A stretch of 64,000 bases of DNA from Myxococcales bacterium. Lineage in GTDB: Bacteria; Myxococcota_A; UBA9042. This document shows, piece after piece, positions 1 through 64,000 of this stretch. Where the stretch lies: NCBI GenBank assembly GCA_037441385.1, contig JBBISH010000010.1, positions 1 to 64,000 of the forward strand, read 5' to 3'. A program made the translations under genes and the position numbers. The notes beneath the pieces were generated by a model. The model saw only the letters and a list, made by a program, of their open reading frames with translations. It searched no databases and was not told the origin of the DNA. How positions within the stretch are numbered: position 1 is the stretch's first letter; each line of letters begins with the position of its first letter.

Positions 1-2
1 GC

Positions 3-2564
3 TCTTCCGATCCCACGCGCTTCTACCCGGTCTATGGCGACGCCTCGACCCAGGTGCAGGACGTGCAGGCGCGCGGCAAGCTGTACGTGCTGGTCGAAGC
101 GGATCAGGGCAAGCTGCAGCTGGGCAATTTCCGCGCGACCGTGCAGGGCATCGAGCTGCTGCGCTACGACCGCGCGCTGTACGGCGCCAAGGTCGAGGCC
201 AAGCTGGGCGCCGCCGGCAGCGAGACCAAGGCGAGTATTTTCGCAGCGATGCAGGACAAGGCGGTGGCGCGGCGGAGCGACGTGCTGCGCGGCACCGGCG
301 GCTCGCTGTACTACACCAGCGGGCGCGATCTGCTGGAAGGCAGCGAAAAGGTGGAGTTGGTCGTCCGCGACCGCAGCTCGGGCCTGGAGATCTCGCGCAT
401 CGCCCAGACCCGCAACACCGACTACACCATCGACTACCGCGAGGGCCGCATCCTGTTCAAGTCGCCGGTGCAGAGCGCGCTCGACGGCTCGTTTGGCATG
501 ATGCAGACCGGCCTGGCCGGCGGGCACCTGTCGTGGAACGGCCAGCCGATCTACGTGGAAGTGGTGTACGAGTCGCGCAGCGTGCAGTCGACCGACGATG
601 CGGCCTTTGGCGGTCAAATCAAGCAGAACCTGGGCCCAGTTACGCTGGGCGCGGGCTACGTGCAAGAAGGCCGCGGCGAGGCGGATCCCACCTTCCGCAG
701 CGTGGGGGCCGACGCCAGCGTCAAGATCGGTCAGCGTGGCAAGGCCACCCTGGAGTATGCCTATAGCCAATCGCGGGATACGCGTCTGTCGGTGAGCGAC
801 GACGGCGGCCTGACCTTTGGCGCGCCGGTGAGCCAAGCGGTGGCGGGCAAGGCCGTAGAAGGCCAGGCGGTCAAGGCGCAAGTGGAAGTGGCGCTTGCGG
901 ATCTGGTCGGCAAGCCGGCGGATCTGCCCAAGGACACCACGCCGACGGACCCGGGTCGCGTGCGCGCCTTCTACCAGTGGGTGCAGCCGGGCTTCCAGTC
1001 GGGCGGTACCATCGCCCAGCAGGGTCAGCAGCGCTTTGGCGTGGACTCGCAGACGGCACTCAGCCCCAAGAACACGCTGACGGTGCGGTACGACGGCCTG
1101 ATCGCCGACGGTAACCAAACTGCGCCGTTTGCTGGGCCGGGTACGCAGTCGCAGTGGGGCGTGGGACCGCTGGCCACCTCGGGCTCGTTCTCAGCCTGGA
1201 CCCACCACTCGGTGGTGCTGCAAGACGCACATAAGCTGGATGCCAAGTGGACCGCGACCGGCGGTGCCGGCTGGGGCTGGAGCTTGAGCGGCGACAACAG
1301 CAGCAACCAGAGCGCCACCGTGGCCTTGGGCGCCGCCTACCGGGCAACCGACCGCCTGACCCTGCGCGGCGATCAGCAAGTGGTGGCGATGGGCGATCCC
1401 TCGCTGGTGCGCGATTGGGGCGACCGCATGATTTCGTCGCTGGGCGCGGAGTACAAGCTGGACAAGACCCTGGCCCTGACGCTGACCGAGCGGCTGGGCT
1501 GGGCGGGCCAGAACTCGACGGCGGCCGGTCTGCGCACCTACATCGACAAGGACACGGCGATCTACGCGCAACAGCGGCTGGAAGACACCCTGCAGACCGG
1601 GCGGCCAGTCAGCGCCACCGTGTTGGGCGCCGAGTCGCGCTACGGGGCCGACCAGTTGAGCCGCGCCTACGCCGAGTACCAAGTCGACGCGCTGAACAGC
1701 GGCGCCATGAACCGCGCCACCATGGGCGTGGGCAAGCGCTTCCTGGTGGCGCCGGGCCTGACGCTGGACGCCGGCTACGAGCGGCAGCAAGTGTTCTCGG
1801 GGCCGAGCGGGACGCTGGGCCGCGATGCGCTGAGCGTGGGCGGCGAGTGGCTGCGGCCCGAGTGGTGGAAGGTGACGACCCGCCAAGAAGTCCGCATGGA
1901 CTCGGCAGATGCCGGCACGGGTGCTCAGCAGAAGTTGCAGGTACTGAGCCTGAACAACGGCCAGCTGATGGTCAGCCGCAGCCTGACGCTGTTTGTGCGC
2001 GCCAACTACCTGCGCACCCAGAACCAGACCCTGAACACGACCGAGACCGAGTCGCTCGAGTCGACCCTGGGCTTGGCGCTGCGGCCGGTGCACACCAACT
2101 GGCTCAACCTCATTGGCAAGCTGACGCGGTTGGCCGAGCTGCGGCCGGCGACGACCGAGACCGGGCCGCAAGAGCGCTCGGACAAGTGGATCGCTGCGCT
2201 GGAGCCGACCGCCGAGCTGCCGTACCGGCTGCAGCTGTCGCTGAAGGGCGCGTTCCAGCGCAGCACCGAGCTGCTGACCGACCTGTACCAGAGCCACGCG
2301 GTCGACAAGGTGCTGGGCGTGGCGCGGATGGGCTGGCACGCGAGCCAAGTGGTGGACGTGGCGGCCGAATACCGCTACCTGACCACGCCGCAGCTGGGCG
2401 ACAGCAAGCACGGCGCCCTGCTCGAGACCGCCTACCTGATTGCCAAGGCGGTGCGCGTGGGTGTGGGCTACAACTTCAGCCACATCGTCCAGACGCCGCA
2501 AGGGGCGATTCAAGAGACTAGCAGCCCCGGCGGGTTCTACGTGCGGCTGCTGGGCATGTACTAG
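3..2564 (+). CDS. Large outer-membrane beta-barrel protein, C-terminal part (5' truncated by window edge)
   Basis: Frame is open from base 3 (SSDPTRFYPVYGDAS...GKLYV). It has alternating amphipathic strands throughout and a terminal strand GFYVRLLGMY. The YPVYGD motif resembles large DUF11/OmpA-associated outer-membrane proteins. Confidence 0.8.
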   Translation, partial: SSDPTRFYPVYGDASTQVQDVQARGKLYVLVEADQGKLQLGNFRATVQGIELLRYDRALYGAKVEAKLGAAGSETKASIFAAMQDKAVARRSDVLRGTGGSLYYTSGRDLLEGSEKVELVVRDRSSGLEISRIAQTRNTDYTIDYREGRILFKSPVQSALDGSFGMMQTGLAGGHLSWNGQPIYVEVVYESRSVQSTDDAAFGGQIKQNLGPVTLGAGYVQEGRGEADPTFRSVGADASVKIGQRGKATLEYAYSQSRDTRLSVSDDGGLTFGAPVSQAVAGKAVEGQAVKAQVEVALADLVGKPADLPKDTTPTDPGRVRAFYQWVQPGFQSGGTIAQQGQQRFGVDSQTALSPKNTLTVRYDGLIADGNQTAPFAGPGTQSQWGVGPLATSGSFSAWTHHSVVLQDAHKLDAKWTATGGAGWGWSLSGDNSSNQSATVALGAAYRATDRLTLRGDQQVVAMGDPSLVRDWGDRMISSLGAEYKLDKTLALTLTERLGWAGQNSTAAGLRTYIDKDTAIYAQQRLEDTLQTGRPVSATVLGAESRYGADQLSRAYAEYQVDALNSGAMNRATMGVGKRFLVAPGLTLDAGYERQQVFSGPSGTLGRDALSVGGEWLRPEWWKVTTRQEVRMDSADAGTGAQQKLQVLSLNNGQLMVSRSLTLFVRANYLRTQNQTLNTTETESLESTLGLALRPVHTNWLNLIGKLTRLAELRPATTETGPQERSDKWIAALEPTAELPYRLQLSLKGAFQRSTELLTDLYQSHAVDKVLGVARMGWHASQVVDVAAEYRYLTTPQLGDSKHGALLETAYLIAKAVRVGVGYNFSHIVQTPQGAIQETSSPGGFYVRLLGMY

Positions 2565-2634
2565 AACACCAATCACAAATCTCCGAGGTTCAGAGCAACG
2601 AGACCACTCGCTGACGAAAACTCGTTGATGCTCA

Positions 2635-2766
2635 TACGAACCCCGTCTGATTCACGCCTGTACGGCTTCTCTGACCCGGTCTGCAACCGGCGAGAATCAG
2701 GCGGGGACCCCGGTTCGGGCCCGAAGAATTGCCCGAGTTTTCGATCCGATTCGGACGGAACTGGTA
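2635..2766 (+). mobile_element. 132-bp MITE-like repeat, copy A (full length)
   Basis: TACGAACCCC...GGAACTGGTA. Near-identical to 42057-42188 and to the reverse complement of 54238-54369. Flanks TCA/TTA. Confidence 0.85.
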
Positions 2767-2951
2767 TTACTGCTCATTATGTTCAGAATTTGCCTCACTT
2801 GTCCGCGTCCCCAGCCCCAAGTGGGGCGCAGGCGAGCGCCTGGGTCGAATTGGCCAGGCGGCGTCTGCTGGTTTGGGCTTGACGGCCAAATCGGTTGACG
2901 GCATGGTGGGTTCCACAGGGTGCGCCGAGTGAGCCACCTGTGGAGCGGCCG

Positions 2952-4811
2952 ATGACGGAGCCAAACCTGTCCACGTCGGCCGTGCTGCGCGTCCGCGCCG
3001 CAACCAGGTGCTGGGTTTTGGCGCTCGGCTGGGTCGCACTGGTCTGCGCCGCGCCGACCGCCCTTGCCCTGGAACCCGACCGGCTGGTCGGCTCAGTGGC
3101 TCTGGCGGGGTTGTTTCCCGGGGCGCTGCAGCGACCAGTCTACTGGTCTGGCACGTCCAAGCCGGTCGGCCAGGACTATGCCATTGGCCTGCGCGCCCGC
3201 GCTTCGCTGTCCCGCTTGGGCGTGGGTCTGCGGGCGGATCTGAACAGTGTGCCAGACGGGCGCGCGTACGGCCGCTTGCTGGCCGAGGCGCACAGCGCCT
3301 ACGTGATGGGCGGCGTGGGCTTGGGCGTGCTGCCGGGCATTGGCTCGAATTGGGCGGTGCGCTTGCCGATGTGGCTCCAGGTGGGCACGCCGGCCCTGCA
3401 TGTGCGGGCGCGGGTGCGCGACGGCGGGCCCACGGTCGACCCCCGCGATGCCTTTGCCATTGCGGTGGGAACGCAGCAGGCTGTGCTCAGTTCGCGAATG
3501 TCTGCCGAGCTGGGCTGGGGCACCACTGTGGTCGGCTCCGGGCCCGAACTGACCTTGGCGGCGGGCTATTCGCACTGGGTGGGCCTTTTGCAGGTGCGGC
3601 AGTTGGGCGAGACCGACCAGGGGACCCGCGTGTGGCAGGTGGGGGTGGCGCTGCAAATGAGCATGACGGCGGAGATCCCTGGAACGGCTGTGCCAGAGAT
3701 GGACGAAGTGGCCGCGGTCGAGGTGGGGCCTGTGGCCGAGACGATGGACCAGGTGCTGCAGCCGGGGACCCTGCTCAAGCTCGTCACCAAGCGCAACGCG
3801 CGTGGCGCCGAAAGCCAGACGGCCCTCTGCCTCGCCGACGAGGCCACCCAGGCCGGCGACGAGACCTGGTATCACCTGACCTGTTCGCCGGAATTGCCCA
3901 GCAACAGCCCGCCGGCCTGGCGCACGGGCTGCTACGTGGTGCGACAAGAGGGGATCTGGCGTATGCCGGCTTGCCCCGGCGAGGCACGTCCCAGCGGCGT
4001 CCGCGCGGAACTGATCGTCCCCGCAAACTTGTCCGAAGTCAGCAACAAGTTCATCGACCTTGGTGCGCTCGCCAGCCAACCGCGGACGTTCCGCATCGAC
4101 GGCGCGACGGTCGAGGCCGCTTGCGTTGTGCGCGCAACGGAGCGCGTCACCGAGACCTGTTACGCCGCCAACCTGGGGCTGGTCTGGTCGGCTTGGTACT
4201 GGCCCGCCCGCAACGGGGGCAACGGCGAGGCCCGCGCCGTCAAGCTGGTGGGCGTGGCGCGCGACATGCCCATCGACGACAGTGCGCCGCACCTGCGCGG
4301 CTTGCAGGACAACAGCGCCAAGTGTCTGTTTGGCGCGAGCTGCGCGATGTTTGGCCAATGCAGCGTAGTGCACGAGGAATGCCAGGCCCGCAGTCGCGCC
4401 GACTGCACTCAGTCGGCCGTATGCGCACGCTGGGGGCGCTGCACTCCCAAGCGGGGGGCCTGCGTGGCCGCCACCAGCGACGACTGTGTCAAGTCGTTGG
4501 ACTGCCAAGAAAATGGCGCCTGTTCCGTCGACGGCGACCGCTGCGTAGCCCGCGGCCCGGATTGCGTCGCCACACCCGCATGCCGGTTGCTGGGGCGCTG
4601 CACGGCGGTGGCTGGCCGGTGTCGCCTGGTCAGCGATGCCGACTGCCGCACCTCACAGCAGTGCCAGCGCGACGGCCAATGCCACCTGCGCGGCGGCATC
4701 TGCTGGGCCAACGACGACGCGGATTGCGCCGCCAGCGAAGGCTGCACCGCATTTGGCCAGTGCCGGGCCCAAGACGGTCGCTGTACCAGCGACAGCGATG
4801 AGGCGCCATGA
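2952..4811 (+). CDS. Secreted protein with beta-rich N-terminal domain and six C-terminal 4-Cys repeats
   Basis: ATG 2952 follows GGAG. Signal-peptide-like segment ends ...PTALA. Repeats C-x5-C-x3-G-x-C-x6-C lie at 4323-4784. Stop overlaps the next start (ATGA). Confidence 0.8.
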   Translation: MTEPNLSTSAVLRVRAATRCWVLALGWVALVCAAPTALALEPDRLVGSVALAGLFPGALQRPVYWSGTSKPVGQDYAIGLRARASLSRLGVGLRADLNSVPDGRAYGRLLAEAHSAYVMGGVGLGVLPGIGSNWAVRLPMWLQVGTPALHVRARVRDGGPTVDPRDAFAIAVGTQQAVLSSRMSAELGWGTTVVGSGPELTLAAGYSHWVGLLQVRQLGETDQGTRVWQVGVALQMSMTAEIPGTAVPEMDEVAAVEVGPVAETMDQVLQPGTLLKLVTKRNARGAESQTALCLADEATQAGDETWYHLTCSPELPSNSPPAWRTGCYVVRQEGIWRMPACPGEARPSGVRAELIVPANLSEVSNKFIDLGALASQPRTFRIDGATVEAACVVRATERVTETCYAANLGLVWSAWYWPARNGGNGEARAVKLVGVARDMPIDDSAPHLRGLQDNSAKCLFGASCAMFGQCSVVHEECQARSRADCTQSAVCARWGRCTPKRGACVAATSDDCVKSLDCQENGACSVDGDRCVARGPDCVATPACRLLGRCTAVAGRCRLVSDADCRTSQQCQRDGQCHLRGGICWANDDADCAASEGCTAFGQCRAQDGRCTSDSDEAP

Positions 4812-6166
4812 AGTACGCGAACGTGGCGCTCGCGCTTGGGTTCCTGGTGGCCACGGCCTGCGACGGCTGGGTGGACGTGCCGTCGCAGTTCAGCGATCTC
4901 CCGCCCCAGGTCGAGTCGGGTGCGGGGCCCGGTTCGGGGTACTGCTTCAACGTTGCCGCCAACGCGGTGCCGCAGCCGCTCCAGATCCACGTGTCGGGCA
5001 AGACGGTCGCCGACAAGGCGGTGATCACGGTCGACGTCCACGGGCTGCCATTTGCTCATCCCATCGACGTGTATGGCCTGCTGCACTACACCGGGCCGGA
5101 CGACGGCGCGCCTTGGTATGTGGACCCGCCCGCCGTGACGGACCCTGCCGTCTTCCAGACGGACCAGGATTACGGCTGGCATTCCCTGTCGTATCCCCTT
5201 CGACTCGACTCGACCGCGCGGCACGAATGCCCTCAGAATACAGGCGATTTCGAGGTCTTTGACACGCGGAAGTTCCGAATCCGGCGGTTTTTTGACGGGC
5301 CTCTGGCCAACTCGCCCGTCCAGGTCAGCCTGCACGCCGAAGCGCACGCTCTTGGGAAAGCGACTCCGCTGGCCACCCTTGACCGAAAAATGACGGTGAA
5401 TTTCACCGACATCCCTTCGACAGCGCAGTACTGGCCCAAGGGGCCGCTGGTGCTGGTGCGGCGGGCCGGCAATTCGTGCGGCGATGCCTTTGTCCACGCC
5501 ATCAACCTGGGCGACGGTCACGCTCCGGTGGGCGGGCTGCAAATCCACAACGGTTCTGCCAATTTGAACGTGCGCACGCTCTTGCAGTGGCTGCCCGACC
5601 AAGACAGCAAGCCCGAATGGAAGGCCATCGAAGCGCATGACGGGGTGGTGGCGTTGCCCAGCGGCTGGCAGATCGACGCCCGTGCGGACCAAATCTGGCA
5701 CGTGCAGTACTGCCCCGCGAGCGACGATCCTCCCCTGGATGCCAGCCTGTCCTTGCTCCAGGATCCGGCCACGACTTGGACCATCGACGCCAGTTCCGCC
5801 GTTGTGCGCAGTGGTTGCCTGCGCGTCGCCCAGGGGGATCCGCTGGATCTGACGGCCGCACCTTGGGTGGACCTGAAGGACGGCCATGGTCTCAAGGTCG
5901 ACCTGTTCAATGTGTGCGATCACAGCGAGCTTGTGGGCGCCTTTCAGGGTTTTGGCTCGCCGCACATCCACTTTTCGGCAGCACCCTTTGGGCCGTTCCT
6001 AGAGGCCAAGAATTTTGGCGAGAGCGTCCTCGTCGATGCCCACAAATCGGTGCCGCTGTATGTGGCCTACGAGTTCGACGAGGCGGGGCTCCCGGACGAG
6101 ATCAGCGCGACTTTGCTCGCCAGCAACGGCGCGCAGTTTCACTTTGCGGCGCACAAGCTCAAGTAG
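4808..6166 (+). CDS. Hypothetical lipoprotein
   Basis: MKYANVALALGFLVATAC lipobox; translationally coupled to the upstream gene. Confidence 0.8.
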   Translation: MKYANVALALGFLVATACDGWVDVPSQFSDLPPQVESGAGPGSGYCFNVAANAVPQPLQIHVSGKTVADKAVITVDVHGLPFAHPIDVYGLLHYTGPDDGAPWYVDPPAVTDPAVFQTDQDYGWHSLSYPLRLDSTARHECPQNTGDFEVFDTRKFRIRRFFDGPLANSPVQVSLHAEAHALGKATPLATLDRKMTVNFTDIPSTAQYWPKGPLVLVRRAGNSCGDAFVHAINLGDGHAPVGGLQIHNGSANLNVRTLLQWLPDQDSKPEWKAIEAHDGVVALPSGWQIDARADQIWHVQYCPASDDPPLDASLSLLQDPATTWTIDASSAVVRSGCLRVAQGDPLDLTAAPWVDLKDGHGLKVDLFNVCDHSELVGAFQGFGSPHIHFSAAPFGPFLEAKNFGESVLVDAHKSVPLYVAYEFDEAGLPDEISATLLASNGAQFHFAAHKLK

Positions 6167-6241
6167 TCGGTCGATTCTCGTGTGGCGCACTGCGCAGGCG
6201 GCCAGCGCTCGGCAACGGCAGCCGCGGCGCTCGCCTGGGCT

Positions 6242-6675
6242 CTATGGCGTCCCCAAGCACATCCCGCCGACGCAGACGTCTTGGTGAGTGGGTTGCCGTC
6301 GTCGCACGCCGCGCCGTCGTTCTGGGCCTTCTTGCTGCAGCCCTTGACGCTGTCGCAGAACTCGGCGGTGCAAGGGTTGCCATCGTCGACGCAAGTCAAC
6401 GCGTTGCCGTTGCAGGACGCGCTGGAGTCGCAGGTGTCGTCCGTGGTACATGGGTTGCCGTCATTGCACGCCTCGCCGGGGGCTTTCTTGGTCGTTGAAC
6501 ACTCGCCCTTGCCTGCGGCCGGATCGCAGGCCGCGATCGTGCACGGGTTGCCATCGTCCGGGCACGCGACTGGCTGCCCGCCCTGGCACTTGCCACCGAC
6601 TGCGCACTTGTCCTGCACAGTACAGGGATCCTTGTCATTGCATGGCGTTCCGGCCACGGCGTTGGCGCCCGACAC
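6242..6675 (-). pseudogene. Truncated, frameshifted Cys-rich repeat protein (CDDGNPCT repeats)
   Basis: Reads PCNDKDPCTVQDKC...CDDGNPLTK, then continues in another frame as DVCVGGMCLGTP-stop (about 1 nt missing near 6280). No N-terminal region or signal peptide. Confidence 0.7.
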
Positions 6676-6697
6676 CCTGCAGCCCGAGAGGATTGCC

Positions 6698-7246
6698 GTG
6701 ATCAAGCCAGCTTCGGATCGTGCACTGTTCGCCGCCAGTGGCCTTGTCGCTGGGTTGCTCGCCCTGTTGCCGTCGTGCGAGTCGGGCCCCAGCGCCGGGG
6801 TGTCCACGGCAACCCAGCCAGCCTGCATCGCGGACCACCCGGCGGGGGCTGTGGCGACGGCTGCGGCCCTGGCGCAGCAGGCCACCTGTGTGCAAGACCA
6901 GGGGACGGGCTGCCAAGCCAGCCAATTCATCTCGCAAGCGGCCGCGGAGTGCCTGGCGCAGCAGGCGGGGCTGGCCGCCGGAATCGCACCGTGGCGCAGT
7001 GACCTGTCGTACCACTAAGGCGACAAGACCGTGCGGTGGAACGTGCGGAATACACTACAGGACGACGGTTTGGCCACCAAGAGTGGCAATGGCGTGGCGG
7101 TGCACGCGACGACCGACAAAGTCCTGGAGCACTTTGGCTGGGGGCAGATACCCAAGGTCTTGACAGGCTCGGCAATTGACGGAGTGCAGCCAAAACAGCG
7201 AGTAACGCCCATTTGGCATGGCCTCGGATCGCATTTCTCTGGCTGA
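6698..7246 (+). pseudogene. Lipoprotein interrupted by in-frame TAA
   Basis: GAGAGGA RBS then GTG 6698; lipobox LLPSC. TAA at 7016-7018 is followed in the same frame by GDKTVRWNVRNTL... to 7246. Confidence 0.6.
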
Positions 7247-7556
7247 GGCCTGGTCCACCATGTCGCACGTTTCCGCCCGGTTGCATTGTCTGGGTGTGCG
7301 ACGGTCCGGTACCCGCGCGCAACGGGCGCAGGTTGCAGCGGGTCACAGGTGCCCGGCCTTGTCACTTCTGCATTTCTGCATTTCGCAGCAAGCCGCCGCC
7401 GCCCCTCGGGTCAGCGTCTTTGACCGGTCCTTATCGCAGGCCTTTACTTCGCCCGGCACGTGCTGGCCAGCGCTCGGTCGCCGGCGTTTGGCCCTGCCAA
7501 GCTAATTTAGCCGTGGTCCATGCGATCGAGGCGCGGCCGAGTAGTGGGAGTCTGCC

Positions 7557-12815
<5,259 letters not shown>

Positions 12816-13260
12816 CGCGCCTAGCGCCACGTCTTGTGCGGAGGTAACTGGCTGAAATCGAACGAATTCGCTTCGGTCGACTTTCGGCCAGTTGCACAAA
12901 CGAAACAGGCGAGAAGACTGACGGAGTGTAATAATAGCAGCTAGTATGTGTACAGGTGCATGTAGGTCGACTCGATTTCCCCGACAGGCTCCTGGAGCAC
13001 CGATGAACCACCCGAGTCCCCAGGGCCGGCGTCGCGGCGAGTCGCTGAAGCCGCCCGCTTGCGCCCCACCATGGGGCTAGAGCCGTGGCCGGGAGTGGCG
13101 CAGCACCAGTCCTCGAACGCCGACTGTGAAGCGGGAGCGGCGCACACCCTGACCGCCAGTCCCAGTTCGGAACTTTGGCCCTACCCCGCGTTGACGCTGA
13201 GGTCGGCGGCGACGTAGGCTCGTTGGACGGGGCCGAGTCGCCCGACAGAGCGGGTGCCAC

Positions 13261-14328
13261 GTGGGCGATGCCTTGAGGTGGTTTTGGACACGAGGACTTG
13301 CGCGCCACTGGTCCCGTGCCTCCTGGCGCCAGGGGGCCCTCGCGGGGCTTTGCTGGCTGTCGTTGTCTTGCACCGAGCCCTCGCCCAGCACCACGGTCCC
13401 TGACTTGCAGAACCACTCCACGGACCGTGGGTCGTCCAAGGCCTGCGGCCGGGCCAGCGCCTACGACTCGGACGCCCTGATGGCCGACGTGACCTACCTG
13501 GCCGCGCCGGCGCTCGATGGGCGCCTACCTGGGAGTCCGGGCGACGTGGCGACGCGCAAGTTCCTGACCGACCGCTTTGCCTGCCTCCAGCTCGCCAAGG
13601 TGCCCGGACTGGCCACCTACGAGCAGCCGTTCACCAACGACGACGGCCAGCCGACCGCGAGCGTGTTGGGCTGGATCGAGGGCAGCGACGCGCAGCTGAA
13701 AGCGGAAGTGATCGTGGTCGCGGCCCATCATGACCACCTGGGGAGCGGCCACCTGGGCGCCAACGACGACGCGACGGGGGTGGCAGCGCTCCTTGCGATC
13801 GCGCACGAGTTGGCGACGGCCGCGACCGCGCCCAAGCGCAGCGTTCTGCTGGCGGCCTTTGGGTCGGAAGAGACCGGGTTCGAGGGCTCGGCCTACTTCG
13901 TCAAGCACCCGCCGCAAGGGGTAGACCCCAGCAAGATCGTCTATGCGATCAACATGGACATGCTGGGCTCGTACACGGCGGCGGGGCAGCTCGACATGCT
14001 GGGGGCCTTGGACGGCAGCTACGGCAAGCAGGTCACCCTGGCGCACCAGAGCGAGTTCCAGAGCCTGACCATTAGCACGGGCGACGGCAGCAATGTCTCG
14101 GACAACGTGACATTTTGCTCGCGAGGAATCCCCTACCTGTTCCCGTGGACCGAGGACAAGGCCTGCTACCACAAGACCTGCGACACCGTTGATCGCGTGG
14201 ATGTGCCGCACTTTGCCCAAATCGCGCGGCTGATCGGCGCGCTGACCCGCGACCTGGCCGACACGACTCACAACCTAGCCGGAGACCTTCAGCCAGGCAA
14301 AGACGTTTGTGGTGTGACCGGGAACTGA
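13261..14328 (+). CDS. M28 family metallopeptidase, probable lipoprotein
   Basis: AAHHDH, GANDDATG, SEETG, NMDM and YHKTCD motifs; LSLSC lipobox. Start uncertain. Confidence 0.9.
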   Translation: MGDALRWFWTRGLARHWSRASWRQGALAGLCWLSLSCTEPSPSTTVPDLQNHSTDRGSSKACGRASAYDSDALMADVTYLAAPALDGRLPGSPGDVATRKFLTDRFACLQLAKVPGLATYEQPFTNDDGQPTASVLGWIEGSDAQLKAEVIVVAAHHDHLGSGHLGANDDATGVAALLAIAHELATAATAPKRSVLLAAFGSEETGFEGSAYFVKHPPQGVDPSKIVYAINMDMLGSYTAAGQLDMLGALDGSYGKQVTLAHQSEFQSLTISTGDGSNVSDNVTFCSRGIPYLFPWTEDKACYHKTCDTVDRVDVPHFAQIARLIGALTRDLADTTHNLAGDLQPGKDVCGVTGN

Positions 14329-14432
14329 AGGGCCAGCGTGGCCGCGCCGGACGAAGGGGGCGTGCCTCGCCGACGCACAGGTCGAAGTGCTGCAATTTCA
14401 GTAAGTAGAAATTGCCCCCCAACCTCCGACTC

Positions 14433-15455
14433 TTAGGCGCCCACCACCCAGCTGCTGCGGCCGTCCAGGAGCTTTTGCAGGTCGGCCTTCTTGCTCTGCT
14501 GGATCTCGGCCACCTGATTGCAGATCAGTTGGTCGAACACGGGCCGGGCATTGCTGCGCAGCACGCCCATCGGCATCGGGAACTCCGGCCACTCCATCCG
14601 GCCCAGCAAGAACGCGCGGGTCGGGTCGGTGTCGTGGGCGTCGTGCACCCAGGCGTCGGCTTCGGTCAGGCCGTTTTCGCCGATGGTGAACACCTCGGGC
14701 CGCGTGCCGACCAGGCGGATGCCCTTGTCGCGCTTCTGGCCGTAGATCATCGGCTTGCCGTGTTCGAGCAGGATGGTGCGGTCAGCGCGGAATTCCTTCT
14801 GCGCCAGTTCGTCCCAGGCGCCGTCGTTGAAGATCACGCAGTTCTGCAGGATCTCGATGAAGGCCGTGCCGTGGAAGGCCGCCGCCGCCGCCAGGACATC
14901 GCCCGCGGTCTTGGCGTCGACGTCGATGAAGCGCGCCACAAAAGCCGCCTCGGCGCCCACCGCCAACTGCAGCGGGTAGAACGGGTGATCCACCGAGCCG
15001 TACGGCGACGACTTGGTCTTCTTGCCGAACTCGGAGGTTGGCGAGAACTGGCCCTTGGTCAGACCGTAGATCTTGTTGTTGAACATCATGATCTTCAGGT
15101 CCACGTTGCGGCGCAGGGCGTGGATGAAGTGGTTGCCGCCGATCGACAGCGCGTCGCCATCGCCGGTGGCCACCCATACCTGCAGCTCCGGGCGCGCCAC
15201 TTTGAGGCCGGTGGCGATCGCCGGGGCGCGGCCGTGGATGGTGTGGAAGCCGTAGGTGCTCATGTAGTAAGGGAAACGCGACGAGCAGCCGATGCCGGCG
15301 ATGGTCACCACCTTGTGCGCGGGGATGCCCTGCTTGGCCAGGGCGCGCTGCACGCCGGCCAAGATGGCGTAGTCGCCGCAGCCGGGGCACCAACGGACTT
15401 CCTGGTCGCTTTGGAAGTCCTTGGGCTTGAGATCGACACGATTGAGTTCAGTCAT
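14433..15455 (-). CDS. korB: 2-oxoacid:ferredoxin oxidoreductase beta subunit
   Basis: WCPGCGD, GIGCSS, HGRA, TPP-binding GDGD...NNKIYGLTKGQ. Confidence 0.95.
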   Translation of the reverse strand: MTELNRVDLKPKDFQSDQEVRWCPGCGDYAILAGVQRALAKQGIPAHKVVTIAGIGCSSRFPYYMSTYGFHTIHGRAPAIATGLKVARPELQVWVATGDGDALSIGGNHFIHALRRNVDLKIMMFNNKIYGLTKGQFSPTSEFGKKTKSSPYGSVDHPFYPLQLAVGAEAAFVARFIDVDAKTAGDVLAAAAAFHGTAFIEILQNCVIFNDGAWDELAQKEFRADRTILLEHGKPMIYGQKRDKGIRLVGTRPEVFTIGENGLTEADAWVHDAHDTDPTRAFLLGRMEWPEFPMPMGVLRSNARPVFDQLICNQVAEIQQSKKADLQKLLDGRSSWVVGA

Positions 15456-15527
15456 GGAGTCCTCGACGATTCGTTCAGAGAATTCGGGTTACGTTTCGGG
15501 ACGCGTCGTGCCACTGGCTGGGCAGGT

Positions 15528-17414
<1,887 letters not shown>

Positions 17415-17740
17415 ATGCTGTCTCCGCAACAAGAAGGGGTAGTTCGTGGGTGGGCGGGTCGGGTCAGCCAGCTGCAGCCGGCCGTGGAAGGTGGGCAACC
17501 TGGGCGGTCGCCTGGTGCTGGGAAATACGTTGAACCTGCCGCCGTTCGGCGCGACTCGCTGCTGCCGCGGCGACGCCAGACCTAGTCAGTTGGCTGCCAC
17601 GCGGCCGTAAGGGTAGTCGCGGCGCCGTCCCCGCTCAAGCGCGAACGCGATTTCGGGGTCACGAGACGGTCATATCGCTGCAGCGCCGCGGTGTTGGAGA
17701 AACGTCTGTGCGTCAGCCGCAGCCTGCCGGGCCGCGGCCC

Positions 17741-18943
17741 TCAATAGCGCTGAATGTCGAACTTGCCGCCCACCAGCCAGGCCTTGGTGGTCTTGTCGAC
17801 GGTATTGATCAACTCGGCACTGAAGGTGCCGACGATGCGACCGCTATTGATCTCGCCGAATTCCGTCAATTCCATGTCGTAGTCAGCAGACTTCCAAATC
17901 CACTGTACTTGGGTCTGGTCGTTGCTGCCGTCGTTCACCATGATCACCGAATCGGCAGCCTGGCCATCGACTTGGGTGAACGGGCCGGTGGCATACTCTT
18001 CGATCTTGCCGATCTGAATCTCGACTTTGAAGAGGTCCTTTTCGCCCGAAACCGTCAGAATCTGCGTGAACTTGGAGTACGAGGCGCTGGGCATGTCAAA
18101 GACAATCGGCTTGTCGTCGGCGCCGGGCGTCTTGGTCTTGCTGAAGGTGACCGAGAACTCGTCGGCCTTGCTGAATTGTACGTCCTTTTGCGGACCGACT
18201 AGCGTGTCGCCGGTGCTGATCACCACGCCGTCGGCCTGGCCGGTGGCGGTGTCTTTGGTGGTGCTGCCGGCGTCGGCGGTGGTCTTGGCCGTCAGGGTTG
18301 GCCGGCAGATGCCGCTGACGCAGCCTTGGCCACTGGGGCAGGGCTGATCGGTCCAGGTCAGCGCGTCTACGTTGCAGATCTGGGCGGTCTTGGCGTCTTT
18401 GCACTTGGCCTCGGTGGGGGTGCAGACTTGGGCCACGCAGCCCTTTGCGCCCGACCCAGGGGTGCCGGCCACGCTGCACGACTGGTTGCTGGCACACGGC
18501 GCCTCGGTCACCACGCCGCTCTGGCAGACGAACGACGTGGAAGTCCCGCAGACTACGTCGTCTTTCTTGCAGGTGTTCGGCTTGCACACGCCACCCACGC
18601 AACCCGCCATGGTGGTGCAGGTCTGGACCTTGACCGGCTCGCTGGCGCCGTCGTCGGGGCACTTCATCACGTTCTTGCCGCTGCAGGTCAACTGGCCGCG
18701 CGGGCAGACCACGGGCTTGCACTCGCCGGCTTCGCAGCGATTGTTCTCGCCGCAAAACTGCAGCTTGTAGTCGGTGCCGGCGCTGATGCAGGTCGCGACG
18801 TAGTTGCCCTTGCACACAGGCTTGTCGGACTCTTTGCAGAAGCTGGTGGCGGGGCCGCTGCTGGTCCCGCTGCCGCAGGCGCTCAGCAGCAGGGCAAACA
18901 GGGCGGCGGTGAACCAAAGACAACGGGTGGCGAGGGAACGCAT
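17741..18943 (-). CDS. Cys-rich lipoprotein
   Basis: LLSAC lipobox, Cys-rich modules, T/D-rich linker and beta-rich C-terminal domain. Confidence 0.85.
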   Translation of the reverse strand: MRSLATRCLWFTAALFALLLSACGSGTSSGPATSFCKESDKPVCKGNYVATCISAGTDYKLQFCGENNRCEAGECKPVVCPRGQLTCSGKNVMKCPDDGASEPVKVQTCTTMAGCVGGVCKPNTCKKDDVVCGTSTSFVCQSGVVTEAPCASNQSCSVAGTPGSGAKGCVAQVCTPTEAKCKDAKTAQICNVDALTWTDQPCPSGQGCVSGICRPTLTAKTTADAGSTTKDTATGQADGVVISTGDTLVGPQKDVQFSKADEFSVTFSKTKTPGADDKPIVFDMPSASYSKFTQILTVSGEKDLFKVEIQIGKIEEYATGPFTQVDGQAADSVIMVNDGSNDQTQVQWIWKSADYDMELTEFGEINSGRIVGTFSAELINTVDKTTKAWLVGGKFDIQRY

Positions 18944-19030
18944 CGGCGGCCTACAGGCGGACAGGTGAGTCCGCACTTTGCCGGTTATAGAAAAAATCGG
19001 CTGGTTTGGGTAGGGGCCGGCGCGGCGCGC

Positions 19031-19987
19031 CTACTGGGCCAGCTTCAGGCAGGCGTCGTCTGTCAGACACGGGCCCCAGAACTTGCCGTTGCAGTAGTCG
19101 TTGCAGTTCTGAGTGCCCTTGACCGTCACTCCGGTGGTCGAGCCGCAAGTGGCGACGCAGTCCCGCTTTTCGCCCGCGGTCGCGCACACGTCGTCGGGAC
19201 CGCTGCACAGGTCGGGGCAATCGGCCATCGGCCAGCTGCCGTAGTACGAAGTGTTGCACTGCGCGCCGATCGGCTTGGTGCACAGGTAGCCGCCCACATC
19301 CTTGCTGGCGCCGTCGGTGCACAGGACCGTGGCGGGCAGCTTGGTGCCGTTGCTGCACGTGCCGCCCAGGTCAGCGCAAACGGCTTGTGTGGCGCAGGGT
19401 TGCCATTGGCCGCCGCTGCAGGCTTGGGTGCCCATGATCAGGCCGGGCAGGCCGGCGTTGATGCAGCCGCTGACGTAGGCGATCGGACACTCGACCCAGC
19501 AGCGCTTCAGGGTGCCGGGGCTGCACTCGGCCGGGCCCACATCGGCGCTGCCCGCGTCGGTGGCGGCAGTGTCGCTCGCAGCGCTGTCGGTCGCAGCCGT
19601 GTCGGTCGCGGCCGTGTCGGTCGCAGCGGTGTCGGTCGCGGCCGTGTCGGTCGCTGCGGTGTCGGTCGCTGCGGTGTCGGTCGCAGCGGTGTCGCTGACC
19701 GCAGCGTCTGCGCCTGCGCTGTCCGACTTGGCAGTGTCGGCCGAAGTCGTGTCCTGCCCTGCAGAATCGGCCACTGCGTCGGCGATCGCCCCATCGGCGG
19801 CGGCGGTGTCGGCCTTGGCGTCGTTGCCCCCACCGGCGTCCTTGCCGGCGGCGCTGTCGAACGAAGTCGTGCTGTCTCCGCTGGTGGCCACTGTGTCGGC
19901 GGTGCTGGCCGGCGCCGGGTCCGAGCAGGCGGCAAATGTCCCCGCGCCCAGCAAGACGGCCAGGCGGATCGCGGTAGGGTGGCGCAT
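19031..19987 (-). CDS. Lipoprotein with DTAAT repeat stalk and Cys-rich head
   Basis: AAGGAG RBS then ATG 19987; FAAC lipobox; (DTAAT)n; Cys-rich C-terminus. Confidence 0.85.
   Translation of the reverse strand: MRHPTAIRLAVLLGAGTFAACSDPAPASTADTVATSGDSTTSFDSAAGKDAGGGNDAKADTAAADGAIADAVADSAGQDTTSADTAKSDSAGADAAVSDTAATDTAATDTAATDTAATDTAATDTAATDTAATDSAASDTAATDAGSADVGPAECSPGTLKRCWVECPIAYVSGCINAGLPGLIMGTQACSGGQWQPCATQAVCADLGGTCSNGTKLPATVLCTDGASKDVGGYLCTKPIGAQCNTSYYGSWPMADCPDLCSGPDDVCATAGEKRDCVATCGSTTGVTVKGTQNCNDYCNGKFWGPCLTDDACLKLAQ
19559..19693 (-). repeat. 15-bp coding tandem repeat (DTAAT x7, DSAAS, DTAAT)
   Basis: GTGTCGGTCGCNGCN units on the + strand. Confidence 0.9.
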
Positions 19988-20022
19988 GGGGTTCTCCTTT
20001 ATTTCCATTGGTCTATAGGATG

Positions 20023-21828
20023 TCAGCGCGCGGTGCCAGCTTGGCGCTGCTTGCGCAAGACTTGGGCACGCTGCCGTTGCCGCCCGAGTCGCTCGGCCGC
20101 CAGCGTCAGCAGCTTCTGTGCCCGTTCGGCCTGCTCGCCTTCCACATCGCGCGCCAGGGCTTGCGCGGCGTGCTCCACCGCACCGGCCCAGTCGCCTTCG
20201 CGCAGGCAGCAGTCGGCCAGGTTCAAATACCCTTGCCAATGCTCGGGGTTGGCCTGCACGGCTCGCTCGTACGCCTGCCGAGCCGCCGCAAACTCGCCCG
20301 CCGCCCAATACAGGTCGCCCAGGCTGTTCCACGTGCCCGCCGCGTACCACGGATTGATGCGCAGCGCCTCGGTCAGCAGAGTCTGCGCCAACCCCAGTTC
20401 GCGGTTGCGCCGCAGGGCCACGTCGCCTGCCTCGCCCAGCAGCAGCCAATTGTCGCGCTCGACCAGCAGGGCCTGGCGGTAGGCCTCTAGCGCCGCGCGC
20501 GGATCTTTGCCCACCAACTCGCGGGCTTGCGCCATCAGGGCTTCCAGGCGTTCAAAGGCGCGTTGGTCAAAATGCAGGGCGAACGCCGCGCGCGTGGCGG
20601 GCAGTGCCGCGTGGCTGACCAGGCGGGTCTTGATCGACGCTTCGCCTTCGCCTGGCGGCAGGCTGACTTGTGCCCCGCGCCCGCCCAGTTCCGTCGACCG
20701 CTGCAGCCAGGCATCCAGCGCAAAGTGGTTGATGCCCGACGCGGTCGTGGCGCCGTAGTGCTGGTACAGGTGATTGCCGTTGGCGCGCGCGGCCGTGGCC
20801 GGCCCATAGTCCCGGTACAGCACAAAGCCGCTTGGGCGCAGGGCTTGCAGCTGCAGCGCCAGGCTATGCTGGGCACCGGCCGAGTGAAGCACCCAGACGT
20901 ACTCGTCTTCGCCTTCGGGCACGGGCGGCAGCGCCGCGGTCAATTGATCCGCGATGCGGCGTAGTTCCGGGCCCTCGCCGATGCCATCGGGATCGAAGGG
21001 CGCCAGCGCCAGCACCAGATCGAACAGCGGATACAGCTGCACCAGTTGGGCCAGGGCCGCGGCGTCGCGCTGCTGCGCCAATGCGTGCACCTGTTCGGGG
21101 CTGAGCGCAGAGAACAGCTGCAGATCGGCCACCTTGTCGAGCATGGTCTGGGCAACCACCGCGCCCCAACTTTCGGCGCGGTCCGGGCCGGTCTTGCTGC
21201 GGCGGAACAGGTTGGCCGGCAAGACGCACAGCAAGTAAGTGTGGAAGATCGCTCGCAAACGCCCGGTCAGCTCGATGGTGGTGCCGTCGTCCAGGCGGCG
21301 CAGGTGGGTCGGATCCAGTGCGTCGACCACCGCCAGCACCACGCGGCCGGCGTGACGCTCGAACACTCCGTTTTTCTGAGCGTCCTGCACCATCCGCGGC
21401 GTGCCATCGCTGGCGTACCAAGTCAGGCGATCGTAGTAGTCGCGGCCATGTTCGCGGCACAGCGCGGCAAAGCGGTCGAGCAGCTGCAGCGAGAACAGGC
21501 CCAGGCCAATCGCGAGTTCCAGGCAGGTGATGTCCTGCTCCAGCTCGCCGGCCTGATCCAGCTCCACACAGTTGGCAAAGAGCACTTCGGCGGCGCGGTA
21601 GGCCGACAGCCCGCCTTGGTTGATCAGGTTGGGCACCTGCTGCGAGGTAAAGGCCTGAGTCCCGCGTTGGCCAAACGCGAGCTGGCCCATCTGGAAATCC
21701 AGGCAGCGGTGCAGCGGGGTCCAGTCTTCTAGCAGCAGGGGTGCGGGGGTCTCGGCCGCCGCAGTCGGCTCGCCGGTCGTTTCGGCCGCAGGCGCATCTT
21801 GGGGGGCGGTCTCGGGCTTGTCGGACAT
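20023..21828 (-). CDS. SAM-dependent methyltransferase-like (MidA-type) domain plus TPR protein
   Basis: GAGGTG RBS then ATG 21828. VPNLIN and CLELAIGLG resemble motif I; C-terminal TPRs (AYRQAL, WNSLGDLY, YLNLAD). Confidence 0.75.
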   Translation of the reverse strand: MSDKPETAPQDAPAAETTGEPTAAAETPAPLLLEDWTPLHRCLDFQMGQLAFGQRGTQAFTSQQVPNLINQGGLSAYRAAEVLFANCVELDQAGELEQDITCLELAIGLGLFSLQLLDRFAALCREHGRDYYDRLTWYASDGTPRMVQDAQKNGVFERHAGRVVLAVVDALDPTHLRRLDDGTTIELTGRLRAIFHTYLLCVLPANLFRRSKTGPDRAESWGAVVAQTMLDKVADLQLFSALSPEQVHALAQQRDAAALAQLVQLYPLFDLVLALAPFDPDGIGEGPELRRIADQLTAALPPVPEGEDEYVWVLHSAGAQHSLALQLQALRPSGFVLYRDYGPATAARANGNHLYQHYGATTASGINHFALDAWLQRSTELGGRGAQVSLPPGEGEASIKTRLVSHAALPATRAAFALHFDQRAFERLEALMAQARELVGKDPRAALEAYRQALLVERDNWLLLGEAGDVALRRNRELGLAQTLLTEALRINPWYAAGTWNSLGDLYWAAGEFAAARQAYERAVQANPEHWQGYLNLADCCLREGDWAGAVEHAAQALARDVEGEQAERAQKLLTLAAERLGRQRQRAQVLRKQRQAGTAR

Positions 21829-22013
21829 GGCGCACCTCGGGTTTTGCCGCCGATGCTCGCCCGATGGGGGGCGTTGGTCAAGGCGATCCGCGGAAATGGG
21901 TTTCCGCCGCGCCTCTCGTGCTGGGTGGGCCGCAAATTCGCCGCCTTTGGGGGTGGACGAATCGCGGCGAGAAGCGTGAAGGCCGATTTGTGGTAAATAC
22001 TCAGGCGATCGGG

Positions 22014-22709
22014 CTACAGACCCTGCTGGACGTGGCGCAGCGCGGCCGCGCCGTCGCTCAAGATCGCGCCGTGACCAGGGATGAGGCGGGTCGTCTGACC
22101 AGCGAGTTCGGCCAGGTGCTCGCTCCAGGCGCTTTTGTCCTTGAGCATCATCCACTTGATCAGCCTGGGCGTCGACACGGTATCCAGCGGCGCCAGCAGC
22201 ATCGACATCGGGAACTTCACGTGGCGCGACTCGATGTTCAGGACCGCGTCGCAGGTTGCCACCGTCTGCCCGTCGTCGTGCCGAACCACCAGCAGGGCCT
22301 CTTTGTCGCCCAGGCCGCGCGGGTGGGTCAGCAGCACGCGCTCGTCGGCTGGCAACTCGTCGCACACCAGCTCCACGGGCGCCGCCTTCGAGACGGCCTT
22401 GTGCGCCGCCCGTGGCGCCACCACCCGGGCCTGCGGGTAGCGCTGCTTCCAGATGAAGGTGTCTTGGCGGTGGAACGGGTTGGGCGCCACCAGGTAGGCA
22501 ATGCGGCCAAACTGTTCCAACTCTTGCATGTCGCTCTCGCGCAGCGCGATCGGGTTGAAGATGACCAGATCGCCGTCGCTGCGGCGCGCCACCACCATCT
22601 TGCGCTCGAAGCCCTTGGCCATCCGGCCCGACACGTGCCACAGGTTGCTTTCCAGCTTCTCGATCGGCTGGTTGTTCAGGACGGTCCAGGTGGTGTAGCC
22701 CACGGCCAT
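22014..22709 (-). CDS. DUF4336-like metallo-beta-lactamase-fold protein
   Basis: RKMVVARRSDG, VAPNPFH and IPGHG motifs; AAGGAG RBS. Confidence 0.8.
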   Translation of the reverse strand: MAVGYTTWTVLNNQPIEKLESNLWHVSGRMAKGFERKMVVARRSDGDLVIFNPIALRESDMQELEQFGRIAYLVAPNPFHRQDTFIWKQRYPQARVVAPRAAHKAVSKAAPVELVCDELPADERVLLTHPRGLGDKEALLVVRHDDGQTVATCDAVLNIESRHVKFPMSMLLAPLDTVSTPRLIKWMMLKDKSAWSEHLAELAGQTTRLIPGHGAILSDGAAALRHVQQGL

Positions 22710-22922
22710 GGCGACTCCTTTGCTGCTTCCGTCGCCCGGTGGGGCGCGCAAGAGCGGATGATCGCGGCTGCTCCAGCCATGTCAATAGGCGCGGGCATGG
22801 CGCCCGGCTCTCCGGCGTTCTTGAATGCAATGTTCAGGTGTTGGCCGCTGCTGGGTTGTCGCGGCCGCGGGGCACCGCTAGGGTAGCGCCGTCCCAGTGG
22901 ACACCCGCCCCGCGAGGTTCGA

Positions 22923-23354
22923 ATGCCCATGCAGCTTGCTCACTTCTACCTGAACTTCCCCGGCACCGCCGCCCAAGCCTTCCGCTACTACGAGGGCGTG
23001 TTCGGCACCAAGATTGCCATGATCCAGACCTTTGGCGACACACCGTTTGTGCAAAATGTGCCCGAGTCCGTCAAGGACAAGGTGATGCACGTCCAGCTGC
23101 CGCTGACCGAGACCGTGCACCTGATGGGAAGCGACGTGGTGCCCGGCCTGAGCCCGCCCGTGCAGTTTGGCGATTACGCCCACGTCATGGTGGTGGCTAG
23201 TGACAAAGCCGAGGCAGATCGCGTCTTTGCGGGCCTGAGCGACGGCGGCGTGGTGACCATGCCCATCGGCAACGCCCCGTGGGGCCCCTACTTTGGCATG
23301 TGCAAAGACCGCTTTGGCATCGGCTGGATGGTCAGCCTGACCGGTCCGGCGTAG
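22923..23354 (+). CDS. VOC family PhnB-like protein
   Basis: YLNFPG, VMHVQL, LMGSD and WGPYFGMCKDRFGIGW motifs. Confidence 0.9.
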   Translation: MPMQLAHFYLNFPGTAAQAFRYYEGVFGTKIAMIQTFGDTPFVQNVPESVKDKVMHVQLPLTETVHLMGSDVVPGLSPPVQFGDYAHVMVVASDKAEADRVFAGLSDGGVVTMPIGNAPWGPYFGMCKDRFGIGWMVSLTGPA

Positions 23355-23369
23355 CCCACCTGGCAGAAT

Positions 23370-23786
23370 TCAGCCGCCGGTGACGGTGGTATCCGAGCAC
23401 ATCATCTGGGCCGCCGACGTGCCGCCCGGCACGTAGTCGGGATCGCAAGCGCAGATGCAGCTGTAGGCCGGCCCGGTGGACTGGGCCTTGGCGCGCAGGA
23501 TGCAGGCGTCGACCGCGGTGTTCTTGTCCACTTCTAGGTTTGACGTTGCCGTCCACGGGCCCTGGCAGGTGACGTTGCCGGTCGGGCCCTTCCATTCGCC
23601 CTTGACGCCGGTCTTCCACGCGCAAAGGCAGCCGATGACGTTGTCTGCGGGCTTGCTGCTGGCGTCGCCGCTGTCGCCAGTCACGACGTCGCAGGCCAGC
23701 AGGGTGGCGGCGGCCACGGCCCACAGGGTCAAGCCGGTCAGGGTGCGCGCGGCCGCTTGCCGGGCAAAGTCCAATCCAAGGCGCAT
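23370..23786 (-). CDS. Small Cys-containing lipoprotein
   Basis: TLLAC lipobox; GGAG upstream. Confidence 0.75.
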   Translation of the reverse strand: MRLGLDFARQAAARTLTGLTLWAVAAATLLACDVVTGDSGDASSKPADNVIGCLCAWKTGVKGEWKGPTGNVTCQGPWTATSNLEVDKNTAVDACILRAKAQSTGPAYSCICACDPDYVPGGTSAAQMMCSDTTVTGG

Positions 23787-23985
23787 GATGTCGACTCCGT
23801 GTGGTGGGTGAAGGTACGTTTTGCGTCGGTACCGACGGCAGGATCCCCTTGACCCCGGCAGCCGTCAAGTCTGGCCGCGAGCCCGTCCAGAGAATTCCCA
23901 GCAGCGGCAAAGCTTTGCCTCCTCCCCCTGCAGTGGACCGCGGCCTGTGCCTTGGCAAACGTTGTGCTGCTGCTACGCTGGCGCC

Positions 23986-24351
23986 ATGCCGCAGCCCATC
24001 GCCTTGGATGCCGTCTACCTTGCCCTAGAGCAGCGCTACGACCATGCTTCCGCGCGGGTCCTGTTGGCCGAGGCGCTGGTGGCCGCTGAGCTAGCGGCCC
24101 AGCCGCATTACTCTGCGAGCGAACTCAGTCGGTTGGCTTGGGTGCTGCACGGCTTGGGTGATCGCGTCGAGAAGGCCGCGCAGGCCCTGCTGGAATTGGC
24201 TGGGCAGGCGGCGACGGCCCAAGCCGAGCCCGGTCCCGACGAAGTGTGTCTGGAAGAGTCCGAAATTCCTAGATTCCTGGCCGAACTCGTGCAGGCGGTG
24301 GCCGACGAAGTGCGGGCGCGGCGGCTGCGCGCACCGGGCCAGGTCGACTGA
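23986..24351 (+). CDS. Hypothetical helical protein
   Basis: ATG 23986; coding-like codon usage; fills the gap between neighbours. Confidence 0.6.
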   Translation: MPQPIALDAVYLALEQRYDHASARVLLAEALVAAELAAQPHYSASELSRLAWVLHGLGDRVEKAAQALLELAGQAATAQAEPGPDEVCLEESEIPRFLAELVQAVADEVRARRLRAPGQVD

Positions 24352-24365
24352 ATCCGCCGTCCCCG

Positions 24366-25628
24366 TCACCGCTTTGAGCGCCCGCCGTGACCAGAATGGC
24401 CAGTCTGCACCGCGGTTTTGGGCGTCTGTGGGCGTGGCGGCGGTTTGACCTCGCCCGCAGGCAAGCGGTGCACGGGGGTGAAGCCGGGCTCGTCGACCCG
24501 TGGCAATGACTGACCCAAAAGCTGTTCAATGGCTGCTAGTTGCGGGGCCTCGTCGGCGCTGACCAGCGCCACGGCCTGGCCACTCAACCCGGCGCGTCCG
24601 GTCCGTCCGCTGCGGTGCACGTACTCTTCGGCCACGCCGGGCAGGTCAAAGTGCACGACCGCCGGCAGACCGGCGATGTCCAGGCCGCGCGACGCCACGT
24701 CGGTGGCAAGAAGCGCCCGGAACTCGCCCTCTTTGAAGGCTTTGAGCAGTTCGCGGCGGGTCGCTTGCGGCTTGTCGCCGTGCAAGCCTTGGGCCCGGAC
24801 GCCGTGCTGCTGAAGGTAGGTTGCCAGCGCGTCGACGCGCTCGCGAGTCCGCACGAAGACCAAGACCTGTGGCCAGGGTCGCTGGGCGAGCAGATGGTTC
24901 AGCAACTCCGCCTTGCGCTTCTTGTCGACCGGAATCACCACTTGCGCGATGTGGGGCGGCGCTACGCGCTCGGCGTTCGCCTCGATCTGTGCTGGGTCGC
25001 GCAGCAGCCGCGCGGCCAAGGTTCGTACCTCGCGGGGCATCGTGGCCGAAAATAGGAGTGATTGCCTTGCTCTAGGCAGCAGCGCCTCGATTGCGCTCAG
25101 TTCTTCGGCAAAGCCCAGGTCCAGCAGGCGGTCGGCCTCGTCCAGCACCAGGGCCTGCAACTGCTTGAAGTCGATGCCACTTTGCCGGTGTAGGTCCAGC
25201 AGCCGCCCAGGGGTGGCCACCACCACGTCCATGCCGCGCTGCAGCGCGGTGAGCTGAGGGTTGGCGCCTACGCCGCCGTAGACCGCGTACACCCGTAGTG
25301 GCAAGTGTTTGGCATAGCTCAAGAAACTGGCGCAGACCTGCTCGGCCAGCTCGCGAGTGGGCACCAGCACCAGGGTGCGGACGCAGCGCGGTGCCACCAC
25401 CGGACCCAGCGTGACCAGGCGCTGCAGCAGCGGTAAGGCAAAGGCCCCGGTCTTGCCAGTACCGGTCTGGGCGGTGGCCACCAGATCGCGCCCGGCCAGC
25501 ACGGCGGGGATGGCCGCCCCCTGAATCGCAGTGGGCACGCGCTGTTCCAGGTCGGCCAGCGCCCGCAGCAGTGCCTCGATGAGGCCCAGCTTGGCAAAGT
25601 CGGCGACCTGCTTCTTGCTTGCGTTCAC
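24366..25628 (-). CDS. DEAD-box RNA helicase (RhlE-like)
   Basis: AQTGTGKT, PTRELA, DEAD, SAT, RGLDI and HRSGRTGR motifs. Confidence 0.95.
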   Translation of the reverse strand: MNASKKQVADFAKLGLIEALLRALADLEQRVPTAIQGAAIPAVLAGRDLVATAQTGTGKTGAFALPLLQRLVTLGPVVAPRCVRTLVLVPTRELAEQVCASFLSYAKHLPLRVYAVYGGVGANPQLTALQRGMDVVVATPGRLLDLHRQSGIDFKQLQALVLDEADRLLDLGFAEELSAIEALLPRARQSLLFSATMPREVRTLAARLLRDPAQIEANAERVAPPHIAQVVIPVDKKRKAELLNHLLAQRPWPQVLVFVRTRERVDALATYLQQHGVRAQGLHGDKPQATRRELLKAFKEGEFRALLATDVASRGLDIAGLPAVVHFDLPGVAEEYVHRSGRTGRAGLSGQAVALVSADEAPQLAAIEQLLGQSLPRVDEPGFTPVHRLPAGEVKPPPRPQTPKTAVQTGHSGHGGRSKR

Positions 25629-25811
25629 TGGACTTTCCTGTGGTCGGCGATGGCCTGTCGCGACGGTGCGCGGAAAATGGGGCGCGGAGTATGGGGCGCC
25701 CTTGGGTTGGTCACAAGCGAGGGGCCTCGCTGGGGCCGCCTTGCGTTGTCAGCCTGCGGCGACCGGTCCACAATAGCCTATGCGCTGTAGCCTTGTCGGG
25801 CTCGGTGCGCC

Positions 25812-26954
25812 GTGGAGGCTGCCATTTCTCGCACGCCCAAGCCGCTGACCGCGACCGAGGTGCCGGCGCCCCCCGGACAGCCGCAATTGTGGCAGTTGAG
25901 TGGCGCGCTGGACGCCGGCACGGCCGCCGATCTGCAGCGCCGCTTGAGCCGACAACTCCATAAACAGGCTGGAACTTTGCAGATTGACCTGCGCGGCTTG
26001 ACCGACCTGGACGCCGCCGGTGCCGCCACCCTGGTGGACCTGTGGCGTTTGGGGCAGGCGCGCGGCGTGGACGTGCAGGTGGCGGGCGCAGAGTCGTCGA
26101 TCCTAGAGAAGCTCCAGCAATTTCAGGTGTCGCCGTCGCTGGCGCCCGAGCCGCCGCCGGTGGGCACGTTCGAGGCCCTGGGCGACGCGGCGTGGGCCAA
26201 CGCGCTGGCGCTGCGCGACTTTATCGTGCTGGCCGCGGACGTGACCGTGGGCTCGGTCGAGGCCCTGCTGCGGCCGCACCGGCTGCGCTGGGGCGCCCTG
26301 GCGCAACAGGCGAGCCTGATGGGGTCGCAAGCCCTTGGGATCGTGGGGCTGATCACCTTCCTCATCGGCCTGACCCTGGCCTTCCAGTCGGCCTACCAAC
26401 TGCGCCAGTTTGGTGCGGCCATCTATGTGGCCACGCTGACCGCGATCTCGATGGTGCGCGAGATGGGGCCGCTGATCACGGCGATCTTGGTGGCCGGCCG
26501 ATCGGGGTCGTCGATCACCTCGGAAGTCGCGACCATGAAGGTGGGCGAAGAGATCGACGCCCTGCACGTCATGGGCATCCCGTTTGTCGATTTTGTCGCC
26601 GTGCCCAAGCTGCTGGCGATGCTGATCACCGTGCCGCTGCTCACGGTGTTGGCCGATGTGCTGGGCATCCTGGGCGGCTGGATCGTGGGCATGGTGTACC
26701 TGGACTTGGCGCCGCGGCCCTACCTGCAAAAGACCGTGGACGCGCTGGTGGCCAAGGACCTGGCGACGGGCCTGTTCAAAAGCGCGGTGTTTGCCTGGGG
26801 GATCGCGCTGATCGGCCTGTACTACGGCGCCGGCGTGCGCGGCGGAGCGCAAGAGGTCGGGCGCGCCACCACCGCCTCGGTCGTCAGCGGCATCTTCTTC
26901 ATCATCGTGGCCGACAGCCTGTTCTCGATTTTGTTTTACGTGGTACTGGGATGA
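25812..26954 (+). CDS. MlaE-family ABC permease with N-terminal STAS domain
   Basis: STAS-like DLRGLTDLDAAG; REMGPLITAILVAGRSGS, EEIDAL and VGRATT motifs. Confidence 0.92.
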   Translation: MEAAISRTPKPLTATEVPAPPGQPQLWQLSGALDAGTAADLQRRLSRQLHKQAGTLQIDLRGLTDLDAAGAATLVDLWRLGQARGVDVQVAGAESSILEKLQQFQVSPSLAPEPPPVGTFEALGDAAWANALALRDFIVLAADVTVGSVEALLRPHRLRWGALAQQASLMGSQALGIVGLITFLIGLTLAFQSAYQLRQFGAAIYVATLTAISMVREMGPLITAILVAGRSGSSITSEVATMKVGEEIDALHVMGIPFVDFVAVPKLLAMLITVPLLTVLADVLGILGGWIVGMVYLDLAPRPYLQKTVDALVAKDLATGLFKSAVFAWGIALIGLYYGAGVRGGAQEVGRATTASVVSGIFFIIVADSLFSILFYVVLG

Positions 26955-27763
26955 CCGACCTCTCCCCCGCCCTTGAGGTCCGCGACCTGGTGGTCCGCTA
27001 CGGCGAGCGCACCGTCTTGGCCGGCGTGGACATGAGCGTGCCGGCGGGCGAGATCCGCGTGATTCTGGGCGGCAGCGGCTCGGGCAAAAGCACGCTGCTC
27101 AAGGGGATCCTGGGCCTGACCGACCTCAGCGGCGGCGAGGTCAACCTGCTGGGGCAGCCGATGGTGGGGCTGCCCGAGTCCGAGCGGCGCCGGTTGATGC
27201 AGCGCGTGGGCGTGTTGTTCCAGAACGGAGCGCTGTTCGGTTCGCTGACCGTGGGCGAGAACGTGGCCCTGCCGCTGCGCGAGCACCGCCGGCTGCCCGA
27301 GGGCGCGATCCGCGAGCTGGTGCGCAGCAAGCTGGCGCAGGTGTCGATGAGCCACGCCGAACACCTGTATCCGTCTGAGCTTTCGGGCGGCATGAAGAAG
27401 CGCGCCGGCCTGGCGCGGGCCCTGGCGCTGGACCCCGAGGTGCTGTTCTGCGACGAGCCGTCGGCCGGCCTGGATCCGCAAACCTCGCTGAATCTAGACA
27501 ACTTGCTGCTGCAGCTGCGCGACCGCCTGGGCGTGACCGTGGTCATCGTCACCCACGAACTGGCGAGTATTGAAGGAATCGCCGATTCGCTCATCATGAT
27601 CGGTGCCGGCCGCGTCATCGCCGAGGGACCGGTGGCCGAAGTGCGCCGGCGCGGGATCCCGCAAGTCGACGACTTCTTTGCCCGCATGGTCAAGGCCGAT
27701 GCGCAGGCGACGGTGAGTGCGGCCGCGCTGCTGGGGCTTCAGCCCGACCGCGGAGGTGCCTAG
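26951..27763 (+). CDS. MlaF-like ABC ATPase
   Basis: ATG 26951 overlaps the upstream stop; GGSGSGKS, FQNGALF, LSGGMKKR and DEPSAGLDP motifs. Confidence 0.95.
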   Translation: MTDLSPALEVRDLVVRYGERTVLAGVDMSVPAGEIRVILGGSGSGKSTLLKGILGLTDLSGGEVNLLGQPMVGLPESERRRLMQRVGVLFQNGALFGSLTVGENVALPLREHRRLPEGAIRELVRSKLAQVSMSHAEHLYPSELSGGMKKRAGLARALALDPEVLFCDEPSAGLDPQTSLNLDNLLLQLRDRLGVTVVIVTHELASIEGIADSLIMIGAGRVIAEGPVAEVRRRGIPQVDDFFARMVKADAQATVSAAALLGLQPDRGGA

Positions 27764-28740
27764 TGGCCAGTTTGACCAAGGGACAAAAAGTCCGCCTGGG
27801 GGTGTTCGTCGCCACCGGCTTGGTCGTGCTGATCGCCGCGGTGGTGGTGCTGGCCGGGCGCAAGTTCACCGAGCAGTTGGACACGTATTCGATCCGCTAC
27901 TCGAACAAAGCCGCGTCGTTCTCTGGACTTTCGGTGGGCAGCGACGTGACCTACAGCGGCATCAAGATCGGCCGAGTCGAGAGCTTGGCGGTCGCCCGCG
28001 ACGACGTCTCGGTCATCGAGGTGGGCATCTCGGTGGCGCACGGCACGCCGATCGCCGTCGACTCGACCGCCAGCCTGGGCAGCCAAGGCATCACGGGCAT
28101 GAAGTACATCGACATTTCGCGCGGTTCGCAGAAGGTCAAGCTGCGCCAGCCCGGCGAGCGCATCCCACCCGGCGAGTCGATGATCGACAACCTGAGCGCG
28201 CGCGCCCAGTCGATCGGCGAACGGTTGGATGCGCTGCTGGTGAACCTGCAGGCGATGACCGGCACCAGCCAGCAAAAGAGCCTGGACAAGGTGTTCGAGC
28301 GGGTCGACAGCGTGCTGGCCGAGACCCATGGCATCCTCTTCGACAACCGGCCGACGATCGCGGCGATTCTGCAAAATGCGCAGCAAGTGACCGAGGATAT
28401 GACCACAATCTCGCACAACCTGGCCCAGGTCTCGCGGACCGCGGTGGCGGTGACCGAGCGCGCCGATCGGGTGATGGCCAACCTGGAGACCGCGAGCCAT
28501 GAGCTCAAGCAAGCTGCCGCGCCGCAAGGTGAAGTGGCGGTGGCCGTGGGCAAAGTGGCCAAGCTGGTCGATGGCCTGAACATGGTGGTGGTGCGCAGTC
28601 AGGGCGACATCGACGTGACCTTGCGGCACCTGCGCGACGCGGCCGCCGACCTGCGCGATTTTGCCCAGGCCGTCAAAGACAACCCCACCCTGCTGATGTT
28701 CACCAGCGAACAGGGCAGCGACCGGCGGATCGGCAAATGA
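27763..28740 (+). CDS. MCE/MlaD family protein with long helical extension
   Basis: N-terminal TM, GLSVGSDVTYSGIKIGRV, QGITG, coiled coil and terminal DNPTLL. Confidence 0.92.
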   Translation: MASLTKGQKVRLGVFVATGLVVLIAAVVVLAGRKFTEQLDTYSIRYSNKAASFSGLSVGSDVTYSGIKIGRVESLAVARDDVSVIEVGISVAHGTPIAVDSTASLGSQGITGMKYIDISRGSQKVKLRQPGERIPPGESMIDNLSARAQSIGERLDALLVNLQAMTGTSQQKSLDKVFERVDSVLAETHGILFDNRPTIAAILQNAQQVTEDMTTISHNLAQVSRTAVAVTERADRVMANLETASHELKQAAAPQGEVAVAVGKVAKLVDGLNMVVVRSQGDIDVTLRHLRDAAADLRDFAQAVKDNPTLLMFTSEQGSDRRIGK

Positions 28741-31016
28741 AGAAGTCTAGCCTTTCCTTGCTGTTATGGCCTCTGGCGCTGCTCGCGCTCAGCGGCTGCT
28801 GGGGCACCACTACGGCCGAGCAGCGGTTCTACACCCTCAGCCTGCCGCAAGCTTCGGCGCCAGCGCGCGGTCGCCACAACGCCGAGGTGTGGGTCAAAGA
28901 GGTCGAGATCGCGCCGGTCTACAACCGCCCGCAGATCGTGTTCCGTTTTTCGCCGCAAGAGCTGCAGTTCTTTGGGCAGCACCGCTGGGCCGATCGGCCT
29001 TCGCGCATGGTGGGGCAGTTGCTAGAGCGATCGCTGACCACCTCGGGCGTGTTCAGCAGCGTGGTGTCGCGCCTGGGCACGGTGCCGCCGCAGTACGTGC
29101 TCGACTCCAGCGTGGAAGCCATCGAGGAGCTGGAGGGCGGCAACCTGTGGTACGCGCACCTGGCGATGACCTTCCGCCTGTCGCGCTTTGACGACAACCG
29201 CGCCGTGTGGCAGTTCAGCTTTGACGAGCGCCGCCCGCTGAATCGCCAGGATCTGGGCCTGGTTGCGCGTGCTCTGTCCGAGATCTTGGACGAGCAGCTG
29301 CGCCTGGCCCTGCAGCAGATGGAAGGCGCGTTGGACGGCAAACCGCCGCCCGAAGTGAAGCCCGACAGCAAGCCGGGGCCCGACACCAAACCGGTGCCCA
29401 GCGCGGCCAGTCCGCCCAAAGCCGCGGTGGACCAGCCAGCCGGCGCCGGGGCCAAATTCGACGGCACCAACGGCACCGACGTCAATTGGCGCACCAGCGC
29501 CCAGTACCACAGCGACACCACTACCATCCCCGCCGGCCAAGGCGCGCTGTTCTTGCCCTCGCTTAGCCTGAAGGCGGAGCGGGAACCGCTTGTGACCGTT
29601 CAGCAAAACGGCAAGGTCGTCGGTAGCGGCGGCATGGGGCGGCGCATCGTGCTGCCGCCGGGTCAGTACGACGTGTCGTTTGGCTCGGGGCCGGCGGCGC
29701 AGCACCTGACGCGGTCGGTGCAGGTGCAAGAGGGGCGCACCAGCGTGGTCGTCCCGGACTGGGCCGCGCTGGACGTCAGCGTGGTGAATGCGAAATTCAT
29801 CCCATTTCTAGGCACGTACGAGATCATTCGCATGGACGATCGCGAGTACATGGGCGTGGGCTACGGCGTGGACGAAGAGCTGGGGCAGCGCGCGCAGGTG
29901 TGGGTGCTGCGCCCGGGGCTCTACAAGATCGTGCAATCCGGCTCGACTTACCGCGCCCGCACCAACTTTGCCACCGTGCAGCTGTTGCCGGGCATGGCCG
30001 TGCCGTACTTGCTGGTCCAAGACGAAACCAGCCGCGACTTTCTGGGCGCCGGCGTGGCCGAGCCCGATGCCGCTCGCTGGACGGACAGCCGCCCCGACCA
30101 GGATGGCGCCTGGCGTTTTCGCACGTCGCTGGGCGGAAGCGTCTTGCTGGGCAATCGGACCGAGGGCTACTCCAGCGCACCGGTGGGCAGCAGCCTGGGC
30201 ATCGACGTGTTCTTGGACAACCGCCTGACCTACACCTCGGATCCCCACGTGTGGACGACTCGGCTCGAGATCGAAGAAGGCCAGTCGTTGCAGCCAACCA
30301 TTGGCGCGGACAACAAACCGGGCAATCTGCTGGACGGGCGCCTGCAGTCGGTCAAGGACCGGGTGTACTTCAATTCGATCTATATCTATCAGTTCTTGCC
30401 TTGGGTTGGCCCGTATCTGCGGGTCGGCGGCGAGACCACCTTGGTGGATCAACAGACCTACTTCGAGAAGCCGACGCAAGTGGTGGTGCAGAACACCAGT
30501 GGCGCCACCATCGCGAGCCACAGCGGCGTGGACGGCAAGGGCGAGACCAGTTTTGTCTTGAGCGGTCCGCTGACTCCCGTGCAGCTCAAGCAGGGCGCGG
30601 GCGTGAATTTCCGCGTGCTGCACAATACGGCGGTGGACCTGGACCTGCGGGCGGGCTTGGGTTCGCGGCAGTACCTGGCCCGCAGCCAGTTGGTGGCCAA
30701 AGACGACCCGAACACGCCGAGTTTCGAGGTGCGCGAGGTGGCCAGCACGGTGCTCACCGGCTTCGAGGCGTCGGCCCTGGGGCAAATGCGGCTGACGCGC
30801 TACCTGCAGGGTTCGACCGAGCTGGACGCGCTGTTGCCATTTGACGGGGTGGCGACCACACAGCTCAACTGGCGCAGCGCCCTCAGTCTTCGCTTGGGCA
30901 GCTATGCGTCGCTGACCTACACCTTGAACGTGGTGCGCCAGCCCAACGTGCGCCCGGACGTGCCGTGGGCGGTCGAGCAGGGCCTGCAGCTGCGCTTCCA
31001 CTACGCGCCCATGTAG
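28737..31016 (+). CDS. PqiC-like auxiliary lipoprotein fused to beta-sandwich domains and a DUF3078-like barrel
   Basis: LSGC lipobox; YTL, YNRPQIV and HRWADRP motifs (PqiC-like); Pro-rich linker; LPPGQYDV and LRPGLYKI; C-terminal amphipathic strands ending LQLRFHY. Confidence 0.8.
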   Translation: MKKSSLSLLLWPLALLALSGCWGTTTAEQRFYTLSLPQASAPARGRHNAEVWVKEVEIAPVYNRPQIVFRFSPQELQFFGQHRWADRPSRMVGQLLERSLTTSGVFSSVVSRLGTVPPQYVLDSSVEAIEELEGGNLWYAHLAMTFRLSRFDDNRAVWQFSFDERRPLNRQDLGLVARALSEILDEQLRLALQQMEGALDGKPPPEVKPDSKPGPDTKPVPSAASPPKAAVDQPAGAGAKFDGTNGTDVNWRTSAQYHSDTTTIPAGQGALFLPSLSLKAEREPLVTVQQNGKVVGSGGMGRRIVLPPGQYDVSFGSGPAAQHLTRSVQVQEGRTSVVVPDWAALDVSVVNAKFIPFLGTYEIIRMDDREYMGVGYGVDEELGQRAQVWVLRPGLYKIVQSGSTYRARTNFATVQLLPGMAVPYLLVQDETSRDFLGAGVAEPDAARWTDSRPDQDGAWRFRTSLGGSVLLGNRTEGYSSAPVGSSLGIDVFLDNRLTYTSDPHVWTTRLEIEEGQSLQPTIGADNKPGNLLDGRLQSVKDRVYFNSIYIYQFLPWVGPYLRVGGETTLVDQQTYFEKPTQVVVQNTSGATIASHSGVDGKGETSFVLSGPLTPVQLKQGAGVNFRVLHNTAVDLDLRAGLGSRQYLARSQLVAKDDPNTPSFEVREVASTVLTGFEASALGQMRLTRYLQGSTELDALLPFDGVATTQLNWRSALSLRLGSYASLTYTLNVVRQPNVRPDVPWAVEQGLQLRFHYAPM

Positions 31017-31082
31017 GAGGCGTCGCGCCCGCGTCGGTTGCCACGCCAGGCAAATCGGGGCAAGCTGCCGGACGAGGATGCC

Positions 31083-33176
31083 ATGCAGCAAGACCCCGAA
31101 CGCCGGGACGCCAGCGCGGTGGACGAGCCAGCTCCGCTTGTGGGCAGCGCTTTGGGGCCGTTCGCGCGGTTCCTGGTGCGACAGCCGCTCGGCGTCAAGT
31201 TTGCCTTGGCTTTTGGCTCGTTGGTGGCTCTGGTCGCCCTGACCGGTGTGGTGGCAGCGCGCGGATTGGTGGGGGTGCGGCAGAGCATCGACCGCGCCGA
31301 GCACTTGGCCGGCGCCTGGCTCAAGCCCGCCCGCGATGCGCGCCTCAGTCATTTGCAGGCCTTGCAGGCCCAGCGCGAGTTCCTGCTGTTGGCGCCCCAG
31401 TGGGGGGCTGACCTTGCGGGAGCGCGGCTGCTGGACGGCCAGCGCCTGCAAGTGGCGCAACCGCGCCCCGAAGACCATTGGGCCTCGACCACGGGCGCCA
31501 CCCATGCCGACCTCGTCCAAGACGCCGCCGAGGCGGCCGCGCGGGCCTGCGAGGCGGTGACGCCGTTGGACTTGGCCGAGTACGGGTTGGCCGGCGACGC
31601 GGCCGCGAAGGCGGACCTGCAGCGCTGGCAAAATCGCTGTCAGGCCGGCCTAGTACGCGAGTTGGCTCAGCTCACGGTCTTGGCCAATACGGCGGCGCGG
31701 GCCCTGGATGCCGCCGGCTTGGAGGGCAGCGACACGGCCGGTCAGCCGGTTCGGCGCGGTACGTGGGGGCGTTTGGTGCAGGATCTTGGCGAGTTGGACG
31801 TGTACCTGGCCGCCGATGCCACGGGCGCCGCCGCGGCGGGTCCGGGGTCGGTGGCGCTCGCCGGCCTGCGCATGGCGGTCTACGACTTTGCCCACCAGCG
31901 CGGGCGAAGCTGGCCGGTCGCCATGCCCGAGGCCCCGACCCAAACCGGTGAGGCGGGTTGCGCCGTACAACCTATCGAAACATCAACTGGTTTGCAGCAA
32001 TCCACGCAGCGCCTGCGGGCCTCGCTCGCGACGCTGGAAGGGCAGGTACGCGGCAGCGGCGTCGCTCGCGAGCGGGCCGTGGCGACGTTCCGGGTCCACT
32101 TGGGTGAGCTGCTGGACCGCGACGACAAGGCGCGCGCGGCGGTGGCGAACTGGGTGTGCCAGGCGGCGCAACTCCGCGACGACTTGGATCAACTTCACGA
32201 CGCGGCGCGCGGACCGGTCGAGCGGGTGCGCGCGCAGGCGGCGGCTCAGCCAGGTGAGACCTTTGGCTACGTCAGCTTCTTTACGCTGCTGATCATCTTG
32301 GTGGGCGCGGCCTTGGCCTACGCCTTGGCCACCAACCTGCGCCGGCCGATCCGCTCGCTGGTGCAGGCCGCCGAGCAGGTGGCCAAAGGGGATCTCAAGG
32401 CGCAGGCGCTTACCTTTGGCGACGACGAAATTGGTCGCCTGGCCCAGACCTTCAACCGCATGACGGCCCAGCTGGACGTGCAGACCCGCGAGCTGAAGCG
32501 GCACATGCGCGAGGTCGAGCAGGAGCGGCAGCGTTCCGAGCACTTGCTGCTCAACATCTTGCCGGCGCCGATCGCCGAACGGCTCAAGCTCAACGAGCGG
32601 CCCATCGCCGACGCTTTTGACGAGGCCACCGTCGTCTTTGCCGATGTGGTGGGCTACACGACCTTGGCTGCGCGGCTAGAGCCCCAGCAAGTGGTCAACT
32701 TCTTGGGCAAGATCTTCTCGCGCTTTGACGAGCTGGCGGCCGAGCACGGCGTGGAGAAGATCAAGACCATCGGCGACGCCTACATGGTGGCCAGCGGTCT
32801 GCCGCAGCGGACGCCGGATCACTGCCAGCGCGCCGCGCGGATGGCGCTCGGCATGCTGCAGGTCCTAGAAGAGCTGAACCCGCAATTCCCGCAGCCGCTG
32901 CAGCTGCGGATCGGCCTGCACACCGGTCCGGTGGTGGCCGGCGTGATCGGCGAGCGGAAATTCCTGTACGACCTGTGGGGCGACGCCGTGAACATTGCGA
33001 GTCGCATGGAGAGCCATGGCGAGCCAGGCGCCATCCAGGTCACCTCGTCCAGCCAGACTCTGCTGCAGCACGAGTTTGTCTTGGAGCCGCGCGGCGAAAT
33101 TACCGTGAAGGGGCGCGGCGTCATGCAGACTTGGTGGCTGCGCGCTGAGCGGCTTCGGCCGGCGGCGGCCGACTAG
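31083..33176 (+). CDS. Membrane class III adenylate cyclase with HAMP domain
   Basis: Two TM segments, HAMP (DEIGRLAQTFNRM), FADVVGYT, KIKTIGDAYM and YDLWGDAVNIASRMES. Confidence 0.92.
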   Translation: MQQDPERRDASAVDEPAPLVGSALGPFARFLVRQPLGVKFALAFGSLVALVALTGVVAARGLVGVRQSIDRAEHLAGAWLKPARDARLSHLQALQAQREFLLLAPQWGADLAGARLLDGQRLQVAQPRPEDHWASTTGATHADLVQDAAEAAARACEAVTPLDLAEYGLAGDAAAKADLQRWQNRCQAGLVRELAQLTVLANTAARALDAAGLEGSDTAGQPVRRGTWGRLVQDLGELDVYLAADATGAAAAGPGSVALAGLRMAVYDFAHQRGRSWPVAMPEAPTQTGEAGCAVQPIETSTGLQQSTQRLRASLATLEGQVRGSGVARERAVATFRVHLGELLDRDDKARAAVANWVCQAAQLRDDLDQLHDAARGPVERVRAQAAAQPGETFGYVSFFTLLIILVGAALAYALATNLRRPIRSLVQAAEQVAKGDLKAQALTFGDDEIGRLAQTFNRMTAQLDVQTRELKRHMREVEQERQRSEHLLLNILPAPIAERLKLNERPIADAFDEATVVFADVVGYTTLAARLEPQQVVNFLGKIFSRFDELAAEHGVEKIKTIGDAYMVASGLPQRTPDHCQRAARMALGMLQVLEELNPQFPQPLQLRIGLHTGPVVAGVIGERKFLYDLWGDAVNIASRMESHGEPGAIQVTSSSQTLLQHEFVLEPRGEITVKGRGVMQTWWLRAERLRPAAAD

Positions 33177-34924
33177 TCTTTGGGCCACGGCTCGGGTGGT
33201 TTGCTCACCGGCGTCTGCTGCGCCGCCTTCTGCAAGTTGGCGATGAACATGGCCACGTACTTCATGTCGTCGGCGATGTCGGGATCTGGCTTGGCCTGAC
33301 CACTTAGCCACTTGGTCACGGCAGGTTGCAGCGCCAACAGCACGCCCTGGGCGGCTCCGGGGTCGTTGTCCAGCGCCAGCGCGCAGGCCATCTGGAAGGC
33401 GGCCAGCACGTTGAGCATCACAAAGCCCTTTTCGACCGTGGGATGGGTGAAAAGGCCGCCGTCGGGGATCTGGGCGCCGGGGTAGAGTGCGCCGACCACG
33501 GCCACCGTTTGGGTCGCCACGGCGCCCGTCTTGGGGTGCTTCCACGTCAGCGTCAGTTCGGTGACGCCTTTGTCCTGCACGCCCGGCAGCGGCACCAGCT
33601 CGATGAGGATGGCCCCGCCGCCGCCGCGCCGACCCTCGCCGGTGCCGGGCAAGGGTTCGCCGGCCGAGAGGCGCCCCGCCAGGAACAACGTGGGGATGCT
33701 GATGACCCCGCCGTCGCTGCCGCCTTGCCAGCCGTGGGTGCCGTACACCGATTTGAGGACATAGCCGCCGCCCACCTTGACCGCAATGTGCACGTCCAGC
33801 GCCACCGGCACCAAGAAGGTCTTGACCTCTTCGGTAAAGACCTCTTTGACTCCCGCAGGCTTGTCCAAGAAGTAGAACTGACCCGCGCCGACTTCGGCCA
33901 AGTCCGCCAGCACAGCCGCCGCCGCGTTGCCGCCCACGCCGATGGTGGTCAGGCCGATGCCCAGCTTGGCGTAGCTGGCGGCCATGCTGATCAGCTTGGC
34001 CGGCGCCTGCAGCCCCGTCGTCGAAGCGCCGTCCGAGAGCAACACCACCCGCGCCTCTCGCCCCGGCTGGTGCAGGCCGCTCGCCAGCTGGAATGCCTGA
34101 AAAAGCCCTGAAAACAGGTCTGTTTGTCCGCCGGCTTTCAGTTGCAGGATCGCCTTTTCCACCTGCGCCTTCTCGGCCAGGGGCACCCCCGCCGCCAGCA
34201 CGACCGCGGCGTCGGCAAAGCCCACCAGCGACACGGTATCGCCGGGTTGCAGCTGGTCCAGCATCTGCTGCAGCCCCTGCTGAACCTGGGCAATCGGCTC
34301 GCCTTGCATCGAGTTCGACGTGTCGATGGCCAGCACCAAGTCCAGCGGCGGCCGCAGCTGCTCTTCGATCTTGATCGGCGTGTTCAGGCCAATTTGCACC
34401 AGGGTACAGGTGCTTCCCGTGATCATGTTGCCCATCACCCCCAGCAGCGCGTGCATGCACATGTCCTGGCCGCAGAGCGGATCGGGGTAGTCCAGCTTGT
34501 GCTCGGCAAAGAAACCCAGGTCGTCCAGCGCCGCGGGTTTGGGGATGCCGCCGGCCTCCAAGATGGCGCGGAACAGGCCAAAATCCTGTGCGCCCGCCTG
34601 ACTCAGGCCGGTGTTGCCGATGCTGTCGGGCGGCACGGCCGCGCCGTCTTCGCCCACCAGCATGTCCTTGCCGGTGCTGCTGTCGGCCGCGCTGGCGTCG
34701 GCTGTGCTGGTATCGCTGCCGCCGGTGAACACCAGACCCGTGTCTGCCATCCCGCTGCTGTCGCCGCTGGCCGTGTCGCTGGTGCTGGTGGCGCCCCCAG
34801 CATTGGACGAGCCGGAGCCGAACGGGGTGGGCACTGGATTGACCACGCAGGCCTGCGCGCCCAGCGCCAGCAGCACCCACAGCCAGCCCATGCTCCACAA
34901 CTGGCGAACTGTGCTCCCTTTCAT
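33173..34924 (-). CDS. vWA-domain lipoprotein
   Basis: AQAC lipobox; MIDAS motif DTSNS; LLSDG. Confidence 0.9.
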   Translation of the reverse strand: MKGSTVRQLWSMGWLWVLLALGAQACVVNPVPTPFGSGSSNAGGATSTSDTASGDSSGMADTGLVFTGGSDTSTADASAADSSTGKDMLVGEDGAAVPPDSIGNTGLSQAGAQDFGLFRAILEAGGIPKPAALDDLGFFAEHKLDYPDPLCGQDMCMHALLGVMGNMITGSTCTLVQIGLNTPIKIEEQLRPPLDLVLAIDTSNSMQGEPIAQVQQGLQQMLDQLQPGDTVSLVGFADAAVVLAAGVPLAEKAQVEKAILQLKAGGQTDLFSGLFQAFQLASGLHQPGREARVVLLSDGASTTGLQAPAKLISMAASYAKLGIGLTTIGVGGNAAAAVLADLAEVGAGQFYFLDKPAGVKEVFTEEVKTFLVPVALDVHIAVKVGGGYVLKSVYGTHGWQGGSDGGVISIPTLFLAGRLSAGEPLPGTGEGRRGGGGAILIELVPLPGVQDKGVTELTLTWKHPKTGAVATQTVAVVGALYPGAQIPDGGLFTHPTVEKGFVMLNVLAAFQMACALALDNDPGAAQGVLLALQPAVTKWLSGQAKPDPDIADDMKYVAMFIANLQKAAQQTPVSKPPEPWPKD

Positions 34925-36135
34925 GGCTCCCCTCCCTCGCTGTAGACGGACTCGACCCAGCGGCCCATCCCCGGTGCCCCTGCGCAGGCAGCATTGCGCA
35001 CGGGTACGTCAAAGGCGCGCACGATTCTCAACTTTCCTAGTCCCGCAGCCGCGCCCTGGCCGGCTACCAGGCTGACGGTGGCGCCCTCGCCGCTCACTTG
35101 CACGGCCAGCGGTTCCAGCGCGCTGCCGCAGCTGTCGTGGCCCACCCCGCAGGCGGGTTGCGGCGCGATCTTGGCGGTCGCCTTGCCAAAATAGACCACG
35201 TCTTGGCCGCGTCCCGCCCGCAGTCGCTTGCCAGAACTGCCAAGTAAATCCACACCTTGAATCGGACCCAGGTTGTGGCCGCCTTGCAGCGGGCTGGCAA
35301 AGAAGTCGTCGCCAGGCACAAACGGCATCGCCCCAGGCGGCAGGCACACCGTCCAGTTGTGGATGCCGGTCTTGCCCAGCCACTGCAGCACGTGGCAGCC
35401 ATTGGGAGCCGTGGCCAGGTCGAGCACGGTGCCGTCGCCGCTCGGCAGCGGCTCGGTCCACTCCAGCGCGTCGCCCGCTTGGCCAAAAGCACAGCCCGGC
35501 GGGGTGGCGGCCGGCTGGAGCGGCGGGGCCGCATACACCGCGGGGTGATTAGACAAGTGTGGGCCATCGCTAAGGATTTGCACCTGGACCAGGCGATTCG
35601 GCAGCCCACCCGCCACCGTCGAGGGCATGGACAGCCCAGGGTAGTCGGCGGTTTTCCAGAACAGCAGGGCCATCGGCAGCGCCCCGCCGTCGACCAGCAG
35701 CGCCCCGCAGGCATCTTTGCCCTTGTCGAGCGAGGTCACGGCAAACGCCCGCCCCGACTGCACTTGCCATATCTGCGCCGGGGCAAACAAGTTGCGCGAC
35801 AGCCACTGAGTTGGCGCGCTGGCCACCGCCGTGCAATCGAGCTGCACCGTTGCGAGCAGGGGTCGCACCCGCAGCACCAGCGTGCTCGGCGTGGCGTTGC
35901 CGATGGCCAGCGCGCCAAAAACAGGCGGGAATTGATTAGGGTTGCGCTGCACGGGCGGCACGTCGGGTTGCCACGGGTTGCCGCTGTCGTGCGGTGCCCC
36001 GTTGGCATCCTTCACGCCGTCCAGCACGGCATCCGGCGTGTCCCCGCCGTCGGGCGCGTCGGGCCATTGGGGCGTGTAGCGCCATTCGCAGCCACAAAGG
36101 GCCAGCGCGGCCAGAACAACCCATCGTTTCTGCAT
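34921..36135 (-). CDS. Hypothetical lipoprotein
   Basis: ALCGC lipobox; AGGAGG RBS; stop overlaps the next start. Confidence 0.85.
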   Translation of the reverse strand: MQKRWVVLAALALCGCEWRYTPQWPDAPDGGDTPDAVLDGVKDANGAPHDSGNPWQPDVPPVQRNPNQFPPVFGALAIGNATPSTLVLRVRPLLATVQLDCTAVASAPTQWLSRNLFAPAQIWQVQSGRAFAVTSLDKGKDACGALLVDGGALPMALLFWKTADYPGLSMPSTVAGGLPNRLVQVQILSDGPHLSNHPAVYAAPPLQPAATPPGCAFGQAGDALEWTEPLPSGDGTVLDLATAPNGCHVLQWLGKTGIHNWTVCLPPGAMPFVPGDDFFASPLQGGHNLGPIQGVDLLGSSGKRLRAGRGQDVVYFGKATAKIAPQPACGVGHDSCGSALEPLAVQVSGEGATVSLVAGQGAAAGLGKLRIVRAFDVPVRNAACAGAPGMGRWVESVYSEGGEP

Positions 36136-36145
36136 CTTGCCCCTC

Positions 36146-39100
36146 CTACTTGAACCACACTTCGCCCAGCGTGACCACCTGCTTCTTGGTCTTGAGCACC
36201 GCGGTGACGCCTTGGGTCGTCTGGTCTGGCTGACCCAGGTGGGTTTGGATGGTGGCGTTGATGAAGATCAGCGGGTTCTGCTGCACGCTGGTGCTGTCGT
36301 AATAGCTCGCCTGGATCAAGTACTTGCCGGGGATGACCTGCTTGGCCTCGAACCGCTCGGGACCATAGCCGCCGGTCAAATCATCCAGCAACTGGCCGCC
36401 GGACTTCAGGATCTTGTGGCTGTAGTAGCACTTCTCGCCCAGCGGATCGGTGACCCACAGGTCGATGTCGGTGGCGTCGACGTTCCAGGTCAGGGTGACC
36501 CGCAGTTGGCCGGTGGGGGCCAGCAGGTACAGCTCGGACATGCGCTGGGTCAAGAAGTTGCTGATGGCGGGCTTGGCGCCGCTGGCCAAGACGCTGGCGG
36601 CAAACAGGGCGTATTCTTCGCCGATCACCGTCTTCAAGCTCTTGAACTTGTTGTCCCAGGTCCCGGCCAGCGCCGCTTCGTAGAGCATGGCCGTGACCAC
36701 GGGTCGGCTGAGCCCAATAGCCCCGGCCAGGTCGCGGTACGACTGCGGCTCGAACGGCCGCTTTTCCAGCACGTTCAGCAGGATGCCCGCGGCCAGCGGT
36801 CCCTCGTCCCACGCCTTGAGCTGGTAGCCGATGAGGCGCGCATACTCGGGGTCGCCGCTGAGGTTTTCCACCGGGGTCGACAGGGCGCGAATCGCGGCGC
36901 CGGTCTTGCCGGCCGTGCGCCGGGCGTCGGCTTCTTGGAACCACGGCAGCGGATCGAACGCGTCGACTTGGGCTTGCTTGGTCAGCGCTAGATAGCTGGC
37001 CGGCACCTCGCCCGCTTTGACCAGCGGGATCGGCGTAGTCGAGTCGGGCAGTTGCAGCTCGCCCTGCGGCGCCAGCGCCTGCAACTGGGCGTAGAACTGG
37101 CCGCCATTCAGCTCCGCCAGCTTCGACGTCGACTTGTAGTTCTGCAGCACGGCATCCAGGCGGTTCCAGGTGGTCCAGGCCTGGGCCGCCACCTTGTCCG
37201 CTAGACCCAGCAGCGCCGACAAGTCCGCATCTGCCAAAGCCTTGCTCTCGTCCACGATGTTGTACTTGGCGTACGCGGCCTCGCTCTCGAGCACCAGGAA
37301 GCTGGCCGCCGCGCTGGCCACGCGGAAGTGCTGCGACAGGGCCAGGGTCAGCTTTTCCAGTTTGGGGTCGTGGGCATCCGCCAGCAGCGCCACCGCGATC
37401 TCGGCCCACGCGCGCGGCGCCAACTGGCCCTTGGGCTGCAGATCCACTGCAAACTCCAAGGTCTTGGCGCCCAGGCCCGGCACGGTGCCGCTCACAATCA
37501 CCTTGGCCGGTCCAAACTTGGTCACTCGCGCCGCCAACTGCAGCGAGCCACCGCTGAACAAGGTCGCCTGGCGGCCCGCCACCACCAAGTCCGCCAATTG
37601 CGCCCCCAGGGCACCGTCGCCGACCACCTGCACCGAGTCGATGTGCAGCCCGGCGCCGTGGTGGGCCGTGGCGCAGGCCAGCACCGGATCGCCGCCCTCG
37701 CAGTTGAAAACGGCGCCCGATGACTGGACAAGTGCTTGATAAAGCGCACTGTTCTCAGAGCCGACGCCAATGCGGTAGCTGAAGAACCGCGCCTGCCACG
37801 GGGTCTCGCTTTGGTAGCGACCCAGCAGCGACGACAGGCCCACGTCGCCCCAATTCAGCGACCCGTCCGACAGCACGAACACGTCCAAGGTCTTATCGGC
37901 CGGCAGCGGCATCGGCGGCTTGGTGAGCGCGCGCAGGGCCGCGCCAAAATCCGTAGCCCCTTCCAGCACTAGGCCATCCAAGGCGTTCTTGGCCGCCTGC
38001 CGCCCCTCGGGCGTATTGGGCAGCCAGGCCGCGCCCAGCCAGCGCGCCCCCACGTCAAAGGTGATGATCTGGAACTCCGTGATCTTGGGCGATTGCGCCA
38101 GCACACCCTCCAGCAACTTCATGCTCGACGCAAAGCGCTGGTGCTCGGACCGCGACGTATCGAGCAGGAACACCGCGCGCGGACTGTAGTTGTCGCCCGA
38201 GGTCAGCTCGTCGAGGATCGGTTGCAGGCGGATGTGGCTGTAGCCATGGCCGGTGGTGGGATCGGTGCCGGTGAGCACATCGACCTCGGTGGCGGCCGTG
38301 GCCAGGTCCCAGGCCAGCACCCCGCCTGCCAGCGGTCCGTCCAGGGCCACCTTGGCTACGCTGGCGGTCTTGCTGTCCTTGTTGACCACGCTGTCCAGAT
38401 TGCCCACCCAAGTCACGGCGCCGTTGGCGTCTTTCTTGGTCACGGAGGTGAACTCGAAGTGCTTGACTTGTCCGGACTTACTCGCCAGGTCCGTCTTGGG
38501 CACCGCGTAGGTGTAGCGGAGCTTGCCCTTGACCCGCGGCAGCGTCTGTTCGTAGGCGATGAGCACGCGGTTGTAGCCGTTGGCGGCAATGGGATAGACC
38601 TTGGCCTCAAAGGTGTTGGCGCCCACCACCTCGCCCAGCGCCGGATCGATTTTCTTGGCGATCTCGCCCTCGTAGGCCTGGGTCGCCTGCACCTGTCCGG
38701 CGATCTTCGCTTCGTGCAGCGTGCCCCACTGGCTCTGGTCGGCAAAGTTGGCGGTGTCCTCGGCCGACGTGGTCGCGACACTTTCGTCGTCCTTGCCCAG
38801 CAGCGGATCGCCTGGGCCAAAGAACTGGGGCGTCACCTTGGGTTGCCCAGCAAACATCGCGTAGTACGACACGCTGCTGTCGGGCGGCAGGTTGTAGCGG
38901 AACGTCCCTTGGACCGTCTGGCTGGTCGGGTTGCGGTAGATGTGATCGACCAACGTGCGGGCGCGCAGGCCCTCGATCTGCACCGTCACCCGCACATCCA
39001 CCAGCTCCAGCTTGCCTTGGCCGCCGATCGACACCTGGGCGAAGCTCGCGGCTTCCACAAGCTGGTTCCACACTTGCGCAGTCTGTTCGGCTTCACTGGG

Positions 39101-39409
39101 CACTGCGGCGCCCATGTCGGCGCTGGCGTCCCAGCTGACGCTGTCCTGGGCCACGCTGGTGTCCGGCCCGTAGTTCCACGTTCCGGAGGAGTCGGCGGCG
39201 GACGTGTCCATACCGCCCCAGGTGGTGGTGTCCTTGGCCGTGCTCCAACCGCCGGACGCCAAGTCGGCCATGGCGGTGTCGCCCCCGGCGCTGGTGTCGG
39301 TCGTCGTGGACCAGCCCGTAGCGTTCGCGCCGGAGCTGCTGCCGGTGTCGCTGCAGCCCGAAGCCCAGGCGATCAGCGCGAATATGGCAATCCAGTGACG
39401 CTTATGCAT
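36146..39409 (-). CDS. Lipoprotein with VIT, vWA, TPR-like and DUF2135 domains
   Basis: ASGC lipobox; VIT-like VQIEGLRARTLVD; MIDAS motif DTSRS; C-terminal LTWNVDATDIDLWVTDP...GGYGPE. Confidence 0.88.
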   Translation of the reverse strand: MHKRHWIAIFALIAWASGCSDTGSSSGANATGWSTTTDTSAGGDTAMADLASGGWSTAKDTTTWGGMDTSAADSSGTWNYGPDTSVAQDSVSWDASADMGAAVPSEAEQTAQVWNQLVEAASFAQVSIGGQGKLELVDVRVTVQIEGLRARTLVDHIYRNPTSQTVQGTFRYNLPPDSSVSYYAMFAGQPKVTPQFFGPGDPLLGKDDESVATTSAEDTANFADQSQWGTLHEAKIAGQVQATQAYEGEIAKKIDPALGEVVGANTFEAKVYPIAANGYNRVLIAYEQTLPRVKGKLRYTYAVPKTDLASKSGQVKHFEFTSVTKKDANGAVTWVGNLDSVVNKDSKTASVAKVALDGPLAGGVLAWDLATAATEVDVLTGTDPTTGHGYSHIRLQPILDELTSGDNYSPRAVFLLDTSRSEHQRFASSMKLLEGVLAQSPKITEFQIITFDVGARWLGAAWLPNTPEGRQAAKNALDGLVLEGATDFGAALRALTKPPMPLPADKTLDVFVLSDGSLNWGDVGLSSLLGRYQSETPWQARFFSYRIGVGSENSALYQALVQSSGAVFNCEGGDPVLACATAHHGAGLHIDSVQVVGDGALGAQLADLVVAGRQATLFSGGSLQLAARVTKFGPAKVIVSGTVPGLGAKTLEFAVDLQPKGQLAPRAWAEIAVALLADAHDPKLEKLTLALSQHFRVASAAASFLVLESEAAYAKYNIVDESKALADADLSALLGLADKVAAQAWTTWNRLDAVLQNYKSTSKLAELNGGQFYAQLQALAPQGELQLPDSTTPIPLVKAGEVPASYLALTKQAQVDAFDPLPWFQEADARRTAGKTGAAIRALSTPVENLSGDPEYARLIGYQLKAWDEGPLAAGILLNVLEKRPFEPQSYRDLAGAIGLSRPVVTAMLYEAALAGTWDNKFKSLKTVIGEEYALFAASVLASGAKPAISNFLTQRMSELYLLAPTGQLRVTLTWNVDATDIDLWVTDPLGEKCYYSHKILKSGGQLLDDLTGGYGPERFEAKQVIPGKYLIQASYYDSTSVQQNPLIFINATIQTHLGQPDQTTQGVTAVLKTKKQVVTLGEVWFK

Positions 39410-39474
39410 GACTTCCTCCCTGGGGGGCCGGGCGCGCGGGCGCCGGCGGCAGACGACGTGTGCCGTCCCAGTAC

Positions 39475-39489
39475 GCAAAGAGCGTGCCA
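39475..39489 (-). promoter_or_regulatory. Sigma54 -24/-12 promoter for the VIT/vWA operon
   Basis: Minus strand TGGCACG-CTCT-TTGC, 65 bp upstream of ATG 39409. Confidence 0.8.
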
Positions 39490-39734
39490 GCCGAGCTTCA
39501 TTGCTAAGTCGTGCAAATAAATAGGAAGTTTGCTGGAAACCGCCGATTCGCGGTGTTGAGAAACGCGGCATGTCGAAAAATACAACACTTGCGCGTGTAG
39601 ATTTTTGCTGCACTCCGCTGTGGTTGGGCGACTTGGCCCAGCCATGGCCGTGGCCTGGGCCTGGCTTGCGCAACCGCCGGCCTTGGATGGGCAAAGCACG
39701 GACCCCTGCTCGGGATTCGCCCGCGCCCTGCGGA

Positions 39735-41786
39735 CTACCGGAGCCGGTCGAGCTCGGCCCTGCGTCGCCGCAGCCAGATCGCCGTCGCCACCGCCAGCAG
39801 CAGGGCCGCCACCTGCGCCTGCGGCGAACGCAGCACGCCCAAACCACCGCCATAGACCTTGCCGGTCAGGGTTGCGTCGCTGGGTGGCGGCTGCCAGCCG
39901 GTGGCCGGCTTCAAGACGGTGCCCGCCGGCAGCGACGGGAAACCGGGCTTGGCGCCGGCAATGGCCGTGTCGACCAGGTCGACCTGGGTGGGAGCGACCG
40001 GCTTGGCGCCCGCCACCTCGTCCAGCAACTCGACCTGCAAGGCCGCCGGCGCCGAAGAGAATCGCGAATCCAGCAGCAGGCCGCCGTTCACCGTCAGCCA
40101 GCTGCCCAGGTCCGGCACCGTCACGCGAACCCGGTTCGACGGATACCAACCATCGGTGCAGGCGTAGTTGGCCCGGACCGTGTGCTCGTTGTCCACGTTG
40201 GGCAGCTTGGAATCAAAGGCGAATTGCGGATCGCGGTCCATCTCTTCGGGCGAGATGAACAGCGCCAGGCGAGTCAGCGTGCGCTGTTGCTGGAGCGCCG
40301 CGAGCATCGGCGCGATCGCCGCCGTTTCCGGAGGTGGCGGCGGCAGATACGCGGCCATCCGCTGGACCAGCAGCTTGCCCTGGACGGGCAGATCGTAGAG
40401 CAGCCCATCGTAGGCCCGCAGCCCGGTCTTGAGCTTGAGGTAGACGTCCACGGGGTTTTTCTGCTGCTTCAGGGTCGCCGCCAGATGCACCACCGGCTCC
40501 AGGATCGCCACGCTGGCCGCGTCGATCGGCACGTCGTACTGCTGTAGAAACGCGGTAAGGCCCGCCAGATTCTCCACTTTGGCCAGATCGCCGGCCGCTG
40601 ACCGTGGCAGGCGGAGCGCCGGACCAGGCTCGTACAGTCCCAGCTGGTCGCCGTACTGCGAGCGCCGCTGTGCCATTTCGAGGAGGCTGGGCACCTGCAA
40701 GCTGTTGATCGGCCCCGAGAATTCGGTGGTGAACGCATGCCCGCCGGCCTCGTCGATCGCCGCCGACAGCACCTGCTGGTAGTTGCTGGCGCCGCCCAAC
40801 CAGTTGAGCCGCACCGGGTTCGGCGTGACGTGCAGCGTGTTCTTGGGCAGGGCCCGCGCCGGACCCGCCAGGAACACCACCACCGACGTGTCTTGCACCG
40901 CGGCGATCGAGGTCAGCCGCAGCGGCACGCAGGCCTCTACCGTGGGCATTTCCAGGGCAATCGGCTTGATCTCTTGCACGCCGGTCGGGTTGGCCAAGCG
41001 CACCGCCAAGAACACGTCGCCCTTGGCCACATGCGCCGCGATGATCGGCCCAGCTTCGGCCGGCACCGCGTAGCCGTTGCTGTTCAGCCACGCAGTCAGC
41101 GCTTTGGGGTCTTTGCTGTCGATGACGACGTAGTCGTACGGGCCGGTCTGGTCGTGCGCTTTCAGTTGCACTTTGGACGAGCGCTTCAGGTCGCTCTCGT
41201 CGGCTTGCGCCGCCGCTGGGTAGCCGCCGGCGCCCGAGGTGTAGCTCTCTTGGCTGCTGACCGAGTACCCCGCGCCGCTAGAAGTCAGGCTGCCGCCACC
41301 GCAACCGCCAGCGTAGGCCACGTCTTGCGATTCGGGCCGAGGCGGAGCGCTCCTGCTGGTCCCGATCCGCGAATCGGCCCGGCCGGGGCTCTTCGCGGGC
41401 GGCTGCCAGTATTCGCAGTTCTCGTCGCTGCCCTGCTGCACCTGGAAGCGGGGCAGCGTCGCTAGGTCCAGCCGGTCGAACAGCCACGACTCGCCCACGC
41501 CCACCTTGGGCACCTTGGGCAGTGGCAGCACCCAAGCAAACGCCGAGGACGGCCCGTTGTAGCGAATCTCGATCCAAACCCGCGTCACGCCGTGTTCGGG
41601 GTCGGCGACGAACAGCACGCGCTCGCCCACCTGCTGGATGGGTGCCGGAGCCGGGGTGGCGCTGGCGCCCATGTCGGGACCAAAGCAGCCACCGCAAGCC
41701 CAGGCTGGCGCGGGGAGTCCCCCAATCACGGTCGTGGCCAGGGCCAGGCCCAGGGTCGACCTGGCAAGAATTCGGCGCAGGATCAT
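39735..41786 (-). CDS. DUF2330-domain secreted protein with C-terminal membrane anchor
   Basis: AAGGAGG RBS; AWA/CGGCF start of the mature protein; FAWVLPLP, WLNSNGY and CVPLRLT motifs; terminal TM plus RRRR. Confidence 0.9.
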   Translation of the reverse strand: MILRRILARSTLGLALATTVIGGLPAPAWACGGCFGPDMGASATPAPAPIQQVGERVLFVADPEHGVTRVWIEIRYNGPSSAFAWVLPLPKVPKVGVGESWLFDRLDLATLPRFQVQQGSDENCEYWQPPAKSPGRADSRIGTSRSAPPRPESQDVAYAGGCGGGSLTSSGAGYSVSSQESYTSGAGGYPAAAQADESDLKRSSKVQLKAHDQTGPYDYVVIDSKDPKALTAWLNSNGYAVPAEAGPIIAAHVAKGDVFLAVRLANPTGVQEIKPIALEMPTVEACVPLRLTSIAAVQDTSVVVFLAGPARALPKNTLHVTPNPVRLNWLGGASNYQQVLSAAIDEAGGHAFTTEFSGPINSLQVPSLLEMAQRRSQYGDQLGLYEPGPALRLPRSAAGDLAKVENLAGLTAFLQQYDVPIDAASVAILEPVVHLAATLKQQKNPVDVYLKLKTGLRAYDGLLYDLPVQGKLLVQRMAAYLPPPPPETAAIAPMLAALQQQRTLTRLALFISPEEMDRDPQFAFDSKLPNVDNEHTVRANYACTDGWYPSNRVRVTVPDLGSWLTVNGGLLLDSRFSSAPAALQVELLDEVAGAKPVAPTQVDLVDTAIAGAKPGFPSLPAGTVLKPATGWQPPPSDATLTGKVYGGGLGVLRSPQAQVAALLLAVATAIWLRRRRAELDRLR

Positions 41787-41906
41787 GGACGCCTCCTTGG
41801 GGATCATGAAGTTCTCTGTGACTTTTGCGACCACCCGGCGCCGTGTCAAATGGCGCGCTCCGCAGCATGACATTTTGATCCGACTGTACACACCCAGCCG
41901 AAATCA

Positions 41907-41971
41907 TACGGATTCCGTCTAGATCGGCTGGTGAATTCCGGCAATTCTTCGGGCCCGAACCGGGGTTCGTA
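41907..41971 (-). mobile_element. MITE-like repeat, copy E (65-bp internal-deletion form)
   Basis: Both termini retained (TACGGATTCC...GGGGTTCGTA); flanked by TCA (41904-41906) and TCA (41972-41974). Confidence 0.8.
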
Positions 41972-42056
41972 TCAGAGCGAGTTCTAGCGAGCTGGGCGGC
42001 CGCAACTCCTGGGCGCACTGCGTCCCTGGGGGAGCGGAACGGCTTGCCTGCCCTCC

Positions 42057-42188
42057 TACGCGCCCCACCTGATTCGCGCCTACACGGCTTTTCTGACCCG
42101 CCCTGCAACTGGCGAGAATCAGGCGGGGACCCCGGTTCGGGCCCGAAAAATCGCCCGTGTTTTCGATCCGATTCGGATGGAACTGGGA
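42057..42188 (+). mobile_element. 132-bp MITE-like repeat, copy B
   Basis: Colinear with copy A; flanks TCC/TCA. Confidence 0.85.
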
Positions 42189-42267
42189 TCAGCCGTCCGG
42201 GGCACTTGCCTGGCAAAACCAGCAAGATATTCTCGCACTCGCCGGTGATCCGGTTGCGAGAGTCGTC

Positions 42268-42483
42268 ATGCCCCACGCTTGGATGCGCAAGCTCCTGGTC
42301 GCGCTGCTGACCGCCGGCACGCTGGCCGCGCCCATCGAAGCCCGCGCCGACCTGAAAAAGGCCTGGAGCGAGGTCAAGGCTTCGGCCAAGTCCGGCAAGG
42401 ACAAGGTGAAGCAGAAGACCAAGAAAGTGCTGAAAAAGGCCAAGGAAAAGGCCAAGAAGGTCAAGAAGGCCGTGGTGGACTAG
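42268..42483 (+). CDS. Small secreted Lys-rich protein
   Basis: Signal peptide ending ARA, then DLKKAWSEVK...KKAVVD; strong codon bias. Start is 42268 or 42283. Confidence 0.7.
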   Translation: MPHAWMRKLLVALLTAGTLAAPIEARADLKKAWSEVKASAKSGKDKVKQKTKKVLKKAKEKAKKVKKAVVD

Positions 42484-42489
42484 AAGGGG

Positions 42490-43530
42490 CTACATGCACG
42501 GGCCGGCGACAATGAGCTTGCCGCTGCAGTTGGAGTACCACCCCTCGGACGAGGTGCCGACGCCTTCGCATAGTGCGCTGCAATTCTTGCACTGATCCCA
42601 TGCGGGGAAACCGCCCGCCGTGTAGATGGGCGTCATGCTGCAACTATCGAACCAGCCTTCGCTCTTTGAGCCGATCGCGCCGCAGATCGGCTCGCAAACC
42701 ATCGATGCGTCGCTGCCAGCGTCGTAGGGCGGCACGTCGTAGCCGCCGCTGTCGTAGCTGCCGGCGTCGTAGCTGCTGCCGTCACTGCCCCAGGCGTCGC
42801 TGCTGGCGCAGGTGCCGCAGCCAAACTGGCTGACTTCGTTCACGCAGGTAGAGTCCCAGGCGGTGTTGCAGCAGTATATGTCCTTGCTGCAGACGCAACT
42901 CGCGATGGCGCCATCGCTGCAACTGGGGGCGCCGCTTTGACAGCAGCTGTGGGCGCTCGCGTCTGGCGGTACGTCCGGCCAAACGTCGTTGCCGTTCAGG
43001 TCGTAGCTGGCGTCGCCCTGCCAGGTGTCGGAGGGCCACGTGTCGGAGGGCCACGTGTCGTAGGACCCCGAGTCGTAGGGCCACGTCTCGTAGGGCCAGG
43101 TGTCGTACGAGCCCGTGTCGTAGGATCCTGTGTCGTAGGGCCAGGTTTCACCCTGCCACGCGTCGCCCTGCCACGTGTCGTACGGTTTGGGGGCGTCCTC
43201 GCTGTTGGCGTCCCAGGGGTTGCCGTCTTGCAGGACCACGTCGGCCGAGCCGCTATCGTAGCCGCCGCTGTCCCAAACCGTGGAATCCGTGCTGCCGGCG
43301 TCGGAGCCTTGGCCGTCGCTGCCCAGGCTGTCCTCGCTCAGCGTGTCTGGGGTGGCGCCGCCGTCGCCGCTGGGGGTGGCGTCGCCGGCCAGACCTGCGC
43401 CGTCCTCGCTTTGATAGGGGTAGTAACCGCCATTGCTTACGTTGACACCGCAGCCGACCGCCGCCACCGCGAGCGCCAGCAGTGCGGCGTGGGACAGCCA
43501 GGACAGGGGGTTCCAGGGAGCGCTACGCAT
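42490..43530 (-). CDS. Acidic lipoprotein with pentapeptide-period repeats and Cys-rich modules
   Basis: AVGC lipobox; (P/S)YDT(W/G) repeats; duplicated C-x2-(I/V)G-x2-SEGW motif. Confidence 0.85.
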   Translation of the reverse strand: MRSAPWNPLSWLSHAALLALAVAAVGCGVNVSNGGYYPYQSEDGAGLAGDATPSGDGGATPDTLSEDSLGSDGQGSDAGSTDSTVWDSGGYDSGSADVVLQDGNPWDANSEDAPKPYDTWQGDAWQGETWPYDTGSYDTGSYDTWPYETWPYDSGSYDTWPSDTWPSDTWQGDASYDLNGNDVWPDVPPDASAHSCCQSGAPSCSDGAIASCVCSKDIYCCNTAWDSTCVNEVSQFGCGTCASSDAWGSDGSSYDAGSYDSGGYDVPPYDAGSDASMVCEPICGAIGSKSEGWFDSCSMTPIYTAGGFPAWDQCKNCSALCEGVGTSSEGWYSNCSGKLIVAGPCM

Positions 43531-43693
43531 CGGTTACCTCGGCAGGCCGGTCCATCGGTGCCGACGGCAGTGTAGCACAACCGCGCCTTGTTGGTGGGCG
43601 ACGTCCTCGCCGCGCCGATGCAGCGTGCTATCTTGGGCGTGGCGGGTGCAGCAAGCCGCGGTCGATGCCAGGTCCGCGGCGCAAAGGTGCGCC

Positions 43694-45022
43694 ATGACCC
43701 GCAACAAAATCTTGATCCTGGGCGCCGCCGGCCGCGACTTCCACAACTTCAACATGGTCTATCGCCACGATCCGGCTTGCGAGGTGGTCGGCTTTACCGC
43801 CGCGCAAATCCCTGGAATCGACACGCGGATCTACCCGGCCGAGCTGAGCGGTCCGCTCTACCCTACCGGTCTGCCGATTTGGCCCGAGCGCGATTTTGAG
43901 GCGCGTGTGCGCGAACTGGAGGTGGACACCGTGGTCTTGGCCTATTCGGACCTGGCCCACGCCGAGGTGATGCACCTGGCCTCGCGGGCGCTGGCGGCTG
44001 GCGCGAATTTCCAGCTGTTGGGGCCGCGGCACACCATGGTTCGGGCTGAGCGGCCCGTGATCGCCGTGTGCGCGGTTCGGACCGGCTGCGGCAAGTCGCA
44101 GACCACTCGCTTTGTTGCGGACCGCTTGCGCGAGCACGGCAAAAAGGCCGTGATCGTGCGGCATCCCATGCCCTACGGCGACCTGGCCGCCCAAGCGGTG
44201 CAGCGCCTGGCCAGCTATGCCGACCTTGAGCGCCACGCCTGCACCATCGAAGAGCGCGAAGAGTACGAACTGCACATCGATCGCGGCTACGTGGTGTATG
44301 CCGGCGTGGACTACCAGGCCATCGTGCGCCGCGCCACGCAAGAGTGCGACGTGTTGCTCTGGGACGGCGGCAACAACGACTTGCCGTTTGTCCAACCAGA
44401 CTTGTGGGTGACCGTGGCCGATCCCCTGCGCCCTGGGCACGAGACGGAATTCTATCCCGGCGAAGCCAACTTGCGGGCCGCGGACGTGGTCGTCGTGGCC
44501 AAGGCGACCGATGCGCCTGCGGACCAGGTGCAAGCAGTGCGGAGGGCCGCTCAGCGGGCCAATCCCAGCGCCACGGTCCTGAGCGCTGGGTCGCGTCTGG
44601 TGGTGCCCGACGGCGAGCAACTCCGCGGCAAGCGCGTGCTTTTGGTCGACGATGGGCCGACCTTGACCCACGGCGGCATGCCCTTTGGCGCGGCGCAGGT
44701 AGCGGCTCTGCGCTGCGGCGCCGGCGAACTGGCGGATCCGCGGCCGCACGCGGTGGGGTCGATTGCACAGACCTTTAGCAAGTATCCGCACTTGCAGCAT
44801 ACGTTGCCGGCCATGGGCTACAGCGCGAGCCAGGTGGCCGAGCTCGAGGCGACCATCGCGGCCACCCCGTGCGATGTGGTGGTGTACGCGACCCCAATCG
44901 ATCTGGGGCGGCTGCTGCGGCTGACCAAGGCGGCGGTGCGGGTGCAGTACGAGTACGAGGAGCTGGAGCAGCCCGGCCTGGGCGGGATTATCGATGATTT
45001 TGCCCGACTTTTGCACAGTTGA
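43694..45022 (+). CDS. Cyclic 2,3-diphosphoglycerate synthetase-like P-loop NTPase
   Basis: GAAGRDFHNFN, VRTGCGKS, RHPMPYG, EEREEYE, WDGGNND and DGPTLTHGGM motifs. Confidence 0.9.
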   Translation: MTRNKILILGAAGRDFHNFNMVYRHDPACEVVGFTAAQIPGIDTRIYPAELSGPLYPTGLPIWPERDFEARVRELEVDTVVLAYSDLAHAEVMHLASRALAAGANFQLLGPRHTMVRAERPVIAVCAVRTGCGKSQTTRFVADRLREHGKKAVIVRHPMPYGDLAAQAVQRLASYADLERHACTIEEREEYELHIDRGYVVYAGVDYQAIVRRATQECDVLLWDGGNNDLPFVQPDLWVTVADPLRPGHETEFYPGEANLRAADVVVVAKATDAPADQVQAVRRAAQRANPSATVLSAGSRLVVPDGEQLRGKRVLLVDDGPTLTHGGMPFGAAQVAALRCGAGELADPRPHAVGSIAQTFSKYPHLQHTLPAMGYSASQVAELEATIAATPCDVVVYATPIDLGRLLRLTKAAVRVQYEYEELEQPGLGGIIDDFARLLHS

Positions 45023-45049
45023 GCCGGGTGCGCAGGGCCGCTTGCCGCA

Positions 45050-46204
45050 CTACTCCAGGTTGCGACCGTCGACCTCGGCGCCCCGCGCCAGCCAACGCTC
45101 GGCGGCCCGCTGCCCGGCGGTGTACATGGCCAGCATCGCGTTGCGCTCAAAGTACAGGTACGACCCGGCGTCGAAGGGCTCGGCCTCGTCGGGGCGGATG
45201 GCGCGCAACAGTTCGATCTCGCGCAGCCTGGGGTCACCGTGGCGGCGGGCCAATTCGTTGCGATCCAGCAGCAGCTTGCGGTCGGTGTTGTAGGCGTTCT
45301 CCAGGAACGTGTCGGCCAGGCGCTCGATGGCATTGCCCATGGTTTTGACGGGTTGTGGGGCATGGTTGGGCGGCATCGTCACCAGCACCGGCACGATCTG
45401 CCGCGCGCCCAGGGCCACCGCCGGCGCCAGCGGCGTATTGACCAGCACACCGCCGTCCCACAGCGTCTGCGTGCCCACCTCTACGGGATTGAACAGGATC
45501 GGGATCGACGCGCTGGCCAAAATCATGTCCAGCGACAGCGCCGGCTCGTAGCGGTAGTGGCCCGACGCGGTAATCGCCTTGTCTGGCTTGTGGTTGACGA
45601 TGCGCACGACCTTGCCGGTCTGGATGTCGACCGTGTTGATGGCCAGCCGCACGGGCGTATCGCGCAGCTCGCGGGCGCCGATGGCCTTGGCAATCCGCTC
45701 GCGCACCAATTCGGTCGAAAACAGGTACGAGGTCTGGATGCCCGCGAGCAAGCTCGACAGGTTGTCAAAGCGTGCGGTCATCAGGAATTCCAGCAGCATC
45801 GCCAAACGGCCGCTTTCGCGGTACCAGCTGTGCTTGCGGACCAGATCCACGGCGACCAGGGCCTCGCGGCGGCGCAGCGACAGGCTGCGGGTCGGCTCGC
45901 GGACGGCCAAGCGCAGCAACTCGCGGCCCAGCGAGCGAAAGAACTCCTCGTTGGCCTTCACCGGCGGTCGGTCGGCAAGATCCAGCCAAAAGTCCAGGAT
46001 TTGTGCCGGCTTCAGGCCTGCGGCGATCAGCGCACCATTCAGCGCGCCGGCCGATGTGCCGCTGATGACGTCGGGCTGGCGGCCCAGTCCGCGCGAGTCG
46101 ACGTACAGGGTGTGCCAGACGCCGGCTTGGAATGCGCCGCGCGCGCCGCCGCCCGACAGGACGAGGCCGATGGGTTTTTCTGGGTGGAGGGCAAAGCGGT
46201 TCAT
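45050..46204 (-). CDS. Patatin-like phospholipase
   Basis: GGGARG, GTSAG and DGG motifs. Confidence 0.92.
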   Translation of the reverse strand: MNRFALHPEKPIGLVLSGGGARGAFQAGVWHTLYVDSRGLGRQPDVISGTSAGALNGALIAAGLKPAQILDFWLDLADRPPVKANEEFFRSLGRELLRLAVREPTRSLSLRRREALVAVDLVRKHSWYRESGRLAMLLEFLMTARFDNLSSLLAGIQTSYLFSTELVRERIAKAIGARELRDTPVRLAINTVDIQTGKVVRIVNHKPDKAITASGHYRYEPALSLDMILASASIPILFNPVEVGTQTLWDGGVLVNTPLAPAVALGARQIVPVLVTMPPNHAPQPVKTMGNAIERLADTFLENAYNTDRKLLLDRNELARRHGDPRLREIELLRAIRPDEAEPFDAGSYLYFERNAMLAMYTAGQRAAERWLARGAEVDGRNLE

Positions 46205-46416
46205 ACCGTGGTTATAGCGCGCAAGCGCGCCACGGCAACTTTCCTGGCTTGGCCGGTCCGGCTGAGCGGTCGGGCGGCTGGGGCTGGCGACGACCACACA
46301 ACCATGGCAATTGCGGCGCAACGCCAATTGACGGGTCCTGCGCCGATGCTACAGTGATTGGCGGGCGTTGGGCGCCTGGGCCAAGCGGCCCGCGGCGGCA
46401 GTCCGGCGCCACAAAG

Positions 46417-46468
46417 GGTCGCAATAAACGGTCGCAATAAACGGTCGCAATAAAGGGTCGCAACGAAG
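46417..46468. repeat. Intergenic 13-bp tandem repeat x4
   Basis: GGTCGCAATAAAC GGTCGCAATAAAC GGTCGCAATAAAG GGTCGCAACGAAG. Confidence 0.9.
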
Positions 46469-46664
46469 GGTTAGTGCAGAATCGAGTTCTTTTTTGCGGA
46501 CGGCTGCTTCCTGCTAGGTGGGTCACGAGTGTCCGCCCCGTCAACGCGTCGCACCGCTACACAAGCATGCGAACGATCACGAAATTCCAACATCGCCCCA
46601 ACGCGGGCGGGTCTTTTTGACCCATTGGCCAATTGCAGTGGCGAACTCCTCATCCGATGATGCG

Positions 46665-48254
46665 ATGGCTTCTTTGGTCGGCAAGCGCTTCGGCCGCTAC
46701 GAGGTCGAAGAGAAGATTGCGTCCGGCGGCATGGCCGAGGTTTGGCGCGCGCGCCTGACTGGCAGCGCCGGCTTCGAGAAGCAGGTCGCGCTGAAGATGC
46801 TGCATCCCGAGCTGTGCGAGATCGAAGACTTGGTGCAGTTGTTCATCGGCGAAGCGGCGATGGCGGCCGAGATCAACCACCCCAACGTGGTCCAGGTATT
46901 CGACTTTGGCTGTGCCGACGGGCGCTACTTCATGGCCATGGAGTACGTTGCCGGCTGGTCGCTGCGGCGTCTGCTGCAGTCGATCCAGCAGACCCCCGAG
47001 CGGCGCTTGCCGTATTGGGCCCTGCTGGAGGTGGCGCTGCATGTCTGCGAAGGCCTTGAGCATATTCACGCTTTTCACGACAGCCACGGCAAGCCGATGG
47101 GCCTGGTGCACCGCGACGTCTCGCCCGAGAACGTCATGATCTCGTGGACGGGCGCGGTCAAGCTCATTGATTTTGGCGTGGCACGGGTGGTCGAGGCAGC
47201 TGGCAAAGCCAGCGGGCCGGTGACGGGCAAGCCGCGCTACATGGCGCCCGAGCAGGCGCTGGGTCTGGATCTAGACGCCCGCGCCGACGTGTTTTCGCTG
47301 GGCGTGGTGCTGTTTGCCTGCGCCACGGGCCGCCTGCCGTTTTCGGGACCCGATGCCCAGCAAGTGATGGAGGCGGTGGTGCAGGGCGACCGCCTGCCAG
47401 TGACGATGCTCAACCCCAGGGCGCACCCGGCCTTGGTGGACCTGATCGATCAGGCCATGACGACCGACCGCGGCGAGCGGACGCCCAGCACGGCCGTGTT
47501 GCGCGAGCACCTGCTGCTGTGGGCCCACGCGGCTGGCCTGGACCCTACGATGCGGCAGTTGGGCCAGTTGCTGGCCGCCTTGGCGCACGCCGACGACGAA
47601 CTGCCGGCGGCCCTCCACGGGCAAGTGCAGGGCAAGTCACTGTCCGTCTTGCTAGACGATTGGGCCAACCATCACCCGCCGTGGGCGGCGCCGACCGCCT
47701 GGAGCGGCGGAGCCGAGCCCGCCGCCCCTGGGGCTGCCCGTGTCGGGGCGGATTTGGCCGACTCGGATCGGAGCCCCGCGCCCTTCTCTGGACCCGGCGT
47801 GGGATCTTCGTCTGATTCTCGCCCATTGCAGAACGGGTCAGAGAAACCGTACCGGGCTGAATCGGCTGGGGTGCGCGTCAGTGGCAGCTTTGAACCGCGC
47901 AGCTACCACCAGACCAACACCAACCTGGGCCCGGCCAGTCGGCCGTACGCCACGCCGCCGCCGCAGGTCGTGCATCCCCAGCCCGCGGCCGCTCTGTATG
48001 TGGACGAAGTCGACCTGTTCCTAGAGATTTGCGAGACAAAGCCGCCAGTTCAGGGGCACGAGCCCGCGCCGGAGTCCATCGCACCGGTGTCCATCGCGCC
48101 GGTGTCCATCGCGCCGGAGTCCATCGCACCGGAGTCCATCGCACCGGTGCGCCCCGATGGGATCGCTGAACCCCTTGCGGGGGCCGACGTTCTGGACATC
48201 GAGGTCGAAGGAGGCCTTGTCCTCGATCTTGTGTTGGCGCCCGACGCGGCCTAG
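46665..48254 (+). CDS. Serine/threonine protein kinase
   Basis: IASGGMAEV, VALK, HRDVSPEN, DFG and YMAPE motifs; low-complexity tail. Confidence 0.95.
   Translation: MASLVGKRFGRYEVEEKIASGGMAEVWRARLTGSAGFEKQVALKMLHPELCEIEDLVQLFIGEAAMAAEINHPNVVQVFDFGCADGRYFMAMEYVAGWSLRRLLQSIQQTPERRLPYWALLEVALHVCEGLEHIHAFHDSHGKPMGLVHRDVSPENVMISWTGAVKLIDFGVARVVEAAGKASGPVTGKPRYMAPEQALGLDLDARADVFSLGVVLFACATGRLPFSGPDAQQVMEAVVQGDRLPVTMLNPRAHPALVDLIDQAMTTDRGERTPSTAVLREHLLLWAHAAGLDPTMRQLGQLLAALAHADDELPAALHGQVQGKSLSVLLDDWANHHPPWAAPTAWSGGAEPAAPGAARVGADLADSDRSPAPFSGPGVGSSSDSRPLQNGSEKPYRAESAGVRVSGSFEPRSYHQTNTNLGPASRPYATPPPQVVHPQPAAALYVDEVDLFLEICETKPPVQGHEPAPESIAPVSIAPVSIAPESIAPESIAPVRPDGIAEPLAGADVLDIEVEGGLVLDLVLAPDAA
47746..47877 (-). 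mobile_element. Degenerate MITE-like copy F, in frame inside the kinase gene
   Basis: Colinear with copy D, e.g. CCGACTCGGATCG...CTGATTCTCGCC..TTGCAGAACGGGTCAGA...GGGGTGCG. Confidence 0.8.
48066..48149 (+). repeat. 15-bp coding tandem repeat P(E/V)SIA x5
   Basis: CCGGWGTCCATCGCR units. Confidence 0.9.
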
Positions 48255-48277
48255 AGACTCGACCAATCGTGGACTTC

Positions 48278-48428
48278 TACGCACCCCACCGGATTCGCGC
48301 CTGTAGGGCTTTCTGACCCGTTCTGACCCGTTCTGACCCGTTCTGCAACTGGCGAGAATCAGGCGGGGCCCCCGGACCGGGCCCGAAAGATTGCCCGTGT
48401 TTTCGATCCGATTCGGACGGAACTGGTA
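48278..48428 (+). mobile_element. MITE-like repeat, copy C (expanded)
   Basis: Flanked by TTC/TTC; TTCTGACCCG is present three times at 48311-48340. Confidence 0.85.
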
Positions 48429-48497
48429 TTCCACCCCCGACGACGCATCGACTGCGGCGGCGAGGGACCCTGAGTGCAGACCGGAGTTGCCGCTGAA

Positions 48498-48514
48498 GTG
48501 ACAATTATTGTCAC
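48498..48514. promoter_or_regulatory. Perfect inverted repeat, candidate operator or enhancer
   Basis: GTGACAAT-T-ATTGTCAC, AT-rich within GC-rich DNA. Confidence 0.55.
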
Positions 48515-48594
48515 AATGGTCGACGCACTTTGGCGGTGGCGGTCGCTGGCGGATCCCTCTGCGGGCGCGAGGCCGTGACGATGGCCTCCACGGA

Positions 48595-48710
48595 GACCCA
48601 CCCCACCTCATTCGCGGCTGTACGGGTTCTATGACCCGTTCTGCAACGGGCGAAAATCAGGCGGGGACTCCGGTTCTGATCTGGAGAAATGCGCGGGTTG
48701 CCGATTCGCG
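48595..48710 (+). mobile_element. Degenerate MITE-like copy G
   Basis: CCCCACCTCATTCGCGGCTGTACGG...GGCGAAAATCAGGCGGGGACTCCGGTTC; ends eroded. Confidence 0.75.
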
Positions 48711-48742
48711 GAACGTTTCCGGGAGGAGTCGCCGCTTGGGAA

Positions 48743-48758
48743 TGGCACGACATTTGCA
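48743..48758 (+). promoter_or_regulatory. Sigma54 -24/-12 promoter
   Basis: TGGCACG-ACAT-TTGCA upstream of ATG 48893. Confidence 0.8.
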
Positions 48759-48892
48759 TCCGCAGGCACATCAGGTGCTCAGGGCGAACGGCGACTCCCG
48801 GAAGTTGGGCGGGGCGAATCCTGGCCAAGCGAGTTTGGGGGTCAGGCGACGGCGCGCCTCCGGCGCACTTTGCGGGGCCCACGAGGTGAATC

Positions 48893-50746
48893 ATGGCATC
48901 GGGCAAAGCACACGCCGGCCGGGGCGCCTGGACCTTGCGGTGGATCATAGCGCTTGCGCTGGCTGCGGGTTGCAGCGACGCGAAGCCGCAGGCGCTGCCG
49001 CCGGATCCCCAAGAAGAAGAAGAGATCAAGGATTTTGACCTGCAGCCTGGGCCCTACGACGCAAAGTCAGCCGATGGCGCCGAGGTGGCCTCGTGCACGT
49101 TCGAGGCAAAGAATACCATCATCGACGGGGACTTCAGCCCAGGCGAGTGGCCCTGCCATGTGCCCATGCAGGGCAAGTTTGGCTTTCTGTACGTGCGGTT
49201 AGAGGGCTATCAGCTGCATGTGCTGAACGACTGGTTGCTGCGCGACGACGGGCCCGTTACGCCAGACATGTACAACCTGTTCTTGTTCTCGACCGGCGGC
49301 GGGGTGCAAGCGTGGCAGCTCAAGGTGTTTGGCGACAACCACGTCGAGGCGACCTTGAACGGCCAGCCGATCCCCCTTGCCATCGGCGCCAGCGGCTTCC
49401 ACGCCTCGCCCAACAGCCCAACAGACCACACGATCTTTGAATTCCTGTTGGGGAACGAGAAGAACCCGGTCCTGGGTGGCGCCGCCTACTTCTCTGAGAA
49501 GGACCCAAGCAACGGCAACAACGACCCAGCGGGGACCTTGGTGCAAGAGCCGACCGTGTTCGCCGTCGTGGTGTTCGATGACGGGTCGACCGTGCCCCAG
49601 ACGGCAGAAGGTCCCGTGCTGATTTCATTTTCGTCGGGCGTGGTAGAGCCCAGTAGCGATGTGATGGCCTTGGGTGCGGGGCTCGGCGCCACGGCGGGCC
49701 AGGTTCGCGTGCAGAACAAGGCTGGCAAGCTGCTCGCTTGGGCAGACTCTGGCCTGGCGTTTCGCGCGCCATCCGCAGAGGGGGACTACGTCATCGAGGC
49801 CGTGACCGCAGGCGGAGTCACCAGCAATGCCTTGACGTTACAGGTCAAGAATCAGCCGCTGACCGACTGCACTGCCCAGACCGCGGGTCGACCCTGTGAC
49901 GATGGGGACCCCTGCACCGTCGGCGCCAAGTGCAACGATCAGGGGCAGTGTGTCGCCAGCAACTTGGCGTGCGACGATGACAATGCCTGCACCACCGGCG
50001 ACCAGTGCAGCAAGGGCGCGTGCCAGGGCAGCGGAATGCTTGCCTGCAACGATAATCTACCTTGCATGACCGAAGGTTGCGACCCAACCAAGGGCTGCGT
50101 GTTCACCCTGACCCCCGGCGCGCCGTGCCAAGACGGCGATGCGTGCACGGTGGGTGATTCCTGCACCACGGCGGGCACTTGCGCAGGCAAACCCGGGCCC
50201 GGCTGCGACGACGGCAACCCGTGTACGACCGATACCTGCGACCCCAAGCTGGGCTGCGTGCACACGCCGCTGGCCAACGGCGCGCCGTGCGCCGATGGCA
50301 ACGCCTGCACCCACAGCGACAGCTGCACCAACGGCACCTGCAAGGGAATCCCCAAGACCTTGCCCGCCGCGCCGCCGTGCCACAAAGCCGTCTGCGACCC
50401 CAACACGGGCGCGCTCAGCACGCTGGCCTTGTCGGGAACCCCCTGCGCGGACAACCAACTCTGCACCGACCCCGACCTGTGCGTCGAGGGTGCGTGCTTT
50501 GGCACCCCCATCAGCTGCGACGACGGCAACCCGTGCACGGCCGACACCTGCATCCCCGCCAGCGGCGTCTGCGTCCACCAGCCGCTGGCCGAGCAGGCGG
50601 TGTGCGACGACGGCAACGCCTGCACCGTGCAAGAAACCTGCACTCAGACCAAGTGCGTGGGCAAGGTGCTGGTCTGCGACGACGGCGACGCCACCACCAA
50701 GGATGCGTGCTGGCCCGCCGTGGGCTGTGTGTTTTCGCCCAAGTAG
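48893..50746 (+). CDS. Lipoprotein with IPT/TIG-like domain and CDDGNPCT Cys-rich repeats
   Basis: GAGGTG RBS; AAGC lipobox; IPT-like segment ending GVTSNAL; many C-DG(N/D)-CT--D-C repeats. Confidence 0.9.
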   Translation: MASGKAHAGRGAWTLRWIIALALAAGCSDAKPQALPPDPQEEEEIKDFDLQPGPYDAKSADGAEVASCTFEAKNTIIDGDFSPGEWPCHVPMQGKFGFLYVRLEGYQLHVLNDWLLRDDGPVTPDMYNLFLFSTGGGVQAWQLKVFGDNHVEATLNGQPIPLAIGASGFHASPNSPTDHTIFEFLLGNEKNPVLGGAAYFSEKDPSNGNNDPAGTLVQEPTVFAVVVFDDGSTVPQTAEGPVLISFSSGVVEPSSDVMALGAGLGATAGQVRVQNKAGKLLAWADSGLAFRAPSAEGDYVIEAVTAGGVTSNALTLQVKNQPLTDCTAQTAGRPCDDGDPCTVGAKCNDQGQCVASNLACDDDNACTTGDQCSKGACQGSGMLACNDNLPCMTEGCDPTKGCVFTLTPGAPCQDGDACTVGDSCTTAGTCAGKPGPGCDDGNPCTTDTCDPKLGCVHTPLANGAPCADGNACTHSDSCTNGTCKGIPKTLPAAPPCHKAVCDPNTGALSTLALSGTPCADNQLCTDPDLCVEGACFGTPISCDDGNPCTADTCIPASGVCVHQPLAEQAVCDDGNACTVQETCTQTKCVGKVLVCDDGDATTKDACWPAVGCVFSPK

Positions 50747-51230
50747 CGGGGCTCTCGGCGCGTTCCATTCGGGGCCATGGGTGCGGGGAGATAGGGGCCG
50801 GAGCGGGAACGAGGGCCCCGACGTGCCCGAAGGGATGGGCGAGTCCAGTGGAACTGATCGCCCTGAGATTGTCTCATCGCAATCCCTGGAACGCATAGAG
50901 ATATCAGCTAGTTCGGGGGAGCCCAGCCGCTGAAGCAGCGGGCGATCATGACGCCGTCCTTCTCCAAGGACGGCTGGGTCGAGGACGCGATAGTGCTGGT
51001 TAGTTCAGTGCTTCCGCGCTCGCGCGCACCCACGATGAGCGGAACCCAGACGTCGGCGTAGGCCGATGGCGTGAAGCCGGCCCGTTCAAGGGCCGGGGTT
51101 CCATGGAACATCAGGAACTTGCCAAGTCCGTGCGCGACGTGGGCGGCAGTCCGGGCGGCCCGCGTGGGTGCCGTGGAGTTCCGTGGTAGGCATCCGGTAT
51201 GGCAGGGCGTGCCCGCGCTTCTTTCGACTG

Positions 51231-51259
51231 TTGCGTTTGCTGCGTTTGGATGGTATCGT
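51231..51259 (+). promoter_or_regulatory. Putative sigma70 promoter with overlapping direct repeats
   Basis: TTGCGT-17 bp-TATCGT; TGCGTTTG at 51232 and 51241. Confidence 0.5.
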
Positions 51260-51306
51260 GTACTTTGCGGCTGTCGACCTCAGGCAGCCCATCATCGAGG
51301 TCCTAC

Positions 51307-51756
51307 ATGGTTCAAGCCGCCACCGCCGCCCGCGCCGGCCGCCGAGTGCGCAACGACGTCGCCAAGACGGCCATGGAAGCCCAGCAGACCATCGAGGCCT
51401 TGGGCGACGCCAAGGACGTTCGGCTTGCTTTTGGCCAGCAAACGCAAGTTCCGCTTCCGGATCCGATCCTGCACGTGCTGGTCACGGCCTTGCGGGAGCT
51501 CGCCAAGGGCAAGCAGGTGTCCGTGGTCGCGGATGAAGCGGAGATGACCACGCAGCAGGCTGCCGATCTGCTGCTGGTTTCGCGACCTTACCTGATCAGC
51601 CTGTTGGAAGCGGGCCAGATTCCGTACCGCAAGGTCGGGACCAAGCGGCGAATTTTGGCTGCCGACGTGCTGGCCTACAAGGCCAAGGAACGGGTTCGGC
51701 GGCGGAAGCTTCTGGACGAACTTTCAGCGGAATCCCAGCAGCTTGGACTGGACTGA
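51307..51756 (+). CDS. Excisionase-type HTH protein, putative antitoxin
   Basis: MTTQQAADLLLVSRPYLISLLEAGQIPYRKVGTKRRI; terminal SQQLGL. Confidence 0.9.
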   Translation: MVQAATAARAGRRVRNDVAKTAMEAQQTIEALGDAKDVRLAFGQQTQVPLPDPILHVLVTALRELAKGKQVSVVADEAEMTTQQAADLLLVSRPYLISLLEAGQIPYRKVGTKRRILAADVLAYKAKERVRRRKLLDELSAESQQLGLD

Positions 51757-51759
51757 ACC

Positions 51760-52338
51760 GTGCCGCCCTTCGTACCGCAGATCGCGGTGTTGGACGCGTG
51801 TGTGCTGTACCCGGCGACATTGCGGGACTTCCTGTTGCGCTTGGCAGACGAGGATGCCTTCATTCCGAAGTGGTCAGATGAAATCGTTGGTGAATTCGTC
51901 CGGGGCGTCCTTCGGGATCGACACGCCGTCAGTCCCGAACGCCTGCAACGCACGGTTGGACTCATGAACGAGGTGTTCCCAGACGCACGGGTCACCGGCT
52001 ACAACAAGTGGATCAAGACGATCACGTTGCCAGACCCAGACGACCGGCACGTGCTGGCAGTGGCCATCAAAGCGAAGGCGACCGCGATCGTCACCCTGAA
52101 CCTGAAGGATTTCCCAGCTTCTATACTGGCCGGCCATGGAATCGTGGCGGTTCATCCCGATGCGTTCGTGGTGGGCCTTCTGCAATCGGCCCTTGACATG
52201 GTGGAGCGTGCGTTCGTCGCACAGCGGTTGTCCTTGAAGAATCCGCCGGTGACGATGTGGGACCTGTTGGCCAAGTTGGAGCAGCAGGGGTTGCAGGACA
52301 GCGTGCGGCTGCTGCGGGGGCGGGTGGCTGAGGAGTAG
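51760..52338 (+). CDS. PIN-domain (VapC-like) toxin
   Basis: VLDACVLY, PDPDDRHVLA, TLNLKDFP and HPDAF motifs. Confidence 0.92.
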   Translation: MPPFVPQIAVLDACVLYPATLRDFLLRLADEDAFIPKWSDEIVGEFVRGVLRDRHAVSPERLQRTVGLMNEVFPDARVTGYNKWIKTITLPDPDDRHVLAVAIKAKATAIVTLNLKDFPASILAGHGIVAVHPDAFVVGLLQSALDMVERAFVAQRLSLKNPPVTMWDLLAKLEQQGLQDSVRLLRGRVAEE

Positions 52339-52341
52339 TTG

Positions 52342-53169
52342 ATGTCGTCCCTGACCCCAGTGGAGAAACGCGTCTTCGAAGAACTGCTCGGCATGAGTAG
52401 CGGCTATGTGTTTGATTTCACGGACAGGACCTTCGCATCCTTCTTCCGAGACGTGGCGAACATCGACATCGACAATGACATGTATTGCCGGGAGGGCAAT
52501 TCGAAGGCCCGAAGAATGCGGTTGTTCTGGGAAATTGAACCAGACGCAGTCGTCGGCGTCGTGCTTTCCGAAATTCTGAAGCTGAGAGCCCTGGCGCTCA
52601 AAGACACGGAGCGAATCTTGTTGACCGCGTGCCAAACGGCTGCGGACCGATTGTTGGGCAGGAAATCTACGCCAGTTCAGGCAGTTCAATCTGAGGCCGA
52701 ATTCCTGCAACTCGACTTCGGAGCCGCTTCCGTCGCAGCCCTGCCAATCGAAGCATCGTGGATTCCAATACTTGAACACAGGCTGGCGGAAGCCGAACGG
52801 TGCGTGCGGGTAGAGGCCTGGTTGTCGGTGGTCATCCTGTGCGGCAGCGTGCTTGAGGCGGCTCTGCTTGGCACGGCACTACAGCACCCAAGGGACTTCA
52901 ACGAATCAACACTCAGCCCGAAGGACAGGTCCGGCAAGGTCTTGCCGCTCCACGACTGGAAGCTTGCCCATCTTGTCGATGTTGCCCACGACTGCCGGCA
53001 CTTGAAGGTTGACGTCCGAAAATTCAGTCATACTCTTAGGGAATTTCGCAACTACGTGCATCCGTTGCTGCAGTTGACGTCCGGCTTCAGCCCCGACAAG
53101 CACACGGCGTTGATCTGCATGCAGGTGCTAAAGGCGGCCATCGCCGATTTGGCAGGTGAACGAGCGTGA
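52342..53169 (+). CDS. AbiJ N-terminal-like domain plus HEPN-like domain protein
   Basis: MSSGYVFDFTDRTFASFF...SKARRMR (AbiJ_NTD3-like); GSVLEAAL and LREFRNYVHP (R-x6-H). Confidence 0.8.
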   Translation: MSSLTPVEKRVFEELLGMSSGYVFDFTDRTFASFFRDVANIDIDNDMYCREGNSKARRMRLFWEIEPDAVVGVVLSEILKLRALALKDTERILLTACQTAADRLLGRKSTPVQAVQSEAEFLQLDFGAASVAALPIEASWIPILEHRLAEAERCVRVEAWLSVVILCGSVLEAALLGTALQHPRDFNESTLSPKDRSGKVLPLHDWKLAHLVDVAHDCRHLKVDVRKFSHTLREFRNYVHPLLQLTSGFSPDKHTALICMQVLKAAIADLAGERA

Positions 53170-53433
53170 CCGACGGCGTGTCACCATTTCGCATTCTGCT
53201 TTGAGCCAATCCAGCCGCCCTATCCACAGGGGAACCCCATTAGGTGCCGCGTGCCCCCAAGCGAATACGTGCTGTTCCCGAGACAGGCGTACCCGGACCT
53301 TGACATGGGCAGCCGGGACTAGCAGGAGTGGCAGACGACGCCGGTCAACCTCCACCCCACTTTCTGGCCACGCTGTCCGCACGCGCTACCATCGCCGGGC
53401 CGGGCCCCCAAGCCCGCTGGACACCGCGCGACC

Positions 53434-54237
53434 GTGCCGCAACTCCCTGCCCTGGATAAGCTTCTGCCCCTGGCCCCGTGGCTCTGCCTGGCCCTGCTGC
53501 TGCCGCTGACCCAGCTGCTGGCGGCGTGGAGCAAGCGCCAGGTGGTACGCGCCCTGGGCTGGTGGGGCGTGCCTCTGACCACCGGCTGGCTGGGCGTGCC
53601 GGTGCACGAGGCCTCGCACCTGCTGGCCGCCAAGTTGTTGGGCCGAGAAGTGGTGCGCGTGCGCTGGTTTGCCCCGGACGCCGACTCGGGCAGCCTGGGC
53701 GGGGTGGAGTGGCGGCCGGGTCAAGGGCCGTTGGCGTGGCTGGCGATCTTGACGGTGGGTGTGGCGCCCCTGGCGGGCGGGACGCTGGCGCTGCGCGGAC
53801 TGCTGCTAGGCGCGGCGCTGGCTACGGATCTGCCCGTGCCAGCGATGCCGCAAGGCGCGGATGGGGCGGCCTGGCAGGCAGCCGGGCTGGCGCTGCTGCA
53901 CTGGGCGCAGGCGGCGACGGCGGCGCTCTGGAGCAGGCAAGATCCGTTGGCGTGGAGCGCCGTTTTGGGCTGGTGGGCGGTGGTCAGCGTGGCGGCGCAC
54001 CTGACGCCGTCGCGGCCGGACCTGCAGGGCGCTTGGCGCGGGGCCCTGCTAGTTGCGGCGCTTGTCGCTGTGGCGGTTGCGGGGCTCCAGGCGGCGCAAA
54101 TCCCCTGGCAGGACCCGGTGATGCACGCTGTCCGCGCGACGACATGGTGGCTCGCGCCGGGCCTGCTGCTCGCCCTGCCGGCGACGGTCACGGTGGGATT
54201 GACGGCAACGCTGTTGGCGCGCCTGCGCGGCCAGTGA
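53434..54237 (+). CDS. Membrane metalloprotease-like protein (M50-like)
   Basis: PVHEASH (HExxH), GVAPL and multiple TM segments. Confidence 0.75.
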   Translation: MPQLPALDKLLPLAPWLCLALLLPLTQLLAAWSKRQVVRALGWWGVPLTTGWLGVPVHEASHLLAAKLLGREVVRVRWFAPDADSGSLGGVEWRPGQGPLAWLAILTVGVAPLAGGTLALRGLLLGAALATDLPVPAMPQGADGAAWQAAGLALLHWAQAATAALWSRQDPLAWSAVLGWWAVVSVAAHLTPSRPDLQGAWRGALLVAALVAVAVAGLQAAQIPWQDPVMHAVRATTWWLAPGLLLALPATVTVGLTATLLARLRGQ

Positions 54238-54369
54238 TACCAATTCCGTCCGAATCGGATCGAAAACTCGGGCAATTCTTCGGGCCCGAACCGGGGTCCC
54301 CGCCTGATTCTCGCCAGTTGCAGAACGGGTCAGAAAAGCCGTACACGCGCGAATCAGGTGGGGTGCGTA
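54238..54369 (-). mobile_element. 132-bp MITE-like repeat, copy D
   Basis: Reverse orientation; flanked by TGA (54235-54237) and TGA (54370-54372). Confidence 0.88.
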
Positions 54370-54478
54370 TGACTCCGCGCAGCTGCGATCCGTGGTATGG
54401 TCCGCCGGCCAGCCCAGCCGCCCCTTGGTGTGGGCAAGCCGAGCGGCTCTGGGCCCTGGCCACACAAAGGAGCACCCG

Positions 54479-55057
54479 ATGCACACTGGAGTTTTTCGCC
54501 TTGGCCTGGTTGCCGTTCTGGCTGGCGCGGTCGGCTTGATGGCGGCCCCGACGGCGGCGGCGCCGCAGGCGGTCGCTTGTGGCAAGGGCGTAACCATCCG
54601 CTACGATGCGGCCGCCTGGCAGCCCGTGGCCGATCCGGGACCCGCTGACGGTCCGTGCGAGCTGGCCCTGAACTCCACGCCCACGGCCGGCACGACCCTG
54701 CGCTTTGTCACGCTCAAGGCCACCGCCAAAGAGCTCCCCAAGCTCAAGAAGATGAAGGGCGAGGAGCGCATCGCCCTGCTGGCCAATCAGGTCGCCGGTG
54801 GGGCCGCCAGCCCGCCGCAAGACTTGGAGGTGGCGGGGCCGTACAGCGTGGGCTTTGCCATGGCGCGCGGCCCCGGCGGCGCCACCAGCTACCTGCAGAT
54901 CGCCAGCACCTTGTACGACAAAGCCATGCTGTACGTGGTGTTGGAGCAGCAGCTACCGCAGGTCGACCCCGCGCCGCGCTACGACAAGGACGCCGCTCGC
55001 CGGACCTTGCTGGGCTTCTTGGCTGGCGTGCAGCTGGCGGCGCCGACCAAGAAGTAG
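54479..55057 (+). CDS. Hypothetical secreted protein
   Basis: AAGGAG RBS; signal-peptide-like N-terminus; codon bias. Confidence 0.75.
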   Translation: MHTGVFRLGLVAVLAGAVGLMAAPTAAAPQAVACGKGVTIRYDAAAWQPVADPGPADGPCELALNSTPTAGTTLRFVTLKATAKELPKLKKMKGEERIALLANQVAGGAASPPQDLEVAGPYSVGFAMARGPGGATSYLQIASTLYDKAMLYVVLEQQLPQVDPAPRYDKDAARRTLLGFLAGVQLAAPTKK

Positions 55058-55075
55058 GCGAGCGCTTTCAGGTCT

Positions 55076-55498
55076 TTACCACGTGCCGCTGTTCGGCATC
55101 GACAGCCACGGCTCCGCGGGCGCCAGGGCCGCGCCCCGCTGCAGCAGCTCCACCGAGATGGCGTCCGGCGAGCGCACAAAGGCCATCCGCCCGTCGCGCG
55201 GCGGCCGGGCAATCGTCACGCCGTGGGCCTGCAAGTGGGCGCAAAGCTGGTAGATATCGTCGGTCTCCAGGGCGATGTGGCCAAAGTTGCGCCCCGCGGT
55301 GTAGGGCTCACTTTGGTCCCAGTTCCAGGTCAGCTCAAGCTCGGCGTCGTCGCCCGGCGCGCCGGTGCCCAAAAAGACCAGGGTAAATCGGCCATTCGGG
55401 TAGTCGCTGCGGCGCAGCTCGCGCAGGCCCAGCAGTTGGAAGAAGTGCAGCGCGGCCGGCAGGTCCAGCACGCGGATCATGGTGTGCAAGAAGCGCAT
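55076..55498 (-). CDS. gloA: Lactoylglutathione lyase (glyoxalase I)
   Basis: [22 protein letters not shown] and AFVRSPD..VELL motifs. Confidence 0.92.
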
Positions 55499-55516
55499 TT
55501 GAACTCCAACCCGCGG

Positions 55517-56203
55517 CTAGAACGACCATCCGTACGAGAACTGCAGCCACGGCAGCACCCGCGCCCGCGACACCTCGGGCCCCAAGGCAAAGTGCCGCGA
55601 GGTGCAGGTGCCGGCGCCGGGCGCGCCCTCCGTCACCGTGTCCACGCCGTCGCACAGCGCCGCCTGGCTGGTGGCCGTGTTCAGCATCCCGCCCGCGGCC
55701 ACGCGGATCAGACCGCCCCAGCCCCAGCGCACCTCCCACGCCGCGCCGGCGTGCAGCCACAGGGTGTAGAACACGTCCGAATCCGTAACGACCACGCTGT
55801 CTTTGCGCGGCACGGCCATGCCCACGGGCTTGCCGATGAGGCCGAGCGACGGCCCACCCTGCAGCACCAGCGCGTGGCGCAGGGAGCCAAAGATCGGCAG
55901 GTAGTACTTACCCTGCACCGCGATTTGCGTCCCGGTCGAGCCCAACCCGCCGCCCAGTTCCACCGCCCACAGCGACTTGGGCAGCGTATAACCCACGGAC
56001 ATACCAAAGAAACCCGTGGGTGCGCCCATGCCGCCGTCAAAGGTGATCGCCACCGGTCGGTTCACGAAGTTGGGGTAGGCCAGCGCAGCCTCGTCCGCCG
56101 CTTGGGCTGAGGCACCGGGCAAGCTCGTCGTCAGCGCCGCGGCCAGCCAAGCCAGGCGGGCCAGATGACGCGAAATCTGCGGCCGCACAGGGTGATTCTG
56201 CAT
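55517..56203 (-). CDS. Hypothetical small outer-membrane beta-barrel protein
   Basis: Signal peptide ending ASA; amphipathic strands; terminal FSYGWSF. Start uncertain. Confidence 0.7.
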   Translation of the reverse strand: MQNHPVRPQISRHLARLAWLAAALTTSLPGASAQAADEAALAYPNFVNRPVAITFDGGMGAPTGFFGMSVGYTLPKSLWAVELGGGLGSTGTQIAVQGKYYLPIFGSLRHALVLQGGPSLGLIGKPVGMAVPRKDSVVVTDSDVFYTLWLHAGAAWEVRWGWGGLIRVAAGGMLNTATSQAALCDGVDTVTEGAPGAGTCTSRHFALGPEVSRARVLPWLQFSYGWSF

Positions 56204-56429
56204 CTCGCCGTCCCGGGCCGCGTGGCGGCGGCCGTCGTGCAGGCTACGCACGCTCGCCGGCCGGAGCAAGCCGGGGACGGTCGGTCTGTATGCCACAGGA
56301 TTGTCTTGCCGGCACCGGCTGGCCTCGCCGCTGATTCGGCCGCGCCGCATACTTGCCACGCGCGCACGTGGACGGACTGCGATCGCCTTCGATCGCCGCC
56401 GCAGTGCGCCCAACCCCAAGGAGGTTCCG

Positions 56430-57263
56430 ATGTTCAAGCTCCTGTCGTCGATCGCGCTGGCGACTCTGGTGGGCGTGCTGGCCGCGCCGGCTGCGGCGGT
56501 CGAGGGCGACGGCGCGGGCTGCAGCGACCATCCCCTTTTCAGCCGGATGCCCAGCTACCTCATTCAACGCTGCGAGACGCGGGCCTTTGACCAGCACAGC
56601 TTCTGGGATGCCAAGCGCGCCGAGGTCAAGGTCGAAGGCAAGCTGTACGAGATCCGCTACGCGCGCGTGCCGGGCAGCGCCGACGTCACCCGCCTGCAGA
56701 TCCAGCGCAACTACCAGGCCGCGATCAGCAAGATCGGCGGCAGCCATTTGTCGACCGACGACGACGGCAACAGCTATCTGCGCCTGACCAAAGACGGCAA
56801 GGAACTGTGGGTGCACGTGGCGGCCTACATCCCCGACGAGTGGATGTTGACCATCGTGGAGCGCGAGGCGATGAAGCAAGACGTGGTCGCCGATGCGGCG
56901 GCACTGGCGGGCGGACTGCGCGGCGAGGGCCACGTGGCGGTGTACGGCCTCTTGTTCGACACGGGCAAGGCCGAACTGAAGCCGGCGTCCGATGCCGCGC
57001 TGGTCGAGGTGGCCAAGTTGCTCAAGGCGGACATGGGGTTGCGTCTGCACGTCGTCGGCCACACCGACAACGTCGGCGAGTTCGAGGCCAATCAGAAACT
57101 CTCGCAAGCGCGCGCGGCGGCGGTCGTGGCCGCCTTGGTCGGCAAGCACGGCATCGCGGCGGCGCGGCTGCAGGCCCACGGCGTGGGATCGTTGGCGCCC
57201 GTGGCCAGCAACGACAGCGAGGCCGGCCGGGCCAAGAACCGCCGGGTCGAGCTGGTCAAGTAG
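56430..57263 (+). CDS. OmpA-family peptidoglycan-binding protein (DUF4892-like N-terminus)
   Basis: AAGGAGG RBS; DHPLFSRMP, FDTGKA, GHTD, NQKLSQARA and NRRVEL motifs. Confidence 0.92.
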   Translation: MFKLLSSIALATLVGVLAAPAAAVEGDGAGCSDHPLFSRMPSYLIQRCETRAFDQHSFWDAKRAEVKVEGKLYEIRYARVPGSADVTRLQIQRNYQAAISKIGGSHLSTDDDGNSYLRLTKDGKELWVHVAAYIPDEWMLTIVEREAMKQDVVADAAALAGGLRGEGHVAVYGLLFDTGKAELKPASDAALVEVAKLLKADMGLRLHVVGHTDNVGEFEANQKLSQARAAAVVAALVGKHGIAAARLQAHGVGSLAPVASNDSEAGRAKNRRVELVK

Positions 57264-57303
57264 CTGCGAGCCTCACGTAACCACAGACGATTCAACGAAC
57301 GGG

Positions 57304-57873
57304 CTACTGCGGACTCCGCCGCGCCTTGATCTTGCGCAGCGCCGCTTCGACCCGTGGTCGTTCCCGCACGGACTCCACCGAATTGTCCGCAGTGAACTGC
57401 CAGGTGCCGGGCCCACCCATCAGCATCACGATGCGCGCCGGCTCCTTGGGCGGACGGTCGTACGGGTACGACGGCGAATACTCGCGGTAGATCGGGATCT
57501 TGTTCACGCCCTCGACGTAGTAGCGCCGGTGCACGTCTAGGTGCATTTGCCACTCGGCCGCGTCCAACTCTAGCACTTGGCCGACCAGGGCCGGCGCGCC
57601 CAGCAGCACCTCTTGCACCAGCCAGCGCTGCCGATGGCGCTTGTATGGCGGATACTTCTCTGGATCTGGGTGCTTGCCGTTTGGCGTGATGTCGATGGCG
57701 TCGACGCGCTGGCTGGGCGTGGCGGGCACGGCGAGCACCACGGCGGACGAAGCCTCGAGCACCACTTCCAGCGGCATGTCTTCGCGGCCTTGGCTGGCCT
57801 GGACGGAGGCTGGCTCGACCGCGGCCAGGGTCAGCAAGACAGCGGCGGCGAGCAGGTGGCGGTGCAGGGGCAT
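57304..57873 (-). CDS. Hypothetical secreted protein
   Basis: GAGGT RBS then ATG 57873; signal peptide ending VQA. Confidence 0.75.
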   Translation of the reverse strand: MPLHRHLLAAAVLLTLAAVEPASVQASQGREDMPLEVVLEASSAVVLAVPATPSQRVDAIDITPNGKHPDPEKYPPYKRHRQRWLVQEVLLGAPALVGQVLELDAAEWQMHLDVHRRYYVEGVNKIPIYREYSPSYPYDRPPKEPARIVMLMGGPGTWQFTADNSVESVRERPRVEAALRKIKARRSPQ

Positions 57874-58221
57874 GGAAACCTCGGATGGTGCAAGGTGACG
57901 GTTGGGGAGTATAGCCGATTTTGCAGGGGGTGCACGCTGGGCCGGGTCGGAAATGTCCGCGCGTCTCGCCGGTTCAGGCTCAGGTTCAGGTTCGGGCCCC
58001 GCGGCGCGCCCCCCTTTGCCTACTGAAAAGGCTAGTACTACAAACCATTCGAGAGGCCCAACCCTGAACGAACTTCGGGTCTGTAATTCTAGCTGACTCC
58101 GCGGGACACGCTCCCATGACTGCAATGCCCCCCGAGCCGGTCTGGTTTTCGACCGCTCTGTGCTATGCTCGCTACGAAATCGGCTGGCTCGCTCGCCGTG
58201 CAAAGCCCAGAGGCCCCCACC

Positions 58222-58584
58222 ATGATTGAAGAATTTATTGACCTGAACGCGCTTCGCGGCCAATACGCCATGCGGCCCGCCTTTGTGATCCGACTGCTGA
58301 CGCTCATGCACAAGAGCCATGCCGAGACCCCGGCTCGCCTCCGCATGGCCGTGGATACGGCCGACCTCGCTACCCTGGCGGCCGAGGCGCATCGCCTCAA
58401 GGGCGTGCTGGGGAACCTCTACGCGACCCCGAAGCTGCTGTGCATCATCGAGATCGAGCGGCTGGCCAAGGCGGGGGACTCGGCCGCGTTGCCGCAAGCC
58501 GCCGCCTATGCCCAAACGCTCGACGCGTTCCTGGCGGCGCTCGACAGCTACGTGGCCGATCAGGGTCCGCAAGCCGCTTCGTAG
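58222..58584 (+). CDS. Stand-alone Hpt phosphotransfer protein
   Basis: AHRLKG motif in a helical domain of about 120 aa. Confidence 0.88.
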   Translation: MIEEFIDLNALRGQYAMRPAFVIRLLTLMHKSHAETPARLRMAVDTADLATLAAEAHRLKGVLGNLYATPKLLCIIEIERLAKAGDSAALPQAAAYAQTLDAFLAALDSYVADQGPQAAS

Positions 58585-59092
58585 GCAAAGAATTTCAAGG
58601 ATTGCCAAAGGGGGCGCGCAGCGACCGATCTCCTGCAATGCCTCGCCGTACGATCGTCGCGGTTCGGGGCCGACCCAAACGAATCGGGCCTTTGGCGGGC
58701 CGCCAAACTCCACAAGCTGACCGAATTCGAAGATCAAGGTCAGGGTCGGCAACGAGCGATTTCTTGGCTCGGCAACCCCGGCGTCGCCCATAGAAGTCGT
58801 TGAAAAGGCCAGGAAGACGTCGACGTTGACGGCGGTTTGTGACCGGCGTAGGCTCAATTAACCGGGTCGGAATGTCCGGTCCAGGTCGGGAATGCTGACG
58901 TGCGGTGGCATGGCCAGGGGGGGCATGCAGAACCCGCTCAACTTCGCTGCAGATTCGCGCTGTCCTTTCTCGGGCCGGTCCTGGTCAGAGTGCAGGCACC
59001 ACCGGTGACTGCCCAGTCCAGGCCGCCCGGAGGCTGGCGCGAAAGGCACTTGCCAACCCAAATCCACCGGGGAATCCGGGCGCTCGATCACC

Positions 59093-61363
59093 ATGAAATC
59101 AAACTCGATCGAAATCTTCCCGTGGGACGACAATTTCAATACTGGCTTGCCCCAGATCGACGAACAGCATCGCCAGCTTGTGCATTTGCTCAATCTGTTG
59201 GCAAGTCACGTGGCGTACAGCGCGGACGCGCGCGTCTTGGGGCAGATCTTCGACCAGCTGACTGAGCACGCAACCCAGCACTTTGCGGTCGAGGAAGCCC
59301 TGTGGCACGAGCTGCTTGCGGGGGATATCGCCGAGCAGGAGCACCGCGCCACCCACCAGACCATGGCGCAGCAAGTTGCCGACTTTCGGGGCTTGCTGGG
59401 CGGGCGACCACTCCAAGAAGTTGCCGAAGAGATTCTCCGTTTCTTGGCCAATTGGCTGGCCTCGCACATCTTGGACAGCGACCGCTACCTCGCCACTTTG
59501 GTGTTGGCTTGCCGCCAGGGGCTGTCGCGCGAGGCCGCCGAGATGCGCGCTCAGGAGCAGACGACCGGCGCCGGGCGAGAGCTTGCCTCAGCCATTCGCT
59601 CCATCTACGCAACGTTGGCGGCCAACACGCTGCACCTGATGCACGAGCTGGCCGAACATCGCAAGGACAAGCAGGAATTGCTGCTTTCGCGCACGGCGCT
59701 GCAAGCAAGCGAGGCCAACCTTCAGGCCTTCTTCGATACGGTGGATGATCTGCTGTTCGTGTTCGACCAGTCCGGTCGAATTCTCCAGATCAACCAGGCG
59801 GCTGTGCGGCGACTGGGCTATCCTGCGTGCCAGCTGATCGGCCGCGAAGCGGTCGAATTGCACCCGCAAGAGCGGCGCGACGAGGCCAGGCGCATCACCG
59901 CGGACCTCCTCGCCGGCACGTGCGAGGTCTGTCACATCCCGCTGCAAACGGCGAACGGCGAGCTGATCCCGGTAGAGACGCGACTCGCCCAAGGTCTGTG
60001 GAACGGCCAACCGGCGGTGTTTGGTGTGAGCCGCGACGTCAGCGAGCGGGACCGGGTCCAACGGCTTGCCGCCAAACAAGCCCGGCTGCTCGAACAGTAC
60101 TTTGACCACGCCCTGATCGCCCTGGCGCTGCTGGACCGCAACTTCAATTTTGTCCGGGTCAACGCCGTCTATGCCCAGGCCGATGACCGCGATGTGGCGG
60201 ATTTTCCTGGTCACAACCACTTCGACTTCTACCCCTCGGAAGCCAGGGACCTGTTCGAAGCGGCGGTTCGGACCAAGCAGCCGTTCCAGTCCAAGGCGCG
60301 GCCCTTTGAGTATGCGGACCATCCCGAGCGCGGCGTGTCGTATTGGGACATTGCGCTGATGCCGCTTTTGGATCCCCACGGCGAGGTGGAGCACCTGCTG
60401 CTGTCGCTGCACGATGTGACCGAGCAGAAACGCGCGGAGCAGGTGGCCAGGCAAAGCGCGGCGCGGTACCGCAGCTTGGTGGATCACCTGCCTATGCTGG
60501 TCTGGCAGAAGGATGTCGACGGGGTCTTTGTCACGTGCAATCGCGGATATGCCGCGGCCTTTGGCCGGGAGCCCGAGGACATGGTCGGCCACACCGATCG
60601 CGATTTCTACTCCGCCGATTTGGCAGAGCAATTCCGCGTGACCGACCAACGGGTCATGGAGGACGGCTCGACTGACGTCTTTGAGGGGCCCTGGATGTTG
60701 CGTGGGGAGCTGCGCTGGCTGCGGTCGACCAAGCTGCGTTTGATCGACGATCAGGGCAAGGTTTACGGCACCTTGGGCTTTGCTCAGGATCTCACCGATC
60801 GCAAAGAGCAAGAAGTCGAGCGCGATCAGACCCTGGCGCTGCTGCAGACCGTGATCGAGCACGTGCCAGTACGCATCTTCTGGAAGGATCGCAAGCTGAA
60901 CTACTTGGGCTGCAACCCACTTTTTGCCCGCGACGCCGGTCGGCAGCGCCCCGCCGACATGGTCGGTCAAGACGACCTTCATATGGGCTGGGCTCACGAA
61001 GCCGAACTGTATCGGGCCGACGATCGCCACGTGATCGAGACGGGCACGGCTCGCATCAATTTCGAGGAGCCCCAGACCAGGCCCGATGGCTCGACCGTTT
61101 GGCTGCGCACCTCCAAAGTGCCCCTGCGCGACGGCAAGGGTGACGTCTTTGGCGTGTTGGGCCTGTACGACGACATCACGGCGCAAAAGCAGGCTGAGGA
61201 ACAGATGCGTAGTCAATTCGACGAGTTGCGTCGCTGGCAAGATGTGATGCTCGACCGCGAGGAACGCATCTTGGATGTGAAGCGCGAGGTCAACGAACTG
61301 CTGGCGCGCCTTGGCGAACCGCCTCGCTATGCCAGCGCCGTGGACGGAAAGGACGAGCCATGA
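59093..61363 (+). CDS. Bacteriohemerythrin plus four PAS domains, no catalytic output domain
   Basis: IDEQH, HFAVEE, HRATH and WLASHILDSD iron-ligand motifs; PAS/PAC repeats; C-terminal coiled coil. Confidence 0.92.
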   Translation: MKSNSIEIFPWDDNFNTGLPQIDEQHRQLVHLLNLLASHVAYSADARVLGQIFDQLTEHATQHFAVEEALWHELLAGDIAEQEHRATHQTMAQQVADFRGLLGGRPLQEVAEEILRFLANWLASHILDSDRYLATLVLACRQGLSREAAEMRAQEQTTGAGRELASAIRSIYATLAANTLHLMHELAEHRKDKQELLLSRTALQASEANLQAFFDTVDDLLFVFDQSGRILQINQAAVRRLGYPACQLIGREAVELHPQERRDEARRITADLLAGTCEVCHIPLQTANGELIPVETRLAQGLWNGQPAVFGVSRDVSERDRVQRLAAKQARLLEQYFDHALIALALLDRNFNFVRVNAVYAQADDRDVADFPGHNHFDFYPSEARDLFEAAVRTKQPFQSKARPFEYADHPERGVSYWDIALMPLLDPHGEVEHLLLSLHDVTEQKRAEQVARQSAARYRSLVDHLPMLVWQKDVDGVFVTCNRGYAAAFGREPEDMVGHTDRDFYSADLAEQFRVTDQRVMEDGSTDVFEGPWMLRGELRWLRSTKLRLIDDQGKVYGTLGFAQDLTDRKEQEVERDQTLALLQTVIEHVPVRIFWKDRKLNYLGCNPLFARDAGRQRPADMVGQDDLHMGWAHEAELYRADDRHVIETGTARINFEEPQTRPDGSTVWLRTSKVPLRDGKGDVFGVLGLYDDITAQKQAEEQMRSQFDELRRWQDVMLDREERILDVKREVNELLARLGEPPRYASAVDGKDEP

Positions 61364-64000
61364 CGGCCCACGCGCCTGCCGCAGACCCAGGTCAACGGGC
61401 GGACACCCCGTGCAGCATCCACGACTTGCTGGACCTCGACCGTCTGCGCAGCGCGTTCGAGCGCTTTGAGCGCGTCACGGGACTGGCTGTATCCCTAGAG
61501 GATCATCCGGCCGGGAACGTCGTGATCGCCACCGGCGCGCGCGGGCCCATGCAATGCGCTGTGCCGATTGTCCTTGCCGGCACGCAGCTGGCCAACTTGG
61601 TCACCAGCCAACCGCTGGCGCGCGCCACCTCTGTTCAAAGCCAAGGCCCGCGCGACGGGTGGCAGAAAGAGGCCACTGACTTCTTGCGCGACATGGCGCA
61701 GGTGCTGATCGAGCAGTGCCAAAACACGTTGAATCAGAACAGGAAGATCGCCGATCAAGAGCGAGCGACCGCGGCGTTGCGCAGTGCCGAAGAGAAGTAC
61801 CACTTCTTGGTCGAAAACGTGAACGACGCCGTGTTGGTGCACGGGGTTGAAGAGGATGGCAGCCCGGGGCCGTTCTTCATGGTCAACGAGCCGGCCTGCC
61901 AACTGCTCGGCCATACCCGCGAGGAACTGGCGCAGTTGACGCCGAGCGAGCTGAACGACCCGGCGCACCTTGGGCACATCCCCGAGGTGATGCAGCAACT
62001 CCACTCTACCGGCCACGCCCTGTTCGAGACGGTGGTCGTGCGCAAGGGCGGGCAGCGCATTCCCGTCGAGATCAACACCCGGCTGTTCGCGATGTACCAG
62101 CCGCCGCGGATCTTGTCGGTCATGCGCGACATCAGCGACCGCAAGCGCACCGAGGAGGCGCTGCACTGGGCCAAGGCCGAGTCGGACCGGATGCGCCGCA
62201 GCGCGTTGTCGATGCTGGAGGATCAGCGCCGCGCCGACCAAGAGATTCGCCGGTTGCTGGCCGAGGCCGGCGAGCGCGAGTTCTTCCTTCGGCAAAGCCA
62301 GCAAGTGGGGCAGATCGGTGGCTGGCGGGCCGATCCCGTGCGCAACACCTCGACGTGGACCGAGGGCGTGTACGAAATCGTGGAGATGCCCACCCACTAC
62401 GAGCCCGACCTGGCCACCGCGCTGAACGTCTACCTGCCCGAGTCGCGGGCCAAGGTGGTCGCGAACTTGCACCAGACGCTGGCGACCGGCGAGCCCTTCA
62501 GTATCCGCGTCCAGGTGCGGGGTGCCCGATCGCAAACCGACAAGTGGACCGAGCTGCGCGGTCAGGCGCATCGCGATGCCAAGGGCGCCATCGACTATGT
62601 CATGGGCACCATCCAGGACGTTACGGAGCGCCAGCAAATCGAAGACCGGCTACAAGAGAACCTGGCTTTCAACGCCTCGCTCATCCAGACCATGGTGGAT
62701 GGCATTGCGGTCTACCGCGGCATCACGACCGCTCCGTACGTCGAATTCTCGGTGTGGAATCCGGCGATGGAGAAGCTCACCGGCTACAGCATCGATGACA
62801 TCAATCGGCTGGGCTGGTACCAAACCGTCTATAGCGATCCCGAGGTGCAAGAGCGAGCCAAGAACCGCATGGAGCGCATGCGCCTGGGCGACAACCTGGA
62901 CCACGAGGAATGGACCATCACCCGCAAGGACGGCGCCAAACGCACGGTAGAAATCACCACGATTGTGCTTGCCCCGGTCGGCGACACCGCGCATAGCATG
63001 GCGGTGATGCGCGACATGACCGACCGCCGCCGCATCGAGACGGAACTGGCCAAGTACCGCCACAACCTGGAAGAACTGGTGGCCAAGCGCACGGCCGAAC
63101 TGGCCCAGAACCAGTTCGCCCTGGACCGCGTGGGCATCGCCGTCGCCTGGAGCGATACGACGACCGGGCACTTTATCTACGCCAACGACGAAATGTGCCG
63201 CTTGCTGGGCTATGATCGCGACGCCCTGTTGCTGCTGAATGTCTTTGACGTCGATGCGCAATTCCCGCCCGCCGCCATGCCGGCCCTTGCTGCCGACATG
63301 CGGGCCAGTCAGTCGGTCGTCCACGTCGAGTCGACGATGCGCCGCAAAGATGGCAGTACGTTCCCCGCTGAGATTACGGTCTACCTTAGTCAACGGGCCG
63401 ACAGCGGCGAGTGCTTCATCGCCTTTATCCGCGACATCAGCGAACGCAAGCGGGTCGAGCAGAAACTCACCGAGGCCAAGCAAGCGGCCGAAGCCGCCAC
63501 CATTGCCAAGAGCGCCTTCCTGGCCAACATGAGCCACGAGATTCGGACCCCGCTCAACGGGATCCTGGGCATGGCGCACTTGATTCGGCGCGGCGGGCTG
63601 ACGCCCGAGCAGACCCGACGCATGGACACCCTGCAGTCGTCCAGCGACCTTTTGCTCAACATCATCAACGCGATCCTCGAACTCTCGAAGATCGAGGCCG
63701 GCAAGTTTGAATTGGACGAAGCCGGCGTCCGGCTGGAAAGCTTGGTCCACAACGTCGCATCGATCCTGTACGAGCGCGTCCAGGCCAAGCACCTGGAATT
63801 GCGCATCGAGATTGGCAACCTGCCGGCCAACTTGCTGGGCGATGCCACCCGCATCCAGCAGGCCCTGCTCAACTTTGGCAGCAACGCGGTCAAGTTCACC
63901 GAGTCCGGCACCATTTGGCTACGGGCTGGGCAGGTCGAGGCCGACGACACCAGCGCCCTGATCCGCTTCGAGGTGCAGGACACGGGCATTGGCATCGCTC
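61360..64000 (+). CDS. Multi-PAS sensor histidine kinase with truncated PocR-like domain (3' truncated by window edge)
   Basis: ATGA overlap at 61360; frame open to the end of the window; FLANMSHEIRTPLN, GDATRIQQALLNFGSNAVKFT and DTGIG motifs. Absent from the ORF track because there is no stop in the window. Confidence 0.92.
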   Translation, partial: MTAHAPAADPGQRADTPCSIHDLLDLDRLRSAFERFERVTGLAVSLEDHPAGNVVIATGARGPMQCAVPIVLAGTQLANLVTSQPLARATSVQSQGPRDGWQKEATDFLRDMAQVLIEQCQNTLNQNRKIADQERATAALRSAEEKYHFLVENVNDAVLVHGVEEDGSPGPFFMVNEPACQLLGHTREELAQLTPSELNDPAHLGHIPEVMQQLHSTGHALFETVVVRKGGQRIPVEINTRLFAMYQPPRILSVMRDISDRKRTEEALHWAKAESDRMRRSALSMLEDQRRADQEIRRLLAEAGEREFFLRQSQQVGQIGGWRADPVRNTSTWTEGVYEIVEMPTHYEPDLATALNVYLPESRAKVVANLHQTLATGEPFSIRVQVRGARSQTDKWTELRGQAHRDAKGAIDYVMGTIQDVTERQQIEDRLQENLAFNASLIQTMVDGIAVYRGITTAPYVEFSVWNPAMEKLTGYSIDDINRLGWYQTVYSDPEVQERAKNRMERMRLGDNLDHEEWTITRKDGAKRTVEITTIVLAPVGDTAHSMAVMRDMTDRRRIETELAKYRHNLEELVAKRTAELAQNQFALDRVGIAVAWSDTTTGHFIYANDEMCRLLGYDRDALLLLNVFDVDAQFPPAAMPALAADMRASQSVVHVESTMRRKDGSTFPAEITVYLSQRADSGECFIAFIRDISERKRVEQKLTEAKQAAEAATIAKSAFLANMSHEIRTPLNGILGMAHLIRRGGLTPEQTRRMDTLQSSSDLLLNIINAILELSKIEAGKFELDEAGVRLESLVHNVASILYERVQAKHLELRIEIGNLPANLLGDATRIQQALLNFGSNAVKFTESGTIWLRAGQVEADDTSALIRFEVQDTGIGIA

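Follow-up and report, generated by a model that had tools for sequence, protein, structure and literature searches.

Elements of the IS1031/IS427-like group of the IS5 family duplicate the triplet TNA when they insert, as described in ISfinder, and the MITEs that belong with this TNA rule are small and gene-less, with inverted ends, a 3-bp TNA duplication, many copies and a mostly intergenic location. Some IS insert beside inverted-repeat ends or small repeats, as is seen in the IR-targeting of IS30 and IS911 and in the REP-targeting IS. MITEs that lie in frame inside genes, including the Rickettsia palindromic elements (RPEs), are already in print, and nearly half of the RPEs are located in ORFs according to the passages of PMC10969869 that deal with them. 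In the terms set out in a passage of PMC3542288, a MITE is of 'type II' if it resembles the inverted repeats of no IS in the same genome. As far as its main text goes, a RefSeq MITE census (PMC11602168) leaves the Myxococcota unmentioned, and no literature was found on MITEs in myxobacteria covering the family described below, nor on this family under IS5, IS1031 or TNA with MITE.

The element described here is a 132-bp repeat in the genome of an uncultured myxobacterium. The draft genome comprises 6.63 Mb in 221 contigs with 67% GC, and the assembly is without contigs shorter than 2.6 kb and without the IS interiors; the window corresponds to positions 1-64,000 of contig C10. The best explanation, considered as a whole to be probably correct, is that the repeat is a MITE, thus a non-coding, non-autonomous class II element, that it is moved by a DDE transposase acting in trans, that two smaller MITEs fused into its 132-bp form and that the enzyme likely belongs to the IS5 family. 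The repeat constitutes an undescribed family within a well-known kind of selfish DNA. All the properties listed above for the TNA MITEs of the IS5 family are found also here, and the same genome has an active IS5-family IS that duplicates TNA; the difference is in the ends, which begin with TAC in the MITE and with GAG or GGC in the resident IS and its relatives. The 132-bp MITE therefore fits the 'type II' class in the terms of that passage of PMC3542288.

Seven copies had been listed for the window in a preliminary description, and all are recovered at those positions by blastn and by an nhmmer family profile (Table 1). When window positions 2632-2769 are compared with the genome, the blastn matches in the window are 2632-2769, 54372-54237, 42054-42189, 48332-48430, 48600-48708, 47875-47758 and 41966-41913. 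Copy A is located between the genes 3..2564 and 2895..4811 and is 98-100% identical to ~33 other genomic copies (blastn). By direct reading, its terminal inverted repeats are imperfect, with 13 of 19 positions matching, as had been described, and the internal stem, the 12-bp palindrome TTCGGGCCCGAA and the TCCG-ATT-CGGA hairpin are likewise present. The flanks, given earlier as identical in three copies and as agreeing at two of three positions in two, read TCA/TCA (twice) and TTC/TTC in the former and TCA/TTA and TCC/TCA in the latter. The copy at 48278-48428 has a length of 151 bp because a 10-bp unit is triplicated in it (at 48310-48340). The 65-bp 'deleted copy' is a member of a separate short form with ~50 copies, and the left duplicate of the copy starting at 54235 (54235-54237, TGA on the + strand) is the stop codon of the gene 53434..54237. 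The core encodes no transposase, in agreement with the non-autonomous nature proposed earlier, and its open frames encode only ~44 residues; with one duplicate, the unit measures 135 bp, a multiple of three corresponding to 45 residues. A single stop-free frame had been noted for each orientation: open frames do exist in both, but there are two per strand rather than one, in copy A as well as in the consensus.

Table 1. Positions in the 64-kb window of the MITE copies, the adjoining second repeat and the kinase gene that hosts an eroded copy.
Feature	Position	Strand	Remarks
Second repeat, left half	2561..2631	+	Central TCA is the insertion site of copy A
Copy A	2632..2769, core 2635-2766	+	Flanks TCA and TTA; youngest subfamily
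Short form B copy	41904..41974, core 41907-41971	-	Flanks TCA/TCA
Full copy, older subfamily	42054..42191	+	Flanks TCC/TCA; 87.5% identical to copy A
Ser/Thr protein kinase, 578 aa	46518..48254	+	Host of eroded in-frame copy; Pkinase at residues 61-329
Eroded copy in Ser/Thr kinase gene	47743..47880	-	Found by blastn and profile
Full copy	48275..48431	+	Flanks TTC/TTC; internal 10-bp unit triplicated
Eroded copy	48592..48729	+	Profile positions 5-117; flanks no longer recognisable
Full copy	54235..54372	-	Flanks TCA/TCA on its own strand

The abundance that had been expected genome-wide is indeed observed, with 363 matches by blastn and 438 by nhmmer, using a profile built from 200 full copies. 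Near full length (at least 125 of the 138 profile positions) is reached by 291 of the 438 profile matches, and 43 of the 438 are within 200 bp of a contig end. The 19-nt end pattern has 212 matches, and the reversed-order control pattern has none. Clearly, the copy number is far above chance. The copies mostly fill intergenic gaps and are occasionally found in frame inside genes.

The 3-bp flanks are identical in 127 of the 261 full copies in which they are readable, and in 104 of the 164 best-preserved copies (at least 130 bits). TNA is present on both sides of 128 full copies, and the two triplets share the middle base in 116 of these, which is in agreement with the 3-bp duplication claimed earlier. 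All four TNA triplets are in use (TGA 51, TCA 43, TTA 12, TAA 10), and the 115 reconstructed target sites contain no information beyond the T and the A of the triplet and no palindromic symmetry. From the flank statistics of the full copies and from these reconstructed sites, it follows that the target is TNA rather than any triplet and that the 3-bp TNA is duplicated. With respect to age, the identity to copy A is at least 97% in 40 copies and 90-95% in 82 copies (blastn), and these identity classes point to at least two waves of copies. The mean pairwise identity of ten copies sampled from a sister species is 77%. An old wave is common to this genome and one sister species, and a recent burst, which generated copies that are 97-100% identical, is specific to this genome.

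The movement of the MITE is seen when considering a second, unrelated repeat family of ~190 bp, which has CTAG-bounded inverted ends and 49 genomic matches. The central TCA of this repeat is occupied by a MITE in 13 copies and by an IS5-family IS in one copy, and it is empty in ~34. The MITEs at this site are present in both orientations and belong to different subfamilies, and one filled copy shows TGA on both sides of the MITE. The filled and the empty copies, differing only at one TCA, show that the MITE has moved. Young MITEs are also found nested in older MITEs, at an internal TGA, and the kinase homologues without the 45 MITE-coded residues, described below, are further evidence of movement. 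As for the second repeat itself, further examples are at C67:23460, C84:9611 and C60:5946; it often begins exactly at the TAG stop of a gene, and in some copies (C3:27711, C4:128963) a 12-bp unit is present in tandem at the hot-spot TCA.

A clean orthologous empty site was not recovered for copy A or for the copy starting at 54235, as synteny breaks at both. The genes upstream of these copies are conserved in congeners (up to 91% identity), and the downstream sequence differs. Two congeners (L060/G007 and L061/G005) have the gene that ends at 2564 with 89-91% identity, and everything past its stop is different (2632-2900). The mismatched flanks of the young copy A, taken together with the synteny break, suggest a later, possibly repeat-mediated, rearrangement. 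No empty allele was found at two young copies of an 18-kb stretch in the contigs of four public runs; these contigs break at the young copies, none of them joins across a missing copy, and contigs hide rare alleles. The MITE is present in one of ten congeners, with 131 first-look candidates, and a single relic is found in a second congener. It was not found in the other genomes searched, namely 107 of the class and 401 sampled from the phylum (two candidates per genome scored). Among the genomes searched, the family was thus found only in this genus. Another genus of the same family, represented by G022, has 48-51 first-look candidates, compared with ~4-20 in other genomes. None of the candidates of G022 passed the scoring; they may be copies of a distant related repeat family.

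According to the proposed mechanism, a DDE transposase supplied in trans would cut or copy the gene-less MITE at its inverted ends and would insert it, by a staggered cut of 3 bp, at a TNA triplet, such that the TNA becomes duplicated on both sides. Most likely, the enzyme is of the IS5-family type (IS1031/IS427-like, the TNA-duplicating group). Ends common to the MITE and an IS5-family IS were not found, and no IS with the MITE ends is known. None is present in the assembly, where contigs shorter than 2.6 kb and IS interiors are absent and other transposases are therefore poorly tested, nor in the 107 class genomes or the 401 phylum genomes. The end pattern has 0 matches in viral contigs, and a pattern scan over all species gave no parent IS among the 10 matches listed, in which only one (L080) is a real MITE copy and the rest are chance end-only matches. 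The profiles DUF4096 and DDE_Tnp_4 have no match in the assembly, from which the IS interiors are missing. Two kinds of candidate parents were rejected. Six stray MITE left ends of the assembly belong to copies that are truncated or interrupted, without a non-MITE continuation, and the IS5-like elements of two congeners have ends of the GAGGG- or GGGAC-type.

The contig ends of the assembly cluster into several repeat families, and only one of these is followed by TNA. This is an IS with 16 ends, 8 left and 8 right (for example, at C156:1-190, C174:1-190, C116:1-126 and the end of C146; its interior is unassembled), and TNA comes next in all 16. Its C-terminal 56 residues match DDE_Tnp_1 and DDE_Tnp_1_2 weakly, below the cut-offs. 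A complete relative from another genus (L039) is ~1.2 kb long, has similar ends and a TAA duplication, and contains two frames, the first with HTH plus DUF4096 and the second with DDE_Tnp_1. On these resemblances, the resident IS is classified as an IS5-family element of the TNA-duplicating kind, and it is the only TNA-duplicating IS in the assembly. At least three further contig-end families (C140, C149, C195, C214 and C21; C154, C184, C186 and C29; C26, C38 and C43) have sharp boundaries without TNA; they are probably IS or mobile elements of other kinds. On C64 (~21584-21815), a MITE is interrupted by a GC-rich repeat that is short and has inverted ends.

The resident IS is not the parent of the MITE by descent, since its ends begin with GAGGGTG and those of the MITE with TAC, with ~2 of the first 13 bases in agreement by direct reading, and since the MITE profile does not match the assembled 125-190 bp of the IS ends. 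The two elements nevertheless meet in the genome. One IS copy, with its ends on C89 and C158, occupies the hot-spot TCA that is used by 13 MITEs. Moreover, 6 of the 16 IS ends adjoin the right end of a MITE across a single common TNA, and none adjoins a left end, in a genome where the MITE-flanking TNAs are a few hundred of ~127,000 TNA sites. The six MITEs belong to different subfamilies and have unique outer flanks, and each has kept its own duplication, from which it follows that the IS arrived later, and did so six times. When the IS ends are paired by their triplets, a total of 8-9 IS copies would account for them, and six of these adjoin a MITE. On C164, one IS end is 6 bp from a 13-nt relic resembling the end of the IS itself. 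Near-identical multicopy IS is found only in the genome with the recent MITE burst; in the sister species, the MITE is present as old copies, and no copy of the resident IS is detectable. This arrangement resembles that of the IR-targeting IS, in that exactly 3 bp, the length of one duplication, separate 6 of the 16 resident IS ends from a MITE end, and it differs from it in that the targeted MITE end is unrelated in sequence and the binding by the transposase is putative here.

It is possible, as a tentative reading, that the resident IS5-family element, which is the best candidate available, is the actual mobiliser of the MITE and acts on ends unlike its own. The case is circumstantial and is built on the common hot spot, the adjacency to MITE right ends and the co-occurrence with the recent burst. 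A more specific proposal, which on these sequence patterns seems rather unlikely, is that the resident transposase would recognise the MITE right end, that the IS would home to MITE ends in this way and that the same enzyme would have driven the recent burst. End-abutting pairs of MITEs are seen only 1-2 times, and this rarity of MITEs beside MITE right ends makes it less likely that a single enzyme serves both elements. The main rival to mobilisation by the resident IS is a dedicated parent IS with TAC... ends, either extinct or missing from the draft because it was collapsed or filtered, with the IS5-family element being a bystander; the chance of this is rated close to even, though short of it. 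MITEs usually have ends in common with their parent IS and those of the resident candidate are unrelated, an assembly lacking contigs shorter than 2.6 kb and all IS interiors could miss such a parent, and two IS groups obeying one target rule could have hot spots in common. Against it, no such end flanks non-MITE sequence in the assembly, none is found in the 107 class genomes or the 401 phylum genomes, and the six of 16 IS ends placed exactly on MITE right ends are left unexplained.

The imperfect ends can be understood from two shorter forms of the element. Form A is represented by several copies that cover only the left 75 bp, in a hairpin form with near-perfect 19-nt inverted ends and TNA flanks, and form B by the ~50 copies that cover only the right 65 bp, having their own left end and TNA flanks. 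When the long, A and B copies are aligned, the 132-bp form consists of A followed by B, and at the junction neither retains its inner end. From this alignment we infer that two smaller MITEs, the 75-bp form A and the 65-bp form B, fused to give the 132-bp form. The two forms would have been positioned head to tail, and the ends facing each other would then have been lost; the present termini would be the left end of A on one side and the right end of B on the other, and the internal stem would be what is left of the right end of A. Such a fusion would explain the imperfect ends, the long internal stem and the internal end-like motif.

The stem raises the alternative that the element is a functional structured RNA or DNA signal, of the REP, ERIC or terminator kind, acting in mRNA stability or termination. 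This is considered improbable. The + strand does form a strong hairpin (-56.5 kcal/mol, z = -2.6), whereas the opposite strand is no more stable than its shuffled versions (z = -0.9). In an alignment of 199 distinct copies, pairing is seen in 88% of the stem cells. This pairing is conserved by descent, with hardly any compensatory changes (no stem pair has them in more than 9 of the 199 rows), and one stem pair has an A-C mismatch in 121 of the 199 rows. No Rfam match is found in the window at the gathering score, and the best E-value in the 301 bp around copy A is 0.25. As judged from this alignment, the stem structure is inherited and bears no sign of selection as RNA. The target duplications and the empty sites, furthermore, show transposition.

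The gene context leads to the same conclusion, with the counts being based on a GC3-based heuristic ORF caller rather than a trained gene finder (84% of the genome being coding). By these calls, 185 of the 265 full copies are intergenic despite the high coding share, which shows that the copies avoid genes. Many copies are located just past stop codons and in convergent gaps, as would be expected of an RNA signal. In 41 of the 185 intergenic copies, including the window copy starting at 54235, the stop codon of a neighbour coincides with one duplicate; this placement is ~three times commoner than the 7.2% expected from the share of stop codons among the available TNA sites (p = 1e-10). Convergent gaps are enriched, with 59 of the 169 classifiable copies against 22% of the intergenic DNA by length, and divergent gaps are depleted, with 26 of the 169 against 25%. 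In tandem gene pairs there is no orientation bias, since 35 copies have the same orientation as the genes and 49 the opposite one. This pattern is characteristic of selfish DNA that selection has filtered, rather than of an RNA signal with an orientation. According to the heuristic calls, the stop codons of the genome are TAG in 2288, TGA in 1367 and TAA in 408 cases; this dominance of TAG is unusual at 67% GC and may be an artefact of the caller.

A gene-less derivative of the IS200/IS605 type (PATE), which a Y1 transposase would move in single-stranded form, would agree with the hairpin-rich structure and with a hot-spot TCA within a hairpin-like repeat, but IS200/IS605 elements are not known to have target duplications or inverted ends, and the 3-bp duplication in 116 of the 128 testable copies, the inverted ends, near-perfect in form A, and the hot-spot insertions in both orientations make it very improbable.

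Having set these alternatives against the MITE reading, we consider the copies of this MITE inside genes, for which a frame-preserving insertion had been claimed in the preliminary description. By the ORF calls, 42 of the 265 full-length copies are wholly inside an ORF, most of them at its extreme 5' end. At these 5' ends, the open frame of the element merely lengthens the ORF upstream, and in the five cases checked all Pfam domains are downstream of the element. Coding-like sequence is present on both sides in only two of the 42. The first is a CheA-like kinase with Hpt, HATPase_c, CheW and receiver domains. Three congeners have homologues of this kinase (36-43% identical), which can be aligned to the left and to the right of the element but are without exactly the 45 residues coded by the MITE; these residues fall between the DDGGG and GRGLGL motifs. 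The second is a 7TMR-DISM/PAS hybrid kinase, in which the HATPase_c match is split into profile positions 1-35 and 36-109. The third in-frame case is in the window at 47743-47880; this eroded copy matches the profile in truncated form, is not one of the 265 and encodes residues ~409-453 in the C-terminal tail of the Ser/Thr kinase (Table 1). In all three cases, the element is read in the same frame and on the same strand and contributes a peptide rich in Pro, Gly, Ser, Arg, Asp and Glu. Two more copies are read through near the 3' ends of genes, in a DSBA-like and in an HSDR_N-like ORF. Frame-preserving insertion is therefore real but rare, with three internal in-frame cases compared with 265 full-length copies. 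The idea of an element designed for coding was rejected, as the in-frame cases amount to ~1% of the copies. When compared with the RPEs as presented in those passages of PMC10969869, the likeness is in the length (135 bp, a multiple of three), the stop-free frames and the in-frame 45-residue hydrophilic segment in real proteins. The differences are that in-frame insertion is rare here (three internal cases and two C-terminal read-throughs, compared with 265 full-length copies) and that this element has a clear target duplication and inverted ends.

For the organism, this MITE accounts for much of the repeat content and for many of the contig breaks of the draft genome, it marks insertion hot spots, and it has added 45-residue segments to signalling kinases. 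Its copies merit masking in annotation, against the upstream over-extension of ORFs that is seen in the five cases checked. If the resident IS does act on the MITE, a 'type II' MITE would here be cross-mobilised in nature, and it would at the same time serve as a landing pad for the IS. The pattern of the IS beside the MITE is the one feature that is worth an experiment, and one active IS together with one abundant MITE having unlike ends is a tractable pair for the question of transposase cross-targeting.
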